From a virus (lineage: Duplodnaviria; Caudoviricetes), in IMG/VR virus record IMGVR_UViG_3300021431_000119, positions 5,093 to 69,092 of that record: 64,000 nt of DNA. One strand, written 5' to 3'. Under the pieces are notes generated by a model, which was given only the letters and a program-made list of their open reading frames with translations, had not been told where the DNA came from and did not search any database. Positions 1-64,000 of this stretch are shown in pieces. The position numbers were made by a program, and so were the translations under genes. The number at the start of each line of letters is the position of its first letter. Within the stretch, counting starts at the first letter, position 1.

Positions 1-2
1 AA

Positions 3-248
3 TTACAAGAGGACATTTCTTGGCTTGGCTACAATGAAACCGAAAGAGAAATTATAGAACATATAAAATGCGCCATAAAACTGTTGAAAGAGCAGGAACC
101 AAAGCAAGTTTTATCTTTGGCAGATTCTATCGAAGGAATGAATGTAGGATACTGCCCATCTTGCGGGAAAGGTATTGCGAACAAAATGAGTACTCCAACA
201 AAGTTTTGCAGATATTGCTGACAGGCGGTGAAGTGGAATGGATATTGA
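3..248 (+). pseudogene. 5'-truncated small zinc-ribbon phage protein with in-frame TGA at 219-221
   Basis: Frame 3 reads ...LLKEQEPKQV...GYCPSCGKGI...TKFCRYC*QAVKWNGY*; the common motif is CxxCGQAVKW. Confidence 0.55.
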
Positions 249-380
249 TAAATTGCTAAGCATAGCATTGTGGATTATAATACCTATTGTTGTTTTACTT
301 ATTATTTGTGGGACAAGCGTTGCTGTTTGTCTTTGCCTAAATTTGTTCTTTGGAATAAATGCCTTTAGATTGCCATAAAG

Positions 381-752
381 GTGGTGAAGGAAATGCCTGA
401 CCGGGACAAAGTGATTCAGCATTTCAAAGATGCAATCGAAGCATCTGGAAACAACAATAAGTGGCGTTTTGTAAGGTTGGACATTATTGAAGACGCCATT
501 ACCATGCTGAAAGAGCAGGAAGACCTTGGGGCAGAACTGACGAATGCTGTAGATCTGATTCACAAGAAGAATGACCGGATTAAGGAACTGCTGAAAGAGC
601 AGGAAACCTATGACACAGGAGAATCCAGAATCTTTCAGTGTGAAAAATGCGGGTATGGTATTGAAGATATCTTCATAAATAACGAGCATGACTATCCAAT
701 CATTCCTGTATACTGTCCGAATTGCGGAAGGCTGGTGAAGCAGTATGAGTGA
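381..752 (+). CDS. Phage hypothetical protein with C-terminal zinc ribbon
   Basis: CEKCG...YCPNCG motifs; overlaps the next gene. Confidence 0.75.
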   Translation: MVKEMPDRDKVIQHFKDAIEASGNNNKWRFVRLDIIEDAITMLKEQEDLGAELTNAVDLIHKKNDRIKELLKEQETYDTGESRIFQCEKCGYGIEDIFINNEHDYPIIPVYCPNCGRLVKQYE

Positions 753-969
753 CAGGCCAGAAAAGCGGAAGGTCGAGTTTATCGAATCATACTGGACGGG
801 CGGCGAATTGGGATCGGACTACATTTGGAATGACAATCACGGGGAACTGATCAGATGCAAGGATTGCAAGCATCACAGAAGAGGCACATGCTCGGCTGAG
901 GCGGGAATGGCATATCCGACACCGGACGATTGGTTCTGTGCGGACGGGGAACGCGAGGAGGGTCGGTGA
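745..969 (+). CDS. Small phage hypothetical protein (RCKDCKH...DDWFCADGE family)
   Basis: Cys motifs typical of Bacillota phage small genes; coupled to upstream stop. Confidence 0.7.
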   Translation: MSDRPEKRKVEFIESYWTGGELGSDYIWNDNHGELIRCKDCKHHRRGTCSAEAGMAYPTPDDWFCADGEREEGR

Positions 970-1113
970 TATAAAAAATGAGTGCACCGGTTTATAAATG
1001 GATTATCGTCTATGAAGGTGGATACACGGAAGAGAAAATTGGAACATGCCCTTATGATTTTGCTGACGATATCGTTGATGTCCCTATTGCAATTATAAGA
1101 GAAGGATGGTGGC

Positions 1114-1410
1114 GTGAGAATGAGATTGATTGATGCAGATGCTTTCGACAAGATGCTGATAGAAGCGCAATCGAAGTGCAAAAAAATCGGCGGCAATTTC
1201 CGATTTGGTGTGCTGGGGAATGTCAGAGCTAATCTTGCCTTATTTCCTACGGTAGACCGTCCAGAGATCGTCAGATGCAAGGATTGTAAATATTACGGTT
1301 GTTTCCGTGCTTGGCGAAGGAAAGGAGATTTATTTTCCCGGAAACCAAACACAAGAAATCACAGATTCATTCGGCTGTATTCATTGAAGAAGGCCGGTGA
1401 AGGGGAATGA
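1114..1410 (+). CDS. Phage hypothetical protein (MRLIDADA...VRCKDCKY family)
   Basis: Recognisable MRLIDADA start and CKDC motif. Confidence 0.7.
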   Translation: MRMRLIDADAFDKMLIEAQSKCKKIGGNFRFGVLGNVRANLALFPTVDRPEIVRCKDCKYYGCFRAWRRKGDLFSRKPNTRNHRFIRLYSLKKAGEGE

Positions 1411-1637
1411 AAGAGTACATCATCAAAGTTGACGATGACAAAACCGATATCATGGGCGGTCACCCGCTGCTGGAAAAACCACAAGAGCTGATCCGGTGCG
1501 CTGATTGTATCCATTGGATTCCAGGGACGATTACCGACAAAGACGATTTTATCCAGCCAAGATGCAAACGCAACGGCGGCGGGTGGTCAGCCGATGAGTT
1601 TTGCTCGAGTGCCGAGAAGAAAGAGGGGAACGCATGA
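1407..1637 (+). CDS. Small phage hypothetical protein (LIRCADCIH...EFCS)
   Basis: ATGA overlap with previous gene; Cys motifs. Confidence 0.7.
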   Translation: MKEYIIKVDDDKTDIMGGHPLLEKPQELIRCADCIHWIPGTITDKDDFIQPRCKRNGGGWSADEFCSSAEKKEGNA

Positions 1638-2041
1638 GCGGAGGAAGACTGGATTATTTTTACAGTCAGCTGGAGGAACATTCCGGAGATTTTATGGATA
1701 AGGAGCTAGACGATCTTGTAAAAGACCTCGCAACGCTTTTCTATGCTCGCGAATGGTATCTGTCTGGCGACACGAACGAGGGGTCGTGGCGGGAAGCGCG
1801 TGACGCCTTTAAAAAGAAATGGTTTAAAGACGGTGCTCGGCAGGAACGGATTGAAAAGTACTTGAGCGAATTAAAAGAGGAACTGCTGGACAGCCTTGGA
1901 CTATCAGAAGCGTACTGTCGAAATTGCAAGCATTGGACACCGGAAAAGGACGGACCATACGGAGAATGCGATGTAGGGAACGGCTGTCTGTGGCACCGGA
2001 GTGAGCAGTGCAAGAAATTCGAACGTGGTGATGCAAAGTGA
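1634..2041 (+). CDS. Phage hypothetical protein (MSGG.LDY family) with C-terminal Cys motif
   Basis: ATG at 1634 overlaps upstream stop; lies within ORF 1601-2041. Confidence 0.65.
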   Translation: MSGGRLDYFYSQLEEHSGDFMDKELDDLVKDLATLFYAREWYLSGDTNEGSWREARDAFKKKWFKDGARQERIEKYLSELKEELLDSLGLSEAYCRNCKHWTPEKDGPYGECDVGNGCLWHRSEQCKKFERGDAK

Positions 2042-2140
2042 AATGAGCAATTTCCAAGATTTTCAGTTATTTCAGGTCACTGTCCGCTAACAACACGCTA
2101 ACAACAATGAGGCGTGGAAGCGTTGAAAATAAACACTTCT

Positions 2141-2190
2141 CGCTTGAATGGGGTTCAAGAGGTCGTGAGTTCGAATCTCACCACCCAGAC
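2141..2190 (+). mobile_element. attP core: 3' half of tRNA-Pro(GGG)
   Basis: CTTGA-ATGGGGT-TCAAG anticodon arm, then GTGAG-TTCGAAT-CTCAC T-arm and 3' acceptor strand; no D-arm or 5' strand upstream; adjacent to the integrase. Confidence 0.85.
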
Positions 2191-2191
2191 T

Positions 2192-2230
2192 TCCCGGAAG
2201 CTAAGGAAATCAAGGCTTCCGGGATTTTTT
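2192..2230 (+). terminator. Intrinsic terminator after the tRNA fragment
   Basis: tcccggaagc...gcttccggga stem followed by a T run. Confidence 0.75.
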
Positions 2231-2445
2231 ATGCCCTCGGAAAATGAGACAAAAATCACGGAAAATGATGGAAAATCACGGTCTACTAACAACACTACTA
2301 ACAACACTTTTCCAAAGAAAAAGCACGATGTTCGTGCAACTTTATTTTCTCCGAAAAAATTTTTTCTGAACTCGTTTCCGTAAAAAACCAGCTGACGTAT
2401 CGTGCTTGAGTGAATTTCAAACAAGATATCTCCTTCTCCGTCCGT

Positions 2446-3573
2446 TTACTCCATTGAGACGGCGACGGCGAGCAGGTCGTCCATGTCCGTGGACTGGTAG
2501 TGGTCGCGAGTGAAGGCGTAGTTCGTGTGACCCATCAGGCCTGCCTTCGCTTTGTCGCTGCCCTCTGCGGCCTTCAACTTGTCGCTGTAGGTGTGCCTGG
2601 CACAGTACGGAACCTTGCCTTCCGCAATGCCAAGACGGGCCATCATGGGCTTGAAAACGCTTTCCCGGAAGTACGCATCCGACATTTGGCTGAAGCCGAT
2701 GAGGATGTCCTTTCCCTTCTTCCAGACATAACGCGGGAAAAGCAGGTCTGTTCCGGGAACCCAGAGCCGGGAACGAACAATGTCGAGTATTTGCGGAGGA
2801 ATGACCACGATCCTGTCCCTGCCCGCTTCGGTTTTGCTTCCGTTGACCAGAACCTCAATGCCGTCAATGATCTTGTAGTGCTCTTTCCGCAAGGACAGGA
2901 ACTCGCCAGGACGGAAGCCAAGATAGCATAAACAGACCACATATGAAGCGTACCGCTCCCTTGGTATGGCGTTCACGATGACGGCCAGTTCTTTTTCTGT
3001 GATCGGCTCCCGCTGGATCGTCGCATGCTTTCCAACAAACAGGTGACCCGTGACGTCTTTGTCAAGGATGTTCTTGTCCAGCGCGTAGGCCCAGAGCAGC
3101 CCGGCTACCACCTTCATGTTTTCATGGGTGCGCTTCCCGGCCTTACAGGCGTCCATGCAGGATTGAAGGTCGGCTGCTGTGATGAGGTCAATGTACTTCG
3201 TGTGGAGCGATGAGAAGTGCTTATATGCAGAAAGATAATTGACCATCGTGGACGCACCGACACGGGGAGAATAGTACGGTTCCCATTCATCGTAAAGATT
3301 CTGGAGCGTGTACCGGGATGGGCGCTTTTTCTCTTTTTTCGCGCTCAGGAAAAGCGTGGCGCAGTAATTGATGGCTTCCTTCTTTGTAGCGAAACCGTCC
3401 TTTGTGCGCCAGTCCGGGATCTTGTGGGTGCCGTCACGAGAGAGCTTCCACCCTACAATGACGCGGGCCTGCCAGTACTTTCCGCGCAGGACAGCCGTGC
3501 CGGTTCCGTTTGCTCTGGTGCGGGACTTTCTGGCTTTCTTTTCCTCACTCATACTCCACATACCCTTCATCAA
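2446..3573 (-). CDS. int: Tyrosine recombinase (phage integrase)
   Basis: GFRPGE (R), CARHTY (HxxR-like), MGHTNY (H, Y) catalytic motifs; adjacent to attP. Confidence 0.93.
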   Translation of the reverse strand: MMKGMWSMSEEKKARKSRTRANGTGTAVLRGKYWQARVIVGWKLSRDGTHKIPDWRTKDGFATKKEAINYCATLFLSAKKEKKRPSRYTLQNLYDEWEPYYSPRVGASTMVNYLSAYKHFSSLHTKYIDLITAADLQSCMDACKAGKRTHENMKVVAGLLWAYALDKNILDKDVTGHLFVGKHATIQREPITEKELAVIVNAIPRERYASYVVCLCYLGFRPGEFLSLRKEHYKIIDGIEVLVNGSKTEAGRDRIVVIPPQILDIVRSRLWVPGTDLLFPRYVWKKGKDILIGFSQMSDAYFRESVFKPMMARLGIAEGKVPYCARHTYSDKLKAAEGSDKAKAGLMGHTNYAFTRDHYQSTDMDDLLAVAVSME

Positions 3574-3742
3574 AGAGCTGGCCGGAGGTGATGTGCTTCA
3601 TCTCGTGACGGTAGGTCTTCCGCTGCTGCTCCTTCGACAGACGGGAGTTCAGGACAATGCATGGCTCGTAATCCACGCCGAGACAGCAGAAGCCGCGAAT
3701 CTTTTCCGGAAGGTCCTGAAGGATAACTGGGACTTCATTCAT
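3545..3742 (-). CDS. ImmA/IrrE-like metallopeptidase (antirepressor)
   Basis: HEMKH (HExxH) motif, between repressor and integrase. Confidence 0.8.
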   Translation of the reverse strand: MNEVPVILQDLPEKIRGFCCLGVDYEPCIVLNSRLSKEQQRKTYRHEMKHITSGQLFDEGYVEYE

Positions 3743-4100
3743 CTGGCATCCTTCCTTTGGCGATGTTTTTCAGAATGGCGTTGACCGGGCGCAGGTCATC
3801 AGGAGAAAGGGTCTTGACCACGTCGAAAAGCGTACGGTACTCCTGATCCTGATGCATCAGATCAATGATGGTGTACGACAACTCTGCATCGCCTGGTTCT
3901 TCGTCCGACATCAGGTAACTGACAGGGACATTATAGAAATCCGCGAGGAGTTTCAGGTTCTTCCGGGACGGCGTTCGAATGCCGAGCTCGTATTGTCCGG
4001 CCGTGGTTTGGGCGATTTTTCCGCCGAGCGCGTCGGACAGCTCCTTCTGGGTCAGGCCCCTTGATTTTCTCAGGTTGTACAAGGCTTTTCCGATGGACAT
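3735..4100 (-). CDS. CI-like XRE-family repressor
   Basis: LRKSRGLTQKELSDAL...YELGIRTPS HTH; divergent from the cro-like gene. Confidence 0.9.
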   Translation of the reverse strand: MSIGKALYNLRKSRGLTQKELSDALGGKIAQTTAGQYELGIRTPSRKNLKLLADFYNVPVSYLMSDEEPGDAELSYTIIDLMHQDQEYRTLFDVVKTLSPDDLRPVNAILKNIAKGRMPDE

Positions 4101-4132
4101 TTGGTGCGGCCTCCTCTCATAGAAATACGGCT

Positions 4133-4239
4133 AACGCGTTCTGCATTTATAATAACTCAAATATGACGAAAAATCAACTATTTTTTAACTGATTCTTAAC
4201 AGAAAAGGTATTGAAAATAATGCAAAATGCATATATAAT
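4133..4239. promoter_or_regulatory. Lysis-lysogeny switch: rightward sigma-A promoter with 15-bp palindromic operators
   Basis: TTGAAA 4211-4216, 17 bp, TATAAT 4234-4239; AAYGCR-N3-TGCATW-type sites at 4133-4147 and 4219-4233. Confidence 0.75.
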
Positions 4240-4273
4240 AGCACCATCAACCGACGGGAGGTGAAAACAGGGA

Positions 4274-4486
4274 ATGCAGCGATACGACGCGGTGGAAGTC
4301 GGAAGACGGCTGAGGGAAATGCGAGGGATCCGGACGCGCATCGGCGTGTCAAAGGAGACCGGAATCGGCCTGTCCGCCTTGCAGGGATATGAGCAGGGAC
4401 GGCGAACGCCCGACCCGGATACGATGATCATCCTTGCGAACTACTACAACACCAGCGTCCAGCATCTTTTTTTTGACCAGTGGTAA
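4274..4486 (+). CDS. Cro-like XRE HTH protein
   Basis: HTH with YEQGRRTPD motif; first rightward gene. Confidence 0.85.
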   Translation: MQRYDAVEVGRRLREMRGIRTRIGVSKETGIGLSALQGYEQGRRTPDPDTMIILANYYNTSVQHLFFDQW

Positions 4487-4528
4487 GGCAAAAAGCATTA
4501 TGACAAACGCAGGAGGAAAAAACGAACG

Positions 4529-5029
4529 ATGGCAGATACGAAGACGCTGTACAAGATGATGCGGGCGATGGAGACAGCTGAACGAGGGAAGCAGCTTCTG
4601 GAAGCTACGCGAGACGACCTGGAGGATATCACGGGGGACATCGGGGACGCGATGTGCGAGATGCTGTACGGGGAACCGACAGACCAGAACGTCACCGATT
4701 TCCTGAAGGTGGCGCACACGGACAAATCGACCATGTGGAAGGTGGCCCAACTTCTGCGACAGGCAAAAAAGGCGAAGCTTCCTGCCCCGAAGTTTCTGAC
4801 GGACGCGGAGAAAGCCACGGCGCACATTGGGTACGAATTCATCGAAAAGCCGAGCCGGACAAGCCCGGACGGGCACGAGGCCGAGCGCACCATCGAGCGG
4901 CTGCGGCAGACGCTGGAGGCGCGGGAGAAGGAACTGAGTGAATGCGCTGACCAGCTTTGCCAGAAGTGCGAAAGGTACACGTGCAACGAGTGCAGGTGGG
5001 CGGAAACGAGAAAGGGGATCTTCGAGTGA
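4529..5029 (+). CDS. Phage hypothetical protein
   Basis: RBS GGAGG; C-terminal Cys cluster. Confidence 0.7.
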   Translation: MADTKTLYKMMRAMETAERGKQLLEATRDDLEDITGDIGDAMCEMLYGEPTDQNVTDFLKVAHTDKSTMWKVAQLLRQAKKAKLPAPKFLTDAEKATAHIGYEFIEKPSRTSPDGHEAERTIERLRQTLEAREKELSECADQLCQKCERYTCNECRWAETRKGIFE

Positions 5030-5271
5030 CGCTGGAGCAGATGAGAAAGCTGGACCGGGAACGGATCACCGTGAAGGAAGCCGCCGAAATTCTCGGGTGC
5101 AGTCCTCAGCGGCTCCGGGACGGGCTGGACATCGACGAGGAGCGGCCCGTGGACATGCGGCGGTACCTGTTTCCACACTGCAAGGTTGGGAACCGGCACT
5201 GCATCATGCGGGAAGGGTTCCTGCGGTGGGTGGATGGGACGATGCTGACGCCAGATCTGAAGGCGGAATGA
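5026..5271 (+). CDS. Excisionase-like HTH DNA-binding protein
   Basis: GTG at 5026 overlaps upstream stop; ITVKEAAEILGCSPQRLR HTH. Confidence 0.7.
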   Translation: MTLEQMRKLDRERITVKEAAEILGCSPQRLRDGLDIDEERPVDMRRYLFPHCKVGNRHCIMREGFLRWVDGTMLTPDLKAE

Positions 5272-5273
5272 CA

Positions 5274-5333
5274 GGGCAGGCGAGGCGAGTTATGGCGTGG
5301 CTGGGCGTGTCGGGTCATGGCGTGGCATGGAAC
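5274..5333 (+). ncRNA. GGC-NN pentamer array (candidate VIPR-type guide RNA)
   Basis: GGGca GGCga GGCga GTTat GGCgt GGCtg GGCgt GTCgg GTCat GGCgt GGCat GGAac. Confidence 0.65.
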
Positions 5334-5479
5334 ACACTGGAAAGGAGGGGTGCGGATTGTGGGTAAAAGAAAAGAGCCTGTAAGCGAGGGCAACCGCTTC
5401 AGGCTCAACACCACGGGGTGGTGATGTAAAAGTACGAGAGTATTGTAAAACAAACGGATCAAAAAGTCAAGGAGGAACC

Positions 5480-5974
5480 ATGGTACAACTGAAAGCAATG
5501 TGGGAACCCGGATGGAGCGGTTTCTTTAAGAACAAGGACCCGCAGGCGATTGCGGATGAGATTTACTCCATCAGCGATGAGCCCACAAGTCAGCAGATTG
5601 TTGACAAGGCGAGAGACGAGAACACTGAGTTGCACGACCTTTTTGAGTGGCGGGATGATGTTGCGGCTGAACAGTGGCGGAAGGAACAGGCAAACAACAT
5701 TCTCCGCAAGCTGAAGGTCACCATCATCCCGGACGAACGGCCTGCGCCGGGCACGATGACCAGCATTCCCGTGACGCCCATAACCGCGAGGATGTTCTAC
5801 GGGGATCCTGAGAAGACCAGCGGGTTTGTCAGCGTGATGAAGGTCATGAACAACGAAGACACCTACAACGCGCTGCTGAAGCGGGCCAAGGATGAGCTGC
5901 TGTCCTACGAGCATAAGTACAGCATGCTGACTGAACTGAAGCCGGTATTCCAGGCGATCCACGATATTCTGTAA
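5480..5974 (+). CDS. Uncharacterised phage protein between the two pentamer-array loci (possible accessory factor)
   Basis: RBS AAGGAGG; 164 aa; LHDLFEWRDDVAAEQWR motif. Confidence 0.8.
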   Translation: MVQLKAMWEPGWSGFFKNKDPQAIADEIYSISDEPTSQQIVDKARDENTELHDLFEWRDDVAAEQWRKEQANNILRKLKVTIIPDERPAPGTMTSIPVTPITARMFYGDPEKTSGFVSVMKVMNNEDTYNALLKRAKDELLSYEHKYSMLTELKPVFQAIHDIL

Positions 5975-5981
5975 AGGTTCA

Positions 5982-6662
5982 GCGGCGTTGGTACGGTCGA
6001 GGGCTTGCCCCTCGGAGAATATGTCAAAACACCCAAGAAACGCGAAGGACTGTGCATGACCATACGCGACATTATAAAACACCGCAATACAGAACAGCGC
6101 AAGCCTTCCACCGTGCCAACGCAGCAGAGGAAAATACAGGACCATAAAACACACTAATACACAGCACCTTGTAAACTGAATAATCCCTGCCGATTCCAGC
6201 GAGGGCGCAGCTCTCGAAAAGGACATATCAGGAATGGACAAGACGAGTCCAGGACAGCAGACTACAAATCAGCGAAATTCAGGACTGCACACTACAGAAC
6301 AATATCTTTTTCTGAAGTTTGCGCTTTCGCTGGAGTCGGCAGGGGAAACTCCATCGGTTCTGGCGGGAGCGTGGATAACGCGTCCCAGCACTTGTCATAA
6401 CATCACAAGACAGGACTGTACTCAACAGCACAAGACATTAATTCACGTTCCTACCAGAGCCGATGGAGCACGAACAAACAACTATTTCCGCCAGCCTTGT
6501 TGAGGGCGTGGATAACACGGCCTCAGCTTATGTTCAAACGCCATAGAATAAAATGGTACACGACAGGTCATGACAAAAAAGCGTCAGCACCTATCATGAC
6601 AGATCACGACAAATTAGCACAGAACACAACAATGCAATTCACGTTCTCAACCAGGCTGGCGG
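5982..6662 (+). ncRNA. Four tandem long RNA stems, each enclosing ACA-NN pentamer arrays (candidate guide-RNA precursor)
   Basis: Stems 5982-6008/6099-6125, 6185-6210/6319-6344, 6349-6375/6442-6468, 6488-6512/6638-6662; 13 G:U pairs on the + strand; period-5 loops. Confidence 0.8.
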
Positions 6663-6692
6663 GTCATACGAAGAAAGGAAGAAATACGAACT

Positions 6693-7358
6693 ATGAAAAA
6701 GAACGCTAATGAAGTCGTCATCGTCACTCCTGAAAGCAAGATTCAGCATGCCACCATCCGCATCGTCGGGGACAGTGACCTGATCCTGAACAAGATGAAC
6801 GCACGGAACACGCGGATGCTGATGGCTCCGGACCGGAAGGCAGTACGTGAACAGCCGAACCTGTGGGAGGACCTGATTACCTCCATCCACTGGCAGGATC
6901 CACTGCCCATGAAGGATACCTACACGGAAAGCGACGAAGCCATGATGGCGCGGCTGCTGAACGAGAACAAGCCCTGCATCAAGGCGTTCGGGCTGAAGAA
7001 GAGCTTCGGGCAGACTGTGGTGCGGCTGGGGATTGACAAGTACTCCACGAGTTTCGACGCCAGCCTGAACATTGCCGGGAACGGACTGGTTCCGGTGCAG
7101 TTTTCCGGGTGGGCGTACCGGGAGCAGTTGATGAGCCCGAAGCGTGGAGCACCCATCGTTGTGGCGCTGAACCACTTCATGGGATGGGAAGCCACCTTCA
7201 CGATTGACTACCTGGACGGCGTGTACAGCCGTGACAAGCTGGTCGAAATTATCAACATGGCTGGGTTTTCCATTGGCATCGGAAGCGGCCGGACGAGCGG
7301 ATACGGGCGGTACCACGTTGCGGACGTGATCGCGACGGGGAAGGTGAGCGAGGAATGA
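6693..7358 (+). CDS. Stand-alone RAMP/Cas7-like protein (Vipr-like)
   Basis: N-terminal beta strand TIRIVGDSDLI and C-terminal Gly-rich loop AGFSIGIGSGRTSGYGRYHV; RBS AAAGGAAG; no other cas genes seen. Confidence 0.75.
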   Translation: MKKNANEVVIVTPESKIQHATIRIVGDSDLILNKMNARNTRMLMAPDRKAVREQPNLWEDLITSIHWQDPLPMKDTYTESDEAMMARLLNENKPCIKAFGLKKSFGQTVVRLGIDKYSTSFDASLNIAGNGLVPVQFSGWAYREQLMSPKRGAPIVVALNHFMGWEATFTIDYLDGVYSRDKLVEIINMAGFSIGIGSGRTSGYGRYHVADVIATGKVSEE

Positions 7359-7663
7359 GCCGGAACTACGTGAAGTTGTGCGGTATGTTCCGCAGGTTCA
7401 AGGGCGCCATGTACGTCGATACGCCGGAGCATGTGGCGGACGATTATCTGGTGAACATGGGGTTCCCGATTAAGTTCGGGACGGACATGGCGAAGGAAGG
7501 ATGCCCGTACGTGATCTGCTTCGCTTATTTCAAGAAGGAGCATCTGTCAGACTTTGAGCTGGCGATGAAACGGATGGTGCGGGAGATGGAAGTGCTGGGG
7601 CACGATGACTACGGCGAGCAGTGCGCGGAACTTTTCCGGGAGCTGGGCGTCGAAGCGGAATGA
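7355..7663 (+). CDS. Phage hypothetical protein
   Basis: ATGA coupling to the RAMP gene. Confidence 0.75.
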   Translation: MSRNYVKLCGMFRRFKGAMYVDTPEHVADDYLVNMGFPIKFGTDMAKEGCPYVICFAYFKKEHLSDFELAMKRMVREMEVLGHDDYGEQCAELFRELGVEAE

Positions 7664-7860
7664 CATTTCCAGGGGACGGTACGCGGGAACAGGAAGACCG
7701 GGCATGACGGCTTATCACTCTCCTTGACGGCCGCGTGGCTCTGGACACGTCCACCGGGCGGGAGTTTTTACTGGTGGTTTTCCTCCCGAAGCCGGAATGG
7801 ACGGGGCGTGAACAGCGAAGCCGCGCCGTACCGCCCCCGATTTTTACAGCGGGGAGATAC

Positions 7861-8331
7861 ATGATGATGAAGAAGATAGTGGCCGGGCTGATGATTCTGA
7901 CGGTGATGATGACAATGATGTTGGCAGCCTCGGCAGAGGATGGCATGGTGTACGTGCTGTGCAATCCGGAAAGCTACGTAAATATCCGGGAGAATCCGAG
8001 CAAAAAGGCCAAACTGGCCGGGTACGCATACTGCGGGGACGATTTCCGGACGGACGGGGTCATCCGGAGCGGGTTCATCCACGTGTTTGCCGGGACGGAG
8101 ACCGGGGAAGGATGGATCAGCACCGGGTTCATCGTGTACAGCCAGCCGGAGCACGTCGGGGAAACCTGGGTCGTGGAGAGCAACGGCCGGGTGGCGGCGA
8201 GAAGCACCGTCGGCGGGAAGCGGAACCGGTGGCTGAAGAATGGCAAGGAGGTTCAGGTGTACTACGTGGCGGAGGTGGCGGTGACAAACTACGGATTCGT
8301 GGACGCGGAATACCTGAGCCCGATGGAGTGA
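7861..8331 (+). CDS. Secreted SH3-domain protein
   Basis: Signal peptide MKKIVAGLMILTV; YVNIRENPSKKAK SH3b-like repeat. Confidence 0.7.
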   Translation: MMMKKIVAGLMILTVMMTMMLAASAEDGMVYVLCNPESYVNIRENPSKKAKLAGYAYCGDDFRTDGVIRSGFIHVFAGTETGEGWISTGFIVYSQPEHVGETWVVESNGRVAARSTVGGKRNRWLKNGKEVQVYYVAEVAVTNYGFVDAEYLSPME

Positions 8332-8390
8332 TTTTTTGTGGGGGCTGGTAACGCAAAATGCGTTAAATTTATTACGGGAGATGAGGACTT

Positions 8391-8888
8391 GTGCCGAAGA
8401 AAGCGCCGTTCGAGCTGCCTGACAAGGACTGCGAACGGCTGACCAGGACAGAGATGCACAGCGTCATCGTGATTATGGTGCTGGCGAGCGACCTGCACTT
8501 CGCGAAGGAGGACCTGAAGAAGCGGCTTCAGAGCGTGCCATCCGGGATGGAACGGATGAACATGGTGCTGGGGCAGATTGACAGCCTTTTCCGGGACATC
8601 ATCGGGACGGTGAGCAACAAGCAGCGGAAACAGATCCGGAACCAGGCAAGGGACACGGTCATGAAGCAGGTTCCGAAACTGAGCGCGAGCGGGCAGAACG
8701 TGATGGTGCATGTGGACGAGATCAAGGAGCTTGTGGAGTGTGCCAGGGAAAAGTGCCGGATGTGCGTCATGGACAACGAGGAATGCCGGGAGTGCAGACT
8801 GTACCAGTGGCTTGAGGGCAACATCCCGCTGGATGACTACGGGGACGGGCTGATCTGCCCGTACGCGGAGGAGGAGTGGGGCGTATGA
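8391..8888 (+). CDS. Phage hypothetical protein with C-terminal Cys cluster
   Basis: RBS GAGG, GTG start; CRMC...CREC...CPY. Confidence 0.7.
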   Translation: MPKKAPFELPDKDCERLTRTEMHSVIVIMVLASDLHFAKEDLKKRLQSVPSGMERMNMVLGQIDSLFRDIIGTVSNKQRKQIRNQARDTVMKQVPKLSASGQNVMVHVDEIKELVECAREKCRMCVMDNEECRECRLYQWLEGNIPLDDYGDGLICPYAEEEWGV

Positions 8889-9088
8889 AGCGACCGAAGG
8901 TGCCATGCAGGGACTGCGACCGGCGGACGATGACCTGCCACGGTGTGTGCAGGGAATACAAGGAATTTCAGAAAGCGAACGAGGCCTTCAACGCCGAGAC
9001 ACGGGAAGCAAAGGAAGACTACCTGAAGTTTCCGCCCAGGGTGAGGGCGATTCAACGGGCGATAGAGTACAGCAGGAGGAAAAAATGA
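8885..9088 (+). CDS. Small Cys-rich phage protein
   Basis: PCRDCDRR...CHGVCREY. Confidence 0.65.
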   Translation: MKRPKVPCRDCDRRTMTCHGVCREYKEFQKANEAFNAETREAKEDYLKFPPRVRAIQRAIEYSRRKK

Positions 9089-9285
9089 CGGAAGAAAGAT
9101 TAGACCCGTATCAGGAGCAGGTACGGTACTGCGAGGAGAACGGACTGCCGGTGTTCATCAGCGAAAGCTGCCGGTGCCCCAGGTGCTACGGAAACCTGTT
9201 CGGCGAGGGCGGAATCCGGCCGGAGCGCGCCGGGGAGATGCTGATTACGTCCTGTCCGAGATGCAACGCGAGTTTCTGCGACTGA
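9085..9285 (+). CDS. Small zinc-finger protein
   Basis: CPRCYG...SCPRCNASFCD; ATG overlaps upstream stop. Confidence 0.6.
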   Translation: MTEERLDPYQEQVRYCEENGLPVFISESCRCPRCYGNLFGEGGIRPERAGEMLITSCPRCNASFCD

Positions 9286-9584
9286 GGGGTGAGGATATGT
9301 GCTACGCGATTGTGAACGGGATCGGGCAGAACAAGTTCTACCTGACCGGGATTGAAAAGGGATACTGCATGGACTGGGACTATGACGCGCAGGGGAAGGT
9401 GATCCGGAAGGTGGAGCGGGTGCCTGTGCGGGAAAAAGGCCGGGAGAAGGGGCTCCAGATTGTGGGGAAGTACATGAAGGACCCAGGACGGGCGATGCGA
9501 TTCCAGAGCCGGGAGACGGCAGAGAAGAAGATTCAGGAATATCCGGTGCTGAGGTTCTGCCGGGTGGAGGAGGTGGAATGGTGA

Positions 9585-10524
9585 ATGCCGCTGACTCACC
9601 TGAGCCTCTTCAGCGGAATAGGCGGGTTGGACTTGGCTGCGGAGATGGCCGGATTCAAGACGGTGGGCCAATGCGAATGGGCAGACTTCCAAACAAAGGT
9701 ACTCGAAAAGCACTGGCCGGACGTTCCGAGGTGGCAGGACATCAGAACTCTTACTGGAGACAACTTTTATGAAAGAACAGGCTTGCGAACAGTTGACGTT
9801 ATTTCCGGAGGATTTCCTTGTCAGCCTTTCTCCGTTGCCGGGAAGCACGGAGGCAAGGATGATGACCGTTACTTCTGGCCGGAAATGCTCAGGGTTATAC
9901 GCGAACTCAGGCCCACTTGGGTCATTGGTGAAAATGTGCCTGGAATCGTCAATATGGCACTCGACCAGGTGCTTTCTGACCTGGAAGACGAAGGTTACTC
10001 CGCTCAACCGTTTATTATTCCGGCTTGCGGTGTCGATGCCCCGCACAAGAGAGAGCGAGTGTGCATTGTGGCCTACGCCGTCAACAGGAGCGGCCCTGTG
10101 TGCCGGAACTGGGAACTTCCAGACTCTGATGCGGATGAAGGAAAAGGGGATGATCTCCGAGGAGGAACGCAGGAACCTGTCACAGGGAAACGGTGGGATG
10201 ACGAATCCGCAACTTCTGGAATGGCTGATGGGGTACACGAAGGAGTTCACAGGGCTGGTCCCGACGCCGATAGCAACGGATTACAAGGGCGGATGTACAA
10301 AACGGTATCCGGGGGGGGGTCAAATACGACAAAGTCCTGAGAAGCCTTCTGGAAGCCACTCCCCGTGGGAGAATTGGCCCGATGAACCCGGAATTCCTCG
10401 AATACTTGATGGGGTACCCAATCGGGTGGACAGAATTAAATCGTTAGGGAACGCGGTAGTTCCGCAACAGTTCTACATTTTCTTCAAATTGATTGCTGAC
10501 ATCGAGGAGACAGAAAGACAGTGA
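9585..10524 (+). CDS. dcm: C5-cytosine DNA methyltransferase alpha polypeptide, frameshifted at G9 (10311-10319)
   Basis: LFSGIGG (I), GFPCQ (IV), ENV (VI), RER (VIII) in the 9585 frame; LGNAVVP (X) lies one frame over, after the G run. Confidence 0.85.
9769..10447 (+). CDS. Overlapping alternative-frame beta polypeptide of the C5-MTase, split at the same G9
   Basis: LWPTP...NPQLLEWLMGY before the G run; MNPEFLEYLMGYPIGWTEL* in the third frame after it. Confidence 0.7.
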
Positions 10525-10778
10525 GCTTAAAAGAGATATTCACGAGTATGTTTGGAAGAGAGATTAAGCTGAAGCATGTGCTGAAGCAGCTTCCGGATGA
10601 CGAGCGGATTGTGGTGTTTGCGTACGACGATGGACCGGACGCCTACAACATGGATGACGCGCTGTTTTACGGGAACGTGGAGCAGTACAAGCGGGAAAAG
10701 GACAAGATTGGATACAGGAAGCCCGTGCTGGGGATGAACGTACGGAACGGGGCCATCATGATTGTGGTGGAGATGTGA
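10521..10778 (+). CDS. Phage hypothetical protein
   Basis: GTGA coupling to upstream gene. Confidence 0.65.
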   Translation: MSLKEIFTSMFGREIKLKHVLKQLPDDERIVVFAYDDGPDAYNMDDALFYGNVEQYKREKDKIGYRKPVLGMNVRNGAIMIVVEM

Positions 10779-10787
10779 GGTGAGCGA

Positions 10788-11213
10788 ATGAAACAGCAGG
10801 AAACGCCGGTGTCCGGGTTTTATCATGTGCGGATTGTACAGGACGATGACAACCCCATCTACAAGCACATTTACCTGGACGGACGGGAGATTGTCGGCGT
10901 AACGGGTGTGGACATCCGGATGCGGCCCGACGAGCTTACGTCTGTGGCCATGACGCTGACCGCACGCTCTGTGGAGATTGAGACGGACGCGAACCTTACC
11001 GTCAACCCGGAGGACGTCCTGGCGCATGGAATCGAGTGTCTGAACCTGTCCACGAGAGCATACAACGCCCTCAGGCGTGCCGGGAAGCGCACGGTCAAGG
11101 AAGTGGCTGAGGCGTACGTGAGCGGTGAACTGAGGGAATTCAGGCTGGTCGGGAACAGAACCTATGACGAGATTCGGGAACGGCTGATTGAACGTTTCGT
11201 GGTAAAGGAGTGA
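10788..11213 (+). CDS. Protein with RNA polymerase alpha C-terminal domain (alphaCTD)
   Basis: IECLNLSTRAYNALRRAGKRTVKEV...LVGNRTYDEI matches the alphaCTD pattern. Confidence 0.75.
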   Translation: MKQQETPVSGFYHVRIVQDDDNPIYKHIYLDGREIVGVTGVDIRMRPDELTSVAMTLTARSVEIETDANLTVNPEDVLAHGIECLNLSTRAYNALRRAGKRTVKEVAEAYVSGELREFRLVGNRTYDEIRERLIERFVVKE

Positions 11214-11331
11214 TGCTGATTGATCTGGTATTTTCTGGCGGGATGGGTCGCCGGAGTCGTGGGACTGTGGATGTTGCTGAAATGGTGGGGAAAGCGAATG
11301 ACGGAAAGAACGTGTTTGCGCGGAGAGGAGG

Positions 11332-11898
11332 ATGACGATGAGCAACGCTAACGCACGAGTGGAAACTTGGAACGGCGACGTTCTTTTTCTGGACGTAACG
11401 GATTTGTCGATTGAAGACAGCCCCTTTTATGGTGGCAAAAAAGCGACGTTGCACGGATATATCAGAGAATCGCAGTCTAAACAGCAACATGCAGGACAGA
11501 ACGTCTCTACCTATCAGGCTGAGAAGGTGGTCTTCAACTATCCGGCGACGGTGGTGTACTGGAGCGACGGAACCAAGACCGTTGTGAAGCACAAGAAAGG
11601 GGACGAGGGATATGACCGCATGACGGGGCTGGCGCTGTGCTACATGAAGAAAGCCCTGGGAGACGACACGAAAGCGTTCCACAGGGCGCTGAAGGTTGCG
11701 TGGAATCATGACGACGAAAACGGCGCCGTTACGAGGCTTCTTCGGAAACATAAGAACGCTATCTGTGAACACTTTTTCAGCATAGATGGTTGCTGCCCGA
11801 TTATGGGATGCCCTTGTGATGATTGCCCGTACTGTGGCAAACAGGACTGCACGGAAAAGCTTAAGCAGGAATACAAAAGACTGAAAAGGAGAATCTGA
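11332..11898 (+). CDS. Phage hypothetical protein
   Basis: FNYPATVVYWSDGTKTVVK...GLALCYMKKALG block; Cys-rich tail. Confidence 0.7.
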   Translation: MTMSNANARVETWNGDVLFLDVTDLSIEDSPFYGGKKATLHGYIRESQSKQQHAGQNVSTYQAEKVVFNYPATVVYWSDGTKTVVKHKKGDEGYDRMTGLALCYMKKALGDDTKAFHRALKVAWNHDDENGAVTRLLRKHKNAICEHFFSIDGCCPIMGCPCDDCPYCGKQDCTEKLKQEYKRLKRRI

Positions 11899-11899
11899 T

Positions 11900-12712
11900 A
11901 TGACGGAACAGGAGTACAACGCGGCGGAGGGCATCCGGCGAAGCGATCTGTGGCTGATGAGTGAGAGCGCGGAAAAATTCCGGTGGCATATGGACAACCC
12001 GGAGGACGAGGGGGCAAAGAGCCCGGCGCTGCTGTTCGGGAGCGCGTGCCACAAGATGGTGCTGGAACCGGAAAGCTGGGACGAGGAATATGCCGTTGCT
12101 CCCAGCGTGGACGGGCGGACAAAGGCCGGGAAGGAAGCCATGGAGCAGTTCCGGGCAGAGAACGCCGCGAAGGTTGCGGTGTCTGCCGGGGACTTCCAGA
12201 CGATGGCAGAGATGGCAAAGAAGCTGATGGCGACGCCACTGGCCGCCAGGATGATCGCCGGGAAACATGAGAAGCCGTTTTTCTGGGCGGACCCGGAGAC
12301 AGGGGAAAGGTGCAAGTGCAAGGCGGATGTGGTGAAACGGGTAGATGGGCGGGTGCTGATTGTGGACTACAAGACGACCAGCGATGCCCGGACGGAAGTT
12401 TTCAATCAGCACATTTTCCGTCTGGGGTACCACGTGCAGGCGGCGATGTACACAGAGGGAGCACAGATTGCTCTGGGGCTGGAGAAAAGGCCGACGTTCT
12501 TCTTCGTGGCGCAGGAAAAGAAGGCTCCGTACAGCGTGAACGTGATTGAGGTTGGCGAGGACGTGATGCGGTACGGGGACAGCGTGTATCACGAGCTGAT
12601 GCGGAAGTATCACGAGTGCAGGGAGGTGGATATCTGGCCGGGGCTGGTGGACGATGTGCCGAATGAGGCGACGCTGCCGGGGTGGATTGAGATGGGAGAG
12701 GAAGAAATTTGA
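11900..12712 (+). CDS. RecE/ExoVIII-like PD-(D/E)XK exonuclease (DUF3799-like)
   Basis: FGSACHKMVLEP, CKCKADVV, IVDYKTT, GYHVQAAMY. Confidence 0.85.
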   Translation: MTEQEYNAAEGIRRSDLWLMSESAEKFRWHMDNPEDEGAKSPALLFGSACHKMVLEPESWDEEYAVAPSVDGRTKAGKEAMEQFRAENAAKVAVSAGDFQTMAEMAKKLMATPLAARMIAGKHEKPFFWADPETGERCKCKADVVKRVDGRVLIVDYKTTSDARTEVFNQHIFRLGYHVQAAMYTEGAQIALGLEKRPTFFFVAQEKKAPYSVNVIEVGEDVMRYGDSVYHELMRKYHECREVDIWPGLVDDVPNEATLPGWIEMGEEEI

Positions 12713-13198
12713 GCGAGCAGATGCGGATGTTTCAGGACAGCTATCCGCAGTACCGCCGAAAGCACGGTGAGGACCGGGCTCTTTTCTCTTCCGCGTCCTG
12801 CGAATATGAGACGCCGCAATGGCTGTTTGACCAGCTGGACAAGGAGTTTCACTTCGCGCTGGATGTGTGCAGCACGGACGAAAACGCAAAGTGTGAAAAG
12901 CATTTTACGGTACGGGATGACGGGCTGGCGCGGGACTGGGGACGTGAGACTGTGTGGTGCAATCCTCCGTACGGAAGGGGCATTATCGACTGGGTTCGGA
13001 AATGTTACCTCCACGCAACTGGGGGGGGGTACTGCCGTGATGCTGGTTCCAGCCAGGACGGATACGGAATGGTTTCATGAGTATGTTTATGGGAAGGCGG
13101 AGGTGAGGTTTTTGCGTGGAAGACTGAAGTTCGGAGACGCAAAGATGAACGCGCCGTTTCCAAGTATGGTTGTGGTGTTTAAGGAGGGCAGGAAGTAA
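12709..13198 (+). CDS. Phage N6-adenine DNA methyltransferase, frameshifted at G9 (13021-13029)
   Basis: ETPQWLF, LDVC, CNPPYG in frame 1; VMLVPARTDT..WF, RGRLKF, APFPS in frame 2 after the G run. Confidence 0.85.
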
Positions 13199-14452
13199 TG
13201 CCTGAGAAATGGGTGTTGCGGCAGTACCAGAGTCTGCCGCTGAGAGCCAAGATCGGGATGACGGAAGCGCGGATTATTGAGTGGTATGACCACTTCAACG
13301 GAGACGTGTGCGTTTCCTTTTCCGGCGGGAAAGACAGCACCGTGCTGGCACATCTGGTGCATGAGTACTATCCGGAAGTACCACTGGTGTTTGCCAACAC
13401 CGGACTGGAATATCCGGAGATTCAGGCGTTTGCCAGAAAGATGGGCGCTGAGTTTGTCCGACCGAAGATGAGTTTCTCTGAGGTCATCAGCACGTACGGG
13501 TATCCAATCATCAGCAAGGAAAACGCTGAGGCGATCTACTATGCCAGAAGAGTAAGAAACAGACCAAAGTCTGATCTGGGGGGGGGGACAGAGAGACTCA
13601 GCGCAGGAGGGGCAACCTACAACCGTCCGGAAACGTAATGAACTCAACGGTTCAAGGCAATTCTTGGGGGGTGGAAACCAGAAAGAACAAAGCGATGACA
13701 AGCGCCGAAAGTACAAGGAATGGCGTAACTGGAGACGGGAATCAATTCTTGGCTCCGGATACTTCGCGAAAGACACCAAGAGTCTTTTTAACAAGGAAAA
13801 GTGGCTTCCGCTTTGCAGGGATACCCAGTTCAAGATCAGTCATATGTGCTGCTCCGTGATGAAGAAAGGGCCAATGGGCATTTATCAGCGGAAGACGAAG
13901 CGGTATCCGTATATCGGGACGCTGACGGAGGAAAGCAAACTGCGGGAACAAGCCTGGATTCGGCACGGGTGCAACGCATGGGATGGCACGCACAAGACCA
14001 GCCAGCCAATGAGCTTCTGGTCCGAGCAGGACGTGCTTCATTACATCCTGGAGGAAGGACTTGAGATTGCCAGCGTATACGGGGATATCGTGGCAGTAGA
14101 CCGCAACGGGATGGAATATGAGCCGAACCTGATGTGCTGCGATACGCTGAAATGCTCCGGATGTCAGCGGACTGGATGCATTTTCTGTGGATTCGGGGTT
14201 CATCTGGAAAAAGGTGAGACGCGTTTTCAGGCACTGGCGAGGACACATCCGAGACAGTACGAGTACTGCATTGGCGGTGGGCAATGGGTGGATAATCCGG
14301 AATACGATCCCGCCGCGCCAGAATATGACGGTGAGTGGAAGAACTGGAACCCGAAGAAGATTTGGGTTCCGAGCAAAGAGGGGCTTGGCATGAAACACGT
14401 ATTTGATGAGTGCAATCAGATTTACGGGAAAGATTTTATCCGGTATGAGTGA
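13198..14452 (+). CDS. PAPS-reductase-family protein, frameshifted at G10 (13578-13587)
   Basis: SFSGGKDSTVL, FANTGLEYPE in frame 1; ISHMCC..MKK, RTGCIFCGFG in frame 2, open from the G run to 14452. Confidence 0.85.
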
Positions 14453-14464
14453 GGAGATGAAAGA

Positions 14465-15109
14465 ATGATTACGAAGGAACTTCAGAACATGAAGCCCATG
14501 AGTGGGAAAGAAAGGCTGGGGGCCTGGCGAGACAGCGAGTACATGGGCGCCGAGGACATCGAGCAGGGCACAGAGCCGGTGCTGACCATCAAGGCGCTGT
14601 ACAACGGGATGATCACCCTGGCGCGGGGAAAGGAGCGGCATGACGTCATCGCGTTTGTGGAGGAATCCGTGCCGGGGAGCATCAACCAGGTGCGGCCACT
14701 GGTGGTCAATTCCACGAACCGGAAGACGCTGCGGAAGCTGTACAAGAGCACGTCCGCCGAGGCGCTGGTAGGGAAACAGATTCAGCTTTTTCTTCAGCCT
14801 GGGGTGCGGGATCCAAGCACCGGGGACAAGGTGGACGGCATCCGCATCCGGGACAAGGTCCCGACAGGAAAGAAGTACGAGGCTCCGAAGTGCGAGAACT
14901 GCGGGAAAGCCATCACCGGACTGAGCGGGTTCACGCCGGAGCAGATCGCCGCAACCAACAAGCAGAGGTACGGGATGTGCCTGTGCGTAGAGTGCGGGAA
15001 GAAACGGAAGGAAGAGATGGACGCGGAGAAGGCGGCGCAGGCGCAGGCCAAGGATGACGCCAAGAAGGCCGCAGACGACGCCATCATGGCGGCATTGCAG
15101 GGGGAGTGA
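14465..15109 (+). CDS. Phage protein with C-terminal zinc finger; possible recombination partner of the RecE-like nuclease
   Basis: CENCG...CVECG; position before ssb; function is inference. Confidence 0.6.
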   Translation: MITKELQNMKPMSGKERLGAWRDSEYMGAEDIEQGTEPVLTIKALYNGMITLARGKERHDVIAFVEESVPGSINQVRPLVVNSTNRKTLRKLYKSTSAEALVGKQIQLFLQPGVRDPSTGDKVDGIRIRDKVPTGKKYEAPKCENCGKAITGLSGFTPEQIAATNKQRYGMCLCVECGKKRKEEMDAEKAAQAQAKDDAKKAADDAIMAALQGE

Positions 15110-15206
15110 AGATGACATTGCCATCTGAGTTGCAACATGTTGTGCCGGTTCTTGGCGCTTTTCTGCTGATCGCTGTTGTGGTTTTGATTGTCTGGAGGTG
15201 TTCATA

Positions 15207-15533
15207 ATGAAAAGGAAAACGAAAGTGGTTGTTCTGATCTGTCTGTTGCTGTTGTGCGTCGCGCTGTTCGCCGGATGCGAGTACAAGACCGGAAACAGGA
15301 TCACGGGCGGGAAGGACGTACAGACCTTCACTTACGCCTATGTGATGCTGGACGGCAACGAGATCGTAAAGGGATACATCAATCAGTGGCGAGACTATGA
15401 CGATAGTGACGTGGTTCAGGTGATGATCGGTGGGAAGTATTACCTGACGCATTATTCCAACGTCGTGATGGTCGCTGACCCTGAGCATGGCGCCCTGCAA
15501 TACTCAGACCCGGACAACTTTACACATGAATGA
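15207..15533 (+). CDS. Lipoprotein
   Basis: Basic N-terminus, hydrophobic stretch, lipobox FAGC. Confidence 0.7.
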   Translation: MKRKTKVVVLICLLLLCVALFAGCEYKTGNRITGGKDVQTFTYAYVMLDGNEIVKGYINQWRDYDDSDVVQVMIGGKYYLTHYSNVVMVADPEHGALQYSDPDNFTHE

Positions 15534-15550
15534 GAAAGGAATGATGAACA

Positions 15551-15967
15551 ACGAATCTTATCGCCATCATCGGGAACCTGACGGCTGATCCCACCAGCCG
15601 GACTACCCAGAGCGGGAAGGACGTATGCAACTTCACCGTCGCCGTGAACCGGCGCGGACAGAAGGACCAGAACGGAAAAGACGCGGTGGATTTCTTTAAA
15701 GTAGCCGCATGGGAGGGGCTGGGACACAGCTGCCAGCAGTACCTGAGCAAGGGCCGGAAGGTGGCCGTTGTCGGGCAGGTGAGCGTGAGAACGTACCAGG
15801 CGCAGGACGGGACGACACGGGCCGACATGAACGTCTTGGCACATGACGTGGAGTTCCTGACGCCAAGGGACCAGCAGAGCGCTCCGGCTCCGGCGGCTCC
15901 GGCCGCGCAGGCTGTGAGCATGGAGGACGGTGAACTCCCTTTTGATAGATTGGGTGAAAGGAGGTGA
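15551..15967 (+). CDS. ssb: Single-stranded DNA-binding protein (ACG at apparent start)
   Basis: (M)NLIAIIGNLTADP...FTVAVNRR...GRKVAVVG...acidic ELPF tail. Confidence 0.88.
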   Translation, partial: TNLIAIIGNLTADPTSRTTQSGKDVCNFTVAVNRRGQKDQNGKDAVDFFKVAAWEGLGHSCQQYLSKGRKVAVVGQVSVRTYQAQDGTTRADMNVLAHDVEFLTPRDQQSAPAPAAPAAQAVSMEDGELPFDRLGERR

Positions 15968-15971
15968 TGAA

Positions 15972-16517
15972 TTGGAGGAATGGAAGAGCATACCCGGATA
16001 TGAAATGCTCTATGAGGCCTCAAGCGAAGGAAGAATACGAACTTGCGAAGGAAAGGTTACAAGCAATGCATTGTATAAACACAGGGTTTGGAAGCAAAGG
16101 ATTATGAAGCAGAAGTGCCAAAGGAACAACAAAGGACGGCTGGATTACAGGGTTTCTCTCTGGAAAGACGGTAAAGAGAAAACATGGCTTGTTGCAAGAC
16201 TTGTTGCTTTAACTTTTTGCGATGGTTATTCAGACGGGATGACCGTAAATCACATTGATGGTAACAATCTTAACAATAAGGCCGACAATTTGGAATGGTG
16301 TTCACTCAAAGATAACATACAAAAGGGATTTTTGGATGGGCTTTATCGTGGCATATCCAAACCAGTTGTGTTTGTTGGGCAAGACGGAAAAGAACTGTAT
16401 TTCAGGTCATTGTCAGAAGCTTCAAGGTTTCTTGGAAGAAGCATCACATATATTACAGATAGCATTGCAAAACGTGAAGGCATTCTAAAAGAAGGATACA
16501 CAATCAAATTGATGTGA
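15972..16517 (+). CDS. NUMOD4-HNH homing endonuclease
   Basis: EEWKSIPGYE.LYEASSEGRIR; VNHIDGNNLNNKADNLEWC; lower GC than flanks. Confidence 0.9.
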   Translation: MEEWKSIPGYEMLYEASSEGRIRTCEGKVTSNALYKHRVWKQRIMKQKCQRNNKGRLDYRVSLWKDGKEKTWLVARLVALTFCDGYSDGMTVNHIDGNNLNNKADNLEWCSLKDNIQKGFLDGLYRGISKPVVFVGQDGKELYFRSLSEASRFLGRSITYITDSIAKREGILKEGYTIKLM

Positions 16518-16594
16518 TTCTTTGCCCGGATTAAGCACCGGCTGAGACCGGCATCCGGAGCTTTAAAAGAACGGAAGTCGATTAAAGAATCATG

Positions 16595-16801
16595 ATGCGG
16601 TGGCGGAATAGACCTGACCGGGACATTTTACCCGGAGGGGGTGGGCGGAGCAACGTGCCACTGAGTGAAGCCCATCAGTAGACGCAGCACACGAAAGGCC
16701 GACGATGTGAAAAGCAGTTCGATTCTGCGCACTGACCCGGTTTAACTCCGGCAGTATTGGTTAATATCATCGTCATGTGAGGTGCAAATCCTCACCCGCA
16801 T
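16595..16801 (+). ncRNA. tRNA-like element, copy 1, with D-loop and central inserts
   Basis: ATGCGG-TGGCGGAATAG-[insert]-GTAGACGC-[insert]-GTGAGG TGCAAAT CCTCAC-C-CCGCAT-like closure. Confidence 0.65.
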
Positions 16802-16887
16802 ACGATTTAAAACAGAATTTTGGGATGCTCTGAGAGTAATGGCGAGAGCAACTGTGCAGATCAACGGTGGAGCAAGCACAGATTTTT

Positions 16888-17061
16888 ATGCGGTGGCGGA
16901 ATAGACATCGGATAGGATGCGTCCGATTTCGATGGTAAAGCCGGGAAACGGCAATAGTAGACGCTTATCAGCCTAAGGAAGATACCTCGAAGCGCCAGGA
17001 TCGCAAGCGGTCAAGGCGTTGTATTAATGCTTCCATGTGAGGTGCAAATCCTCACCCGCAC
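16888..17061 (+). ncRNA. tRNA-like element, copy 2
   Basis: Same three conserved blocks, unrelated inserts. Confidence 0.65.
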
Positions 17062-17209
17062 AAGCCTTTGGAGTATGTACGTTCATGGCAGTGTGTCTGC
17101 CAGTCAGGGAACAGGGACTCCATACCAGCGCAGGAAGGACGGCCTACGGGCTATACCGCCAGATTGCGGTCACTCTGCCGGGAACCTCGCTCCTGTTCTC
17201 TGCAATCAT

Positions 17210-17349
17210 GTGCAGTGGCGGAATATGTAGACGCGCAAAGGTCAGGAGACAGCCGCAGGAGTAAACGCCTTTGGTGTGCGGCTATGAGTTCGATTCCCTC
17301 CGATGCGGGCAGTGCACGGCCCATGCTGGGTGCAAATCCCAGCCTGCAC
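17210..17349 (+). ncRNA. tRNA-like element, copy 3
   Basis: GTGCAG...CTGCAC acceptor-like stem; GCTGGG TGCAAAT CCCAGC T-arm with compensatory changes. Confidence 0.65.
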
Positions 17350-17608
17350 AATCCTTTTAAAGAGAGAAGGTTTTATAACTGTGAAGATACTGATTGAGAA
17401 GACCAGCGACTTGGATTTTAAGTACGCGCAGGAATGCAACAGCCTTCAGGAATGTGTTGATGAACTTCTCAGCAATAAGGAACTGTATCACAACACATAC
17501 CCCGAAGTTGTCGTTTCCAAACCTGACGATATAACTTCAAAGGATTTTCCGGACTGCGATTATGTAGTGGAAATCTATGACACATGGAGAGAGTAATCCG
17601 GAGGTGTT

Positions 17609-18067
17609 GTGATGCCGGCGAAGACAGACAACAGAACCAACGGCGGGAGGTTTGAACAGGAACTGGCCGGGATGCTGTACCGGGACGGGTTCTGGGTGCA
17701 CGTGCTGCAACAGAACAAGAGCGGACAGCCAGCCGACATCATCGCGGTGGACGGGCATCTGGCCATGCTGATTGACGCGAAGGTGGTCAGCGGGAATGAG
17801 GGCTTTCCCCTGCGGCGGGTCGAGGAGAACCAGCAGTACGCCATGAAGCGGTTTACCACCCTGACGGGGAAGACGTGCTGGTTCGCCGTCAAGATGCCGG
17901 GAGGAGATGTCAGGATGCTTTCCAGCGTGTTTGTATTCAGCATGATTGACAACGGGTTTAACACCATCAGCGATGCCTTTCTGAGAGAGACGGCCCTGAG
18001 CTACCGGGAATGGTTGCTGAAGGTCAGGGAGCCGAAGGAGACGCCGTACGAGGATGACATGAAATGA
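17609..18067 (+). CDS. Holliday junction resolvase (Hjc/RecU-like PD-(D/E)XK)
   Basis: GGRFEQELA, QPADIIAV, LIDAK. Confidence 0.75.
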   Translation: MMPAKTDNRTNGGRFEQELAGMLYRDGFWVHVLQQNKSGQPADIIAVDGHLAMLIDAKVVSGNEGFPLRRVEENQQYAMKRFTTLTGKTCWFAVKMPGGDVRMLSSVFVFSMIDNGFNTISDAFLRETALSYREWLLKVREPKETPYEDDMK

Positions 18068-19452
18068 AGACCATTATCAGCAACATGATCCGGGTGGAGG
18101 AGCCCTCAGCAGAGTTAAAGCAGTACGTCAAGGACCAGCTGGAGCTGCCGAACCCGGACTACATCAAGAAGGAACGGATGGGGTTCTGGACGGGACGAAC
18201 ACCGAAGACCCTGCGGCTTTACGAGTGGAACGGGAACGCGCTGGTGCTGCCCTTCGGGCTGTGCCGGGAGCTTATGCCACTGCTGCGGGCGGGGGAGATT
18301 CTGACGGACTTCACCGGCGGGACGGACGTGGACTACGGGAAACCCATTCCGCTGTATGACTATCAGCGGGAAGCCGTGGCGGCGATGGTGACGAAGACCT
18401 ACGGGATTCTGAAAAGCCCTGCTGGGTCAGGGAAAACGCAATGCGCATTAGCCCTTATTCAGGCTCTCGGAAAAAAAGCGCTGTGGCTCTGCCATACAGC
18501 TGACCTTCTGAACCAGAGCAAGGGCAGGGCAGAGGACTATATGCCACGCAACTTGATGGGAACTATCACGGAAGGAAAGGTCAACATTGGTACTGGCATT
18601 ACCTTCGCAACGGTTCAGACGATGTGCAACGTGGATCTGGCAAGATACCGGGATGAGTGGGACGTAATCGTGATTGACGAATGCCATAACGTGTCCGCCA
18701 GTGCCAACACCGTCACAAGATACCAGAAGGTTCTGAACGGGCTTGCTGCAAGACATGTGTACGGAATAACAGCAACCCCATACAGAAGCGACGGACTCGA
18801 AAAAGCCATGTTTTCACTGATCGGACAAGTTGTGTATGAAGTTACAGAAGAAGCCGTGGCGGACAAGATCATGCAGGTCACTATCCGGCGGGTTGATACT
18901 GACACGGATATTACAGATGATTGCCTGAACGTGGACGGGACCATCGACTTCACGAAACTCATAAGCCATCTTGTAACAGACGAGAAGCGGAACAGACTGA
19001 TTGCGGAAAACATTGTGCAGAACAGAGGACATAGCTGTATTGTGTTGTCTGACCGCCTGTCGCAACTGGACGCAATTTACAATCTGCTTCCAGAAGATCT
19101 GAAGCAGAAAACAGCCATCATCACCGGAAAAATGACCAGTAAGAAGGAAAAGGCCCTTCGGCAGGAAGCCATAGAAAAGATGCGTACCGGGGAATTACAG
19201 ATTCTTGGGGCGAGCTACCGTCTCTGTCGCGAGGGGCTCGATATTCCTGTGCTGGATAGGCTTTTCATGGCTTCTCCGGTAAAGTTCGTGTCCGTTGTTG
19301 TGCAGAGCATCGGCCGAATCGCCAGGACGGCAGAAGGGAAATGCGATCCGGTTTGTTTTGACTTTGTGGACGCCAACATCGGGTACTGTGAGCGGGCATG
19401 GAAAGAACGTTGTAGACATTACAGAAAGAACCATGCTGTGATTGAATTTTGA
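18064..19452 (+). CDS. Superfamily 2 DEAD/DEAH-box helicase
   Basis: PAGSGKT, DECH, TATPYRSDG, QSIGRIAR. Confidence 0.92.
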   Translation: MKTIISNMIRVEEPSAELKQYVKDQLELPNPDYIKKERMGFWTGRTPKTLRLYEWNGNALVLPFGLCRELMPLLRAGEILTDFTGGTDVDYGKPIPLYDYQREAVAAMVTKTYGILKSPAGSGKTQCALALIQALGKKALWLCHTADLLNQSKGRAEDYMPRNLMGTITEGKVNIGTGITFATVQTMCNVDLARYRDEWDVIVIDECHNVSASANTVTRYQKVLNGLAARHVYGITATPYRSDGLEKAMFSLIGQVVYEVTEEAVADKIMQVTIRRVDTDTDITDDCLNVDGTIDFTKLISHLVTDEKRNRLIAENIVQNRGHSCIVLSDRLSQLDAIYNLLPEDLKQKTAIITGKMTSKKEKALRQEAIEKMRTGELQILGASYRLCREGLDIPVLDRLFMASPVKFVSVVVQSIGRIARTAEGKCDPVCFDFVDANIGYCERAWKERCRHYRKNHAVIEF

Positions 19453-19656
19453 AAGGATGACAACAATGGATGAGAAAGAGTTTCAGAAGATGCTGTTTGG
19501 TGAGATGTACGTAAAGAACTCCGAGATCGAAAATACCAGCAAGCAACTCGCTGAACTTCTGTATGTTCACTACACGCAGTTTCTGCTTGCAGGGTTTAAT
19601 GAAACTAACGCGTTTACGCTTGTACTTCAGATGCTGCACGACATCCTCAGCAGAAA

Positions 19657-20232
19657 ATGAAGACGGATTACAAGGCTTTTACGGATATCGTAAGAAGCCG
19701 GGTTTCCGCCGTAGATGTGGCGCGGGACTACGGGCTTCAGGTTGGACGGGATGGACGATGCCGGTGCGTTTTCTGCGACGGGGACCGGAATGATACGCTT
19801 CGGTTCTATCCTGGTGAGCGGGGGTTCTACTGCTTCCGGTGCCACGAGCGGGGCGACGTCATCAGCCTTTACCAGAAGCTGACCGGGGCCGGATTCCGGC
19901 AGGCGATTGAGGACCTGAACGAGCAGTACGGACTTGGGCTTCCGCTGAAGGACGGAGACCGGGAAGCCGTCGAGAAAGCCAGACGGGAAGCGGCGGAAAG
20001 AAAGCGGCGCAGGGAAGCGGAAAAGGAAAAACAGGATGCCTTGTTTGCCGCCTACCTGGACGCGGCGGACGCGGTGTGGATCATGGAGCAGAACCTGACG
20101 GAGGCGGCTCCGGAAACACGGGAAGAACCATGGAGACAGCGGTTTCTTGTGTCCCTGCGGTACCTGGATGAGATGAGGGAACAACGGGACCGGCTGTATG
20201 ATGAACTGTATCCGATGAAGGGATTTTTTTAA
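19657..20232 (+). CDS. CHC2-type zinc-finger (primase N-terminal) protein
   Basis: CVFC...FYCFRCHERGDVI. Confidence 0.8.
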   Translation: MKTDYKAFTDIVRSRVSAVDVARDYGLQVGRDGRCRCVFCDGDRNDTLRFYPGERGFYCFRCHERGDVISLYQKLTGAGFRQAIEDLNEQYGLGLPLKDGDREAVEKARREAAERKRRREAEKEKQDALFAAYLDAADAVWIMEQNLTEAAPETREEPWRQRFLVSLRYLDEMREQRDRLYDELYPMKGFF

Positions 20233-20233
20233 C

Positions 20234-20262
20234 TTTACAGATAACGCAAAATGCATTAAAAT
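20234..20262 (+). promoter_or_regulatory. Internal promoter with operator between -35 and -10
   Basis: TTTACA, 17 bp, TAAAAT; AACGCAAAATGCATT at 20243-20257. Confidence 0.6.
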
Positions 20263-20298
20263 AAACACAAATGATTTTGAGAGAGGCGGTGCGGCCTG

Positions 20299-20604
20299 GT
20301 GTCTGAGGAAGAGAAAATTGAAGAGACAAAGCGACTGCTGTTGAAGGCGGACATGGAAATGGAGGAGAGCGCAGCCTTTTCGCAGCAGCATAAACAGGCT
20401 TTCCGGATTGCGTTTGACTTTCTGGGGGCCTGTTTTCCTCCGGATCGGAGCGAGGAGTACTGGACGAAAACTGTGGAGCTATTCAAGCATCGTGTGCAGG
20501 ACAACAAGGCGAATCCGCTGGTGAAGCACCTGTTGCTTGGGGTATATAACTATCTTGGCGAGATCGTGAAAGACCTGCCTATGGAGGAGGAGAAAAGCGC
20601 GTGA
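20299..20604 (+). CDS. Phage hypothetical protein
   Basis: GTG start downstream of GAGAGG. Confidence 0.65.
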   Translation: MSEEEKIEETKRLLLKADMEMEESAAFSQQHKQAFRIAFDFLGACFPPDRSEEYWTKTVELFKHRVQDNKANPLVKHLLLGVYNYLGEIVKDLPMEEEKSA

Positions 20605-20924
20605 TTTATATTGAGACGCTGGAGGTCAACGGGACGCTTCCGGCCCTGCACGGAATGCGGAACCCCAAAAACAGTTGGGGAAAACAGGACAGCCACTATG
20701 TAAGCGATGTGGATGACGTCGCTGACGTCGCGCCGGTATACATCGGGCCGAATGACTACAACCTCTATCCGCAGGTGGCGCAGTGCATTACGCCGTCGTT
20801 CCGTGTGAGCGAAAATATCCTAAAAGGGCTGCTGAACATCGCGCCGACGAAACTGCGACCGATTGTGGCGTATCTGAGTGTAGAGTGGCACAGGGAGGAA
20901 AAGACAGAAAATGAGCATGAGTGA
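20601..20924 (+). CDS. Phage hypothetical protein (GMRNP.NSW family, apparently truncated or chimeric)
   Basis: ALHGMRNPKNSW motif. Confidence 0.55.
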   Translation: MIYIETLEVNGTLPALHGMRNPKNSWGKQDSHYVSDVDDVADVAPVYIGPNDYNLYPQVAQCITPSFRVSENILKGLLNIAPTKLRPIVAYLSVEWHREEKTENEHE

Positions 20925-21594
20925 CTTGGCGAAACGGGAGGTCGAGATTGCCTGCAAGCGGGAGAATCCGGACCGTAAGGATGGAGAGTTTGATTACGGT
21001 TGCGCTTGCTACGAAAGTGCCCTGAAAGCCTATCTGAGCCTGATGGAAGACGAACACAGCGGCATGAGCTTCGGATTTACAAGGAACATCCTGATCCGAT
21101 TGATGGACGGCCTGCCACTGACACCGATTGATGATATCCCGGAATCGTGGAACCTGGTTTACGAGGAAGATGACGGAACGGAAGTGTATCAGTGTCGCAG
21201 AATGTCTGGCCTGTTCAAACATGCGCATCCTGATGGTACCGTTACGTACAGCAGGACAGATGACTATTACTGCAAAGATATTAATACGGGCATGACATAC
21301 AGCGGAGGCGGGGCAAGAGAAATTATCGACAGATACGCAAAGCCGATTACGTTCCCGTATTATCCGTCTGCCGGGAAATACGTGCTGACCACGTCGGAAT
21401 ACCTTACAAACAGGGCAAACGGTGATTTTGATACAAAAGCGTACTTTAATCTGAAAACACCGGACGGAGACACAATCAAAATCAATGAGTTCTACGGTGA
21501 GGTAAACGGAGAGTGGAAGCAGCTCACCAGGGCAGAATTCGATGTCCGCGTATGTAAACATTTCGAGCGGGAAAGGACGGAACCGAAAGAATGA
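20911..21594 (+). CDS. Phage hypothetical protein
   Basis: 227 aa ORF coupled to both neighbours. Confidence 0.7.
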   Translation: MSMSDLAKREVEIACKRENPDRKDGEFDYGCACYESALKAYLSLMEDEHSGMSFGFTRNILIRLMDGLPLTPIDDIPESWNLVYEEDDGTEVYQCRRMSGLFKHAHPDGTVTYSRTDDYYCKDINTGMTYSGGGAREIIDRYAKPITFPYYPSAGKYVLTTSEYLTNRANGDFDTKAYFNLKTPDGDTIKINEFYGEVNGEWKQLTRAEFDVRVCKHFERERTEPKE

Positions 21595-22244
21595 AAGTAT
21601 ATCTTCTCAGATGCACAGAGTTTCCTGGAGAGTTGTGCGGACAGGCGGCCGCAACCTGCACAGATAGCAAGAACTATGAGAGTGCGCTGAAGCACGCAGT
21701 GGAGAGCGGACACACAAGCGTGCTGGAACATGCCGTGTTTACATTCAAGGTGGAAGGCATCAGCAGGGCATGCCTGGCGCAACTGACACGGCACAGGTTG
21801 GCATCGTTCGACGTGCAGAGCCAGCGGTATGTGAAACTGAACAATCCGGAACTGGTGATTCCGGACAGTATCCTGATGATGGGTCCGTTGAATACGTCAC
21901 TGGCTGAAGAAGCAATCCAGTGTATGAGGAACAGTATGGATATCTATAAGAAGCTGCTGGACGCTGGCGTTCCGGCAGAAGATGCACGATACGTTACGCC
22001 ACAGGCTGTGCCGACAGAGTTGGTGATGACCATGAACGCGCGTGAACTTCTGCACTTCTTCAGTTTGCGGACATGCAACCGGGCACAGTGGGAGATCCGG
22101 CAGATGGCAGACAAGATGCTGAGGATCTGCCGGAAGGTGGCGCCGGAGATCTTCGGCAATGCAGGCCCCGGATGCGTGACAGGAAAGTGCCCGGAGAAAA
22201 GACCGTGCGGAAAGCCGAGGGATGTAGGAGAGTGGAGCATATGA
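21591..22244 (+). CDS. thyX: FAD-dependent thymidylate synthase
   Basis: GHTSVLEH, QLTRHRLASFDVQSQRY (RHR-X7-S motif), AQWEIR. Confidence 0.93.
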   Translation: MKVYLLRCTEFPGELCGQAAATCTDSKNYESALKHAVESGHTSVLEHAVFTFKVEGISRACLAQLTRHRLASFDVQSQRYVKLNNPELVIPDSILMMGPLNTSLAEEAIQCMRNSMDIYKKLLDAGVPAEDARYVTPQAVPTELVMTMNARELLHFFSLRTCNRAQWEIRQMADKMLRICRKVAPEIFGNAGPGCVTGKCPEKRPCGKPRDVGEWSI

Positions 22245-22573
22245 GCGAAACAGATAAAAACATAGTCGCATGTGACATGCACAACTGTGATTTTTTCGAT
22301 GGCGTACGTTGTACAGGCAGACCTGGAATAGACTGCTATAGTGGTACGATGAAAGATATGGTCAATCACCCGCAGCACTATGGTGGTGGGATTGATGTCA
22401 TCGACTACATCCGGGACAAACTGACGCCGGAGGAGCTCACCGGGTTCTGTATGGGGAACGTCCTAAAATATTGCAGCCGGTGGCGGAAGAAGGACGGGGT
22501 GCAGGACCTAAAGAAGGCGAAGGTCTATCTGGAATGGGCTATTCAGAACGAGGAGGGGCATGATGGAGATTAA
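22241..22573 (+). CDS. DUF3310 (T7 gp1.7-like) protein
   Basis: VNHPQHY...IDYI...FCMGNVLKY..R...KDGVQDLKKA. Confidence 0.85.
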   Translation: MSETDKNIVACDMHNCDFFDGVRCTGRPGIDCYSGTMKDMVNHPQHYGGGIDVIDYIRDKLTPEELTGFCMGNVLKYCSRWRKKDGVQDLKKAKVYLEWAIQNEEGHDGD

Positions 22574-22913
22574 AAACGCCAAAATCACCAGCACCAAACT
22601 GCCCATGGGAGACCATGGGTGCTTGACGTTCTGGCTGTTTGTCGAGGGTAGTGGCTGGGGCTGTGGCATCGGTGGGTATTGCATCGGGCATGGATACGAA
22701 GGGTGCGACACAGACAAGTTTGACGCGAACGGGAACGGCCTGGTCGCCATGATGCGGATTATGGACGTCGTCGGCGTGGAAACGTGGGAAGATCTGAAAG
22801 GAAAGTATGTCCGGGTTGAGATGGTTCCATGCGGCGGATCCATTACGACCATCGGAAACCTGATTCAGGACAAGTGGTTCAACCTGAAAGAGTTTTTTGC
22901 AAACAGTAAGTGA
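22560..22913 (+). CDS. Phage hypothetical protein
   Basis: RBS GGAGG; 117 aa. Confidence 0.7.
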   Translation: MMEIKNAKITSTKLPMGDHGCLTFWLFVEGSGWGCGIGGYCIGHGYEGCDTDKFDANGNGLVAMMRIMDVVGVETWEDLKGKYVRVEMVPCGGSITTIGNLIQDKWFNLKEFFANSK

Positions 22914-22950
22914 CCGCACAGCAATATCGCAGGAAAGGAGGTAATCAGAT

Positions 22951-24837
22951 GTGAGTGAGGATAACCAAGCCCTCCCTTTGATTCCGGAATGGACCGTCGA
23001 GGACTTCTCCGGAGACGAACCGTACAAATTCCTGTTTGAGAACCGGGAGAATCGGTTCCTTCTTCAGCGAATGGTGGAAGCGGCAAGAAGAAGGGCAAAG
23101 GAGATTCACTTTCAGGGCTTCACCGCCATGTGGAACGCCTATGTCAAGACGTACTCAGAGAAGGGAAGCAGCATCCTGGGTGAGTCAGACACCATGTTTC
23201 CAGGACAGCCGGTTCAACTTCGGTGCGGTGAGTATACCTGCAACGAGCGCGGCGTGCACAGGTTCTCCGAGATGACCGGCGAGATTGAAGTCATCTCCCA
23301 TCCGATCATGCCCATCAAGCGCGTGACCAACATCGAGACCTATGAAGCCAAGACGGAGATCGCCTTCCAGCGCGGAAAGGAACCGTGGAAAACATTCACC
23401 GTGTCCCGAAAGAAATTGGCGTCAGCGCAGCGAATTGTAGACCTGAGCGAACTGGACGTGAACGTGAATAGCGAGAACGCGAGAGAACTTGTACGGTTCC
23501 TGGGAGACATTGAGAGCCGGAACTATGATGACCTGCCGCAGCAGAAGAGCATCGGGCACATGGGATGGCTTCAGGACGGGCGGTTCATGCCGTACGCGAC
23601 GGACATTACCTATGACGGGGAGTCCGCTGAACTGACAAAGGTGTACAACGAACTTCGCCCCACCGGTGACCGGGAGGAGTGGTTCCGGATTGCCCGGGCT
23701 GTGCGAAGCGGGGACAGCGTCCCGGCCCGGATCGCACTGGCCGCCGGTTTCGCCGCTCCGCTGGTCCGCAAGTTTAACATGCTTCCGTTTTTTGTCCATA
23801 TCTGGGGCGAGAAGGGTTGCGGAAAGACCGTTGCGCTCATGCTGGCCGCCAGTATATGGGGCAATCCTGAGGTGGGCGGGTTCGTAAAGAGTTTTAACGG
23901 GACAAGGGTCAGCTTTGAGACCCATGCCGCCTTCTGCGGGAACCTGCCGGTGTGCCTGGACGAACTTCAGGTGGCCAACGACAGCAGCCGAAAGAACTTT
24001 GACGAGATTATCTATATGCTGTGCGAGGGCGCCAGCAAAAGCCGTGGCACCAGGGACGGAGGAATGCAGGTTCAGCGAAGGTGGTCTACCTGCATGATTA
24101 CTACCGGAGAGATGCCCATCATTCAAAGCAACTCTGGAGGTGGTGCGGCGGTGCGTACCATCGAGGTGAACTACAAGTATCAGCCTCTGTTTGGGACAGA
24201 CGAGCACGCCAGAGAGGCCGCCGCTGTGCTGAAGCAGAACTACGGATGGGCCGGGCAGACGTTTATCGAGGCGGTGCAACGGCCTGAACTGATGGAGATC
24301 CTCGAGGGTACGCAGAAAAACTACTTCGCTCAGCTTTCTCAGAACGTGGACGCCAAGCAGGTGCTGGCCGCTTCCATCATCCTGGCGGCGGACCGTCTCG
24401 CGGCGGCAGCTGTGTTCGGGGATAACCTGTACCTGAAGCCCGATGACATCCGGGAGTTTTTGATCTCCAAGACGGACAGTGACATCAATCTCCGATGCTA
24501 CAGTTGGCTGATGGGCGTCATCGGAACGAATCCGCGCCGGTTCGACCCGGAGGACCAGCAGAACGGCGAGCAGTGGGGCGTGATTGATGACGCAGACAGC
24601 CGGGTGTATATCATCCGGAGCGTTTTTGACCGGCTCCTGCGTCAGGAAGGGTACAGCCCTGGCGCGTTTCTGGACTGGGCGAACAAACACGGGCTACTGA
24701 AGCGTGACGCTGCGGCCGGGAACGTTCGCCTGACTTCCCGGAAACGGTTTAATGGGGTGCTGACAGCGTGCGTGGCGTTGCGGCTCGATTCATCCGATCT
24801 GTTTACCCCTGTGGAGGTGAACGACATGCCGTTTTGA
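22951..24837 (+). CDS. DUF927-family replication helicase/primase partner
   Basis: Walker A GEKGCGKT, CLDE, GASKSRG, TTGE. Confidence 0.85.
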   Translation: MSEDNQALPLIPEWTVEDFSGDEPYKFLFENRENRFLLQRMVEAARRRAKEIHFQGFTAMWNAYVKTYSEKGSSILGESDTMFPGQPVQLRCGEYTCNERGVHRFSEMTGEIEVISHPIMPIKRVTNIETYEAKTEIAFQRGKEPWKTFTVSRKKLASAQRIVDLSELDVNVNSENARELVRFLGDIESRNYDDLPQQKSIGHMGWLQDGRFMPYATDITYDGESAELTKVYNELRPTGDREEWFRIARAVRSGDSVPARIALAAGFAAPLVRKFNMLPFFVHIWGEKGCGKTVALMLAASIWGNPEVGGFVKSFNGTRVSFETHAAFCGNLPVCLDELQVANDSSRKNFDEIIYMLCEGASKSRGTRDGGMQVQRRWSTCMITTGEMPIIQSNSGGGAAVRTIEVNYKYQPLFGTDEHAREAAAVLKQNYGWAGQTFIEAVQRPELMEILEGTQKNYFAQLSQNVDAKQVLAASIILAADRLAAAAVFGDNLYLKPDDIREFLISKTDSDINLRCYSWLMGVIGTNPRRFDPEDQQNGEQWGVIDDADSRVYIIRSVFDRLLRQEGYSPGAFLDWANKHGLLKRDAAAGNVRLTSRKRFNGVLTACVALRLDSSDLFTPVEVNDMPF

Positions 24838-24842
24838 TGGTT

Positions 24843-25112
24843 TTGTGCACGTCTGTGCACACTCAAAAAACGCTGTGTACACAAAATCGAGTCCTGGAAG
24901 CATTGAAAAATAAGGTTTGTGCACGTTGTGCACCCTGTGCACGTTCAAAATAAGGTAGAGTTATACACGCGAGAGAAAAAATGAAAAATATGGATAGAAA
25001 TAAATTCTCGCGCGTAACATCATATAAAAATAACGTGCACAGCGTGCACAACGTGCACAAACAAGGAAAATCAAGGCTTCAGGCGTGTACGTTCTGTGTA
25101 CGTTGTGCACGT
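24843..25112. repeat. GTGCAC iteron-like array with 30-bp inverted repeat (candidate replication origin)
   Basis: Nine GTGCAC plus GTGTAC variants; IR 24916-24945/25032-25061 around an AT-rich core. Confidence 0.7.
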
Positions 25113-25149
25113 TTGGAAGAAAAAATGCCATGAAAGTGAGGTTAAGAGC

Positions 25150-25395
25150 ATGAAAAAGAGTGTTATTAAGGTGGACGCATATATTTTCGCAAGAGATTAT
25201 CTCCGTCTCGCTCAGTGGAGCACCGCCACCACAAAGATCGGGGACGGAAAAAGACTGCCGGTGTCCGCCATCGTACGGGCAGCGGTACATGAGTACATTG
25301 CAAACCACAAGGAAGAGATCGACGGAATCGTCGGTCAGGTATTCGACAACCCGAACGAGTTTATCGGCGTAAATCTGGAGGAGGATACACAATGA
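25150..25395 (+). CDS. Small putative DNA-binding protein
   Basis: LPVSAIVRAAVHEYI, ribbon-helix-helix-like. Confidence 0.55.
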   Translation: MKKSVIKVDAYIFARDYLRLAQWSTATTKIGDGKRLPVSAIVRAAVHEYIANHKEEIDGIVGQVFDNPNEFIGVNLEEDTQ

Positions 25396-26498
25396 AATTC
25401 TCAATCAACACCACAGACCTGCTTGACGGAATCAGCACGGCAGCACGGGCGCTTCCATCCAAATCAGTCAAGCCCGTTTATGACGGCGCTTGCGTGACCT
25501 GTGAGGGAAACACCATCTCCATCCTGTGCTCTGACGGGCAGCTGTCCGTCCGCTGGACAGGAACGGCTAGCGTCACGGAGGAAGGCACGTCCACCATCCC
25601 CGGTAAGCTTTTTGCAGACCTGATCCGCAAGCTTCCGGCCGGGAACGTCACCATCACCACAGACAGCAGGTCCGCTTCCGTTTCCTGCGGTAAGTCACGT
25701 TCCCGCCTGGCTGTAATCCCCGGAGATTTCCCACCTGACGGCGCGGTAGAGAACGGCATCACGCTTTCACTTCCCGCAATCGCCCTGAAAGACCTGATCC
25801 TCCACGTCTTTCCTGCCATCGCCGTGGACGAGTCCCGTCCCATCCTCACCGGTGCGCTCATGGAAGTGACGCCGGAACGGATGACCATGGTCGCCCTGGA
25901 TGGATTCCGCCTCGCTCTGAAACACCACACACAGGACTTCAACCTGAACGGAAAAGACCACGTACGGGCCGTCATCCCCCGCAAGACCCTGTCAGACTTG
26001 TCTAAGATCCTCCCGAACTCAGACGACCCCGTCAGCATCAGCCTGAGCGACTCCGCAATCTCCGTCTCCGTCGGTCCCTCTCAGGTCACGTCCACCCTGA
26101 TTTGCGGCGAGTACATCAACTACGCCAAGATCATCCCGGAAGGCTACACCTCGTCCATCCTCGTCAGACGCGATGACCTTCAGAACGCAATCGAGCGAGC
26201 CTCCCTCATGGCGCGGGACGGAAAGAACAATCTCGTAAAGCTCGACATCCGCGACAACACCGTCTCCGTATCCTCTCAGTCAGACACCGGAAACATCTCC
26301 GAGGACGTGGACTGCGACCACCAAGGCAACCCCATTACAATCGCCTTCAACGCAGCCTACATCACCGACGCCATCCGCAATGCCCCGGATGACACCGTCT
26401 CAATCCGCTTCACTTCCCCGCTGTCCCCTGCAATCATCTACCCCCAAGGCTCACCTGACTGGCTGTTCCTCGTCCTGCCAGTACGCACCAATACATGA
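25392..26498 (+). CDS. dnaN: DNA polymerase III beta sliding clamp homolog
   Basis: DESRPILTG, ALDGFRL, YINYAKIIP, IAFNAAYI, FLVLPVR; 368 aa. Confidence 0.93.
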   Translation: MKFSINTTDLLDGISTAARALPSKSVKPVYDGACVTCEGNTISILCSDGQLSVRWTGTASVTEEGTSTIPGKLFADLIRKLPAGNVTITTDSRSASVSCGKSRSRLAVIPGDFPPDGAVENGITLSLPAIALKDLILHVFPAIAVDESRPILTGALMEVTPERMTMVALDGFRLALKHHTQDFNLNGKDHVRAVIPRKTLSDLSKILPNSDDPVSISLSDSAISVSVGPSQVTSTLICGEYINYAKIIPEGYTSSILVRRDDLQNAIERASLMARDGKNNLVKLDIRDNTVSVSSQSDTGNISEDVDCDHQGNPITIAFNAAYITDAIRNAPDDTVSIRFTSPLSPAIIYPQGSPDWLFLVLPVRTNT

Positions 26499-26848
26499 AG
26501 CGAGGTGACTTTCCCTTGAAAGAATTCTCCTGGTGGACGGGTACGGCAAACCACTTGTGGCGTGCCTACTTCGTCCTCCTCCAGTACGGCATGAATGACC
26601 AAACACCGGCAGACAGTAAAATCTACAACCTGTGCGACGCCGTCTATAACCGCCTGACGTTTCAGGAACAGGAAATCGTCCGGATGTACTACACGTGCAG
26701 GTGGGGCGATAATATCTATGCCGTCGAAGACTACTCCGCTCGTACCGGTATTCCCGTGCTCGATATCTACAACGCTATCAGAACAGCCGGGTACGCCGTC
26801 ATTAACGAGCTCGGTATTATCAATCCGAACAGGAATAGGAAGAGGTGA
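26495..26848 (+). CDS. Phage hypothetical protein (possible transcription regulator)
   Basis: Coupled to dnaN; position before terS. Confidence 0.6.
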   Translation: MKRGDFPLKEFSWWTGTANHLWRAYFVLLQYGMNDQTPADSKIYNLCDAVYNRLTFQEQEIVRMYYTCRWGDNIYAVEDYSARTGIPVLDIYNAIRTAGYAVINELGIINPNRNRKR

Positions 26849-26852
26849 GAAT

Positions 26853-27404
26853 ATGGCTAAAACAGAACTGACTCAGGAACAGGCAACGGAAGTTGTAAAG
26901 AAAAAACAACTCCATGGCAATGCCGCCGCCACCGTCGGTGCCGACGCGAAGCCCGGAGACAATTCCCGTTTCCTCAGGTTCGCCCTCGAATCATGGGACC
27001 TGCCACCTATCGATATTTCAGACCCCGTTCAGGTCCGCGATAGAATAGGCATGTACTTTAAACACTGCGAGGAAAACGACAGGAAACCCCAAATCGTCGG
27101 TATGTGTAACTGGTTGGGCATATCCAGAGAGACCCTGAATGTGTGGAGAAACGGGGAGTATCGTAAGGATACGCACTCTGACATAGTTAAAAAAGCTTGC
27201 AGTTTAATTGAAGAACAATGGGCCGATTATATGACGAACGGGAAGATCAATCCGGCATCGGGTATATTCCTGGCTAAGAACTGGTTCGGGTACCGGGATA
27301 CTACGGACGTCGTGGTCACTCCTCAGAATCCGCTTGACGATCTGGACGCAAAGGAAGCGAGGAAACGCCTGACTGAGTCAATACCTGATTCGGAAGACGA
27401 ATGA
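26853..27404 (+). CDS. Terminase small subunit (gp3-like)
   Basis: GMCNWLGISRETL HTH; INPASGIFLAKNWFGY.D motif. Confidence 0.75.
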   Translation: MAKTELTQEQATEVVKKKQLHGNAAATVGADAKPGDNSRFLRFALESWDLPPIDISDPVQVRDRIGMYFKHCEENDRKPQIVGMCNWLGISRETLNVWRNGEYRKDTHSDIVKKACSLIEEQWADYMTNGKINPASGIFLAKNWFGYRDTTDVVVTPQNPLDDLDAKEARKRLTESIPDSEDE

Positions 27405-27412
27405 CAAACGCT

Positions 27413-27440
27413 CCGCCTGAAACATGGCGGGGCTTTTTCT
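27413..27440 (+). terminator. Intrinsic terminator after terS
   Basis: ctccgcc tgaaacat ggcgggg followed by a T run. Confidence 0.65.
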
Positions 27441-28204
27441 GTGTACTATGTGTACTTTAATAAATAAATATTTATATTTATAACGCATGAGGTTGCTTTC
27501 TAGCCTCTGGAAAATGCAGTGCGCAGATGAGAATGTGAACGGAAATATGTCTGGTTCTCACAAAAACGGGGCTGTGAGCTTAAGTAGGGGCGAGGTGGAT
27601 AACTTGTTCATTGAAAAGCTGGAACGTCTGAGAAGGGGCAAAGAATGCGAAATAACGCTATTTGTGGTTCTGGCAATGCATGAAGCACTGAGCGAACGTC
27701 AACGGGAACGGGTCTGATTTACGATCTGGGGCGGGTCTTGACGGGAGAACGGGTATCCGGTCGAGCGAGAACGGGATCGGCTGAAACGGGGCAAAACATG
27801 GCGAGAACGGGCAAGAGCGAGCGGTGCAACGGCGGAGGGCAGCTCTTCCGGGATGGATGGCGGGAGTGGCGGACGGGAACGGAACATGCGGAAAGCGGAG
27901 GAACGAGAACGGGAACGAGAACGAGAACGGGCGGAGGATGTCCGATCTGGTCATGGCGGAGCGGGCAAAACGTGCTGTTTTTCGCAACTCTTCGTGAAAC
28001 AATAGTTTAACGAATAGTTGAAAATGGAAAATCTGTACGGAACGGGCGAGAATGGCGACCAGATTATACTTGCACTGGCAAAAACGGGCGAAAAAACGGG
28101 GTTGAAAGTCAAAATGTTACGGGAATGAAACAATTTTAGAAGGGCGAAAAGGCATAAAAAAAGACCGCCCCAGGTGGAGCGGTCAGGTCGGTTTGGACAA
28201 ATTG

Positions 28205-28405
28205 TCATCCAATGATCAGGTCTTTTTCAGAGATCTCCAGATACTTGTTGAGCAGGGCGAAGATGGAACCGGTTCCGATGAGCTCGTGCGCTTTGTTCAT
28301 CGTGTCTTCGTCAGCAGCGGAAATAATCTTTTCGAAAAATACTTGAGAGATTGCCTTTTCCGCCGTGGTGAAAGTCTTTCCTCCGTCGATGCTGATACGT
28401 GCCAT
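28205..28405 (-). CDS. Small phage hypothetical protein
   Basis: RBS AGAAAGGA; MARISIDGGKTF. Confidence 0.6.
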   Translation of the reverse strand: MARISIDGGKTFTTAEKAISQVFFEKIISAADEDTMNKAHELIGTGSIFALLNKYLEISEKDLIIG

Positions 28406-28608
28406 TATTGATTCCTTTCTCCGGGGATTGTCCGCCCCGGTCGGCATTTTACCTGGTTATAGCTTCGTTTGTCTCTTTCGCAAGCGTCATGATGACGGCG
28501 TGCTGTTCTTCCGCCGTCAGGCTACGCCAACGGTCGGCACCCATGACTTGGGTGTAGGCCTCAATGATCATGTTCACAATCTTTTCCATTGCTATGTTCC
28601 TCCATCGG

Positions 28609-29013
28609 TCAGCCGTTTACAAGGTCATTCCACGCCTCCATGTAGGATTCCGGCGTGATGTCGTCCGGCATGTCGAAACCGTCGGCAGCAAAATGAGCGA
28701 GGTCAATGCGGGCGGTTTCCAGGTCCATGGGCTCATCGTGGGATCCGTTCGGATCATTCTCCCAAAGGGAACGGACGAAATCAGTGGTTGTCATTGTGGT
28801 TTTTCCTCCTTCAAAACAATTTGTAGCGTAAAGCTTTTCAAGGTCGTAATGCCGGACTTCTTCCGGTGTTAGCTCGCGGTTGTAGTCCACCCATCCCCAT
28901 GCGTGACGGTGGGACGGCGTATAACCTTCTGTGTATCCGCACTCTATGAGGCCGTCACGAGGGACGGCGCCGGGTCCTGGCGGACGGAGCAGTGTAGCAT
29001 AACGGGCGATCAT
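28609..29013 (-). CDS. Protein with N-terminal DarA_C-like (anti-restriction-associated) domain
   Basis: RPPGPGAVP...AWGWVDYNRELTPEEVRHYDL resembles DarA C-terminal consensus as recalled. Confidence 0.5.
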   Translation of the reverse strand: MIARYATLLRPPGPGAVPRDGLIECGYTEGYTPSHRHAWGWVDYNRELTPEEVRHYDLEKLYATNCFEGGKTTMTTTDFVRSLWENDPNGSHDEPMDLETARIDLAHFAADGFDMPDDITPESYMEAWNDLVNG

Positions 29014-29043
29014 GTGTATACCTCCAGTCAATTATAATTCGAT

Positions 29044-29325
29044 TCATTCGGGAACGCAAGCGAGATACTCGCCGGAACGGATCCGGGCGGACAATTCATC
29101 TTTAATGGCCCACATATCAGACCAAGAGAACGTGTGCAGCTTCATGATATGCATATCTCCGGCGATTTGATGCTCTATTTCAGCAATCAGGAAACCGAAG
29201 AACGCAGCATAGCCGCAAGCGCTTTGCGGAAACAATCCGCCCATGGTGGCGGCGTATTGCTTGCCGTCAAACTGAATGACAAGGCGCCCTCCGTCGAAGG
29301 AATAGCGAACAGGGTTGTTGGTCAT
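29044..29325 (-). CDS. Phage hypothetical protein
   Basis: RBS GAGGTG; part of leftward operon. Confidence 0.6.
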   Translation of the reverse strand: MTNNPVRYSFDGGRLVIQFDGKQYAATMGGLFPQSACGYAAFFGFLIAEIEHQIAGDMHIMKLHTFSWSDMWAIKDELSARIRSGEYLACVPE

Positions 29326-29337
29326 GATGTTGTCACC

Positions 29338-29520
29338 TCACTTCATGTACTCAATGCCGGTGATATCCACGTAATCGGCTTTTGTGTGATGGCGACGGGC
29401 AAAGCGCTTTTTGACGTTCGCCCATGTTTCGGAGGATGTGACGTCGTCGGCGGACGGAACGGCCAGAACAATATAGTCTTTTTCCATGGACTGTATAACG
29501 TCGTAACAGGTGTATTTTAC
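29338..29520 (-). CDS. Small phage hypothetical protein
   Basis: RBS GAAGGAGG; MKVKYTCY. Confidence 0.55.
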   Translation of the reverse strand, partial: VKYTCYDVIQSMEKDYIVLAVPSADDVTSSETWANVKKRFARRHHTKADYVDITGIEYMK

Positions 29521-29718
29521 TTTCATTTTCGGATCCTCCTTCAAATATTTTTGTTGTGCAGCATGGCGGGAACGGGAACGGCCGGAACGGGATCCATGTT
29601 TCCGGAAAGGATGGAAACGAGAACGGAAACAACGGAGCGGATAAAGTCAAGCATGGTTTTTTCTCCCTTCTTTGGATGAGTCGGGACGGAGGAGGACGTC
29701 CGCCGCCCATGGAACGGT

Positions 29719-30459
29719 TTACCCGATTGTGCAGCTGGCGCCGGTCCACCACTTGACAAGACGGGACTGTTCATCGTCGGGAACGCGGTAGACCTGGAAT
29801 TGCTTGATGTTTGCGCCGGTCCGGAAGAAGGCTAGCGCTTTTCCTTCCACTTTCGGGTCCGGGAAGAGCTCCGCGCCGGTGCGGTCGCATATAAAGCGTG
29901 ATTGTTGCTTTGTGGCGGTGCGGAGGCAAACAACGGCGGGAAAGTTTACCCTGATTTGAGTGGGAAGAACGGATGCCAATAGGCATTGTGTTGCGGCTAT
30001 GCAATGAATACCGGCCGCCCGTCCTAGCTGGCATATCCTTTGCAGCAGGGGAACGGTATCGGTTTTCGCGGTGGTAAGCAGGTCCGCAAGTTCATCGATA
30101 ACGACATAGATTTGGGAGCCCGTCCAGATCCGTTCCCCGACGGCGTGCATATGGTGCAGGCGGTTTTCCATGATTTCGACGGCGGAACGGAGGGCGGCTA
30201 ACATTTCATCTGTCTCGTACGCGTAACGGATACAGTGCGGGAGGCGGGCCCATGGCCAAAGCTCCGTGGTTTTGGGATCCAATAGGATAAACTGTACTTC
30301 AGCGGGGGAATGGTAAACGGCGGTTGAGATGAGGCTATTAATCAAAACGGATTTTCCCGACCCTGTCGCTCCTGCAATGAGAAGGTGAGACTGTTCTAAC
30401 ATTGTTTCGTAAAGCGTGAAAACGCGGCCGGAAGGTGTAACATATTTCATGTCAATCAT
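29719..30459 (-). CDS. Soluble FtsK/SpoIIIE-like ATPase
   Basis: HLLIAGATGSGKS, ILLDPK, VVIDELADL, GRAAGIH..AATQ. Confidence 0.9.
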   Translation of the reverse strand: MIDMKYVTPSGRVFTLYETMLEQSHLLIAGATGSGKSVLINSLISTAVYHSPAEVQFILLDPKTTELWPWARLPHCIRYAYETDEMLAALRSAVEIMENRLHHMHAVGERIWTGSQIYVVIDELADLLTTAKTDTVPLLQRICQLGRAAGIHCIAATQCLLASVLPTQIRVNFPAVVCLRTATKQQSRFICDRTGAELFPDPKVEGKALAFFRTGANIKQFQVYRVPDDEQSRLVKWWTGASCTIG

Positions 30460-30892
30460 TCCCCTTTTTGTAGTTGTCGTTTTCTTTTTTTGCTAGAATC
30501 AAAATGGATTGCCATGAAATGCCCTGTTTATACAATCTTTCACAATATTCCTTTGGATATGATCCTGGATAATTCCAGCGGCCGCATTGACCGTCTATAA
30601 TCCATTCCATGCCGCCAAAATTCATTGTATCGCCGTTTAGATATGTATTATAGATTTGCATTTGATCTTTCTCTTCTCTTTTTCTTTTTTCTTTTGCGCC
30701 TTCCTGATCCTTTTCAAGCCCCTGCCTTTTTAAAGCGGAACGGGCTGAATATTTGCTCAAATAAGCGCCGTGTTGTAAGATAATGCTATCGCTTGTGTAT
30801 ACCGTTGTATAATATTGTTTTGAGTCTTTTTCCATGTAAATATGCCCCTTGCGGCCGTCCTGGGCATGGTACGTTTCGACAACGATTGTCAT
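30452..30892 (-). CDS. Phage hypothetical protein (possibly two fused small ORFs)
   Basis: RBS AAGAAGGG; internal low-complexity linker. Confidence 0.5.
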   Translation of the reverse strand: MTIVVETYHAQDGRKGHIYMEKDSKQYYTTVYTSDSIILQHGAYLSKYSARSALKRQGLEKDQEGAKEKRKREEKDQMQIYNTYLNGDTMNFGGMEWIIDGQCGRWNYPGSYPKEYCERLYKQGISWQSILILAKKENDNYKKGND

Positions 30893-31003
30893 TTGTTTTC
30901 CCCTTCTTTCGCGTTTATTTGGGCGCTTGCCCCTTTGCGCAATCCATAGCCTTTACGGATTGCGCAAAGGGAAAAGCGGCTTGCCTTGCTTTTCCCTGTA
31001 TTG

Positions 31004-31294
31004 TCAAGCGGTTTTCAATTCAGCAGCGGAACGGGCCGCAATCGTAACGGAACGGGAAACAATGGTTTTCCCGTAATCCTTTTTAATATCGGGAAAATCC
31101 TTGTATAATGCTTTCGTGTCAAGGCGTGTCGATTCGGTTTCTTTAATCAAAACGGAATAAAGATCAGTTTCAAAAAGCGCCTTGTCCTGCATAAAATCCA
31201 TGATCATTGCTTTGAGATTTTCAACCTGTTTTTTAGCGGCCTTTTCCGCCTCACTTGCGGCAACATACGCGGCTATAATTTCATTTTTAGTCAT
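31004..31294 (-). CDS. Phage hypothetical protein
   Basis: MTKNEIIAAY...TRLDTKALYKDFPDI. Confidence 0.65.
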   Translation of the reverse strand: MTKNEIIAAYVAASEAEKAAKKQVENLKAMIMDFMQDKALFETDLYSVLIKETESTRLDTKALYKDFPDIKKDYGKTIVSRSVTIAARSAAELKTA

Positions 31295-31547
31295 TGTTTT
31301 CATTCCCCTTTCTTTTTTTACCATTCATAATTGTATAATTCTTTTGCGCTCATTCTCAAAAAGCGCTTTTCCGGAATGTAAACCCATTTTTCTTTTTCTT
31401 TGTGAAAAACCATTGCAAAGCGTTTTCCATGCCTTTTGACAATCACTTTTTTCCCTTCTTTCTTTTTTTGTGGGGCTTGTTTCCCCTTCAAAGGAAACAA
31501 GCGTTTTTTGTTTCCTTTGAAGGGAAAGCAAATTGCTTTCCCTTTGA

Positions 31548-32237
31548 TCAATGTAAATGTACATATTTATTTTTTCCGTATGGACATCCTGTTTTTGTGT
31601 TTGTGCATATTTCACAATTCCCTGGACATTTTGTGTATCCTTTAGCAGGTTTTTCACCCGGAAAAATACAACGGAATTCAGGAAAACCGAAAGGATTTAT
31701 CATATCCATTCCTTTCCATTCCGAAAACATGATTGACAGGTTTTCCGGAATGGTATCTTTCCCGTAAAGTTCGCAATATTCATTTACAAGCCTATAATTT
31801 TTCGTATACGTCCAAAAGATAAAATCCGGAAAATCTTTTGCAATTGCAATCATGTTTTTGAAATAATCCATATTTGGGATATCACCAGCAACATGCCACC
31901 GGAAAAACTTGTTTTTCCTTCTGTTTTTCAGTGTTTTGCGGATATCGGAAAAATACTTTTCCGGATTGTTTTTCATTAAAATATAGTTGCGGATCCTTGC
32001 GTCGATAACTGTATTAGAATATTGCAAACAAGCCTTTACATCATAGCAGTAATTCTTGCAGCCTGTACAGTTTGCGCAAGTGATAATGGGCGGCAGCGAA
32101 ACATTCAGAACGTGACCAATTTTTCTATTGCCTTTTGAGATACAAATTCGAATGTTTTCAGTTTCAACTTTACTGTATTCTTTTTCAGCTTGTTTCAACA
32201 TTGCCAAAACTTTTTGAATTGATTCATTGCTAAACAT
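31548..32237 (-). CDS. Gene product 88 (GP88)-like Cys-rich protein
   Basis: GNRKIG...SLPPIITC..C..C..YCY; FRWHVAGD; FWTYTK. Confidence 0.75.
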   Translation of the reverse strand: MFSNESIQKVLAMLKQAEKEYSKVETENIRICISKGNRKIGHVLNVSLPPIITCANCTGCKNYCYDVKACLQYSNTVIDARIRNYILMKNNPEKYFSDIRKTLKNRRKNKFFRWHVAGDIPNMDYFKNMIAIAKDFPDFIFWTYTKNYRLVNEYCELYGKDTIPENLSIMFSEWKGMDMINPFGFPEFRCIFPGEKPAKGYTKCPGNCEICTNTKTGCPYGKNKYVHLH

Positions 32238-32344
32238 TTTTTGTTTCCTTCTTTCTTTCTTATTTGATCAAGCTTTTTTAAGCCTTCTCAAAAAGGCAAG
32301 CGGTTTTTTTTGTTATTTGTTTCCATATTTGATCATTCTGTTTT

Positions 32345-32545
32345 TCATGGTTTTTGTAGTCCTTCCAATTGTGCTTTGCAGGCTATAGCTTCTTTTTCTG
32401 TTTTGAAGTATTTACTGATTCCGCAATAATAGAAAGTGTTCCCGCCGTCCACGCTTGTCAACGTCTTTACAATGAACGTGTAATCGTCAACGGGGAACAT
32501 TAACTTTTCAATAGAATATTTTCTCACCGCTTCCACCTTTTTCAC
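32345..32545 (-). CDS. Small phage hypothetical protein
   Basis: RBS AAGGAC; first gene of leftward operon. Confidence 0.55.
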   Translation of the reverse strand: MKKVEAVRKYSIEKLMFPVDDYTFIVKTLTSVDGGNTFYYCGISKYFKTEKEAIACKAQLEGLQKP

Positions 32546-32599
32546 CGTCCTTTTTTATATCTTGAATTTAATGTTTTCCGCTTGCCTTTTTGAAAAGGC

Positions 32600-33165
32600 T
32601 TTTTGTGGCCTTTTCAATAATTGACAAGTTTTTTTCTCGCTTTATCCGTTTTTGCAGGGGATAAAGATACAAGGGAAAAAGGCTTGTCAATGCATGGTTA
32701 CATGCTTTAATGTACTTTGTTTTGGTATCCTGTCACGATACCATGTTATTTTATTTAGTTGTCAATGTTCGGCTCTCGCTTTATTCGCCTTTTGTGGCCT
32801 TGCTTGCGATACAAAGTGTAGCAAGGTTCTTTCGTGTCCTTTGATCATCCCCTTTCCTTTTGTCGGTCTCACTTGCTTTTCCTGTATTGTCAACAGGTTT
32901 TTCTGTTGACAATGAAAGAATAACAGACTTTTCTGTTTTTGTCAACAGGTTTTTGCGAAAAAATATTGACAAGTTTTTAACAATGTTTTCTTTCTATTAT
33001 ATGCTACGTTTTGGCTATGATATAGCCATATCCCATGGCTTGTTAGCAAATGCTAACACCCCTGGGGGATGCCAGCGACCAGGCGGCCCCACCCTGCTCA
33101 CCCCCGTCAGCACCGAAAAAACAAAAAAAGCTATTGACAAACCAGAAAAAACTGTATATAATACA
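32600..33165. promoter_or_regulatory. AT-rich divergent promoter region with many TTGACA/TGTCAA hexamers
   Basis: TTGACA 33134-33139, 17 bp, TATAAT 33157-33162; TTGTCAACAGGTTTTT at 32887 and 32939. Confidence 0.7.
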
Positions 33166-33191
33166 CATGCAATCAAGTTGGAGGTATCGAG

Positions 33192-33458
33192 ATGAGAGTA
33201 CAGGATGTTGTTCGAGAGGTTATGACAGTTAACGGCGTAAGTCAGCAAACCCTTTCAGAAAAGCTTGGGTACAAGCGGCAGACGAACGTGAGCGAGTTGC
33301 TGCGCGGGAGGAGCATGCGCGTTGACAGTCTTCTGAAGATGCTGGATGTAATGGAATGTGAACTCGTAGTTGTAAGCAAGAAGGAGCATACGATTGCCGG
33401 GTCAGCGGAAAAGTACACGCCCCGGTGGACGGTCACGCTTGAAGATCCTGCGGAGTGA
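33192..33458 (+). CDS. XRE-family HTH regulator
   Basis: VSQQTLSEKLGYKRQTNVSELL; RBS GGAGGT. Confidence 0.8.
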   Translation: MRVQDVVREVMTVNGVSQQTLSEKLGYKRQTNVSELLRGRSMRVDSLLKMLDVMECELVVVSKKEHTIAGSAEKYTPRWTVTLEDPAE

Positions 33459-33559
33459 CCACCCCGGGTCTCCGGTAAAAAAGTGGTACCCGGTATATGC
33501 GCGGTGTGAAAAATCCCGCGAAAAACAAAAAGGGGCGGGTAGAAATAAAGAGGGAGGGC

Positions 33560-34018
33560 ATGGACGTGAAGAGAGTGCTGTCGGTGATTCTGGTGGTTGT
33601 GATGTGCTGTGCGTGGGCTAGTGCGGTTGGGACAGATGCGGAACGAAAGGACCTGGCGGAACAGCTGAAGAAGCTGGCGTGTGATGTGCTGGTGGATCTG
33701 CACGGAAAGTACGAGAAGAATCCGGAGGCGTTCAGCGATGAATACATTTTGATGGCGCACGCGTATTACGAGATGTACAAAGCGGAGACGGCGGTGATTC
33801 AGGCGGAGAGGCAGCTGTCATTGGCGTTGAATCCGTTGTCTGGCGGAAAGTCGCCAATGATGGACGTAGTGAAGGAAAATGAGAAACTATCGCAGTCGGT
33901 GGACGAGTTTGAGACAGCGCAGTGGTACAAATGGGTCAACGGGGAGGCAAGCAACGCGGAGTATCTGAAGGTGTTCATGGCGATGGTGGGCGCGGTAGTT
34001 GCGCAGGCGGACAAGTAA
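33560..34018 (+). CDS. Secreted hypothetical protein
   Basis: Signal peptide KRVLSVILVVVMCCAWASA. Confidence 0.65.
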   Translation: MDVKRVLSVILVVVMCCAWASAVGTDAERKDLAEQLKKLACDVLVDLHGKYEKNPEAFSDEYILMAHAYYEMYKAETAVIQAERQLSLALNPLSGGKSPMMDVVKENEKLSQSVDEFETAQWYKWVNGEASNAEYLKVFMAMVGAVVAQADK

Positions 34019-34105
34019 AGGGGCCTGTGAAAAGGTAAAGATTGATTGAGTACGCAGCAGTGCGAGAGACGTGAGGTCTTTTGCGCTGTTTTTTTATGAG
34101 CGAGC

Positions 34106-34315
34106 GTGAGAGGAGGGGGACACGCGGTGACGGGGCGGGATCTGATTGAGTGGATTAAGGCGAATCACGCGGAGAGGATGCAGGTAGTGGTGATTGACGA
34201 CGGGTACGCGTTGTACCGGGCGAGGCCGGAAGTGCGGGATAGCGGGGAACTGACGCGGGTGTACGTGAACAGTGCGGGGCTGAACCGGGTAGAGAAGTGC
34301 GTGGTAATGCAGTGA
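34106..34315 (+). CDS. Phage hypothetical protein
   Basis: TGRDLIEWIK family start. Confidence 0.55.
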   Translation: MRGGGHAVTGRDLIEWIKANHAERMQVVVIDDGYALYRARPEVRDSGELTRVYVNSAGLNRVEKCVVMQ

Positions 34316-34334
34316 AGGTGGGAGGTGGCGTAAG

Positions 34335-34517
34335 ATGTCGTTGGACAAGGCGATAGCACACGGGAAGGAAAAGCGAAAGCCTTACAGTGGCAGCAAGGCG
34401 ATAGACAGGACGTGCCGGAATCATGGCGGGTGCCCATGGTGCGAGGAAAACCGGCGGCACAAGATGCGGGACAAGCACCCGGAAGAGAAGGTGGTATTGG
34501 GAAATGGCGAACAATAA
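34335..34517 (+). CDS. Small phage hypothetical protein
   Basis: MSLDKAIAHGKEKRKPY...TCRNHGGCPWC. Confidence 0.7.
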   Translation: MSLDKAIAHGKEKRKPYSGSKAIDRTCRNHGGCPWCEENRRHKMRDKHPEEKVVLGNGEQ

Positions 34518-34944
34518 GCGTGAACTGAACGCGTTGCGGGAGAAACTGGACGAGCTGGATGCGAGGTTGAGGCCGTGCCCGTTCTGCGGGAATGGGAACG
34601 TGCGGATGTATCGGAGGCCGGGAAAGGATGGATGGCTGGACAGGTATTACGCACTGTGTGACTATGATGACGGCGGGTGCGGCGCGAGTGGCGGGTGGTA
34701 TCACAGCCCGGAAGAGGCAACTGATGTCTGGAACCGGCGGGTACCTGAGGCGGCGGCGCGAGTGGTTACGCCGTTTGCGAATCTGGCTAAAGCGGCGATA
34801 GAGAAGAGCGGGGAGATGATGGAGATTCTGGAGGAGTGCAACGAGAGGGCCCGGCGGCTGAGGGACGAGGCGTTGCTTGATGAGGCGTTACTGGAGATGG
34901 AAGAACGGCAAAAACGTGACGGAGGGGAAGGCGCAGATGAGTAA
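34504..34944 (+). CDS. Lar-like restriction alleviation family protein
   Basis: LRPCPFCG...C...CGA...EEA...WNRR. Confidence 0.7.
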   Translation: MANNKRELNALREKLDELDARLRPCPFCGNGNVRMYRRPGKDGWLDRYYALCDYDDGGCGASGGWYHSPEEATDVWNRRVPEAAARVVTPFANLAKAAIEKSGEMMEILEECNERARRLRDEALLDEALLEMEERQKRDGGEGADE

Positions 34945-35191
34945 GGTCAGGTCGGCGTATGCGGAGATTGAGGAAAAGGTTCTGGAGCGGTACGGGGAGC
35001 GTGGAGAGAGCCTGGTTGTGCAGGTGGAGATGCGGCATGGCGTCGGGGAAGCGTACGAGCGAAAGACGGTGCTGCTGCTGAATGACTACGACTATGGGTG
35101 GATGTGGGAGGTGGACTGGTGGTCAGGGGAAGAGGACGTGCGGCTGGTTGGGGCGCAGCCGGTGTCGGATGTGAAGGTAGAGGAGTGGTGA
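34937..35191 (+). CDS. Phage hypothetical protein
   Basis: Coupled ORF in the operon before terL. Confidence 0.6.
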   Translation: MSKVRSAYAEIEEKVLERYGERGESLVVQVEMRHGVGEAYERKTVLLLNDYDYGWMWEVDWWSGEEDVRLVGAQPVSDVKVEEW

Positions 35192-35306
35192 AGGTGCCGC
35201 CGAGGCTGGTAGAAGAGATGAGCGCTGAGGAACTTGCGGGTTATCAGGAATGGCTGGAAAAGTATGAGAAGGATAAGCGTGAGGGAGAAAGAAGGGTGAC
35301 AGGCTG

Positions 35307-36992
35307 GTGGACGAAGCGAGGGTGGTAAACCGGGACGCGGTGCTGGGGCGGGAGTACATCCGGAAGCATCCGCTCGACCCTGGAGCGTACCGGGACGTGC
35401 TGGCGATATACAATGAGCATGTGGGAAAAGAAGACGAGGCGGTATATCACGCGGAGAACAGGTGGCTTCGTGGGCAGATTTCGCGGGCGAACCGGGAGAT
35501 TGCGGCGAACGGGGCCATGGGCGGGACAGCGGTGGTGCTGAAGTTGGAGCGGATGAACGGGGTGTACCGGCAGAGCCTGCTACTTGACGCGAAGGTGGAC
35601 TTTGACGCGTACTGCCTGTACATTGAGAGTGCGAGGGCCCCGGAGAAGCAGTTTTACCTGCCGAGGCGGAAACAGCTGCGGGTGATTACGTCGGCGCTTC
35701 AGGAACTGATGGAGGACAAACTGGACCTGCTGTCCATCAGCGAGCCGCCAGGAACGGGGAAGAGCACGACGGCGATCTTCTTTCTGACGTGGGTGGCGGG
35801 GAAATATCCGGAGGAGCCGAACCTGACGGGGAGCCACAGTAATGCGTTTATAAGGGGCGTGTATGACGAGTGCCTGCGGGTGATGGACCCGAACGGGGAA
35901 TACCTGTGGAAGGACGTGTTTCCGGGGCTGAGCATCAGCAACACGAATGCGAAGGACTGCCGGATTGACCTGGGGAAGCGGAAGCGGTTTGAGACGCTGG
36001 AGTTTACGAGTATCGGGAGCGGGAACGCGGGCCTGTATCGGGCACAGCGGCTGCTGTACTGCGACGACCTGGTGAGCGGGCTGGAGGTCAGCCTGAGCAA
36101 GGAGCGGCTGGACAAGTTGTGGGACGTGTACACGACAGACCTGCGGCAGCGGAAGATCGGCGACCACTGCAAGGAACTGCACATCGCGACCCGGTGGTCG
36201 GTCCATGATGTTATAGGCCGACTGGAAGACCAGTACGGGGACAGTGACCGGGCGCGGTTTATCGTGATTCCGGCGCTGAACGAGAACGACGAGAGCAACT
36301 TCGACTACAAGTATGGCGTTGGGTTCACGACGGCGTTTTATCACGAACAGCGGGAGATTATGGACGAGGTGAGCTGGAAGGCGCTGTACATGAATCAGCC
36401 GATTGAGCGGGAAGGACTGCTGTACTCAGCGGACGAACTGCAAAGGTACTTTGAGCTGCCAGACAGTGAGCCGGACGCGATTCTGTGTGCGTGCGACACG
36501 AAAGACCGGGGGAGCGACTTCTGCTCCATGCCGATTGCGTACCAGTACGGGAACATGTACTACATTGAGGACGTGGTGTACGACAACAGCAATCCGGAGA
36601 TTGTGGAGGCGAGGCTGGCACAGAAGTGTGTGGCGCACAAAGTGCACATGGGGCAGTTTGAGAGCAACAGCGCGGGCGGCCGGGTTGCGCAGAGCGTGCA
36701 GGAGGAGATCCGGAAGCAGGGCGGCCGGACGAAGTTGACCACGAAGTACACGACGGCGAACAAGGAAACGAAAATCATCATGGCGAGCCCGTTTGTGAAG
36801 GAGCATTTCCTGTTCAAGGATGACAGCGTGGTGACGGACAAGGAGTACCGGAAGTTCATGAACGCGGTGTGCAGCTACAGCATGGAAGGAAAGAACAAGC
36901 ATGACGACGCGGTGGACAGCCTGTCCATGCTGGCGGAGTACGTCCAGAGCTTTGCCGGGGCGCGGGCGAAACCCATGGCGAGGCCGTTCTGA
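35307..36992 (+). CDS. Terminase large subunit
   Basis: Walker A PPGTGKST, YCDD, IATRWS, nuclease CDT.D.G.D and HDDAVDS. Confidence 0.92.
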   Translation: MDEARVVNRDAVLGREYIRKHPLDPGAYRDVLAIYNEHVGKEDEAVYHAENRWLRGQISRANREIAANGAMGGTAVVLKLERMNGVYRQSLLLDAKVDFDAYCLYIESARAPEKQFYLPRRKQLRVITSALQELMEDKLDLLSISEPPGTGKSTTAIFFLTWVAGKYPEEPNLTGSHSNAFIRGVYDECLRVMDPNGEYLWKDVFPGLSISNTNAKDCRIDLGKRKRFETLEFTSIGSGNAGLYRAQRLLYCDDLVSGLEVSLSKERLDKLWDVYTTDLRQRKIGDHCKELHIATRWSVHDVIGRLEDQYGDSDRARFIVIPALNENDESNFDYKYGVGFTTAFYHEQREIMDEVSWKALYMNQPIEREGLLYSADELQRYFELPDSEPDAILCACDTKDRGSDFCSMPIAYQYGNMYYIEDVVYDNSNPEIVEARLAQKCVAHKVHMGQFESNSAGGRVAQSVQEEIRKQGGRTKLTTKYTTANKETKIIMASPFVKEHFLFKDDSVVTDKEYRKFMNAVCSYSMEGKNKHDDAVDSLSMLAEYVQSFAGARAKPMARPF

Positions 36993-37044
36993 TTTTTTTT
37001 GCGGGAAAATAATGCAAAATGTGGTAGAAATATTACAAAAAGTA

Positions 37045-37073
37045 TTGACACGAGGCGGGAGAACGGGTAGAAT
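37045..37073 (+). promoter_or_regulatory. Strong sigma-A promoter upstream of the head genes
   Basis: TTGACA 37045-37050, 17 bp, TAGAAT 37068-37073. Confidence 0.75.
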
Positions 37074-37079
37074 AGTATA

Positions 37080-37556
37080 TGCGAAGGACTATAAATGCCT
37101 GTGAGCGCTGGCGGGGGTAGCCCTTCGCAACGGTGGAAACCGGAACGGACGGACGCGGACGAACGGGAAGGGCTCTGGAACCGGCATGCATGGCGTGTCT
37201 GCCGGGGAAGGAATTCCGGAACGGAAGAAACGCGTGTCGCGGCGGGAAAGGCGACCGGCTGACCGGCGAGCTCTGGCAGGGGCCTTGGCGGTACGGACGG
37301 CGGCGGAACCAGCGCGGCGTGACTGAAAGGAAGAGCCCGGGCATTACGCCACGGAGCCACGAGGCCGGACAGTCACCGGGACGGAGCATCCTGGCAGGAT
37401 GGGCGTGTCTCTTTTTGGGAGAGGCGCTCTGAGCCTGACGGGATGACCGGTGAAAACCGTACTCCCTCAGGCCTCTGTGGCGACACACGCACACTTGAGG
37501 GCATTCTGATAAGAAGACGCTGAACTGCGGTTAACGTGGTTCGGCGTCTTTTGTTT
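37080..37556 (+). ncRNA. About 480-nt GC-rich structured RNA or leader between terL and portal
   Basis: No credible ORF; multiple hairpins and a long-range GGGCTCT/AGAGCCC pairing. Confidence 0.5.
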
Positions 37557-37567
37557 TCCGGAGGGAG

Positions 37568-39283
37568 GTGAGGCTGGTGAACCTGGAGGTATACGACGTG
37601 ACGACGGTCGCGGATGGGGCGGCCGAGGTCTCCAAGCATATGCACGGGAGACGCCAGATCTTCACCAACGAGGAAACGATAGACCGCGAGAACGTAGTGG
37701 AAGTGCTTCAGAGGGCGCTGGGGGTTCATGAGAAGAACCGGGCGGAAATTGACTACCTGATGAAGTACATGCGGGGGATTCAGCCGATTCTGCACCGGGT
37801 GAAGAACTACAACGCGGAGATTAACAACAAGATCGTGGTGAACATCGCGAACCAGATCGTGACGTTCAAGGCCAGCGAGTTTGCCGGGGAGCCGATCCAG
37901 TACGTAAGCCGGGGCGGCCGGAACAAGGGCGTACCGGAGAAGGTGGCGCGGGTCAACGACATGATGCTGTCCGAGGGGAAGCAGACAAAGGACCTGGAGC
38001 TGGCGCAGGAGATGTTCACGGCGGGGGTGGGATACCGGCTGGTGTTCCACGACCGGGGACGGGCACTGAAGGAATACATGGACGAGGCGCCTTTCGAGAT
38101 TTACGTGCCGGACCCACGGAACAGCTTTGTGGTGCGGTCCGGCGACGTGAGCCACCGGGTGATGATGGGCGTGACGTACGTGTTCAAGGACCCGCCTGGC
38201 GGGAACGTGGAGTACACGGTGTACACGGACAACGCCACCTACGTCATCAGCGGACGGGGCGAAAAGCTGGAGGTTGTGAAGGAAACCAGGCACAACTTTG
38301 GCATGGTGAGCCTGATTGAGTACCCATGCAACCCGAACTACATGGGCGCTTTTGAGCCCGTACTGCCGCTGCTGGACGCCATCAACCTGACGCAGAGCAA
38401 CCGGCTGGACGGGATTGAGCAGTTTATCCAGGCGCTGATGGTGTTTGACGGGGTGGACATCTCCAGGGAGGACTTCCTTGAGCTGAAGGACCTGGGGGCG
38501 ATCAAACTTCCGGCGACGCAGAACACGGGCGGCGGGAAGAAGCTGTACTACCTGAACGAGCAGCTGGACCAGAGCCAGACGCAGACGCTGGTGAACGACA
38601 TGTACCAGACGATCCTTCAGATTGTTGGCATGCCGAGCCAGGGCGACGCCAGCAGCGGGGACAGCAGCAACAACGGCGCGGTGATCATGAAGAACGGGTG
38701 GTGGCACGCGGAGGCGCGGGCCATGGAGACCCAGAGCATGTGGAAGGCGGCCGAGACGGAGTTCCTGAAGGTCGTGCTGAAAATCTGCGCCGACACGAAC
38801 ACGCTGACGGGACTGAAGCTGAGCGATCTGGAGCCGAGGTTCTGGCGGCAGAGCTACGAGGACCTGCTGGTGAAGACCCAGAGCTTCAGCACACTGCGGA
38901 CGGCGGGCATGCCCGCCATCCAGGCGTTCACCTTCAGCCACCTGAGCCGTGATCCGGAGAGCGACGCCCTGACCTACGACAGCTATCAGGAAGCGCTGGC
39001 GGAGGAGCTGGACCGGCTGAACGGGGTCAGCGAGGAGATGCCGCTGAAGGAAGACCCGACGGTTAACCCCACGTCCAACGATGGCATTGCCGCCACGGCG
39101 GAAGTGGAAGAGAGCGGGAGCAAGCCCTCCGGAGACGGCGGGAAAGGCAGCTGGGCCATCTGCCCGGTGTGCGGGAAGCGGTTCCAGAAGAAGGAAGCGA
39201 ACCAGGTGTACAGCTCCATCGCCTGCGCGAACAAGGCCCGGAGGAGTACGCCCCGATACGGGGGGATGACGGTTGGCCGGTAA
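37568..39283 (+). CDS. Portal protein (SPP1 gp6-like) with C-terminal zinc-ribbon extension
   Basis: KIVVNIANQIVTFKA..FAGEPI, IEYPCN....GAFE.VL.L.DAIN; position in head module. Confidence 0.88.
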   Translation: MRLVNLEVYDVTTVADGAAEVSKHMHGRRQIFTNEETIDRENVVEVLQRALGVHEKNRAEIDYLMKYMRGIQPILHRVKNYNAEINNKIVVNIANQIVTFKASEFAGEPIQYVSRGGRNKGVPEKVARVNDMMLSEGKQTKDLELAQEMFTAGVGYRLVFHDRGRALKEYMDEAPFEIYVPDPRNSFVVRSGDVSHRVMMGVTYVFKDPPGGNVEYTVYTDNATYVISGRGEKLEVVKETRHNFGMVSLIEYPCNPNYMGAFEPVLPLLDAINLTQSNRLDGIEQFIQALMVFDGVDISREDFLELKDLGAIKLPATQNTGGGKKLYYLNEQLDQSQTQTLVNDMYQTILQIVGMPSQGDASSGDSSNNGAVIMKNGWWHAEARAMETQSMWKAAETEFLKVVLKICADTNTLTGLKLSDLEPRFWRQSYEDLLVKTQSFSTLRTAGMPAIQAFTFSHLSRDPESDALTYDSYQEALAEELDRLNGVSEEMPLKEDPTVNPTSNDGIAATAEVEESGSKPSGDGGKGSWAICPVCGKRFQKKEANQVYSSIACANKARRSTPRYGGMTVGR

Positions 39284-39947
39284 AGAGGCGGACATCTACG
39301 GACCGTGCGACCGGGCGATACAGGCCATGAACCGGGAGAACCTGGAAGCCTTCGGGCGGCTGAAGACGGCGCGGTTCGACCAGATCGACCTGATCCGGAC
39401 AGTGACGGAGCTGTACCGGAAAGCCAGGAAGCGGGCGAGGCAGCACTACTACGAGGAAGCCTTCGAGGTCTACCTGCTGATGATGGCCATGCTGGGACGG
39501 AAGCCAAAGGACGCGGCGAAGATGGCGGACAAAGCCATTGACGGCGCGTGGGTGGACGGGCTGCTGAAAGAGACCGACCCGGTGACCCTGTACCAGTTCG
39601 ACACGGAGATGGAGCGCAAGGCCCAGCGGCTGATTGAGGCGCTGGGTGTCGTGGCGGCCGGGAGCGTGATGGGCAGGTACGTGACGCCGGGAATGGTCAT
39701 CGACCGGGCGCTGAAGGACTGGAGCCGCCAGACGGGGCAGTACGCCATCGACGTGACGGACGCGGCCATGATTCAGGCACTCCAGGACGACGGGCAGGAA
39801 GGCGCTTTCTGGGTGAGCCAGAAGGACGGCCGGGTGTGCCACGAGTGCCGGGAACTGGACGGAAAGTGGTTCCCACTGGACGAGATTCCAATCAAGCCGC
39901 ACTGGGGATGCCGGTGCAGGTTGAGGCCGGGAAGCAGACCGGCGTAA
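39273..39947 (+). CDS. Minor capsid/head morphogenesis protein (Mu gpF-like)
   Basis: DGRVCHEC...PHWGCRC. Confidence 0.85.
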   Translation: MAGKEADIYGPCDRAIQAMNRENLEAFGRLKTARFDQIDLIRTVTELYRKARKRARQHYYEEAFEVYLLMMAMLGRKPKDAAKMADKAIDGAWVDGLLKETDPVTLYQFDTEMERKAQRLIEALGVVAAGSVMGRYVTPGMVIDRALKDWSRQTGQYAIDVTDAAMIQALQDDGQEGAFWVSQKDGRVCHECRELDGKWFPLDEIPIKPHWGCRCRLRPGSRPA

Positions 39948-40106
39948 GCGGTATCCACGGGCGAGACGCCCGTTGATATATACGGAGGGGCAGAGAAGCC
40001 GCTCCCAAAAACAAATTTCGCTGCGGGTGGGAGATCGACCCAAAGAAAATAAAGCGCAAACACAAGTGTCAGAGAAGACGATAAAACGCACAGGAGGAAC
40101 GGAAGC

Positions 40107-40793
40107 ATGTTCAGGAATCGGAATGGGTATTGGATGACACCCGCTTTCTTCAATCTCTTCCCGGAAGGCGGAGAGGGCGCTGGCACGGACGCCGGAGCCG
40201 GGGACGCCGGAGCCGGGGATGAGGGCGGCACTGGCACTGGCACTGGCGCTGATGGCGCTGATAGCGGCGCTGAGGAGAAGGACGAAAGCAGGGACGTAAA
40301 CGCGGAGATTGCCCGGCTGAAGGCGGATCTGGCGAAACAGAAAGCCGCCCTCGACAAGGCCACGAAGGAAGCTGGGGACGCTCGGAAGGAGCTGCGGAAG
40401 CGGCAGAGCGCTGAGGAGATCGCCGCAGAGGAGAAAAAGGCGCAGGAAGAAAAGGCGGCACAGGAGATTGAGGAACTTCGCCGGGAAGTTGCCCGGACGA
40501 AGGCAGTGAAGTCTGTGATGAGCAAGCTCGCCACGGATGAGGAAGTCTCCGGGAAGATCGCCGAGTACCTGTACGGCGCGGAGGACGTGGACGCCGCGCT
40601 GACGGAAATCCAGCGGGCGTGGAGCGCAAAGGAAAAGGCCCTGCGGCTGGAATTTGGAAAGATTCCAGGCCCCGGCGCGGGAAGCGGCGAGGATGACGAG
40701 GAACGCAAGGCGCTGGAACTGGCGAAGACGCTCGGAAAGGACCGGGCCGGAACGTCCAATTCGCTTTCTGGCCTGAAAAGCTATATGCGGTAA
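40107..40793 (+). CDS. Capsid scaffolding protein (DUF4355-like)
   Basis: LFPEGG start, acidic coiled coil, position before capsid genes. Confidence 0.8.
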   Translation: MFRNRNGYWMTPAFFNLFPEGGEGAGTDAGAGDAGAGDEGGTGTGTGADGADSGAEEKDESRDVNAEIARLKADLAKQKAALDKATKEAGDARKELRKRQSAEEIAAEEKKAQEEKAAQEIEELRREVARTKAVKSVMSKLATDEEVSGKIAEYLYGAEDVDAALTEIQRAWSAKEKALRLEFGKIPGPGAGSGEDDEERKALELAKTLGKDRAGTSNSLSGLKSYMR

Positions 40794-40826
40794 CGCAAAC
40801 CAGGAACGAAAGGAGCGAAAGCAAAC

Positions 40827-41177
40827 ATGAAGTACACCGAAACCAACATTGGCGGAAGCGTGGAAATTCTCGCTTCCAAGGACTTTCAGGCGATCCCGAT
40901 CAAGGTCGCCACGCCTTCCGGCGAGGGTGTGACCACCACCATCGTGAAGGCCGGTACGCCCCTGACGGCGGCTGGCGCTTCCACCACGGGCGCGAATGCT
41001 GTGGGCGTCCTGCTGTATGACGTGGACACCGCCGAGAATCCCAACGGCGCCGCCGTCGTGCAGGGCATCATCAACGCCACCAAGGCGCAGGCCCACAGTG
41101 GCGTGACCTACGCGGCCGCCCTGTACACCGCGCTGCCCGGCGTGGTTTTCCGCACCAACATCGGTGTGAACGCTTAA
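40827..41177 (+). CDS. Head decoration/cement protein
   Basis: IVKAGTPL...AVGVLLYDVD; directly upstream of MCP. Confidence 0.75.
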   Translation: MKYTETNIGGSVEILASKDFQAIPIKVATPSGEGVTTTIVKAGTPLTAAGASTTGANAVGVLLYDVDTAENPNGAAVVQGIINATKAQAHSGVTYAAALYTALPGVVFRTNIGVNA

Positions 41178-41194
41178 GGAAGGAGGACTGACAG

Positions 41195-42280
41195 ATGAAT
41201 CTGACTGAATTTCGGAAGCTCGTAAGCCCAAAGGCGGTTGCCGCCAACTGGAATGAGTATGTGGCGGGCCGTGAACCAACCATCGGACAGACCCTGTTCC
41301 CCGCGAAGAAGAAGGCCGGTCTCGACCTGAGCTGGTTCAAGGGCAACAAGGGCCTGCCTGTCACCCTGATGCCCAGCGCGTTCGACGCCAAGGCCACCTT
41401 CCGTGACCGGCCCGGCGTGGCGAAGCTGGAGAGCGAGATGCCCTTCTTCCGTGAGGGTTTCAAGATCAAGGAAATCGACCGGCAGAACCTCCTGCGGGCG
41501 CTGGACAGCAACGACCCCTATGCCAGGGAAATCATCGCGCGGGTGTTTGACGACGCCCAGAACCTGATCGACGGCGCGAACGTGGTCCCGGAGCGGATGA
41601 TCATGCAGCTGCTGTTCCCGGATTCCGGCAACATGGGCATCGGCATCAAGGCGAATGGTGTGGACTACACCTACGACTACGACCCGGCCGTGAACGGCGT
41701 GAGGTCCTGGAAGAGCTCCAACTACTTCGCGCTGACCAACAACGCCGCCTGGGACCAGGTCGCCACGGCCGACCCCTTCGCGGACATCCAGACCGCCAAG
41801 GACGCCGTCGCGGCCAAGGGTGGCATCTCCAAGTACGCGATGATGAACACCACCACCTTCCGGCTTCTGCGGAGCGTGAACGCGGTGAAGAACCGCTTCC
41901 TGACCACGAACGGCCTGAGCGTTGGCTACCTGAGCGACAAGGACATCGCGAACGTCATCAAGGACACCATGGAGCTGTCCGGGCTGATCATCTACGACGG
42001 CCAGTACAAGGATGAGAACGGTACCGCCCACAAGTACGTGCCGGATAACTACGTGAGCATCCTGCCGGACGGCGCCCTAGGCAACACCTGGTACGGCACG
42101 ACCCCCGAGGAAGCCGACCTGATGGGCGAAGCCACCGCCGAGGTGAGCATCGTGAACACCGGCGTCGCGATTACCCAGATCGTGGATCCCCATCCCGTGA
42201 ACGTGAACACCTTCGCCAGCGAGATTGTCCTGCCCAGCTTCGAGCGGATGGACGAAGTCGCGGTCATCAAGGTGAAGTAA
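41195..42280 (+). CDS. Major capsid protein (HK97 fold, phage capsid E family)
   Basis: 361 aa, PFFREG..IKE motif, synteny. Confidence 0.88.
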   Translation: MNLTEFRKLVSPKAVAANWNEYVAGREPTIGQTLFPAKKKAGLDLSWFKGNKGLPVTLMPSAFDAKATFRDRPGVAKLESEMPFFREGFKIKEIDRQNLLRALDSNDPYAREIIARVFDDAQNLIDGANVVPERMIMQLLFPDSGNMGIGIKANGVDYTYDYDPAVNGVRSWKSSNYFALTNNAAWDQVATADPFADIQTAKDAVAAKGGISKYAMMNTTTFRLLRSVNAVKNRFLTTNGLSVGYLSDKDIANVIKDTMELSGLIIYDGQYKDENGTAHKYVPDNYVSILPDGALGNTWYGTTPEEADLMGEATAEVSIVNTGVAITQIVDPHPVNVNTFASEIVLPSFERMDEVAVIKVK

Positions 42281-42344
42281 TCTGGCGAACCCGGAGGCGC
42301 GGACATCCCGCCCTCCGGGAGCTCCAGCGAAAGGAGGCACCGGA

Positions 42345-42530
42345 TTGAAGGTTCGCGCGAAATGGAACATTAAGGACGAAAACGGATGGCACTTTACGGG
42401 CGAGGAGTTCGAGGCCAAAGACCCGGCGGCGCTGGGCGAGGCGGTGGAACCCGTGAAGGGGACGGCCCCTGACGCAGACGAGGCGGCGGAGAAGCCCGCC
42501 CGTAGGAACACCCGGAAGAAGGACAACTGA
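42345..42530 (+). CDS. Small head-associated protein
   Basis: RBS AAGGAGG; between MCP and connector. Confidence 0.55.
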   Translation: MKVRAKWNIKDENGWHFTGEEFEAKDPAALGEAVEPVKGTAPDADEAAEKPARRNTRKKDN

Positions 42531-42552
42531 GTCCGGAAAGGAGAACGGCAGG

Positions 42553-42897
42553 ATGACGGTTGAGGACAAGCTCAGACGGCTGCGGGTCATGACGGAAGAC
42601 CCGCTGACGCCGGAAGAAGAGCGGGAGGACGACGAAGTTCTGCTGGTCTTTCTGGACATGGCGGCGGAAGCCGTGCTGAAGCGGATGTACCCGTACGTGG
42701 AGAACTACGAGGGAATGGAAGTGCCAGACAAGCACAGCCAGGCCCAGGTCAAGATCGCAGCATACCTCATGAACAAGCGGGGCGCGGACGGCGAAATCCA
42801 GCACATCGAGAACGGCACGCACCGGAACTACGGGGACGCGGACATTCCCGACAGCATGCTGAAGGACATTGTGCCGTACGTGGCGGTCATCCGGTAA
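42553..42897 (+). CDS. Head-tail connector/adaptor
   Basis: NKRGADGEI.HIENG motif; synteny. Confidence 0.8.
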   Translation: MTVEDKLRRLRVMTEDPLTPEEEREDDEVLLVFLDMAAEAVLKRMYPYVENYEGMEVPDKHSQAQVKIAAYLMNKRGADGEIQHIENGTHRNYGDADIPDSMLKDIVPYVAVIR

Positions 42898-42909
42898 GGC
42901 GGTGGAAGA

Positions 42910-43305
42910 ATGAAACTGCTGAGACGGAACACCACGATTTTCCAGTACCTGCCGCCGACGGGCGAGGAAAGCGACCTGAACGAACTGGGAGAGCACACCG
43001 GGGAGTATCACCCGGTGTACGGCGAACCGGTGCGGTACAGGGGCAACATCTCCACCCCAAGCGGCAAGGTGAACCAGACCTTCTACGGGCTGGACAAGCG
43101 GTACACCCACACGCTGGTGATGGACAACCCACGGGCGGACATCCGCGAGAACGGAAAAATCCTGTGGCGGGACAGCACCTACGAGGTGGTGGCGGTACGG
43201 GACAGCCTGAACATCCTGAGCGTGGCGCTGAGACGGGAAACCGACAACAACGGGGAACCGTACGAGGAGGCGGCGGACGATGAGCCTGATCCTGAAGACG
43301 ATTGA
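42910..43305 (+). CDS. Head closure protein
   Basis: Synteny; Y..PV.YRGNIS motif. Confidence 0.7.
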   Translation: MKLLRRNTTIFQYLPPTGEESDLNELGEHTGEYHPVYGEPVRYRGNISTPSGKVNQTFYGLDKRYTHTLVMDNPRADIRENGKILWRDSTYEVVAVRDSLNILSVALRRETDNNGEPYEEAADDEPDPEDD

Positions 43306-43813
43306 TATCCCGCTGAGCAAGAGCGGGATTAATCAGGCGATTAAGGAGATTTACCGCTTCCGGGACGCGCTGATCGAAACGCTGAACGCGTTGATTAAGG
43401 CGCTGGCCGAGTCCGGTGCTGAAATCGCGAGAGTACAGGTCGCGGCCATGGACGCTGTGGATACAGGACAACTGGAGCACAGCATTCAAGGAAGTTTTAA
43501 CCCGGAGACACGGACAGGCGTTATTGTGGCGGACTGTCCGTACGCCATATACGTGGAGTACGGCACTGGTCCTGTTGGCGAAGAGTCACCGCACCCGGAA
43601 CCGGATACGTCCGGGTGGGCGTACAACGTCGGCGAGACGATTCACCAAAACATTCAGCACCCTGAATGGGGCGTTGGATGGTGGTATCCGGGTGATGATG
43701 GAAAGTATCACTGGACGAACGGGCAACCCGCAAGGCCGTTTATGTACAACACGCTGGCATGGCTTGAGGAAGAGGCTGAAAGCATGGCTTCCACCATGTG
43801 GAACCAGATGTAA
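43280..43813 (+). CDS. HK97 gp10-like tail completion protein
   Basis: VDTGQLEHSI, YAIYVEYGTG, GQPARPFM. Confidence 0.82.
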   Translation: MSLILKTIDIPLSKSGINQAIKEIYRFRDALIETLNALIKALAESGAEIARVQVAAMDAVDTGQLEHSIQGSFNPETRTGVIVADCPYAIYVEYGTGPVGEESPHPEPDTSGWAYNVGETIHQNIQHPEWGVGWWYPGDDGKYHWTNGQPARPFMYNTLAWLEEEAESMASTMWNQM

Positions 43814-43827
43814 AGGGGTGATGGAGG

Positions 43828-44223
43828 GTGATCGATTTCGAAACAGCGATCTTTAACAAGGTCTATCCCTCCGTGGCTCCGCTGTGCGCCAAGAACGGCT
43901 TCCGTAGCACACCCCCCACTACTCTGAGCAGTTTCCCGACGGCGGTGCTGTACGAGATGAGCAACACCACGGACACCCGCAGACGGGGAAATGGGCTCGT
44001 TGAAGAATACGCCATCGTCGCGTACCAGGTGCATGTATTCGCGCAGAGCCGGGAGAAATGCCGGGAGGTTTTCTCCGCACTGGACGAGGCGATGACCGGC
44101 ATCGGATTCATGCGATTTTCCGGAACCTACACCCCGAACATGGGGAACACGAAGGTTGTGGAATATATCGCGCGATACAGGGCGGAGATCGACCGGAACG
44201 GCGTGATCTACCGCCACACATAA
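43828..44223 (+). CDS. Tail terminator protein
   Basis: Synteny; FPTAVLYE...YQVHVF. Confidence 0.7.
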   Translation: MIDFETAIFNKVYPSVAPLCAKNGFRSTPPTTLSSFPTAVLYEMSNTTDTRRRGNGLVEEYAIVAYQVHVFAQSREKCREVFSALDEAMTGIGFMRFSGTYTPNMGNTKVVEYIARYRAEIDRNGVIYRHT

Positions 44224-44248
44224 TCCAAAGAGAAAGGAATGAAGCAAC

Positions 44249-44701
44249 ATGGCAGACGAAGTTGTTCAGGGCATCAGCACTTATCAGACCTACCTGATGT
44301 ACCGTACCTCTTCCAGCGGCACCTACTCCAAGCTGATTGATATCACCAGTTTCCCGGATCTGATTCCTCCGGCGGAGCGGATTGATATCACCACGCTGAG
44401 CGACTACATGCGGAAGTACATCAAGGGCATCGGCGACACGGCCGAGCAGACCTACGGCGCCAACTACACCCCGGCGAACTTCGCGGCGGTCAAGGCGTGC
44501 GAGGGCCATCAGTATGACTACGCCCTGTGGTTCGGCGCGACCGGCGACCCGGGCGAGGAGACGCCGGACGGCCACTACGGCAAGTTCGAGTGGACCGGCG
44601 ATGTCTCTGTTGGCGTCAACGGCGGCGGCGTGAACGAGGCGGTGGGCATGACCATCACCGTGACGCCCAGCACCGTCATTAAGCCGGTGATGCCTACCTG
44701 A
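44249..44701 (+). CDS. Major tail tube protein
   Basis: DITSFPDL...IDITTL...IKGI; followed by terminator 44726-44762. Confidence 0.82.
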   Translation: MADEVVQGISTYQTYLMYRTSSSGTYSKLIDITSFPDLIPPAERIDITTLSDYMRKYIKGIGDTAEQTYGANYTPANFAAVKACEGHQYDYALWFGATGDPGEETPDGHYGKFEWTGDVSVGVNGGGVNEAVGMTITVTPSTVIKPVMPT

Positions 44702-44804
44702 TGCCAAGCGGTACATGATGAGAATTCCCCGCCCAGCTCAGTACGGGCAGGGCGGGGGTTTTCATATAAAAACGCCCATGGGGCGATAAAAGGAGGAGCC
44801 TAAG

Positions 44805-45149
44805 ATGGCAGACAAGGAAAAGGATTTCACGAAGCTGGTTGTGCGGGACGAGAAGGGGAACAAGTACACGCTGGAGTTTAACGCCAGGGTGGTCAAGAAC
44901 ATGGAGCGGAACAATTTCAAGGTGGACCCGGACTATCCGAACACCATGATTGACGAACTGTTCACCGGCGCGTTCCAGATGCACCACAAGGGCATGAGCC
45001 GGGACCGCATCCGGGAGATCTGGAATATCCAGAAGAATAAGGATGACCTCCTGGGCGTGCTGACCAAGCTGTACATGAAACCCCTTGAGGCGCTCATGGA
45101 AGAGCCGGAAGGCGCGGAAGACGCCGACCCTACGTGGGAGACCGTCTGA
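44805..45149 (+). CDS. Tail assembly chaperone
   Basis: Between tail tube and tape measure genes. Confidence 0.78.
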   Translation: MADKEKDFTKLVVRDEKGNKYTLEFNARVVKNMERNNFKVDPDYPNTMIDELFTGAFQMHHKGMSRDRIREIWNIQKNKDDLLGVLTKLYMKPLEALMEEPEGAEDADPTWETV

Positions 45150-45619
45150 CCGAGGAGGAACAGACGGAGCCTGAAACGATGGGCGAGGCGTTTGACCGAC
45201 TCTTTCCGGAATATCTGGTCATGGGCATGACCCCTGAACAGTACTGGGACGGGGAGAACGGGCTGAAGAAAGCCTACCGGACGGCGTACCGGACGCGGAT
45301 GCGGAACGAGGAACGCATCCGGGACCAGGCCGCGTGGCTTCATGGCGTGTACATCCGGGACGCGCTGATGAGCGTGGCGTTGCTGGTAAACGGATTCGTG
45401 CCGAAGGGGGCGAAACCGACGGAGTATCCGAACAAGCCCAGACTGGAAACCTATGAGGAAGAAGAGCGGGCGGCCAAGAAGGCTACCGCTCAGAAAAAAC
45501 GGGAAGAGAAGCAGATGCAGCTGGCAATGGCCATGTTCCAGAGTATGGCTGCCGACTTCAACAAGGGATTTGAGCGGCGGCAGAAGGAGAAGGAACGGGC
45601 AGGAGCCATCGCAACCTGA
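45134..45619 (+). CDS. Tail assembly chaperone C-terminal extension (probable frameshift product)
   Basis: Overlaps TAC 3' end in -1 frame; GMTPEQYW motif. Confidence 0.7.
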   Translation: MGDRLTEEEQTEPETMGEAFDRLFPEYLVMGMTPEQYWDGENGLKKAYRTAYRTRMRNEERIRDQAAWLHGVYIRDALMSVALLVNGFVPKGAKPTEYPNKPRLETYEEEERAAKKATAQKKREEKQMQLAMAMFQSMAADFNKGFERRQKEKERAGAIAT

Positions 45620-45657
45620 CTTTTTCAGGCGCGGTAACGGGAAGGAGGAGAACCGCA

Positions 45658-48600
45658 ATGGCAGAAGTGGGTGTCCTGAATCTACAGATTCACGACAATT
45701 CCGCGAAGGCGGCAGAAGGTCTTAACAGTCTCGCTACCGCTCTTGAGAGAGTGAGGGACGTTGTTGGCCAGGTCACGGGCCTTGGCAACGTCGCAAAACA
45801 AATTGAAAAAATCTACAAAGCCGTAAACGGACAAGATTCCGGCAGCAAGTCGAATGGGCTTGAAAAGATGGCTACCGCAATGGAGCGTGTTCAGCACTCC
45901 GTTGGCGATGCTGAAGGCAAGTTCAGAGAAGTCAGCAGCCGAATGGTTGAAATGGAACAGGGAGCCGAAAAACTCGCCGGGAAAATGGGCGAAGTTGACG
46001 AGGCTGTAACAAAATTCGGCAAATGGCAGTTTGGCGATGCTGAAGAAAAATTTAAGAAGATGTTTGAGTACCTGAACGCCATGCGAATGAGCCGGTCGCT
46101 TGGTGGAGCCGGGTACACAGAGCGCGGATGGACACAGCCAGTTCAGGTTCCATACAAGATCTCAGATGAACTTATTGGCGAAAAGCGTACATGGAACCCG
46201 GAATCCAGAGCATGGGAGAGTTCCGGATACACGCAGGAAGACCTTGCGGCAAGAATGCAGGAAGCAGCCGACGCCGCTACGTATATGCAGGAAGCCATGT
46301 CTGAAAACAATGCTGAAACAGAAAGGACTGAAAGCATTGTAGACAGGGTCAAAGACGCTATGGGAGAGTTTGGTGAGATCGTTAAAGATATCGCGTGGAT
46401 GGTGGACGAAGGGAATCTTGGAGAGGACCTTTCTAACTGGCTGTCAGGTCTGACGAGACCGCTTGGGAACCTGATGAAACAACTTGGGCGCGTCGCCAAG
46501 ATGCGCATGCTCCGGGCTGTTGTGAAAGAAGTAGCGGCAGGACTGAAAGAAGGCGTACAGAACGTCTACGAGTATTCAAAGGCGGTGGGCGGATACTTCG
46601 CTCCGGCTATGGACAGCGCAGCCAGTTCTCTTCTTCTGATGAAAAACTCAATAGGCGCCGCAGCGGCCCCTGTAATTTCAGCACTTATTCCGTATCTGCA
46701 AACGGCGGTGAACTGGTTCGTCACGCTGATTAACTATGTCAATCAGTTCCTGGCGTTGCTCACTGGAAAAAGCTCATGGACAAAAGCCATCGAGACGCAG
46801 ACAGACGCGTTTAAGAATGCAAGCAAAGGCGCAAAGGGCGCAGACAAGAACATTAAGGAATTACTTGCGGACTGGGACGAACTGAACATCATCCAGAGCG
46901 AGAGCGGCGGAGGAAGCGGCGGCGGTGGTGGCGGCTCTTCTACTGACTACAAAAACATGTTTGAGGAAGTCAGCCAGTTTGATGAGACGCTTAAGCGCAG
47001 CATGGCGTTCATTGAGGAACATATGGGCGGCATCAAGCAACTCGCCATTGACATTGGCGCTCTCGTTCTTGGTTGGATGATCAGCAGCAAGTTCAGCGGC
47101 CTTCTTGGGAAAATTGGCTCTCTGCTGGTCGGATATCACGCGCTAAAACTTGGCATTGAATTGTCCTATGGTTCTGGATTTGAAGCAGGGAAAAAAGGCG
47201 GATTTGACGGCCAAGACCTTTTGGGCGCTATTGGCGGGGCGATTGCAAGCGCCGTTGGCGGATACTTCCTGCTTGGCCCGGCTGGAATCGTTATCGGTCT
47301 TGGTGTAAGTGCTATTGTTACTCTGACTGGATACATTCAGGGAGAAAGAGACGCGGCGGACGCACTCAGGTGGGGAAGCACATCACTTACGCCGGAAGAG
47401 ATTGAGGAGTACGTCAAAAAGTCATTCACATTCAATATTGAAGCGAGAATCAACACGCTGGACGCGGTTATCGAAGACGAAAGTGCCAAGCGGAATCTGC
47501 TGAATGAATCCATCTCAAACTTCAGCGCAAGTCTGGACAAGATTTCTCTTGGTGTTGACAACAGCCCGGCGGCCGTCGCGGACGCGGCTGACAAGGCCAA
47601 GGCCGTCATCGACATGGTGAACGATGAGATCAAAGTGAGCCAGAAGACCATCCAGGTTCTCACAAAGATCAATCCAATAACAGACGCGAACGGCACGGAT
47701 ATTACAAGCAGTTTCCTGTCCGACCTGAACAGCGCCGATTCTCAGTTGACACAGTACTTCAACGGGCTTGGACAGCAGATCGCCAATCTGATTGACAGGG
47801 GCCAGAAGACGCAGTGGGCAAACAATGAAGCCGAGATGGCGCTTGAGCTCATGCAACACGAGCAGAACATCGTTGACCAGGCCAACCGGAACAAAATCAA
47901 CCGGGACTTCCAGGTTGATTCCGAAATGGGATTGGCTGGCATGACGAGGGAGAACGCGCAGGAAACGTTTGAACGGCAGAAAGCGCTGATTGATGAATAC
48001 AAACAGAAGACGGAAACCGCATACGCGGAGGCTATCAAGGACCTGTACTGGAGGGCCGACCTCGCCGATGCCGCCGGGCTTAAGGACGCAAAAGGAAACC
48101 CGTTAAGTCAAGCGTACTTGAACCAAGCAAAAGCGCTCGAAGAGCAGGTAAAGAACGGTGATATTTATAACGAACTAAACGAATCTGTAAAACTTATTAA
48201 ATCCAAGTGGGCGGAGGCGCTTAAGAATATTTATGGGGAACGCCTTGGCGAGTCCGCAGACTTAGACATGACATTTTCTTATCTTTGGAATGACTGGTTC
48301 TACGGTGGCATGACGGAATTCGAAAAAAACATATCCAATAAATATTCGAAATTTGGCGTAGACACCGCCGTAGAAGCAATCAAATCGTATTTTGACGGTT
48401 CGCTTGAATCAGCCGACCCGAGCGGCATTATGCGTGGCGTTATGGATGAGTTCGGGATGACCATCTTCGACCTCGCAGACCAGGAAGTAAAGAACAGCCT
48501 TGCGGAGCATGTTGGAAAAGCAACCGGAGACAAGGAGGCAACGCGCCTGATTCTTCAGGGGCTTGGCATTACGGGCGAAGCCCTGACAACCGCTCTTCGG

Positions 48601-49473
48601 TCGGCGTTTGATGACGATGAAGGAATCGCGAAAGCAACGAGGGACGCGATTCTCGATTCGATGTTCGATAACAAGTGGAACGAACTTGGTCCGGAAGAGT
48701 TCAGGAAACTTGTAGAACAACTCAAGTCAGAGTTTGGCGACTACGCTGTGAACGATGCCTTGAGCGAACTGGACATTCCACCAGCCGACCTCGAGGTTCC
48801 TGTTGGAGACGTAAACCTTGTGCAGGACGAAGTAGAAGTCTCGACGGAAGATGCAAAACTACAAACCAACGTGGACATGGAAGTATTTGAGAATGCCGCC
48901 ATGGCGGAGGGAAGCACCACTGTCAGCGACGTGGCTACGGAGGACGTGAACCAGGCGAAGACGGTGCTGGAGAGCATGAGCGCGGTGGAGGCTGGCGCAC
49001 CGAACATGACGTGGTTCAACAGCGTGCTTAGCGGCATGGTTAGCCGGGCGTGGGCGGCCGCTGACAGCATCAGGGAAGCAATGAGCAGCATCGGGATCAA
49101 TGTCGGCGGCGGCAGCGGAAGCCACGGATTTATGGTGAACACGAACAGCAGCGGTAGCGGCGGGAGTCACGGATTTGCAAGCGGCGGATTCCCACGGAGC
49201 GGTGACCTGGTCATGGCGAACGAGAACGGGCAGTTTGAGATGATGGGGCAGATGGGGCATCAGCCGGTCATCGCGAACAACCAGCAGATTGTGGAAGGCA
49301 TCAGCCGGGGCGTGAGCCAGAGCAACAGCGGCATGGAGAGCAGGCTGAGCAATATCGAGACGTTGCTGAACCGGATCGCCGGGAAGGAGTTCACGGCAAA
49401 GGTGGTGCCGAGCAGCAGTCTTGGCCGGAACAACCGGCAGAGCGAGCTGGCGTACAGCCGGGTGAGCGGATAA
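45658..49473 (+). CDS. Tape measure protein
   Basis: 1271 aa, helical, hydrophobic central region, C-terminal FASGGFP..G. Confidence 0.9.
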   Translation: MAEVGVLNLQIHDNSAKAAEGLNSLATALERVRDVVGQVTGLGNVAKQIEKIYKAVNGQDSGSKSNGLEKMATAMERVQHSVGDAEGKFREVSSRMVEMEQGAEKLAGKMGEVDEAVTKFGKWQFGDAEEKFKKMFEYLNAMRMSRSLGGAGYTERGWTQPVQVPYKISDELIGEKRTWNPESRAWESSGYTQEDLAARMQEAADAATYMQEAMSENNAETERTESIVDRVKDAMGEFGEIVKDIAWMVDEGNLGEDLSNWLSGLTRPLGNLMKQLGRVAKMRMLRAVVKEVAAGLKEGVQNVYEYSKAVGGYFAPAMDSAASSLLLMKNSIGAAAAPVISALIPYLQTAVNWFVTLINYVNQFLALLTGKSSWTKAIETQTDAFKNASKGAKGADKNIKELLADWDELNIIQSESGGGSGGGGGGSSTDYKNMFEEVSQFDETLKRSMAFIEEHMGGIKQLAIDIGALVLGWMISSKFSGLLGKIGSLLVGYHALKLGIELSYGSGFEAGKKGGFDGQDLLGAIGGAIASAVGGYFLLGPAGIVIGLGVSAIVTLTGYIQGERDAADALRWGSTSLTPEEIEEYVKKSFTFNIEARINTLDAVIEDESAKRNLLNESISNFSASLDKISLGVDNSPAAVADAADKAKAVIDMVNDEIKVSQKTIQVLTKINPITDANGTDITSSFLSDLNSADSQLTQYFNGLGQQIANLIDRGQKTQWANNEAEMALELMQHEQNIVDQANRNKINRDFQVDSEMGLAGMTRENAQETFERQKALIDEYKQKTETAYAEAIKDLYWRADLADAAGLKDAKGNPLSQAYLNQAKALEEQVKNGDIYNELNESVKLIKSKWAEALKNIYGERLGESADLDMTFSYLWNDWFYGGMTEFEKNISNKYSKFGVDTAVEAIKSYFDGSLESADPSGIMRGVMDEFGMTIFDLADQEVKNSLAEHVGKATGDKEATRLILQGLGITGEALTTALRSAFDDDEGIAKATRDAILDSMFDNKWNELGPEEFRKLVEQLKSEFGDYAVNDALSELDIPPADLEVPVGDVNLVQDEVEVSTEDAKLQTNVDMEVFENAAMAEGSTTVSDVATEDVNQAKTVLESMSAVEAGAPNMTWFNSVLSGMVSRAWAAADSIREAMSSIGINVGGGSGSHGFMVNTNSSGSGGSHGFASGGFPRSGDLVMANENGQFEMMGQMGHQPVIANNQQIVEGISRGVSQSNSGMESRLSNIETLLNRIAGKEFTAKVVPSSSLGRNNRQSELAYSRVSG

Positions 49474-49486
49474 GGAGGGAAGCGCA

Positions 49487-49870
49487 GTGTGGCTGACATA
49501 CACGTACGAGCTGGGGCTGAAGGTCGGGAGCACGGCGCTTCCAGACCCGAAGGCCTGGAACTACCAGGTAGGAGACCTTGACACGAGCGGAAGCCGTGAC
49601 GCAACCGGATGGCTGCACCGGGCGCGGGTGGCCCAGAAGATTAACTACGAGTTTGAGTGGGAGGCACTGGAGTGGGAAATGCTCCAGCGGATCCTGACAG
49701 CGATTTCCGGGGACAGGTTCACCTTTACGGGGCCTGACCCACGGACGTTCAAAGGCACGTACACGGGGACGTACTACGTGGGGGACCGGACGGGCGGGAC
49801 ACATTATTACCGGCCGGACAGTCAGGAAATTGCCATTTACAGCCTGAAGCTCAAATTCATCGAGTACTGA
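49487..49870 (+). CDS. Distal tail (Dit-like) protein
   Basis: LPDP..W...DLD...RDATG.LHR; follows TMP. Confidence 0.7.
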   Translation: MWLTYTYELGLKVGSTALPDPKAWNYQVGDLDTSGSRDATGWLHRARVAQKINYEFEWEALEWEMLQRILTAISGDRFTFTGPDPRTFKGTYTGTYYVGDRTGGTHYYRPDSQEIAIYSLKLKFIEY

Positions 49871-49887
49871 GGAAAGGAGGGCGGAAC

Positions 49888-51030
49888 GTGTACGCGGTCA
49901 GCGACCAGTTTCACCAGGCGGTCCGGAACGGGAACAAGCAGAAGGTGATGCTGATTTTTCCGGACGCGGTGTTCACGGACGAGGACATCAACGTGGAGAC
50001 CGGGATCGAGTTTCACGATTACTTCAATCTGGAGGACGACATCAGCATCGGGCAGACGCCTAGCAACGAGATCAGCTTCAGCCTGTTTAACGACTACAAG
50101 TTCCTGAACAACTATGGTTTCGGTGACTTTCTGGCGACCATCGGGGTGTATCTGGACGAGACGGAATACGAGATGCGTGGAAACACGACCATGCGGACCG
50201 TATACGCCTCCTACGCAGGGAAGAACGACCCTCCGTACCTGACGCGGAACGAGCGGGCAGTGGACGCGCCTCCGGGCTTTCCAGTGGCGAGCCTGATGGG
50301 ATACGACGGGAAGGTGTGGGCGTTTTCCTCCGACGGGCAGTACGCGGTGTACAACGACCATACGGGGGAGAATATCACAAGTTCTAATCCGGTGAACGCG
50401 TTCATGCGGGACAAGAGCAAGGACTGGGTCGGGCGGGGGCTGTTCTACAACAAGAGCAGCCGGATGCTGATGACCTACGACGCGGACGGGATGCGGAGAC
50501 GGTACGAGTTCTGCCCGCTTGGCTGGTTTGTCGGGGAGCGGCCAAACGCGCCGGACAAGATTGAGATCGGCATGACGTGCTACGACCTGATGCAGCGGTT
50601 CGACATTGACATGCCGGACACGAAGACGCTGGGCATCAGCTACCCGGTGAAGATCGGAACCCTGTTCCAGAAGATGTGTGATTACGTAGGTCTTCCATAC
50701 CGGACGGCCAGTTTCATCAACAGCAACGCCACCGTGGACAGCGAGCCGGAGGACTTTGGGAACAGCACCATGCGGACGGTGCTTGGGTGGATCGCCGAGG
50801 CGGCGGGAAGCAACGCGCGGATTGACCGGGACGGATACGTGGTGATGGACTGGATCCGGAACACGGCGCAGAGCTACGACGAGAGCGGATACTACGAGTT
50901 TGAGCCGTACTGGTACCAGACGAAGCGGGTGACCAAACTGTACTGCAGGGACACGACGGACTCCAAGGAGAGCACAGTCGGGAGCGGGAGCGAGGGATAC
51001 CTGATTCAGGACAACCCGCTTCTGCGGTGA
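49888..51030 (+). CDS. Tail/baseplate protein
   Basis: Synteny; 380 aa. Confidence 0.7.
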   Translation: MYAVSDQFHQAVRNGNKQKVMLIFPDAVFTDEDINVETGIEFHDYFNLEDDISIGQTPSNEISFSLFNDYKFLNNYGFGDFLATIGVYLDETEYEMRGNTTMRTVYASYAGKNDPPYLTRNERAVDAPPGFPVASLMGYDGKVWAFSSDGQYAVYNDHTGENITSSNPVNAFMRDKSKDWVGRGLFYNKSSRMLMTYDADGMRRRYEFCPLGWFVGERPNAPDKIEIGMTCYDLMQRFDIDMPDTKTLGISYPVKIGTLFQKMCDYVGLPYRTASFINSNATVDSEPEDFGNSTMRTVLGWIAEAAGSNARIDRDGYVVMDWIRNTAQSYDESGYYEFEPYWYQTKRVTKLYCRDTTDSKESTVGSGSEGYLIQDNPLLR

Positions 51031-51046
51031 GAAAGAAGGTGATAAC

Positions 51047-52312
51047 GTGGCCAAGGCCAACCTGAACGACATTTACAGCCGGGTGAGCGGGATCGCGCAG
51101 TACCACCCATACACGGCGGACACGGCGGCGGACTGGTCACTGGAAGCCGGGGACACCGTCACCGTGAGCCGTGACGGGACGAGGTACACAAGTCCGGTGC
51201 ACGCGGCCACCATCAAGTGGAACGGAAAGCAGAGCGTGACGCTGGAGAGCAACGGGAGCCGGGAGCGCGGCCCTGTGGCGAAGATGAGCGCACGGTCCTA
51301 CAACTACGGGAACGGCGGCGGGAACTCGTACCGTGGCGGCGCACGGAAGAACACGGAAGACCAGAAGAAGTTTACAGAGCTCTTCAAGAACGACGATGAG
51401 ATCGGACTCCGCGCGACAAATCTGGAGAACGAGAATGAGGAACGGAAAGCCGAGATCAAGGTCACAGCGGACAACATTAACGCAGAGGTCAGTAAACGGA
51501 AGAAGGGCGACGCGGAGCTGAAGGCATCGATCAAGATCGAGGCGGACAGGATCAGCCAGGTGGTTGAGTCTGTCGGCGCGGACGGGAAGGTGACGGCGGC
51601 GTCCATAGTGGCGGCGGTGAATAAGTCCGGGAGCAGCGTGGCGATTAGCGCAGACCATATCATGCTAAGCGGCACCACAACGCTCAATAATATCATGAGC
51701 GTAACCAGCGGGGCGGTGCACATCAACAAGCCGCTGTTTGCAGATGGCTCGTACGCAGATTTCAACGAGATCAGGATCCATGGCTCCAAATTTACCGTGA
51801 ACGAGGCGGTTGGCGATTACATGATCAAAAGCGCAAGCGTAAGCGGGAATGTGCTGACGCTGACGAAGTTCAACGGGGAGAAGGTAACTTTTAGCAAAGC
51901 CACTACACTGAGCGGGGCGTGGAGTGGCGGAAAATACACGGTAACCGCGAAACAGGGAACAAAGGCCGTAGAGACAGACTGGACGCAGCTGATGACCGGC
52001 GAGGTGAGTGGGTCCACCCAGTGGGCCGGAAACACCGCGTTTATCAGCCTGAAGGCATCCACGAAGGGCGCTTCCGGCATGCAGGACACGGGGCGAGTCA
52101 TCAGCCTGAATTGCCAGGCGATCTATGACGCGGGAGCCAGGAGCGTTGGCCATAACCCAACGGCGACGATTACGGAGGTCACAAGCTCAACCAGCCATAT
52201 CCACGGGAGCTCACTCGGGTCCTACAGCGCAGCCAGCGTGAAAGGGCGCTGGATCCTGATTGACGCTAAATGCGGCGGCAAGACAAACTCTTACTATATC
52301 TACATTAGTTAA
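51047..52312 (+). CDS. Tail hub/tip protein with coiled-coil region
   Basis: LEAGDTVTV, IEADRISQVV, ISADHI motifs typical of tail tip proteins. Confidence 0.7.
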   Translation: MAKANLNDIYSRVSGIAQYHPYTADTAADWSLEAGDTVTVSRDGTRYTSPVHAATIKWNGKQSVTLESNGSRERGPVAKMSARSYNYGNGGGNSYRGGARKNTEDQKKFTELFKNDDEIGLRATNLENENEERKAEIKVTADNINAEVSKRKKGDAELKASIKIEADRISQVVESVGADGKVTAASIVAAVNKSGSSVAISADHIMLSGTTTLNNIMSVTSGAVHINKPLFADGSYADFNEIRIHGSKFTVNEAVGDYMIKSASVSGNVLTLTKFNGEKVTFSKATTLSGAWSGGKYTVTAKQGTKAVETDWTQLMTGEVSGSTQWAGNTAFISLKASTKGASGMQDTGRVISLNCQAIYDAGARSVGHNPTATITEVTSSTSHIHGSSLGSYSAASVKGRWILIDAKCGGKTNSYYIYIS

Positions 52313-52321
52313 GGAGGACGC

Positions 52322-52546
52322 ATGAACAAGTTAGCGGAGATCGCGGAGCAGGTGGAAGAGGTATATGAGCGGTTGCAGGGACTGGACATGCCTATGAAGC
52401 CAGACAACGCGGAGATTATGTGCGGCGTATTCGGGCTTCTGGCGTGCGCTTATCGGGCACTGACGGCGAAGGAGGAACCCGAGACGGAGGAGGCGCCCGA
52501 GGCGAAGGAGGAGACCGAGACGGAGGAGGTGAAACCGGATGTTTGA
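52322..52546 (+). CDS. Small hypothetical protein
   Basis: RBS AAGGAGG. Confidence 0.6.
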   Translation: MNKLAEIAEQVEEVYERLQGLDMPMKPDNAEIMCGVFGLLACAYRALTAKEEPETEEAPEAKEETETEEVKPDV

Positions 52547-52895
52547 CTTGGACCACATGACCATCACGATGTCCATCGGTGACACGGGGGCTGTGTACGT
52601 ACGGGGCGTAGGATACGACTTCTCGGAGAACGACCGGGCTGTGTTCACGGTCCGCACGCCGAACGGCGGACTCATGATTGAGCGGGAATACCAGATGGAT
52701 GAGAACGGCGGATTTATCCTCTGCTTCCACAACGCGGACACGGAAGGGTACCCGGCAGGCACATACAGCTGGGATGTGCGGTACGTGATTAACCCATACC
52801 GGGACGAGACAGGCGCCATCGTGGACGGAGACCAGGTGATCACCCCTTATCCGCCGCAGAGCCTGATTCTGCAACGGACCGTCGGGACGATATAA
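52539..52895 (+). CDS. BppU-like baseplate protein
   Basis: GTYSWDVRY Ig-like pattern. Confidence 0.6.
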   Translation: MFDLDHMTITMSIGDTGAVYVRGVGYDFSENDRAVFTVRTPNGGLMIEREYQMDENGGFILCFHNADTEGYPAGTYSWDVRYVINPYRDETGAIVDGDQVITPYPPQSLILQRTVGTI

Positions 52896-52911
52896 AGAGG
52901 GAGGAACGAAC

Positions 52912-53337
52912 ATGGCAGATAATACGGAATCCAGCATTCAGCAGCTCGGTATCCCGGAGATCAGTATGGATCTGTCCGTGTCCCAGGTGACGACACAACC
53001 GACAGACCCAACACTGCGGAATAGCGGGCAACCTGCCGACGCGAAGGCGGTTGGAGACAGATTCAGCGAAACCGACGAAAGCATCGCCGACCTTGGCGCG
53101 GACGTGGCGGAGATTTCCTCCGCGCTTGCGTCACTGGCCACGCGCGTGTTTGTGGAGTCGCTGTTCCCGGTTGGGAGCGTTTACGCGACCTCCGGAAGCG
53201 GAGTACCGGCGGATATGCCAGGGACATGGGAGGAGATTAAACTTCCACTGAAGTGGGGAGACGCAAACAGCGGAGACAGAAGCTATGTATCCGGAACGGG
53301 CGCCGGTAATCTTCATTTCTGGATGCGGACGGCGTAA
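52912..53337 (+). CDS. Tail-associated protein
   Basis: DPTL...GQPADAKAVGD; FPVGSVYAT. Confidence 0.65.
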   Translation: MADNTESSIQQLGIPEISMDLSVSQVTTQPTDPTLRNSGQPADAKAVGDRFSETDESIADLGADVAEISSALASLATRVFVESLFPVGSVYATSGSGVPADMPGTWEEIKLPLKWGDANSGDRSYVSGTGAGNLHFWMRTA

Positions 53338-53352
53338 GGGAGGGGATAGAGC

Positions 53353-54210
53353 ATGGCAAAGCAGACAACGAACTACGGCCTGACAAAACCGGAAGCCGCG
53401 GACACCATTGATGCCAGCGTCCTCAGCGAGAACATGGACAAGATTGACACCGCCCTGCACGGCGTGGACGGGGAGGCGGTGCGGTTCACGTCGCAGACGC
53501 TTGGGACGGATCAGCGGAATCAGGCACGGGAGAACATCGGCGCGGCGGCGGAAGCCGAGGTGGTCAAAGTTGTGTCCCAGACGTTGACGGACGCGCAGAA
53601 GAGCGCCGCCAGAACCAATATTGGCGCAACAGGCACAGGGGACGCCGTGCTGGTGGCGGAACAGAGCCTGACAGCGGCTCAGAAACAGCAGGTTCGGGAG
53701 AATATCGGGGCCGTTGGGACAGACAGTGCCGTGACCGTTGCGGAGCAGAATTTCAGTGCGGCGCAGCAGACGCAGGCACGAGCAAATATCGGCGCCATTG
53801 GCAGCGCGGACGCGGTGCTGGTGGCGGAGCAGACACTGACGGAGGACCAGAAGGCGCAGGCGAGAGCCAACATCGGAGCACTTGGTTCTGGAGATGTTGC
53901 TCAAACATTAGAGAACGATACCGTTAGAATGACAGATGGGTCACCAATATATGTCGAAAGGCTTGGTGATATCGTAACGCTAACAATTAATATTACAACG
54001 AAAGCAACAATAACCGCATGGTCGGAAATCGCAACAATACCAGAAAGGTATAGACCGACTTCGATGGTTTTTTTCGCGAACGTATTTCCAGGCAGCATGT
54101 GGGTAGGTTTTTCCTTGAATAGCGCAGGGGTTATTCAACCCTCGCTTGAAATTCCGAGCGATTACGCAATATGGGCAACTGTGACATATATTGCCAGGAA
54201 CAGAAACTGA
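53353..54210 (+). CDS. Tail fibre-like protein with about five 26-aa repeats and an AT-rich C-terminal domain
   Basis: QTLT..Q...AR.NIGA repeats; PERYRP motif. Confidence 0.7.
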   Translation: MAKQTTNYGLTKPEAADTIDASVLSENMDKIDTALHGVDGEAVRFTSQTLGTDQRNQARENIGAAAEAEVVKVVSQTLTDAQKSAARTNIGATGTGDAVLVAEQSLTAAQKQQVRENIGAVGTDSAVTVAEQNFSAAQQTQARANIGAIGSADAVLVAEQTLTEDQKAQARANIGALGSGDVAQTLENDTVRMTDGSPIYVERLGDIVTLTINITTKATITAWSEIATIPERYRPTSMVFFANVFPGSMWVGFSLNSAGVIQPSLEIPSDYAIWATVTYIARNRN

Positions 54211-54348
54211 CCAAACCGTTGGCACGAACATCATACAGAATGCGAAATAAACAGCGGGATGGAATGAATTATGGCTGAGAATCACATTATTCCCGCATAT
54301 TACAGCGGCAGAGGCATCTGCCAGAGCGTGGAGTAAGGTGCAAGGAGC

Positions 54349-54717
54349 GTGGCGACGATGGGCAAAAGGATTCAGAAGCTTCAGATGAAAAACATTGGAA
54401 GCCGGACGATTGACCTTGGGTTCGTTGGGGAGAACATTCACACTCATATCGTCATCGACTGCGGCGAGGTACTACGGGACTATCCGGATGCGACGGTCAC
54501 GATGCAGGCCAGACCACCCGGCGGCGACATGTACGAGCCGGAGACCGTTGTGGACGGGAGCCGTGTCGTGTGGGAAGTGCAGGCCAACGATGTGGAAAGC
54601 CCTGGAGAGGGACGGTACCAGCTGAAGTTTGTGAGCGGGAACGAAATTATCAAGAGCGCAGTCGGGTCATACAGCGTCCGGAGAAGCCTGCGCGTCACTT
54701 CGAACGAAGGGAGATGA
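54349..54717 (+). CDS. BppU N-terminal-like protein
   Basis: LGFVGENIHT.I.ID; G.GRYQL.F; paralogous to the N-terminus of the next gene. Confidence 0.6.
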   Translation: MATMGKRIQKLQMKNIGSRTIDLGFVGENIHTHIVIDCGEVLRDYPDATVTMQARPPGGDMYEPETVVDGSRVVWEVQANDVESPGEGRYQLKFVSGNEIIKSAVGSYSVRRSLRVTSNEGR

Positions 54718-54724
54718 GTGAACA

Positions 54725-57700
54725 GTGGGAAAACGCATTATTAACGTTGAGCTAAAGAACCTGTCCAGCAAGACACTGAACATCGGGTACGTCGGTGAGA
54801 ATGCTCACACACAGGTAGTCATCGACTGCAACGAGGTGCTGTGGGACTATCCGAACGCGGTGGCGGAGATGACGATTCAGCCTCCGACCGGACCGGTGTA
54901 TCCGTGTACTGTGACCCGGGACGAGAACAACATCGTGTGGGACGTGACTGGGAGCGACCTCGTGTACGCCGGGCGCGGACAGGTTCAGCTGACGTTTACG
55001 AATGACGGGGAGATCGTCAAGAGTGCAATCGGGAGCACGAGTGTAAGAGAGAGCCTGGAGGCTACTGGAGAGGCGCCGGAACCGCTGGAGAACTGGATGG
55101 AGCAGGCGGAGGAGAAGGCGCGGGAGATGGCGCAGGAAGCTGCTGACGCAATGGTGGAGGACTTGAGCGAAGCAAAGGATGCCGCTATTGCCGCGATTCA
55201 GGCGAAAGGGGAAGAAACCCGCGCGTCAATTCCGGATGATTACAGCGATCTGAGCGACAGCGTAGCTTCATTAAAAACGGATTTAGACGATACGAATACA
55301 GAAATGAACCGGAAGTCCGACTGGGATTCCGTATACAAAAACAAGGAAGCGTCCGGGAACCCGATGGAAGTGGAAGATGCTGTGGCGTCTCCACTGAAGA
55401 AGATGGTTATCGGGCTGGAACCAAAGCAGGATCTGAACGGGTATGATAAGCCTTGGATTGGGGGGACCGGGAAAAATCTGCTTGAAAATACTGCCACAAC
55501 ACAAACGATAAGCGGCGTGACTTTGACTGTCAATAAAGATGGAACAGTCGTATGCAATGGTACGTCAACTGCTGGTATATCATTTAACGTTCACGTTGAT
55601 ATCAGCACGTTGACTGTCGGAGCATCCTACATCCTAAGTGGTTGCCCGAGTGGCGGTGGAGCATCGACTTATAAGATGGACATTCATTGTAGCGGTGGTT
55701 ATCATACAGACACCGGTAATGGGGTCACGTTTACATATGCAGAATTAGCAAGCGGTACAGAAGATGTGAGAATCGTTATCTATAGCGGCGTTACTTGTAA
55801 TAATCTGACATTTAAGCCCATGCTCCGCCTCTCCACAGTCACAGACTCCACCTTCGAGCCCTACGAAAACATCTGCCCTATTACCGGCCGGACAGGGGTG
55901 AAAGCTACAAGGACGGGGAAGAATCTGTTTGACAAAAACGCTGAAGGCAACGTTGTTGGAATGTATTTATCCATAAAAACTGGGGGTCTTGTGGTAAGCG
56001 GAAGCGGTTATGATACCAGTGATTTTGTCAAAGTCGAACCCGGAAAAAACTATACAGCATCTGGTTTCTCCGTAACTGGGGCAACAGAAGTGTGCTTCTA
56101 TGATTACAATAAGGAGTTCATCGCTGGAAGCGGGATATCTTCTGCCAACCATACATTCACTGCTCCTGATGGGGCTGTATATCTCAGGTTTGATTATAAA
56201 CACGCAGACCTTGATGCCGTGCAGCTCGAACTCGGTTCCACCGCCACCAATTATGAACCCTATAAGGGCAAAGTAAGTGAGATAACCTTCCCCTCTGAAG
56301 CCGGAACAGTCTACGGCGGTACGGCTACTGTGAATGAGGATGGCACGGGGACGCTGGTGGTGGATAAACAGCACATTATGGGTAAAAACTGTATATGGGT
56401 CAAAAACGCGACATATCCGAACACATTTAATGGATCACACACTGGTGTACTGGATAATGAAAACGATGTAACAGGCATATCGTCCGGCTACGTTATGTAT
56501 GAGTCCAAGAATGTAGCAAAATATGACTATGGTTTCGCTCATGCAAATGCAGGAAAATTAATATATGTAAAAGACAAAGATTACACGGATTTGGAAGATT
56601 TTATAGCACATATTGCAGACGTTGATTTTGTCGTTGGTGTCGCCAAACCAATCACCTACACGCTCACAGCCGAGCAGCTCTCCACGCTTGAAGGGCACAA
56701 TCTGCTCTGGACGGATGGCGATACGCTGGATATTCTGTATCGGACGGACAAGTACATTAACAATGACAGGCAGCTCACCTATGAGACGAAGGCTCCAGGG
56801 ATTGCCGAGACTGTCGGCCCTGCGGATATGGTTACGATACAGGACGGGGCTGAGGATGTACCGGTAACGAAGCTGACGGTGCAGATGGAGCCGAAGCAGG
56901 ATCTGCATGGGTATGATAAGCCGTGGGTCGGGGGAGCGGGGAAGAATTTGTTGTATTGCCAATTTGATGGTGGCACGGTAAGCGGTGTTACGTTTGTAAA
57001 AAAATACGACGGAACATATTTGTTAAGCGGCACGGCAACCGCTAATATTGGGTCTTTAAAGTTTGTTAATAGTACCGGAGAATTTTTAATTCCAAACACT
57101 TCTTATATCCTGTCCGGTGGCAATGCTTCTTCTAAACTTAATATTGCTTTTGACAACGCGTCCATTAGTTATACAGATATTGGAAACGGAGTACAGTTTA
57201 CAACGCCGAATTCATGGACAAATGTATGGGTATATCCCATAATATTAAAAGATGTTAATACGAATGGAATGATTTTAAAGCCCATGATCAGACTCGCCAC
57301 CGAACTTGATGCAACCTACGAGCCCTACTCCAACATCTGCCCCATTAGTGGATGGGACAAGGTGAAGGTGATGAGGTGTGGGAAGAATTTGTTTGACCCT
57401 AAGACCGCTAAAATGATTAAAATAGCCGCCGATGGCACGGAAAGATACGGCGTTGAATATGATGACTTGCCCGTTGGCGAATACACGATATCCGTCACCT
57501 TGTTAAAAAGCAGCACTCAACGTTCAGTCTTTTATAAACTATATGACGGCACTGCATATGGCGATGCCGTAAGAGTTTCTCATAGTGCCGCTGGCCATGC
57601 TACGATGACTATTACACAATCAGTGGCAAAAGCGTTTGTTTATCTCGATGTTACGAATGATGATCTTGGCAAACAGACATTAGCCATTGATTTGGCAGTG

Positions 57701-58291
57701 CAGATTGAACCCGGAGCAACAGCTACAACATACGACCCCCACACCTCAACCACCCTCCCCATCTCCCTCCGTTCCATTACAGGCTCAACCGTCTACGGCG
57801 GGACACTGGATGCGGCTACGGGATTGCTGACGGTGGATAGGGCGATCGCAACGGAACACATATTCACTGGTAGTGTTAGCTCAGGTTCGACTATGGGACA
57901 TTATGTATCGCAGGATGGCACTGGCGCAAAATATTTAGGGAATGATGGAAGCGAAGCTATTTCCAATATGCTCCCCATAGAAAATAGCTATGGTTGGAAT
58001 GCTCCATATCCTTCCGCACAAGTCGGCGGTGTGGCTGGTCGAATTCGTGTTTACGGTTCGTTCTCAACACTTACTGAGTTCAGAGAGCAATTTGCAGGAT
58101 TGCAAATTTGCTATCCTCTCGCCACTCCCGTCACCTACCAGCTTACCCCGACCGAAGTTAAGACGCTTCTCGGCATCAACCATATCTGGGCCGATGCAGG
58201 GCAGACGGCGGTAACGTATACGGCAGATACGAAGAAATATATTGATGGGCTCATCGCCAATATTCGCAACGCAACGGGGGTGAGTTTCTGA
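54725..58291 (+). CDS. Large modular tail fibre/receptor-binding protein
   Basis: 1188 aa; duplicated blocks KQDL.GYDKPW.GG.GKNLL and EPY.NICPI.G. Confidence 0.8.
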   Translation: MGKRIINVELKNLSSKTLNIGYVGENAHTQVVIDCNEVLWDYPNAVAEMTIQPPTGPVYPCTVTRDENNIVWDVTGSDLVYAGRGQVQLTFTNDGEIVKSAIGSTSVRESLEATGEAPEPLENWMEQAEEKAREMAQEAADAMVEDLSEAKDAAIAAIQAKGEETRASIPDDYSDLSDSVASLKTDLDDTNTEMNRKSDWDSVYKNKEASGNPMEVEDAVASPLKKMVIGLEPKQDLNGYDKPWIGGTGKNLLENTATTQTISGVTLTVNKDGTVVCNGTSTAGISFNVHVDISTLTVGASYILSGCPSGGGASTYKMDIHCSGGYHTDTGNGVTFTYAELASGTEDVRIVIYSGVTCNNLTFKPMLRLSTVTDSTFEPYENICPITGRTGVKATRTGKNLFDKNAEGNVVGMYLSIKTGGLVVSGSGYDTSDFVKVEPGKNYTASGFSVTGATEVCFYDYNKEFIAGSGISSANHTFTAPDGAVYLRFDYKHADLDAVQLELGSTATNYEPYKGKVSEITFPSEAGTVYGGTATVNEDGTGTLVVDKQHIMGKNCIWVKNATYPNTFNGSHTGVLDNENDVTGISSGYVMYESKNVAKYDYGFAHANAGKLIYVKDKDYTDLEDFIAHIADVDFVVGVAKPITYTLTAEQLSTLEGHNLLWTDGDTLDILYRTDKYINNDRQLTYETKAPGIAETVGPADMVTIQDGAEDVPVTKLTVQMEPKQDLHGYDKPWVGGAGKNLLYCQFDGGTVSGVTFVKKYDGTYLLSGTATANIGSLKFVNSTGEFLIPNTSYILSGGNASSKLNIAFDNASISYTDIGNGVQFTTPNSWTNVWVYPIILKDVNTNGMILKPMIRLATELDATYEPYSNICPISGWDKVKVMRCGKNLFDPKTAKMIKIAADGTERYGVEYDDLPVGEYTISVTLLKSSTQRSVFYKLYDGTAYGDAVRVSHSAAGHATMTITQSVAKAFVYLDVTNDDLGKQTLAIDLAVQIEPGATATTYDPHTSTTLPISLRSITGSTVYGGTLDAATGLLTVDRAIATEHIFTGSVSSGSTMGHYVSQDGTGAKYLGNDGSEAISNMLPIENSYGWNAPYPSAQVGGVAGRIRVYGSFSTLTEFREQFAGLQICYPLATPVTYQLTPTEVKTLLGINHIWADAGQTAVTYTADTKKYIDGLIANIRNATGVSF

Positions 58292-58998
58292 TGGCTGACT
58301 ATCTGGTTACTGGGGAGCAGATGACTGCTATCGCTGACGCTATCCGAGCGAATACGGGAAGCAGTGCCGGAGTCGTGTTTCCAGAAGGGTTTACAAGTAC
58401 GGTATCAGAGATGATGCATTTTAGCCACAGCGACAGGGCTACGATCTGCAAGAAACTAGTAGAATGGTCTGTGGGAAGTATTATACTTAATGATGGTACG
58501 TGCAGGGTGTATGTAAATGACACTGACATGGTGGATGAATACGGAATACCAGCACGAAGCTTTGCGACCGTTGTTGGCTACTATAGTAGCATCATTTACA
58601 GTTACCAAAAGGAGGCCCAAGCTATATACGACGTAAAGCCGGATGGTTTAAGCGCGTATGGATCAACCAAATACACTATCAATGACGAAAGTATTGGCTT
58701 GTATCCGGCCACCAAATACGAGTTAACAATCGAGGCGACCGCACCGGGAAGCATAACAGATAATGAATCTGAAAAAATGCAAAACAACATCAAAGAATAC
58801 GTTGCGGCATTGGGTATCGGAGAGGACGCTGTGTGCGCAGATATCTTAGCGGCTTGCAATAATGGAATCGAACAGGCAAAATACGCAACGGCACTCAAAA
58901 TTAAATACAGATCCAAAACATACACTGACAGATATACCGTGGATTGGAAAGGGTTCTGTGTTGCGGACATCGTAGCCATCGCCAAAAGTGCACTTTAA
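58291..58998 (+). CDS. Hypothetical tail-associated protein
   Basis: MTAIADAIRA.TG...FPEGF start; AT-rich. Confidence 0.6.
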   Translation: MADYLVTGEQMTAIADAIRANTGSSAGVVFPEGFTSTVSEMMHFSHSDRATICKKLVEWSVGSIILNDGTCRVYVNDTDMVDEYGIPARSFATVVGYYSSIIYSYQKEAQAIYDVKPDGLSAYGSTKYTINDESIGLYPATKYELTIEATAPGSITDNESEKMQNNIKEYVAALGIGEDAVCADILAACNNGIEQAKYATALKIKYRSKTYTDRYTVDWKGFCVADIVAIAKSAL

Positions 58999-59118
58999 TG
59001 AAGTTGGAGGTGGGCACGTGGTGCAGTTTATTGTCGGTTTCTTTGTAGGGGCGCTGGTGGCTGTGTTCATTATGTGCCTTGCCTTTGCGGCGGCGGACGA
59101 GCGAAGGGGGAATGATGA

Positions 59119-59931
59119 ATGATTAAAGCAAGTGAGATGATTCGGGCGGCTCCCAAATATATGGGAACGCCTTATTCGAAGCTGGATTGCCAAGCGTTTG
59201 TTGAAGCGTGTTTGAAGGATGCAGGAAACAGCACGAACCTTGCCGGGAGCAATGCATGGTATCGGGAGTGCATGAAACACGGCTGGGTCGGGACGCCGGA
59301 GGAATGCATCAAAAAGCATGGCGTGATTCCGAAGGGCGTGTTCCTGTTCATCCTGAAGCCGAGCGGAAACGAGCCGGAACGCTACAAGGGGGATGGCATC
59401 GGGAACGCAAGCCACATTGGTCTGTACACCTGTGAAACAGGAAAAGAAATGGTCGAGCAGGCCAAGACGGACGGAATTGCGGACGCGGAGCGGTACAACT
59501 TCGGAAGCGGTGCGATGCATTCCAGCTCATCCCGTGGATGCGTGTGCACCAGCAAGTTCGCGGGGAAGACGATCAACGGCGGGTGGAACCGCATCGGGAT
59601 ATGGGACCAGATTGACTACGGAATGAATGAAGAAGGGGGCGAGACCGTGCAGGTTACGTATACGGCGGAAGTGATTGACGGGGCGCTTAACCTCAGGAAG
59701 AGCAAATCAACCAACGCGGAGCGGATCGCCCAGATCCCTGAAGGGGCAACCGTGTTGGTAACCGAGGAGGACGGAGACTGGAGCAGGGTGACCTATCGGG
59801 GTATGGAAGGGTACGTGATGAACAAATACCTGAAAGAGATACAGGTTGCGCCGGAAACTGTCGCGGTTCCAAAGGCGGAACTTGAGAAGATATATGACAT
59901 CATCGGAGACTGGCTTGGATTGAGGGGGTGA
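59119..59931 (+). CDS. Endolysin, NlpC/P60-like catalytic domain plus SH3b
   Basis: YMGTPYSKLDCQAFV, SHIGLY, LNLRK..ST.A...AQIP.G..V. Confidence 0.82.
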   Translation: MIKASEMIRAAPKYMGTPYSKLDCQAFVEACLKDAGNSTNLAGSNAWYRECMKHGWVGTPEECIKKHGVIPKGVFLFILKPSGNEPERYKGDGIGNASHIGLYTCETGKEMVEQAKTDGIADAERYNFGSGAMHSSSSRGCVCTSKFAGKTINGGWNRIGIWDQIDYGMNEEGGETVQVTYTAEVIDGALNLRKSKSTNAERIAQIPEGATVLVTEEDGDWSRVTYRGMEGYVMNKYLKEIQVAPETVAVPKAELEKIYDIIGDWLGLRG

Positions 59932-60254
59932 TTCCATTGGACAAGCTGACGGGAACGGAGATTAACGGATTCTGGGTCGTGGTGCTGGCTGTGTTCGCTT
60001 TCATTGTATTGCTGAACAACGTGATTAAGGCCATCCGGGAATGGAGGCAGCCACAGGACGACCTGGAGCAATGGAGGCGCGACGTGGACACGAAGTTGAG
60101 AAACGACAACGAACGGCTGAAGAGCATGGAGGACGGGAACAAGGTGATCTGTCGCGGCATACTGGCTTTGCTGAGTCACGAGATCAACGGGAACTCATCT
60201 GAAAAGCTGAAGGCCAGCCAGACGGAAATCACGAACTACCTGATAGACCGCTAA
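59928..60254 (+). CDS. Holin-like single-TM protein
   Basis: One N-terminal TM segment followed by coiled coil. Confidence 0.6.
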   Translation: MIPLDKLTGTEINGFWVVVLAVFAFIVLLNNVIKAIREWRQPQDDLEQWRRDVDTKLRNDNERLKSMEDGNKVICRGILALLSHEINGNSSEKLKASQTEITNYLIDR

Positions 60255-60356
60255 AGCTGGCGTTTCAGGCTCGTTCGGTGTTGAGAATGAGCAAATCATC
60301 ATCAGAAAAATGTGAGACTTAAAACGGCAAATAGAGCCGTTAGAAAGGGGATCAAC

Positions 60357-60599
60357 ATGGATTGGAGAAAATGGCTCAAGGCGGCTTGTATCCGGGCTGT
60401 TCGGACGTTTGCAGAAGCGGCTCTGGCGTACATCGGAACGGGGGCTATTGTGCTTGGCGATGTGAATTGGCTTGGTGTGCTTTCCGCTGGCGCATTTGGT
60501 GCGGTGACAGCACTGCTGTTGGCGTTGGCGGGTCTACCTGAGGTAGACGAAAAGCTGGAAGAGCGATATCATCCTCCCGAAGAGAAAGGCGAAGGCTGA
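60357..60599 (+). CDS. r1t-type holin
   Basis: WLKAACIRAVRTFAE...DVNW..VLSA....LLLALAGLPEV. Confidence 0.85.
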   Translation: MDWRKWLKAACIRAVRTFAEAALAYIGTGAIVLGDVNWLGVLSAGAFGAVTALLLALAGLPEVDEKLEERYHPPEEKGEG

Positions 60600-60663
60600 G
60601 GATTGACATGCTGACAGATCGGTGGTAATGTGTGTGAAAAGACACACGGAGGCAACAAAAAAA

Positions 60664-60956
60664 TGAGCGACACGAACGAGATGATGATTCGGGACGAGGA
60701 GACCATCACCTGGGCGCAACACGAGAAGGAGATGACCAGGATGGAGACTGCCAATAAGCGGTGGTTCATCTGCTTCCTTGTGGTGCTGTTCATGCTGTTT
60801 GGCACGAACGTCGGATGGGTGATCTATGAGAGCCAGTTTCAGGACGTGACGGTCACGCAGGAGAGCGGCTCCGCCCCGAACAACTTCATCGGAAATGATG
60901 GAGATATATACAATGGGCAAACAGACAATCAAGATCCGGGTGAAACGGAACGGTAA
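60664..60956 (+). CDS. Single-TM hypothetical protein
   Basis: HEKEMTRMETANKRWFI.. TM ..WVIYESQF. Confidence 0.65.
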
Positions 60957-61057
60957 CGGAAACGGGATGTTCAAGCCCTGCGGCACATGCGGCGGAACCG
61001 GTGTTGTAAGCGGAAGCAACACCGCAAAGACCCGCACGCGAAGGAAGTGAGCGGGCC

Positions 61058-61291
61058 TTGCAGAGAGTCAGGCAAGGTATCAGCTCCAACGATGTGATGT
61101 GGGCCATTGAGCAATGGACAATCGGACGGAACGGAGAAAGAGACCGCATCATCATGCGCATGTACATGGTGGACGGAATCACTTTCGCCAAGATGCAGGA
61201 ACGGCTCGACGAGATGGGGTACGAGCTGAGCATCGACCAGATTAAGAAGATTGTCCGCAGACGGAAGGAAGAACTTTTCAGACATCTATAA
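61058..61291 (+). CDS. Sigma-70 region 4-like HTH protein
   Basis: RDRIIMRMYMVDGITFAKM...LSIDQIKKIV. Confidence 0.6.
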   Translation: MQRVRQGISSNDVMWAIEQWTIGRNGERDRIIMRMYMVDGITFAKMQERLDEMGYELSIDQIKKIVRRRKEELFRHL

Positions 61292-61295
61292 GACA

Positions 61296-61345
61296 GGCAC
61301 GAGCCGGGACGAAAGGTCCCGGCTTTTTTTGTGCCTTTTTTTTGG
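61296..61345 (+). terminator. Intrinsic terminator
   Basis: agccgggac gaaag gtcccggct followed by T runs. Confidence 0.75.
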
Positions 61346-61606
61346 CACGAAAGATACCCGAAAGACCCCCTTGCGGTCACTCGAAGAAATGACTGAAAAC
61401 ATTGAAAATAAAGGCAAAGGAAGGGAGGCACGGAACGATGACAGACGTGAAGTACCGGAAGAACGTGGACAGAATCATGACGGAGACTGGCATCAACGAG
61501 GAAACCGCGATGGCCATGCTGCTTTTGACGGCGACGCTGATGGACCTTTGCCCGTGGGACTCGGAGGCGGCGGACATCGTGATATCCGACTGCAAGAGGA
61601 CAAGGA

Positions 61607-61987
61607 ATGTGGATCTACGCGAATCCGAACCCTGTGCGGGATGACGAGCCGGACTGCGTTGTCCGGGCGCTGTCTATCGTCACTGGGAAAAGCTGGTACG
61701 AGACGCACCGGGAGCTGTGCGAGATGAGCCGGGAGATGGGAACCATGCCGAGCGTGAACTGGCTGTGGGGCCTGTGGCTGAAGCGGCGTGGGTTCCGTGA
61801 GTTTCACCTGCCGGAGAGCTGCCCGGAGTGCGTGACGGTAATGGAATTTTGCAGAAGGTTTCCGGCGGGGACATATGTCATCGGAACCGGGAGCCACGCG
61901 GTGGCCGTGGTGGACGGGGATTATCTGGACGCATGGGACAGCGGGGAGACCGTGCCGACCTATTTCTATGAACGGAGGAAAAGATGA
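61607..61987 (+). CDS. Phage hypothetical protein with papain-like Cys/His motifs
   Basis: DCVVRAL...GSHAVAV.DG...DAWDSG. Confidence 0.7.
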   Translation: MWIYANPNPVRDDEPDCVVRALSIVTGKSWYETHRELCEMSREMGTMPSVNWLWGLWLKRRGFREFHLPESCPECVTVMEFCRRFPAGTYVIGTGSHAVAVVDGDYLDAWDSGETVPTYFYERRKR

Positions 61988-62502
61988 TGGCTTACAACGC
62001 ACCGATGTATCCGACCTACGGGAACATGTACGGGAACAGCTACGGGCCGATGTACCCGCAGACGCAGGGGACGCAGAACTACGGACAGGCGCAGAACAGC
62101 CAGGGGATTATCTGGGTGGACGGCGAGGTGGGCGCGAAGGCGTACCAGATGCCCGCCGGGTGGCCGCAGAACACGCCGCTTCCGCTGTGGGACACGAACG
62201 ACACGATTATCTATCTGAAGAGCGTGAACCAGATGGGCATGCCTAACCCCCTGCAAAAGATTCATTACAAGATGGATGAGCAACAGCCGAAGTACATGGG
62301 GCAGAGCCAGGCGCTGCTGGGGAGCGGAGAGGGCGAGCCTGCGCGGGCGGACATGAGCCAGTACGTCCGGAAGGATGAGATGCGGACGGAGGAGTTTGTG
62401 CGGAAGGAAGACCTGGAGCGGATGAAGCAGGAGCTGATGGACAGCATCCAGGGCATCAGCGCGGCGGCTGCTCCCGCCAGGCGGAACACGAAGGGGGAAT
62501 GA
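61984..62502 (+). CDS. Gln/Tyr/Pro-rich hypothetical protein
   Basis: GIIWVDGE.GAKAY...LWD....IYLKS...GMP. Confidence 0.72.
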   Translation: MMAYNAPMYPTYGNMYGNSYGPMYPQTQGTQNYGQAQNSQGIIWVDGEVGAKAYQMPAGWPQNTPLPLWDTNDTIIYLKSVNQMGMPNPLQKIHYKMDEQQPKYMGQSQALLGSGEGEPARADMSQYVRKDEMRTEEFVRKEDLERMKQELMDSIQGISAAAAPARRNTKGE

Positions 62503-62783
62503 ACATGAACCCGCTGTACAGCATGATGACAGGACAGGCTCAGATGCCCGCTGAGGCGGCTCCGGAGACGAGCGCGGGGAACAGAGCACCCATGGACTGG
62601 AACGCCGCCATGGGGCAACTGAGGGCCAATCCGGCGGCGATGCTGAGACAGGCCGGATATAACGTTCCGGAGGGATGCAAGGACCCGCAGGCGATGGTGA
62701 TGCATCTGATGCGGAGCGGACAGATCGGCGGACCCATGATGCGGATGATCGGGCCGATGCTTCAGAAGATGGGCGTGAGATAA
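62499..62783 (+). CDS. Met/Pro-rich hypothetical protein
   Basis: MNPLY start; DPQAMVMHLMRSGQI. Confidence 0.68.
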   Translation: MNMNPLYSMMTGQAQMPAEAAPETSAGNRAPMDWNAAMGQLRANPAAMLRQAGYNVPEGCKDPQAMVMHLMRSGQIGGPMMRMIGPMLQKMGVR

Positions 62784-63015
62784 AAAGAAGGCCATTCGGG
62801 GCCGGAATGGCGGAATTGAAACGAAAAATGACGGTGTTGAAAAAATTGCATTAATCGGCGCAGACGTGCGCTGAATGCACGGTATTAGTCATTTTAATCA
62901 TTTATTTTGCGGAAAACTCGCAAAATGATGGATTAAACAGTCGAAAAAAAACGATTTCTTTCGTCGAGATGCGCATAGACGATGGAGATAAATATCAACG
63001 AAAGGAATCAAAAAC

Positions 63016-63901
63016 GATGGTAAGCGAGAACAACAATGGCTTCTATATGCCCGTGGCTCCGGCCTATAACGGCTTTGGCGGCAACGGCGGATTCGGATTC
63101 GGCACGGATGGATGGTGGCTGATTCTTCTGCTTCTGGTCTGCGGGAACGGCTTCGGCTTTGGCGGATTCGGCGGCATGGGCGGCATGATGCCCTGGATGA
63201 TGGGAAACGCCGGGATGGACTACCTGTATCCGTGGCTGAACAATAGCGAGCATATCTCCGACGGCTTCCGGGATCAGCAGATTCAGACTTCAATCTCCGG
63301 TCTGCAGAACAGTGTGACTACTGGATTCGGCAATGTACAGCTTGGTCAGGCTGGAATTAACCAGAATATCTGCCAGACTGGCAACGCCATCACCGGCGCG
63401 GTTCGGGATGGATTCTATGCAGCTGAGACTGCCGCAAACGGACGGCAGATTGCCAACATGCAGCAGGATTTCGCCATGCAGACGGCCCTGCAGAATTGCT
63501 GCTGCGAGAACCGCGCTGGCCTGGCCGACCTGAAATATACGGTAGCCACGGAGAACTGCGCTGACCGCACCGCTGCGGCCCAGAATACCCACGACATCAT
63601 CGACGCCCAGACGCGCGGCACCCAGGCTATCCTTGACAAACTTTGCGCTCTGGAACTGGACGGCGTTCGTAACCAGCTTGCGGCGGCGCAGAGGGAGAAT
63701 GTGGGCCTGCAGAACCAGCTGAACATGGCGAACCTGGCCGCTTCTCAGGCGACGCAGACCGGCAACATCCGGGATGCCATCATCGGCGAACTTCGGAGCT
63801 GCCCCATCCCGGCTCAGCCGGTATACGGGAGCACCCCGATTTTTACCTGCAACGGGCAGAACCCTGTCGGATGCGGGTGCGGATGCGGCAACGGATTTTA
63901 A
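63016..63901 (+). CDS. Gly/Asn/Cys-rich hypothetical protein (often loosely labelled spore-coat-like)
   Basis: GGFG repeats, WWLILLLL, QNCCCENR, CPIPAQPVY, GCGCGCG. Confidence 0.78.
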
Positions 63902-64000
63902 TCCGTAAGACTCGCCCGAACACGGGCTGAACTTCTGCGGGGCGGATTGGTTTGCAACCGTCCGCCCCGCATTGATAAAGGAGAAAAAAACAATGGCTTG

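What the first reader, a model, noticed from the sequence alone, without database searches (positions are those of the whole stretch)
5274..7358. Candidate RNA-guided system: stand-alone RAMP/Cas7-like protein plus period-5 repeat RNAs (VIPR-like), no CRISPR
Seen: the 221-aa ORF 6693-7358 has an N-terminal strand TIRIVGDSDLI and a C-terminal Gly-rich loop GIGSGRTSGYGRY. The 0.7 kb upstream holds arrays of 5-nt units (constant triplet plus variable dinucleotide), and a further array sits at 5274-5333. No cas1/2/3/5, direct repeats or spacers are visible. Established: this Gly-loop marks RAMP proteins, and Cas7 polymerises along guide RNA with a fixed period. From memory, not checked: phage VIPR systems pair a RAMP protein with GGY-NN repeat RNAs whose NN positions specify a gapped dsDNA target. 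Inference: this is such a system, placed at the start of the early operon and probably aimed at competing phages or promoters.
Basis: partly seen in the sequence, partly recalled or inferred. Interest (0 to 1): 0.95.

Follow-up and report, generated by a model that had tools for sequence, protein, structure and literature searches.

The report
Phage VIPR system with AHA-NN guides
A gut prophage carries a real VIPR system, the CRISPR-like RNA-guided DNA silencer first described in 2026, whose guides use A-H-A rather than G-G-Y as the fixed letters. Two of its guides spell conserved motifs of the DNA polymerase and primase genes of rival phages.

Summary

- **Protein.** ORF 6693-7358 has a Cas7/Csm3-type RAMP fold (pLDDT 94.9, Z 12.1). 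Its family profile hits the solved SUSP1 Vipr protein at E 4e-12.
- **Guide cassettes.** Four cassettes (M1-M4, 5988-6663) lie upstream on the + strand. Each is an array of (A/T)CA-NN pentamers closed by a 20-28 bp stem.
- **Family.** The same layout, plus a conserved 164-aa partner gene (5480-5974), recurs in about 100 related phage loci. The unbiased repeat unit there is A-H-A-N-N.
- **Code.** The published 1-nt-skip code holds in this family. 30 of 313 guides match rival-phage DNA at 88% or better with skip 1 (13 of them at 95% or better), against 0-1 with skip 0 or 2 and 2 for shuffled guides.
- **Targets.** M2 matches a family A DNA polymerase motif 34/34. M1 matches a phage primase motif 30/34. 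In both, NN falls on codon positions 1-2 of the sense strand. Targets of M3 and M4 were not found.
- **A0.** The array at 5274-5333 is a canonical GGY-NN tract that does not fit this Vipr's dialect. It may be a solo guide for a rival's Vipr. This is unproven.
- **Novelty.** This is a variant of a kind published in 2026. Non-canonical pentamers are already in print, and this scan has met similar AYA-NN loci on other DNA.

The parts
4211..4239 (+). Promoter-like site of the rightward early operon (11 of 12 consensus matches), upstream of the cro-like gene. No + strand terminator-like site follows until 7748, so the guides and vipr are probably co-transcribed.
   Evidence: gene order; same synteny in relatives
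5274..5333 (+). A0: 12 units of G-(G/T)-Y-NN, the canonical VIPR dialect. It has no closing stem. Two hairpins follow at 5374-5406 and 5409-5423. The closest relatives lack this array.
   Evidence: relatives
5480..5974 (+). 164-aa conserved partner gene, a candidate Vipr-accessory protein. It matches phrog_15946 and no Pfam, NCBIfam or PADLOC family.
   Evidence: Homologue on the same strand in 99 of 103 vipr loci, median gap to vipr 476 nt. AF2 pLDDT 86.9. Only weak winged-helix-like matches, Z up to 5.1. Family scans.
5988..6119 (+). Guide cassette M1. Stem arms are 5988-6007 and 6100-6119. The 17-unit guide at 6019-6103 decodes to a phage DNA primase motif.
   Evidence: Fold z -2.95. NN is conserved while the spacer triplets vary among three relatives. 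114 metagenome hits, window guide 30/34. Target gene is phrog_2597, PriCT_2 + AAA_25.
6124..6168 (+). M1b: nine pentamer units outside any closing stem, conserved in the two closest relatives. Target unknown.
   Evidence: no hit above shuffles
6185..6344 (+). Guide cassette M2. A closing stem of about 28 bp or more encloses 17 decoded units at 6218-6303, one of them a 6-nt unit at 6243-6248. The units spell GYGGSVGALKAMGALDM of a family A DNA polymerase.
   Evidence: Fold z -8.28. At least 117 IMG/VR hits. 34/34 in three contigs against a shuffle maximum of 25. Target gene is PF00476/phrog_17.
6349..6468 (+). Guide cassette M3. A 28-bp closing stem encloses 8-9 units at 6395-6439. Target not found.
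   Evidence: Fold z -8.29; stem; scan without hits
6487..6663 (+). Guide cassette M4. A closing stem of about 27 bp encloses 19 units at 6543-6638, with one extra base at 6583. Target not found.
   Evidence: Fold z -7.40; scans
6693..7358 (+). vipr: a 221-aa stand-alone RAMP protein of the Vipr family.

Best explanation
This is a VIPR (Viral Interference Programmable Repeat) system in the early lytic operon of a temperate gut phage.

**How it most likely works.**
- The operon transcript carries four guide cassettes.
- In each cassette a long stem closes a loop of A-H-A-NN pentamers.
- Inferred: Vipr protomers polymerise along the loop, one per pentamer, hide the constant triplet and present the NN pairs.
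- Inferred: the filament binds double-stranded DNA whose sequence reads NN-x-NN-x, and blocks transcription of that gene.

**Targets.** The guides are written in the first two letters of consecutive codons of conserved enzyme motifs, so silent mutations cannot escape them.
- M2 is aimed at a family A DNA polymerase gene of rival phages or prophages.
- M1 is aimed at a primase-helicase gene of such elements.
- The likely effect is to stop a co-resident or co-infecting rival from replicating while this phage grows.

**What is shown and what is inferred.**
- Shown here: homology and fold of the protein, the array anatomy, the RNA strand, the code and two target gene families.
- Inferred from the SUSP1 work: filament formation, DNA binding rather than cleavage, and silencing.
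- Inferred: the closing stems are processing or loading signals (for example an RNase III site). The 164-aa partner is taken to be an accessory nucleic-acid-binding protein.
For: **Protein.**
- The family has 2034 members with no curated family.
- The family profile hits SUSP1 Vipr (PDB 36pp_D) at E 4e-12.
- The AF2 model has pLDDT 94.9.
- The top 22 structural matches are all CRISPR RAMPs: Cmr4-like at Z 12.1, Csm3 at 11.7 and 10.5. Foldseek gives probability 1.0.

**Association with arrays.**
- Arrays lie directly upstream of the gene in 15 of 17 genome loci and in most of 80 viral loci.
- 385 of 390 A-rich pentamer runs are co-oriented with vipr.

**RNA strand.** In 151 closing stems there are 296 G.U pairs against 88 A.C pairs on the gene strand. 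The one inverted cassette shows the opposite bias.

**Repeat unit.** The unbiased logo is A 0.81, C/T/A 0.51/0.27/0.19, A 0.93, then two near-uniform positions.

**Code.**
- Only skip 1 gives matches: 30 guides at 88% or better, against 0-1 with skip 0 or 2 and 2 with shuffled guides.
- One relative's guide spells the G-loop codons of rival vipr genes.

**Targets.**
- M2 matches 34/34 and M1 matches 30/34.
- Both guides are identical to the sense strand, so they can pair with template DNA but not with the mRNA.
- The phage has no PolA and no self-target.

**Guide turnover.** Stems are conserved and loops diverge among relatives with 83-86% identical Vipr.
Against: - No expression or binding data exist for this locus.
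- Targets were found for only 2 of the 4 cassettes.
- The constant triplet is not GGY, and there is no 3' tail with a pseudoknot as in the characterised type II system.
- Silencing rather than cleavage is carried over from SUSP1.
- The partner protein has no clear fold match.
- The structural comparison could not include the Vipr structure itself, because it is not in the fold library.
Confidence: 0.87

Rival explanations
1. A0 (5274-5333) is a heterotypic solo guide. It is a GGY-dialect vrRNA that this phage's own Vipr cannot read. A rival element's GGY-reading Vipr loads it, and is thereby redirected or diluted. Solo vrRNAs of satellites and vipr-less phages behave in this way in print.
For: - A0 fits GGY: G at position 1 in 12 of 12 units and Y at position 3 in 10 of 12. 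It does not fit the family logo on either strand.
- It sits where a relative, L102, carries a guide cassette. The two closest relatives have no intergenic space there.
- Family members whose G-loop has an acidic residue plus Trp, like the GVGDWR of SUSP1, carry G-containing arrays. L104 has GGY, L368 has (G/T)GT and L371 has G(T/G)T.
- L104 comes from an Oscillospiraceae genome and has the same partner gene.
- Solo vrRNAs are documented in 10.64898/2026.10.15.759431.
Against: - No convincing target was found. The exact scan was empty and the 8-unit scan was at chance level.
- One hit lies antisense to a dnaE gene, with units 1-10 perfect. About 0.3 such hits are expected by chance, and the match is not wobble-aligned.
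- No GGY-reading Vipr was found in the rival genomes examined.
- The tail sequence was not found elsewhere.
Confidence: 0.3
2. A0 is a relic or chance G-rich tract, or it has a function unrelated to VIPR. Possibilities are a leftover cassette from an ancestor with a GGY-reading Vipr, or part of the regulatory region around a minus-strand small RNA.
For: - It is unique among about 100 loci of this clade.
- It has no target.
- Several units are degenerate: GTT, GTC, GGA and GGG.
- A minus-strand promoter-like site, a hairpin and a U-run lie just downstream of it.
Against: - Its period-5 score ties for the highest in 64 kb.
- 12 consecutive in-register units are unlikely by chance, even at 54% GC.
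Confidence: 0.4
3. The pentamer tracts act as DNA, for example as iterons, an origin or protein-binding repeats, and the RAMP protein has an unrelated RNA role.
For: - The tracts lie in a phage early region, where origins and operator repeats are common.
- No transcript data are available.
Against: - The G.U over A.C bias of 296 to 88 in the closing stems is strand-specific and flips with cassette orientation.
- NN positions are near-uniform while the flanks are fixed.
- The NN strings decode in one register and with one skip length only to conserved protein motifs of other phages.
Confidence: 0.03
4. It is a degenerate or minimal CRISPR-Cas remnant of type III or IV.
For: The best fold matches are type III Cas7 proteins.
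Against: - There is no CRISPR-like repeat array, no Cas1 and no second RAMP.
- By sequence profile the protein groups with Vipr.
- The guides have a 5-nt period, not a repeat-spacer structure.
Confidence: 0.02

Closest known systems
Type II VIPR of Escherichia phage SUSP1 and the Pseudomonas fulva prophage (Vipr + Vap1 + vrRNAs; bioRxiv 10.64898/2026.04.26.720920, .720927; PDB 36pp)
   Same: - A stand-alone RAMP protein homologous by profile.
- It is phage-encoded and has no CRISPR array.
- The guides are tandem pentamers with a constant triplet and variable NN.
- The 1-nt-skip code applies, with the skipped base on the codon wobble position.
- The targets lie in rival mobile elements.
   Different: - The constant triplet is A-H-A, not G-G-Y.
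- The G-loop has Ser-Gly where SUSP1 has the G-contacting Asp177 and Trp178, plus a four-residue insertion.
- Each guide is the loop of a 20-28 bp closing stem, instead of being followed by a pseudoknotted 3' tail.
- The partner gene is an unrelated-looking 164-aa protein placed upstream.
- The targets are replication enzymes.
Non-canonical VIPR arrays reported from a genomic language model survey (bioRxiv 10.64898/2026.10.21.760802: GAC/NN, CAC/NN, WGT/NN, TGH/NN beside Vipr-like folds)
   Same: These are period-5 arrays with a non-GGY fixed triplet next to a Vipr-like protein. TGH/NN and WGT/NN are what DCA-NN and ACW-NN look like when read on the opposite strand, so this family is probably among those clusters.
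   Different: The text I could read gives no strand, no closing stems, no code test and no targets. Whether this exact family is included could not be checked, because the figures and tables are not held.
Solo vrRNAs of satellites and vipr-less phages (bioRxiv 10.64898/2026.10.15.759431)
   Same: A0 is a GGY-type array in a genome that has no cognate GGY-reading Vipr.
   Different: Here the carrier does have a Vipr, but one of another dialect. No target or decoy site has been identified for A0.
Class 1 CRISPR Cas7 backbone proteins (Csm3, Cmr4, Csf2)
   Same: They share the RRM core, G-loop and thumb fold (Z 9-12), and they polymerise along a guide with a fixed period.
   Different: The period is 5 nt rather than 6. 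There is no repeat-spacer array, no Cas5, Cas6 or Cas10 partner and no adaptation genes.

Membership tests
VIPR system | Vipr protein: a stand-alone RAMP (RRM core, G-loop, thumb) homologous to described Viprs | tested here: met
   The profile of 66 family members hits PDB 36pp_D 'SUSP1 Vipr protein' at E 4e-12 over residues 144-216. The RAMP fold scores Z 12.1, rmsd 3.6 over 160 residues to 6s6b_I. Foldseek gives probability 1.0 to Csm3/Cmr4.
VIPR system | Tandem pentamer RNA genes (constant triplet plus hypervariable NN) in the intergenic DNA next to vipr | tested here: met
   Four arrays lie at 5988-6663. The same is seen in about 100 loci. NN positions are near-uniform. Loops diverge among close relatives while stems stay the same.
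VIPR system | GGY as the constant triplet (canonical consensus) | tested here: not met
   The unbiased logo is A-H-A. The window's arrays read (A/T)CA. Only A0 is GGY-like. The papers allow 'a related consensus', so this does not exclude membership of the wider class.
VIPR system | Gapped recognition: NN pairs read a target with one skipped base | tested here: met
   This was tested by computation only. 30 of 313 guides match at 88% or better with skip 1, against 1 with skip 0, 0 with skip 2 and 2 for shuffled guides. M2 matches 34/34 and M1 30/34 with skip 1 only.
VIPR system | No CRISPR array and no cas operon | tested here: met
VIPR system | Vipr-vrRNA ribonucleoprotein forms and represses transcription of the bound DNA | not testable with these tools
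   No expression data could be obtained.
VIPR type II (SUSP1 clade) | Invariant structured 3' tail (pseudoknot) after each repeat tract; Vap1 partner | tested here: not met
   The cassettes are closed by long stems instead. The partner has no detectable similarity to anything named. Vap1 itself could not be compared, because no sequence was on hand.
One of VIPR types I, III-VII | Position in the Vipr phylogeny, the array architecture and the vap gene of that type | not testable with these tools
   The type definitions are in figures and data files that are not held.
CRISPR-Cas class 1 | Repeat-spacer array plus Cas5, Cas6, a large subunit or adaptation genes | tested here: not met

The most novel reading that the evidence does not exclude
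The phage speaks two guide dialects. Its own Vipr reads the A-H-A guides, which it uses to silence rivals' replication genes. It also carries one G-G-Y guide (A0) that only a rival's Vipr can load. A0 would then hijack or misdirect that rival's weapon, as cross-dialect interference between VIPR systems. Linked to this, two G-loop residues would set which constant triplet a Vipr reads: Asp/Glu-Trp for G-containing triplets, Ser-Gly plus an insertion for A-H-A.
Probability: 0.2. Interest if true: 0.8.

Novelty: new variant of a known kind. Interest (0 to 1): 0.6.

Why it matters
VIPR was described only in 2026 and has been characterised in one clade, type II, with GGY guides. This locus and about 100 relatives add five things.

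- **A large gut-phage clade uses a different constant triplet.** The clade has 2034 protein clusters. The triplet goes with a changed G-loop, which gives a direct hypothesis for how Vipr reads its scaffold. It could also yield orthogonal guide/protein pairs for tools.
- **The guide packaging is different.** The guide is a loop closed by a long stem, with a competing 5' mini-hairpin. This points to another maturation route.
- **The 1-nt-skip, wobble-blind code carries over to this clade.** It also tolerates a 6-nt unit.
- **Replication enzymes are natural targets.** The targets found are conserved motifs of a PolA and a primase. The main texts of the VIPR papers do not mention this target class.
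- **One genome carries both dialects.**

All of this can be tested with ordinary laboratory strains and reporters.

Tried and rejected
**Sequence and family searches**
- Rfam found nothing in 4800-7800. In particular there was no hammerhead ribozyme between cassettes.
- Pfam, NCBIfam and PADLOC gave no family for Vipr, for the partner or for the 102-aa downstream ORF.
- A single-sequence search of PDB sequences found nothing. Only the family profile reached SUSP1 Vipr.
- Isolated phage genomes (INPHARED) have no homologue of the protein and none of the A0 region.

**ORFs and strand reading**
- The 102-aa ORF 7355-7663 overlaps the vipr stop codon, but none of 103 loci has a homologue. It was rejected as a system component.
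- Reading A0 on the minus strand as (C/A)C(A/C/T)-NN was rejected. C at position 1 occurs in 2% of family units and A at position 3 in 93%, against 6 of 11 in A0. No closing stem was found on either strand.

**Target searches without result**
- A0 units 2-11, exact match.
- A0 units 3-10 gave 17 hits, which is chance level. Six of them come from one unrelated protein family, and the flanking units do not match.
- M4b, 11 units and 9 units. The single hit does not extend.
- The last 9 units of M1, and M3.
- No window guide other than M2 or M1 matched the rival genomes or loci held.
- The idea that all guides converge on one rival phage was rejected. Only M2 hits G305, G306 and G309.

**Other searches**
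- The A0 tail hairpin gave no exact match in the metagenome collection.
- Vipr homologues were found in only 3 of the 301 Oscillospiraceae genomes searched, one of them a marginal hit at E 1.6e-4.
- The genome holding the dnaE hit shows no DNA similarity to this phage.
Full report
**Context.** The window is bases 5093-69092 of a 69-kb virus record that CheckV rates complete. The left end has the layout of a temperate phage.
- An integrase lies at 2446-3573 on the minus strand, followed by an ImmA-like ORF and a cI-like repressor at 3735-4100, also on the minus strand.
- A promoter-like site follows at 4211-4239 (11 of 12 consensus matches).
- A rightward operon starts with a cro-like gene at 4274.
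- No + strand terminator-like site occurs before 7748. Everything discussed here therefore probably lies on the early lytic transcript.
- Relatives with 77-86% identical protein share this synteny.

**The observation.** A period-5 information score puts all twelve best 60-nt windows of the 64-kb window inside 5266-5296 and 6241-6586, at 2.55-3.19 against a mean of 0.81 and sd of 0.33. Periods 3, 4, 6 and 7 peak elsewhere. Read in register, two kinds of array appear.
- 5274-5333 holds 12 units of G-(G/T)-Y-NN. I call this array A0.
- The 0.7 kb before the gene holds arrays of (A/T)CA-NN.

**The protein is a Vipr.**
- It has 2034 relatives in the clustered protein collection and no curated family in Pfam, NCBIfam or PADLOC. 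PHROGs gives one weak hit to a family of unknown function.
- The G-loop is invariant in its clade.
- A profile of 66 diverse members hits one solved protein, PDB 36pp_D 'SUSP1 Vipr protein', at E 4e-12.
- The AF2 model is confident, with pLDDT 94.9 and pTM 0.87.
- Foldseek and the wide structural search return only CRISPR RAMPs at the top: Cmr4-like 6s6b_I at Z 12.1, Csm3 at 11.7 and 10.5, then type III-E, VII, IV and I Cas7.
- The record has no CRISPR-like array, no Cas1 and no second RAMP.

**Anatomy of the guides.** Each of the four arrays is the loop of a long hairpin.

| Cassette | Coordinates | Folding z-score |
|---|---|---|
| M1 | 5988-6119 | -2.95 |
| M2 | 6185-6344 | -8.28 |
| M3 | 6349-6468 | -8.29 |
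| M4 | 6487-6663 | -7.40 |

- The arm sequences differ between cassettes but stay complementary.
- The inner end of the 5' arm carries a conserved GAGGGC-like element.
- In all four cassettes that element can instead pair with the first loop bases to form a mini-hairpin of -9.8 to -20 kcal/mol.

**The layout is a family trait.**
- Period-5 arrays lie directly upstream of the homologue in 15 of 17 genome loci and in most of 80 viral loci.
- 385 of 390 A-rich pentamer runs are co-oriented with vipr.
- 151 of 200 unique arrays have a closing stem, commonly 25-29 bp.

**Which strand is the RNA?**
- In those stems G.T pairs outnumber A.C pairs 296 to 88 on the gene strand. Stem composition alone predicts about 1.3 to 1.
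- The one cassette that is inverted relative to its gene shows the opposite bias.
- The RNA is therefore the gene strand, and the unit in RNA sense is A-H-A-N-N. An identity-blind logo over 125 loops gives A 0.81, C/T/A 0.51/0.27/0.19, A 0.93, and then two near-uniform positions.

**The code and the targets.**
- *Code test in a relative.* I applied the published test of replacing the constant triplet by 0-3 wildcards. One relative's guide read with one skipped base matches the codons of the G-loop of rival vipr genes: 18/20 in two loci and 16/20 in more than twenty others. NN falls on codon positions 1-2 of the sense strand.
Two comparable nine-unit patterns returned none. All hits lie in one motif.
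  - Read with one 6-nt unit at 6243-6248, the whole M2 array spells 17 consecutive codons of GYGGSVGALKAMGALDM.
  - The match is 34/34 in three contigs and typically 32/34 elsewhere.
  - The usual mismatch is a serine written AGY in the guide but TCN in most targets.
  - Shuffled guides reach at most 25, and skip 0 or 2 give 21-22.
  - The gene is a family A DNA polymerase, PF00476 and phrog_17.
- *M1.* Its NN are conserved among the window and its two closest relatives, while the 'constant' triplets drift.
  - A consensus pattern of 22 specified bases gave 114 metagenome hits, many labelled human gut, all in the motif CKPEAGAWIRFNP.
  - The window's guide matches 30/34.
  - The gene is a phage primase, phrog_2597 with PriCT_2 and AAA_25 domains, next to an exonuclease and a Sak4-like annealing protein.
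- *Family-wide test.* 30 of 313 guides match the polymerase-phage DNA at 88% or better with skip 1, and 13 at 95% or better. Skip 0 gives 1, skip 2 gives 0, and shuffled guides give 2. The closest relative's M2 hits the adjoining stretch of the same polymerase motif.
- *No self-targeting.* The window's phage has no PolA and no self-target. The three rival genomes read in full have no Vipr and no arrays, and two of them have similar GC.
- *DNA, not mRNA.* M1 and M2 are identical to the sense strand. They can pair with template DNA but not with the mRNA, which fits DNA recognition.
- *Not found.* M3, M4 and M1b gave nothing.

**The partner gene.**
- The 164-aa ORF at 5480-5974 has a homologue on the same strand in 99 of 103 loci, with a median gap of 476 nt to vipr. 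The arrays sit in that gap.
- Its model is fair (pLDDT 86.9). It has no Foldseek match and only weak winged-helix-type matches of Z 3.7-5.1. A nucleic-acid-binding role is therefore only a suggestion.
- The 102-aa ORF after vipr is not conserved.

**What sets the dialect?**
- In SUSP1 Vipr, Asp177 and Trp178 of the G-loop contact G1 and G2 of GGY (10.64898/2026.04.26.720927).
- In the profile alignment these positions are Ser198 and Gly199 in this protein, followed by a four-residue insertion.
- Wider family members keep Glu/Asp-Trp. Of the four such members whose DNA could be read, three have G-containing arrays: GGY in L104, (G/T)GT in L368 and G(T/G)T in L371. The fourth (two near-identical loci, L369 and L370) showed no array at my threshold.
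- The sample is small, so this is an inference.

**A0.**
- It is a good GGY tract but a poor A-H-A tract on either strand. It has no closing stem.
- The two closest relatives lack it and have no intergenic space there. Another relative has an A-H-A cassette at that site.
- No target was found.
- One hit in 401 Oscillospirales genomes lies antisense to dnaE, with the first ten units perfect. About 0.3 hits with three mismatches are expected by chance, the match is not wobble-aligned, and that genome shows no similarity to this phage.
- Solo vrRNAs are in print, and a GGY-reading family member with the same partner gene exists in an Oscillospiraceae genome. A heterotypic solo guide is therefore possible. 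I give it about 0.3.

**Comparison with what is known.**
- The class, the 1-nt-skip rule, wobble-blind targeting of catalytic motifs and solo guides are published.
- Non-canonical triplets beside Vipr-like folds are published too. TGH/NN and WGT/NN are probably this family read on the other strand.
- In the text available to me I found no closing stems and no DNA polymerase or primase targets. I also found no genome described as carrying both dialects. Figures and tables are not held, so these points may still be in print.
- This scan has already reported AYA-NN VIPR loci, polymerase targets and the competing hairpin on other DNA.

**Verdict.** This is a genuine VIPR system and a variant of a known kind. 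It now has two decoded natural targets and a testable hypothesis for scaffold specificity.

Noticed in passing
window 5363-5470, minus strand: A promoter-like site lies at 5470-5442 (10 of 12 consensus matches). It is followed by two hairpins (5426-5406 and 5406-5374) and a U-run. Together these could make an antisense small RNA of roughly 70 nt, just upstream of the partner gene's ribosome-binding site and next to A0.
   Followed up: partly
window 6243-6248 (M2) and 6583 (M4): One unit in M2 is 6 nt long. Taking its last two bases as NN keeps the guide in step with the target codons (Val GT, mean 1.81 of 2 matched over 117 hits). M4 has a similar extra base, so the filament seems to tolerate a 4-nt spacer.
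   Followed up: partly
window 5994-6018, 6197-6221, 6361-6390, 6498-6528: In every cassette the inner 5' arm (the GAGGGC-like element) can fold with the first loop bases into a mini-hairpin of -9.8 to -20 kcal/mol. This hairpin competes with the long closing stem.
   Followed up: partly
L104:1330-2620 (an Oscillospiraceae genome): A family member has a GVGEWW G-loop. About 480 nt of canonical GGY-NN arrays follow it downstream, and then a homologue of the 164-aa partner gene. This is the opposite gene order and the other dialect.
   Followed up: partly
L253:1501-1535 (genome G364): A0 read with one skipped base matches a site antisense to a dnaE (Pol III alpha, PHP domain) gene. Units 1-10 are perfect and the last two are mismatched. 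The hit is statistically borderline.
   Followed up: partly
L045:2853-2902: A relative's guide spells the G-loop codons (YAGFGLGIG) of other phages' vipr genes, so this looks like an anti-VIPR guide.
   Followed up: partly
window 32876-32902 and 32928-32954: Two copies of a 27-nt direct repeat lie 52 nt apart (85% identity), each containing a short palindrome. This could be an operator or a promoter duplication.
   Followed up: no
window 52465-52529: Three copies of an 18-nt-period G/A-rich repeat, probably a coding Glu/Gly/Ala-rich repeat.
   Followed up: no

What the first reader, a model, noticed from the sequence alone, without database searches (positions are those of the whole stretch)
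5274..5333. Separate GGC-NN pentamer array right after the excisionase-like gene
Seen: twelve in-phase units GGGca GGCga GGCga GTTat GGCgt GGCtg GGCgt GTCgg GTCat GGCgt GGCat GGAac start 3 nt after the stop codon at 5271. This matches the GGY-NN pattern I recall for VIPR RNAs, but it is not inside a long stem. One locus therefore has two pentamer alphabets (GGC and ACA). Inference: one may be the true guide and the other a second specificity class, an anti-guide or a remnant.
Basis: partly seen in the sequence, partly recalled or inferred. Interest (0 to 1): 0.75.

Follow-up and report, generated by a model that had tools for sequence, protein, structure and literature searches.

The report
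Lone anti-Vipr guide RNA cassette
The 60-base GGC-NN repeat is a stray guide-RNA cassette of the standard VIPR type (a CRISPR-like phage silencing system), and its code spells a conserved motif of rival phages' Vipr gene, so this phage, whose own VIPR uses a different repeat code, probably turns competitors' machinery against itself.

Summary
Window 5274-5333 holds 12 in-phase pentamers: G at position 1 in 12/12, GGY in 7/12, and ten consecutive G[GT]Y-NN units. It is the only such tract in the 69-kb virus record, and none occurs in 86 related loci.

The tract is an insertion of about 80 nt that cuts off the last codons of the xis-like gene. It is absent from all relatives found and is covered only by contigs from the source sample.

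Its build matches the standard (canonical) VIPR guides: GGCA before the first unit, about 10 units, last unit GGCAT, and some GTY units. The resident Vipr (6693-7358) belongs to a family whose arrays use ACA/ATA-NN. Its glycine loop lacks the two residues that read G1 and G2 in the solved SUSP1 Vipr, so it is unlikely to be the partner.

Read by the published 1-nt-skip rule, the NN code spells the codons of E-D-M-V-R-V-G-M-G in canonical vipr genes, on the sense strand with the skipped base at the wobble position. It matches 10 of 42 such genes at 75% or more; 0 of 4,000 shuffles reach that, and other skip rules give nothing. Of the first 120 database matches, 112 lie in vipr genes.

Best reading: a solo anti-Vipr guide. 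This kind is published, and this scan has noted it on other DNA. The cross-code setting is the new part. Expression and function are untested.

The parts
4211..4239 (+). Promoter-like site of the rightward early operon that would transcribe the cassette
   Evidence: TTGAAA-17-TATAAT, 11 of 12. No promoter-like or terminator-like site was found on the + strand between it and the cassette. Consensus match only.
5041..5271 (+). xis-like HTH gene, C-terminally truncated by the insertion
   Evidence: Weak HTH_17 match. The closest homologues (84-88% identical; 6 of the 18 aligned) end ...PDLPGGDAD; this one ends ...PDLKAE.
5262..5341 (+). Insertion of about 80 nt relative to the nearest relatives; it holds the whole pentamer tract
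   Evidence: Alignment A1 against L004, L005, L006 and L008. A contig of run X5 follows the window to 5262 and then diverges. An imperfect 9-nt direct repeat flanks it, at 5263-5271 and 5352-5360.
5275..5278 (+). GGCA, the 5' boundary motif of canonical staggered guide arrays
   Evidence: 119 of 353 canonical in-phase runs are directly preceded by GGCA. Such arrays go with the Vipr clade closest to the resident one (odds ratio 11, p = 4e-6).
5279..5318 (+). Eight guide units, NN = ga ga at gt tg gt gg at, spelling E-D-M-V-(R/C)-V-G-M
   Evidence: 1-nt-skip decoding. 16/16 to L286:3929-3951 and 15/16 to most canonical vipr genes, where the one difference is guide U opposite template G.
5319..5328 (+). 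Two terminal units, GGCGT and GGCAT, which look like a handle
   Evidence: 61% of canonical runs end in a GGCAN unit, against 23% of interior units. GGCGT and GGCAT are among the commonest penultimate units. They match the target only half.
5329..5333 (+). GGAAC, a degenerate last unit (GGAA where canonical arrays have GGCA)
5343..5366 (+). Relic of the ancestral xis C-terminus and stop, displaced by the insertion
   Evidence: Aligns with the last codons and stop of the xis-like gene of L004, L006 and L008.
5374..5423 (+). Two hairpins (5374-5406 and 5409-5423), older than the insertion and so not a tail specific to the guide
   Evidence: Folded. The first hairpin is kept, with changed stem sequence, in L004, L005 and L008, which lack the tract.
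5480..5974 (+). 164-aa accessory gene shared by ACA-type and canonical VIPR loci; not a RAMP
   Evidence: Shares contigs with the Vipr family (contig lengths; gene maps). Homologues follow the canonical arrays in L286, L239 and L118. Model pLDDT 86.8 with no significant PDB fold match.
5982..6662 (.). Resident guide arrays, ACA-NN on + (TGT-NN on -); the subject of a separate finding
   Evidence: ACA arrays at the same place in 50 of 86 related loci and ATA in 13.
6693..7358 (+). Resident Vipr (stand-alone RAMP) of the non-canonical code; does not carry the guide's target
   Evidence: Model pLDDT 82.7; Foldseek hits Cmr4/Csm3 chains at E = 1e-5, probability 1.0. Its family profile hits genes beside canonical arrays down to E = 2e-13. 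Glycine loop G-I-G-S-G-R-T against G-x-G-[DE]-W-R-P. The guide scores 12/20 at best and 7/20 at the homologous place.

Best explanation
The tract is a single, stand-alone ('solo') VIPR guide cassette of the canonical GGY-NN class: GGCA, then ten G(G/T)Y-NN units. It entered this phage lineage as an insertion of about 80 nt at the 3' end of the xis-like gene. It most likely came from the end of a canonical guide array of another phage.

It lies on the sense strand of the early rightward operon, so it would be transcribed with cro-like, xis-like, the 164-aa gene and vipr.

The phage's own Vipr reads a different constant triplet (ACA/ATA on +, TGT on -) and lacks the residues that read G1 and G2. 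The cassette is therefore probably not loaded by the resident protein. A GGY-reading Vipr made by a competing phage in the same cell would load it instead.

Its NN dinucleotides, read with one skipped base per unit, spell the codons of the conserved motif E-D-M-V-R-V-G-M-G of that competitor's own vipr gene. In that clade the guide array and the accessory gene lie directly downstream of vipr. The loaded complex would sit on the rival's vipr gene and shut down the rival's whole VIPR operon.

The resident vipr does not carry the target and is spared.

Shown: the sequence features, the insertion, the class resemblance, the code match and its statistics, and the residue differences. Inferred: transcription and processing, loading by a foreign Vipr, and silencing.
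For: 1. Not chance: the only such tract in the 69-kb record, with none in 86 related loci.

2. Canonical guide build:
- GGCA directly before the first unit (34% of 353 canonical runs).
- Last GGY unit is GGCAN (61% of runs, against 23% of interior units).
- About 10 units, where the commonest run lengths are 9-12.
- GTY units are common in canonical arrays of the same data set.
- Validated SUSP1 guides are equally degenerate, at 10/14 and 13/15 GGY.
- L309:4618-4667 shares the same order of GGC/GTT/GTC units, 40/50 nt.

3. Code:
- Of 30 hits at 15/20 or better in 2.07 Mb, 9 lie in canonical vipr ORFs (about 0.5% of the space). All are sense strand, frame 0, same motif. 300 shuffles give a mean of 0.11 and a maximum of 3.
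- 10 of 42 vipr ORFs match at 75% or more with skip 1. None does with skip 0, 2 or 3, or with the unit order reversed. 0 of 2,000 unit-order shuffles and 0 of 2,000 base shuffles reach 10.
- The derived pattern gave at least 120 viral-contig matches against my estimate of roughly 14 by chance. 112 lie in Vipr-profile ORFs and 108 encode EDMVRVGMG. 95 score 17/20. Two score 18/20; of these only L286 lies in a Vipr-profile ORF.
- Of 415 natural guides, only a (CG)8 repeat hits more vipr genes, and one other reaches 15/16.

4. Orthogonality:
- The resident vipr scores 12/20, and 84 family members score 11-14/20.
- SUSP1 residues D177, W178 and R179, named as GGY readers in bioRxiv 10.64898/2026.04.26.720927, align with E-W-R in canonical relatives and with S-G-R in the resident family.

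5. Co-occurrence:
- Target-bearing canonical VIPR contigs L239, L251, L275, L283 and L286 come from IMG data set 3300045988, which also yields 43 of the 80 ACA-type loci.
- L239 and L251 share a replication-region protein with the window at about 50% identity.

6. Precedent: solo guides that target rivals' vipr are reported in bioRxiv 10.64898/2026.10.15.759431.
Against: - There is a single occurrence. Only contigs of the source sample cover the tract. No homologous tract was found in JGI metagenome contigs or in 185,579 species genomes. So conservation, which is part of how solo guides were defined, cannot be shown.
- There is no long conserved 3' tail like that of SUSP1 guides.
- The match is not perfect. 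Unit 5 reads TG against Arg CGN in most targets (a U-G wobble if wobble is allowed). Unit 9 mismatches nearly always.
- No exact 10-unit target exists in the viral or genome collections.
- No expression data exist.
- The partner Vipr is hypothetical for this host.
- A guide captured by recombination could be inert.
Confidence: 0.58

Rival explanations
1. Inert relic. The last guide of a canonical VIPR array, with its leader down to the GGAGG ribosome-binding site, was captured by illegitimate recombination with a co-infecting canonical-VIPR phage. It does nothing in its new place.
For: - The tract is unique to one contig.
- It damages the end of the xis-like gene.
- It is flanked by short imperfect repeats, and its 3' junction lies in a GGAGG shared with the array-to-RBS leader of canonical loci.
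- Its last unit is degenerate (GGAA for GGCA).
Against: If a random guide had been captured, the chance that it is an anti-vipr guide is about 0.5%: 1-2 of 415 natural guides behave like it. It lies on the transcribed strand of an early operon with no terminator before it.
Confidence: 0.27
2. Second guide class of the resident Vipr. The phage's own RAMP loads both ACA-NN and GGC-NN RNAs, and uses this one against canonical-VIPR rivals.
For: The cassette lies in the same operon, 1.4 kb upstream of the resident vipr. The outcome, silencing of rivals' vipr, would be the same. The resident family is a detectable homologue of GGY-reading Viprs.
Against: - None of 86 related loci has a GGY array.
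- L001, with the same VIPR module at 91-95% nt identity, lacks the tract.
- The cassette lacks the long enclosing stem of the resident guides.
- The glycine-loop residues that read G1 and G2 are replaced by Ser-Gly.
Confidence: 0.08
3. Unrelated simple sequence or coding. Either a decayed pentanucleotide microsatellite, or a C-terminal extension or small ORF (5268-5366) of the xis-like gene. On this reading the resemblance to VIPR guides and the code match are accidents.
For: - The insert is almost wholly periodic.
- The commonest units are GGCGT (x3) and GGCGA (x2).
- An ATGA overlap couples a 32-aa ORF to the xis stop.
- All three + strand reading frames lack a stop codon within the G-rich tract itself (read from the sequence).
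Against: The skip-1-specific, in-frame match to one conserved motif of the very protein family that uses such guides has p < 1/2000. The boundary motifs fit canonical arrays. Differences from the unit consensus fall on NN (12/24) rather than on the triplet (6/36). The ORF has no homologue.
Confidence: 0.07

Closest known systems
Solo (orphan) vrRNAs that target rivals' vipr, in VIPR-null SUSP1-family phages (Lopez et al., bioRxiv 10.64898/2026.10.15.759431)
   Same: A stand-alone GGY-NN guide without a cognate vipr in the same element. It is decoded by the 1-nt-skip rule to a site inside the vipr gene of competitors, with a low self-match. The logic is the same: turn the rival's protein on its own gene.
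   Different: - Here the carrier is not VIPR-null. It has its own VIPR of a non-canonical code (ACA/TGT-NN), so guide and resident protein are mismatched by design or by accident.
- The phage group differs: a gut-metagenome temperate phage, against Enterobacteriaceae Felix-O1-like phages.
- There is no vipr-vap deletion scar. The guide is an 80-nt insertion in another gene.
- There is no long shared tail.
- It is seen once, not as a conserved family.
Solo vrRNAs of F5 satellites that redirect SUSP1 VIPR to host REP elements (same preprint)
   Same: A guide encoded by an element that relies on another element's Vipr protein.
   Different: Those are decoys aimed at host repeats and carry the helper's 40-nt tail. 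This one is aimed at vipr itself and has only the short GGCA-type boundaries.
Canonical VIPR systems with staggered, GGCA-bounded arrays ('staggered arrays with overlapping vrRNAs', bioRxiv 10.64898/2026.04.26.720920); examples here are L118, L162, L171, L239 and L286
   Same: Unit pattern G(G/T)Y-NN, GGCA before each guide, GGCAN as the last unit, 9-12 units, and a GGAGG leader to the 164-aa accessory gene after the array.
   Different: Those arrays hold many guides directly after a GGY-reading vipr. Here one guide stands alone beside a non-cognate vipr.
Non-canonical VIPR arrays (GAC, CAC, WGT, TGH /NN; bioRxiv 10.64898/2026.10.21.760802)
   Same: The resident system of this phage is of that kind. 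ACA-NN read on the other strand is TGT-NN.
   Different: That study does not describe canonical guides inside non-canonical loci.
RNA anti-CRISPRs (phage-borne solitary CRISPR repeats that occupy Cas proteins); recalled from my own knowledge, not checked here
   Same: A phage-encoded guide-like RNA that subverts a competitor's RNA-guided machinery.
   Different: Those act by sequestering or mis-assembling Cas proteins without a target. This cassette carries a specific target code.

Membership tests
Canonical VIPR guide RNA (vrRNA) | Tandem 5-nt units GGY-NN, at least 4 and typically 9-16 | tested here: met
   12 in-phase units: G1 in 12/12, GGY in 7/12, and ten consecutive G[GT]Y units. The degeneracy is like that of validated SUSP1 guides (10/14, 13/15) and of L239/L286 arrays.
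Canonical VIPR guide RNA (vrRNA) | Constant triplet, variable NN | tested here: inconclusive
   Within the tract, 6/36 triplet positions differ from the unit consensus against 12/24 NN positions (counted). The proper test, across homologous copies, is impossible because no second copy exists.
Canonical VIPR guide RNA (vrRNA) | Type-specific conserved end or tail | tested here: inconclusive
   The GGCA 5' boundary and the GGCAN last unit of the staggered type are present. A SUSP1-like 40-60-nt tail is absent. The downstream hairpins predate the insertion.
Canonical VIPR guide RNA (vrRNA) | NN code read with a 1-nt skip matches a natural target in a mobile element, with the skip at the wobble position | tested here: met
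   17/20 in most canonical vipr genes, 18/20 in L286, only under skip 1, all in frame 0.
Canonical VIPR guide RNA (vrRNA) | Expressed as a small RNA of up to about 100 nt that co-purifies with Vipr | not testable with these tools
   No RNA run is listed as holding the stretch.
Canonical VIPR guide RNA (vrRNA) | Cognate GGY-reading vipr next to it | tested here: not met
   There is one Vipr-like gene in the record. Its family uses ACA/ATA arrays and has S-G-R in place of D/E-W-R.
Solo (orphan) vrRNA, in the sense of Lopez et al. 2026 | Guide present without cognate vipr and vap in the element | tested here: met
   No GGY-type vipr in 69 kb. The element does carry a non-cognate VIPR and a vap-like gene, which the published VIPR-null cases do not.
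Solo (orphan) vrRNA, in the sense of Lopez et al. 2026 | Conserved across related elements | tested here: not met
   Absent from L001-L008 and from 80 further loci, and from all collections searched.
Solo (orphan) vrRNA, in the sense of Lopez et al. 2026 | Predicted target with identity score of at least 0.8, above shuffled-guide nulls | tested here: met
   0.85 is typical and 0.90 the best; the shuffled-guide nulls are.
Guide of the resident ACA/TGT-type VIPR | ACA/ATA constant triplet, enclosed in a long stem, present at the homologous place in relatives | tested here: not met
   The triplet is GGC/GTY, there is no enclosing stem, and the tract is absent in relatives.
Pentanucleotide microsatellite | Near-identical tandem units, found by repeat finders, length-polymorphic | tested here: not met
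   TRF finds nothing even at score 30. At most 2 identical units stand in a row. No length variants appear in the one sample that holds it.

The most novel reading that the evidence does not exclude
Two VIPR codes meet in one cell as an arms-race outcome. By changing its constant triplet (ACA/TGT instead of GGY) and its glycine loop, this phage lineage would have made its own Vipr deaf to rivals' canonical 'Trojan' guides. It still fields a canonical guide that only the rival's protein can load and that shuts off the rival's vipr operon. If so, guide-borne attack on vipr would be a selective force behind the diversification of VIPR repeat codes, and orthogonal VIPR systems could be combined by design.
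Probability: 0.3. Interest if true: 0.85.

Novelty: new variant of a known kind. Interest (0 to 1): 0.68.

Why it matters
Solo guides that aim a competitor's Vipr at its own gene were reported only weeks before this scan, and only for Enterobacteriaceae phages that have lost their VIPR. This case would extend that tactic in two ways:
- to a different phage group, from gut metagenomes;
- to a phage that keeps a working-looking VIPR of a different repeat code.

That gives a concrete, testable reason why non-canonical codes exist: immunity to hijacking guides. It also offers a natural pair of putatively orthogonal Vipr/guide systems for tool building.

The method matters too. Decoding a lone pentamer tract with the 1-nt-skip rule identified its target family without any annotation.

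Tried and rejected
- No RNA holder is listed for the stretch. Only contigs of the source sample cover the tract, and contigs from the other runs stop or diverge before it. So there is no evidence on expression or polymorphism.
- Constant-triplet pattern of all ten units: 0 hits in metagenome contigs and genome contigs. A 7-unit version in viral contigs found only unrelated canonical arrays.
- Exact 10-unit skip-1 target: 0 hits in viral contigs and genome contigs.
- Shared tail: the junction pattern gave 0 hits. blastn-short of the flanks against 90 canonical loci gave only 12-13-nt chance matches.
- blastn of the insert against 50,697 phage records gave chance-level hits only. The whole locus has no match among those records.
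- Self-targeting: the guide's best score in the window is at the null level.
- Reciprocal attack: the guides of L286 and L239 do not match the window or ACA-type loci above the null.
- The 164-aa neighbour as a second, GGY-reading RAMP: rejected, because it has no RAMP fold and is present in relatives without the tract.
- Age argument against a microsatellite (30% unit decay against flank divergence): dropped, because the flanks are only 74-85% identical to the nearest relatives. Neutral decay of that size cannot be excluded on that basis.
- Single-sequence search for related loci for both neighbouring proteins found nothing.

Full report
**1.

- The stop of the upstream gene is at 5269-5271.
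- G is at unit position 1 in 12/12 units and GGY in 7/12.
- Units 2-11 (5279-5328) all fit G[GT][CT]NN.

The tract is well beyond chance.
- No other place on either strand of the window has 6 or more of 12 in-phase GGY.
- It is the only hit in the 69,092-nt virus record, which CheckV rates 100% complete.
- In 1.6 million strand-bases of related loci, the longest consecutive run of such units is 6, and those runs are mostly the reverse strand of ACA arrays. Here the run is 10.

TRF and Rfam report nothing here. The tract is not enclosed in a stem.

**2. Context**

This is the early region of a temperate phage:

| Coordinates | Strand | Feature |
|---|---|---|
| 2446-3573 | - | integrase |
| 3735-4100 | - | CI-like repressor |
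| 4211-4239 | + | promoter-like site |
| 4274-4486 | + | Cro-like gene |
| 4529-5029 | + | 166-aa gene |
| 5041-5271 | + | xis-like HTH gene |
| 5274-5333 | + | the tract |
| 5374-5423 | + | two hairpins |
| 5480-5974 | + | 164-aa gene |
| about 5982-6662 | . | ACA-NN arrays |
| 6693-7358 | + | 221-aa gene |

I checked the 221-aa protein myself. With 22 homologues it models at pLDDT 82.7, and Foldseek matches Cmr4/Csm3 RAMP chains (E = 1e-5, probability 1.0). A profile of its family hits ORFs beside canonical GGY-NN arrays in viral contigs, down to E = 2e-13. It is therefore a Vipr, in the sense of bioRxiv 10.64898/2026.04.26.720920.

Its family's arrays are not GGY. In 86 related loci (794 kb), ACA reaches 6 of 10 in-phase units in 50 loci and ATA in 13. 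GGY reaches that level in none.

**3. The tract is a private insertion**

- Relatives with the same gene order (L004, L005, L006, L008) lack it. The alignment shows a gap of about 80 nt opposite 5262-5341.
- The closest xis-like proteins among 5.8 billion end ...PDLPGGDAD. The window's ends ...PDLKAE, and the old C-terminal codons lie displaced at 5343-5366.
- The first downstream hairpin is kept, with changed stem letters, in relatives without the tract. It is therefore not a tail belonging to the tract.
- L001 shares the 164-aa gene and vipr at 91-95% nt identity but has two other genes upstream and no tract.
- Only contigs from the source sample cover the tract. A contig of another run follows the window up to 5262 and then diverges.
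- Searches with the constant positions of all ten units found no second copy in JGI metagenome contigs or in 185,579 species genomes.

**4. It is built like a canonical guide**

A scan for nine perfect GGY-NN units returned at least 120 viral contigs. Together with ten contigs from an earlier scan, these gave a reference set. The boundary statistics below come from 90 of these loci (353 runs), and the later vipr tests from all 130.

In 353 in-phase runs:
- the commonest run lengths are 9-12 units;
- 34% are directly preceded by GGCA;
- 61% end in a GGCAN unit, against 23% of interior units.

The window's tract has GGCA at 5275-5278, then ten units, the last being GGCAT.

GGCA-bounded arrays go with exactly those Viprs that the resident family's profile detects: 19 of 29 loci against 9 of 61 (odds ratio 11, p = 4e-6).

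GTY units are not decay. They are frequent in such arrays, for example in L239 and L286. The experimentally validated SUSP1 guides, which I located in NC_028808.2, have 10/14 and 13/15 GGY and include a GTTAA unit. One guide, L309:4618-4667, shares the same order of GGC, GTT and GTC units, with 40 of 50 nt identical.

In canonical loci of this clade the array runs into a GGAGG ribosome-binding site and then a homologue of the window's 164-aa gene. The insertion's 3' junction lies in such a GGAGG. This suggests, as an inference, that the last guide of a canonical array was captured by microhomology.

**5. The resident Vipr is an unlikely partner**

The cryo-EM preprint (10.64898/2026.04.26.720927) names D177, W178 and R179 of the glycine loop, with H17 and R138, as the readers of G1, G2 and Y3.
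- The SUSP1 gene at 28474-29061 has these residues at those numbers.
- Canonical relatives of the resident family keep E-W-R or E-H-R there.
- The resident family has S-G-R.

The 164-aa neighbour is not a second RAMP.

**6. What the code says**

I fixed the guide as units 2-11 before any target was seen and used the published 1-nt-skip rule.

*Local test.* In 2.07 Mb of held loci, the six best matches were led by five sites inside canonical vipr genes.
- Of 30 hits at 15/20 or better, 9 lie in canonical vipr ORFs, which make up about 0.5% of the search space.
- All 9 are on the sense strand, in frame 0 (skip = wobble position), and at the same motif, E-D-M-V-R-V/I-G-M-G.
- 300 shuffled guides gave a mean of 0.11 and a maximum of 3.

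*Larger test.* Against 42 vipr ORFs, 10 match at 75% or more (maximum 17/20) under skip 1.
- None matches under skip 0, 2 or 3, or with the unit order reversed.
- None of 2,000 unit-order shuffles or 2,000 base shuffles reaches 10.

This pattern was designed after seeing the matches, so it is an illustration and not an independent test.
- 112 of the 120 lie in ORFs hit by the Vipr profile, and 108 encode EDMVRVGMG.
- 95 score 17/20.
- Two score 18/20. One (L271) lies in a 43-aa ORF that the Vipr profile does not hit. The other, L286:3929-3957, is in a vipr gene, has TGC at unit 5 and matches the first eight units 16/16.

In the usual Arg-codon targets, the unit-5 difference puts guide U opposite template G. 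The last two units (GGCGT, GGCAT) match only half and look like the semi-conserved end of such guides.

Among 415 natural guides, only a (CG)8 repeat hits more vipr genes, and one other reaches 15/16. A randomly captured guide would therefore rarely look like this.

The resident vipr scores 12/20 at best and 7/20 at the homologous place. 84 family members score 11-14/20.

**7. Ecology**

L239, L251, L275, L283 and L286 have GC 0.47-0.50. In four of them vipr is followed by canonical GGY-NN arrays, most with a GGCA boundary; none was called in L275, a 4.2-kb locus. They come from IMG data set 3300045988, which also supplies 43 of the 80 ACA-type loci. L239 and L251 share a replication-region protein with the window at about 50% identity. 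I could not name the host.

**8. Reading and rivals**

| Reading | Confidence | Main point |
|---|---|---|
| Solo, canonical-code guide aimed at rivals' vipr, loaded by the rival's own Vipr, in a phage whose own VIPR is orthogonal | 0.58 | Code match, boundary motifs, orthogonal residues |
| The same cassette, but inert | 0.27 | Favoured by its uniqueness and the damage to the xis-like gene |
| Second guide class of the resident Vipr | 0.08 | Against it: relatives, residues and architecture |
| Unrelated simple repeat or small ORF | 0.07 | Against it: the skip-specific code match |

Transcription, processing, loading and silencing are all inferred.

**9. Known or new**

Solo guides, including ones that target vipr, are published (10.64898/2026.10.15.759431). 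Earlier notes of this scan report them on other DNA. Non-canonical triplets are also published (10.64898/2026.10.21.760802).

The new part is the combination: a canonical anti-vipr guide inside a phage that runs a non-canonical VIPR. I therefore rate it a new variant of a known kind.

Noticed in passing
window 5982-6662; L004 3818-3973 (-); L072 4757-4786 (-): The family's ACA-NN arrays read TGT-NN on the opposite strand. TGT keeps G2 and Y3 of the canonical GGY, and WGT/NN is already listed among non-canonical VIPR motifs in bioRxiv 10.64898/2026.10.21.760802. The transcribed strand of these arrays is not established, so the 'ACA code' of the neighbouring finding may be the reverse view of a reported class.
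   Followed up: partly
window 5480-5974; L286 about 4420-4870; L239 from 2889; L118 from 3276: The 164-aa gene is a conserved VIPR accessory gene shared by ACA-type and canonical loci. In canonical loci it follows the guide array directly, after a GGAGG site. The model is confident (pLDDT 86.8) but has no significant PDB fold match.
   Followed up: partly
L286 3437-4147: This canonical vipr has Cys (TGC) where nearly all others have Arg in EDMVRVGMG. That makes it the only vipr gene among the matches returned that fits the first eight guide units at 16/16. Whether it is the intended rival, an escape variant or a broken gene is unknown.
   Followed up: no
L309 4618-4677: A guide inside a canonical array shares the window cassette's order of GGC/GTT/GTC units and 13/20 NN bases, but decodes to a different peptide pattern. 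It matches its own vipr at only 12/20. It may be a diverged sister of the anti-vipr guide.
   Followed up: partly
window 5374-5406 and 5409-5423; L004 about 2634-2668; L005 about 2627-2657: A strong hairpin pair directly after the xis-like gene is conserved across relatives, with changed stem letters and no following T run. Its function is unknown; it could be a processing or attenuation site of the early operon.
   Followed up: partly
L001 1-2864, L002, L003: Mosaicism: these contigs share the 164-aa gene and vipr with the window at 91-95% nt identity, but carry two unrelated genes (129 and 224 aa) between xis-like and the 164-aa gene. L001 also has a much longer ACA array (ACA in 10 of 10 in-phase units across about 2186-2325).
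   Followed up: no
phage records H10-H39 (Mycobacterium and Gordonia phages such as Quico, Florinda, Saal, Pipp): Cultured actinobacteriophages encode 'hypothetical proteins' 36-38% identical to the canonical Vipr of L162. VIPR systems of the GGCA-bounded clade may therefore be available in laboratory phages.
   Followed up: no
L060 5809-5868, L066 5845-5904: A small hydrophobic ORF just after vipr in some ACA-type loci gives 5 of 10 in-phase GGY by codon usage alone. This is a caution that weak pentamer signals can be coding.
   Followed up: yes
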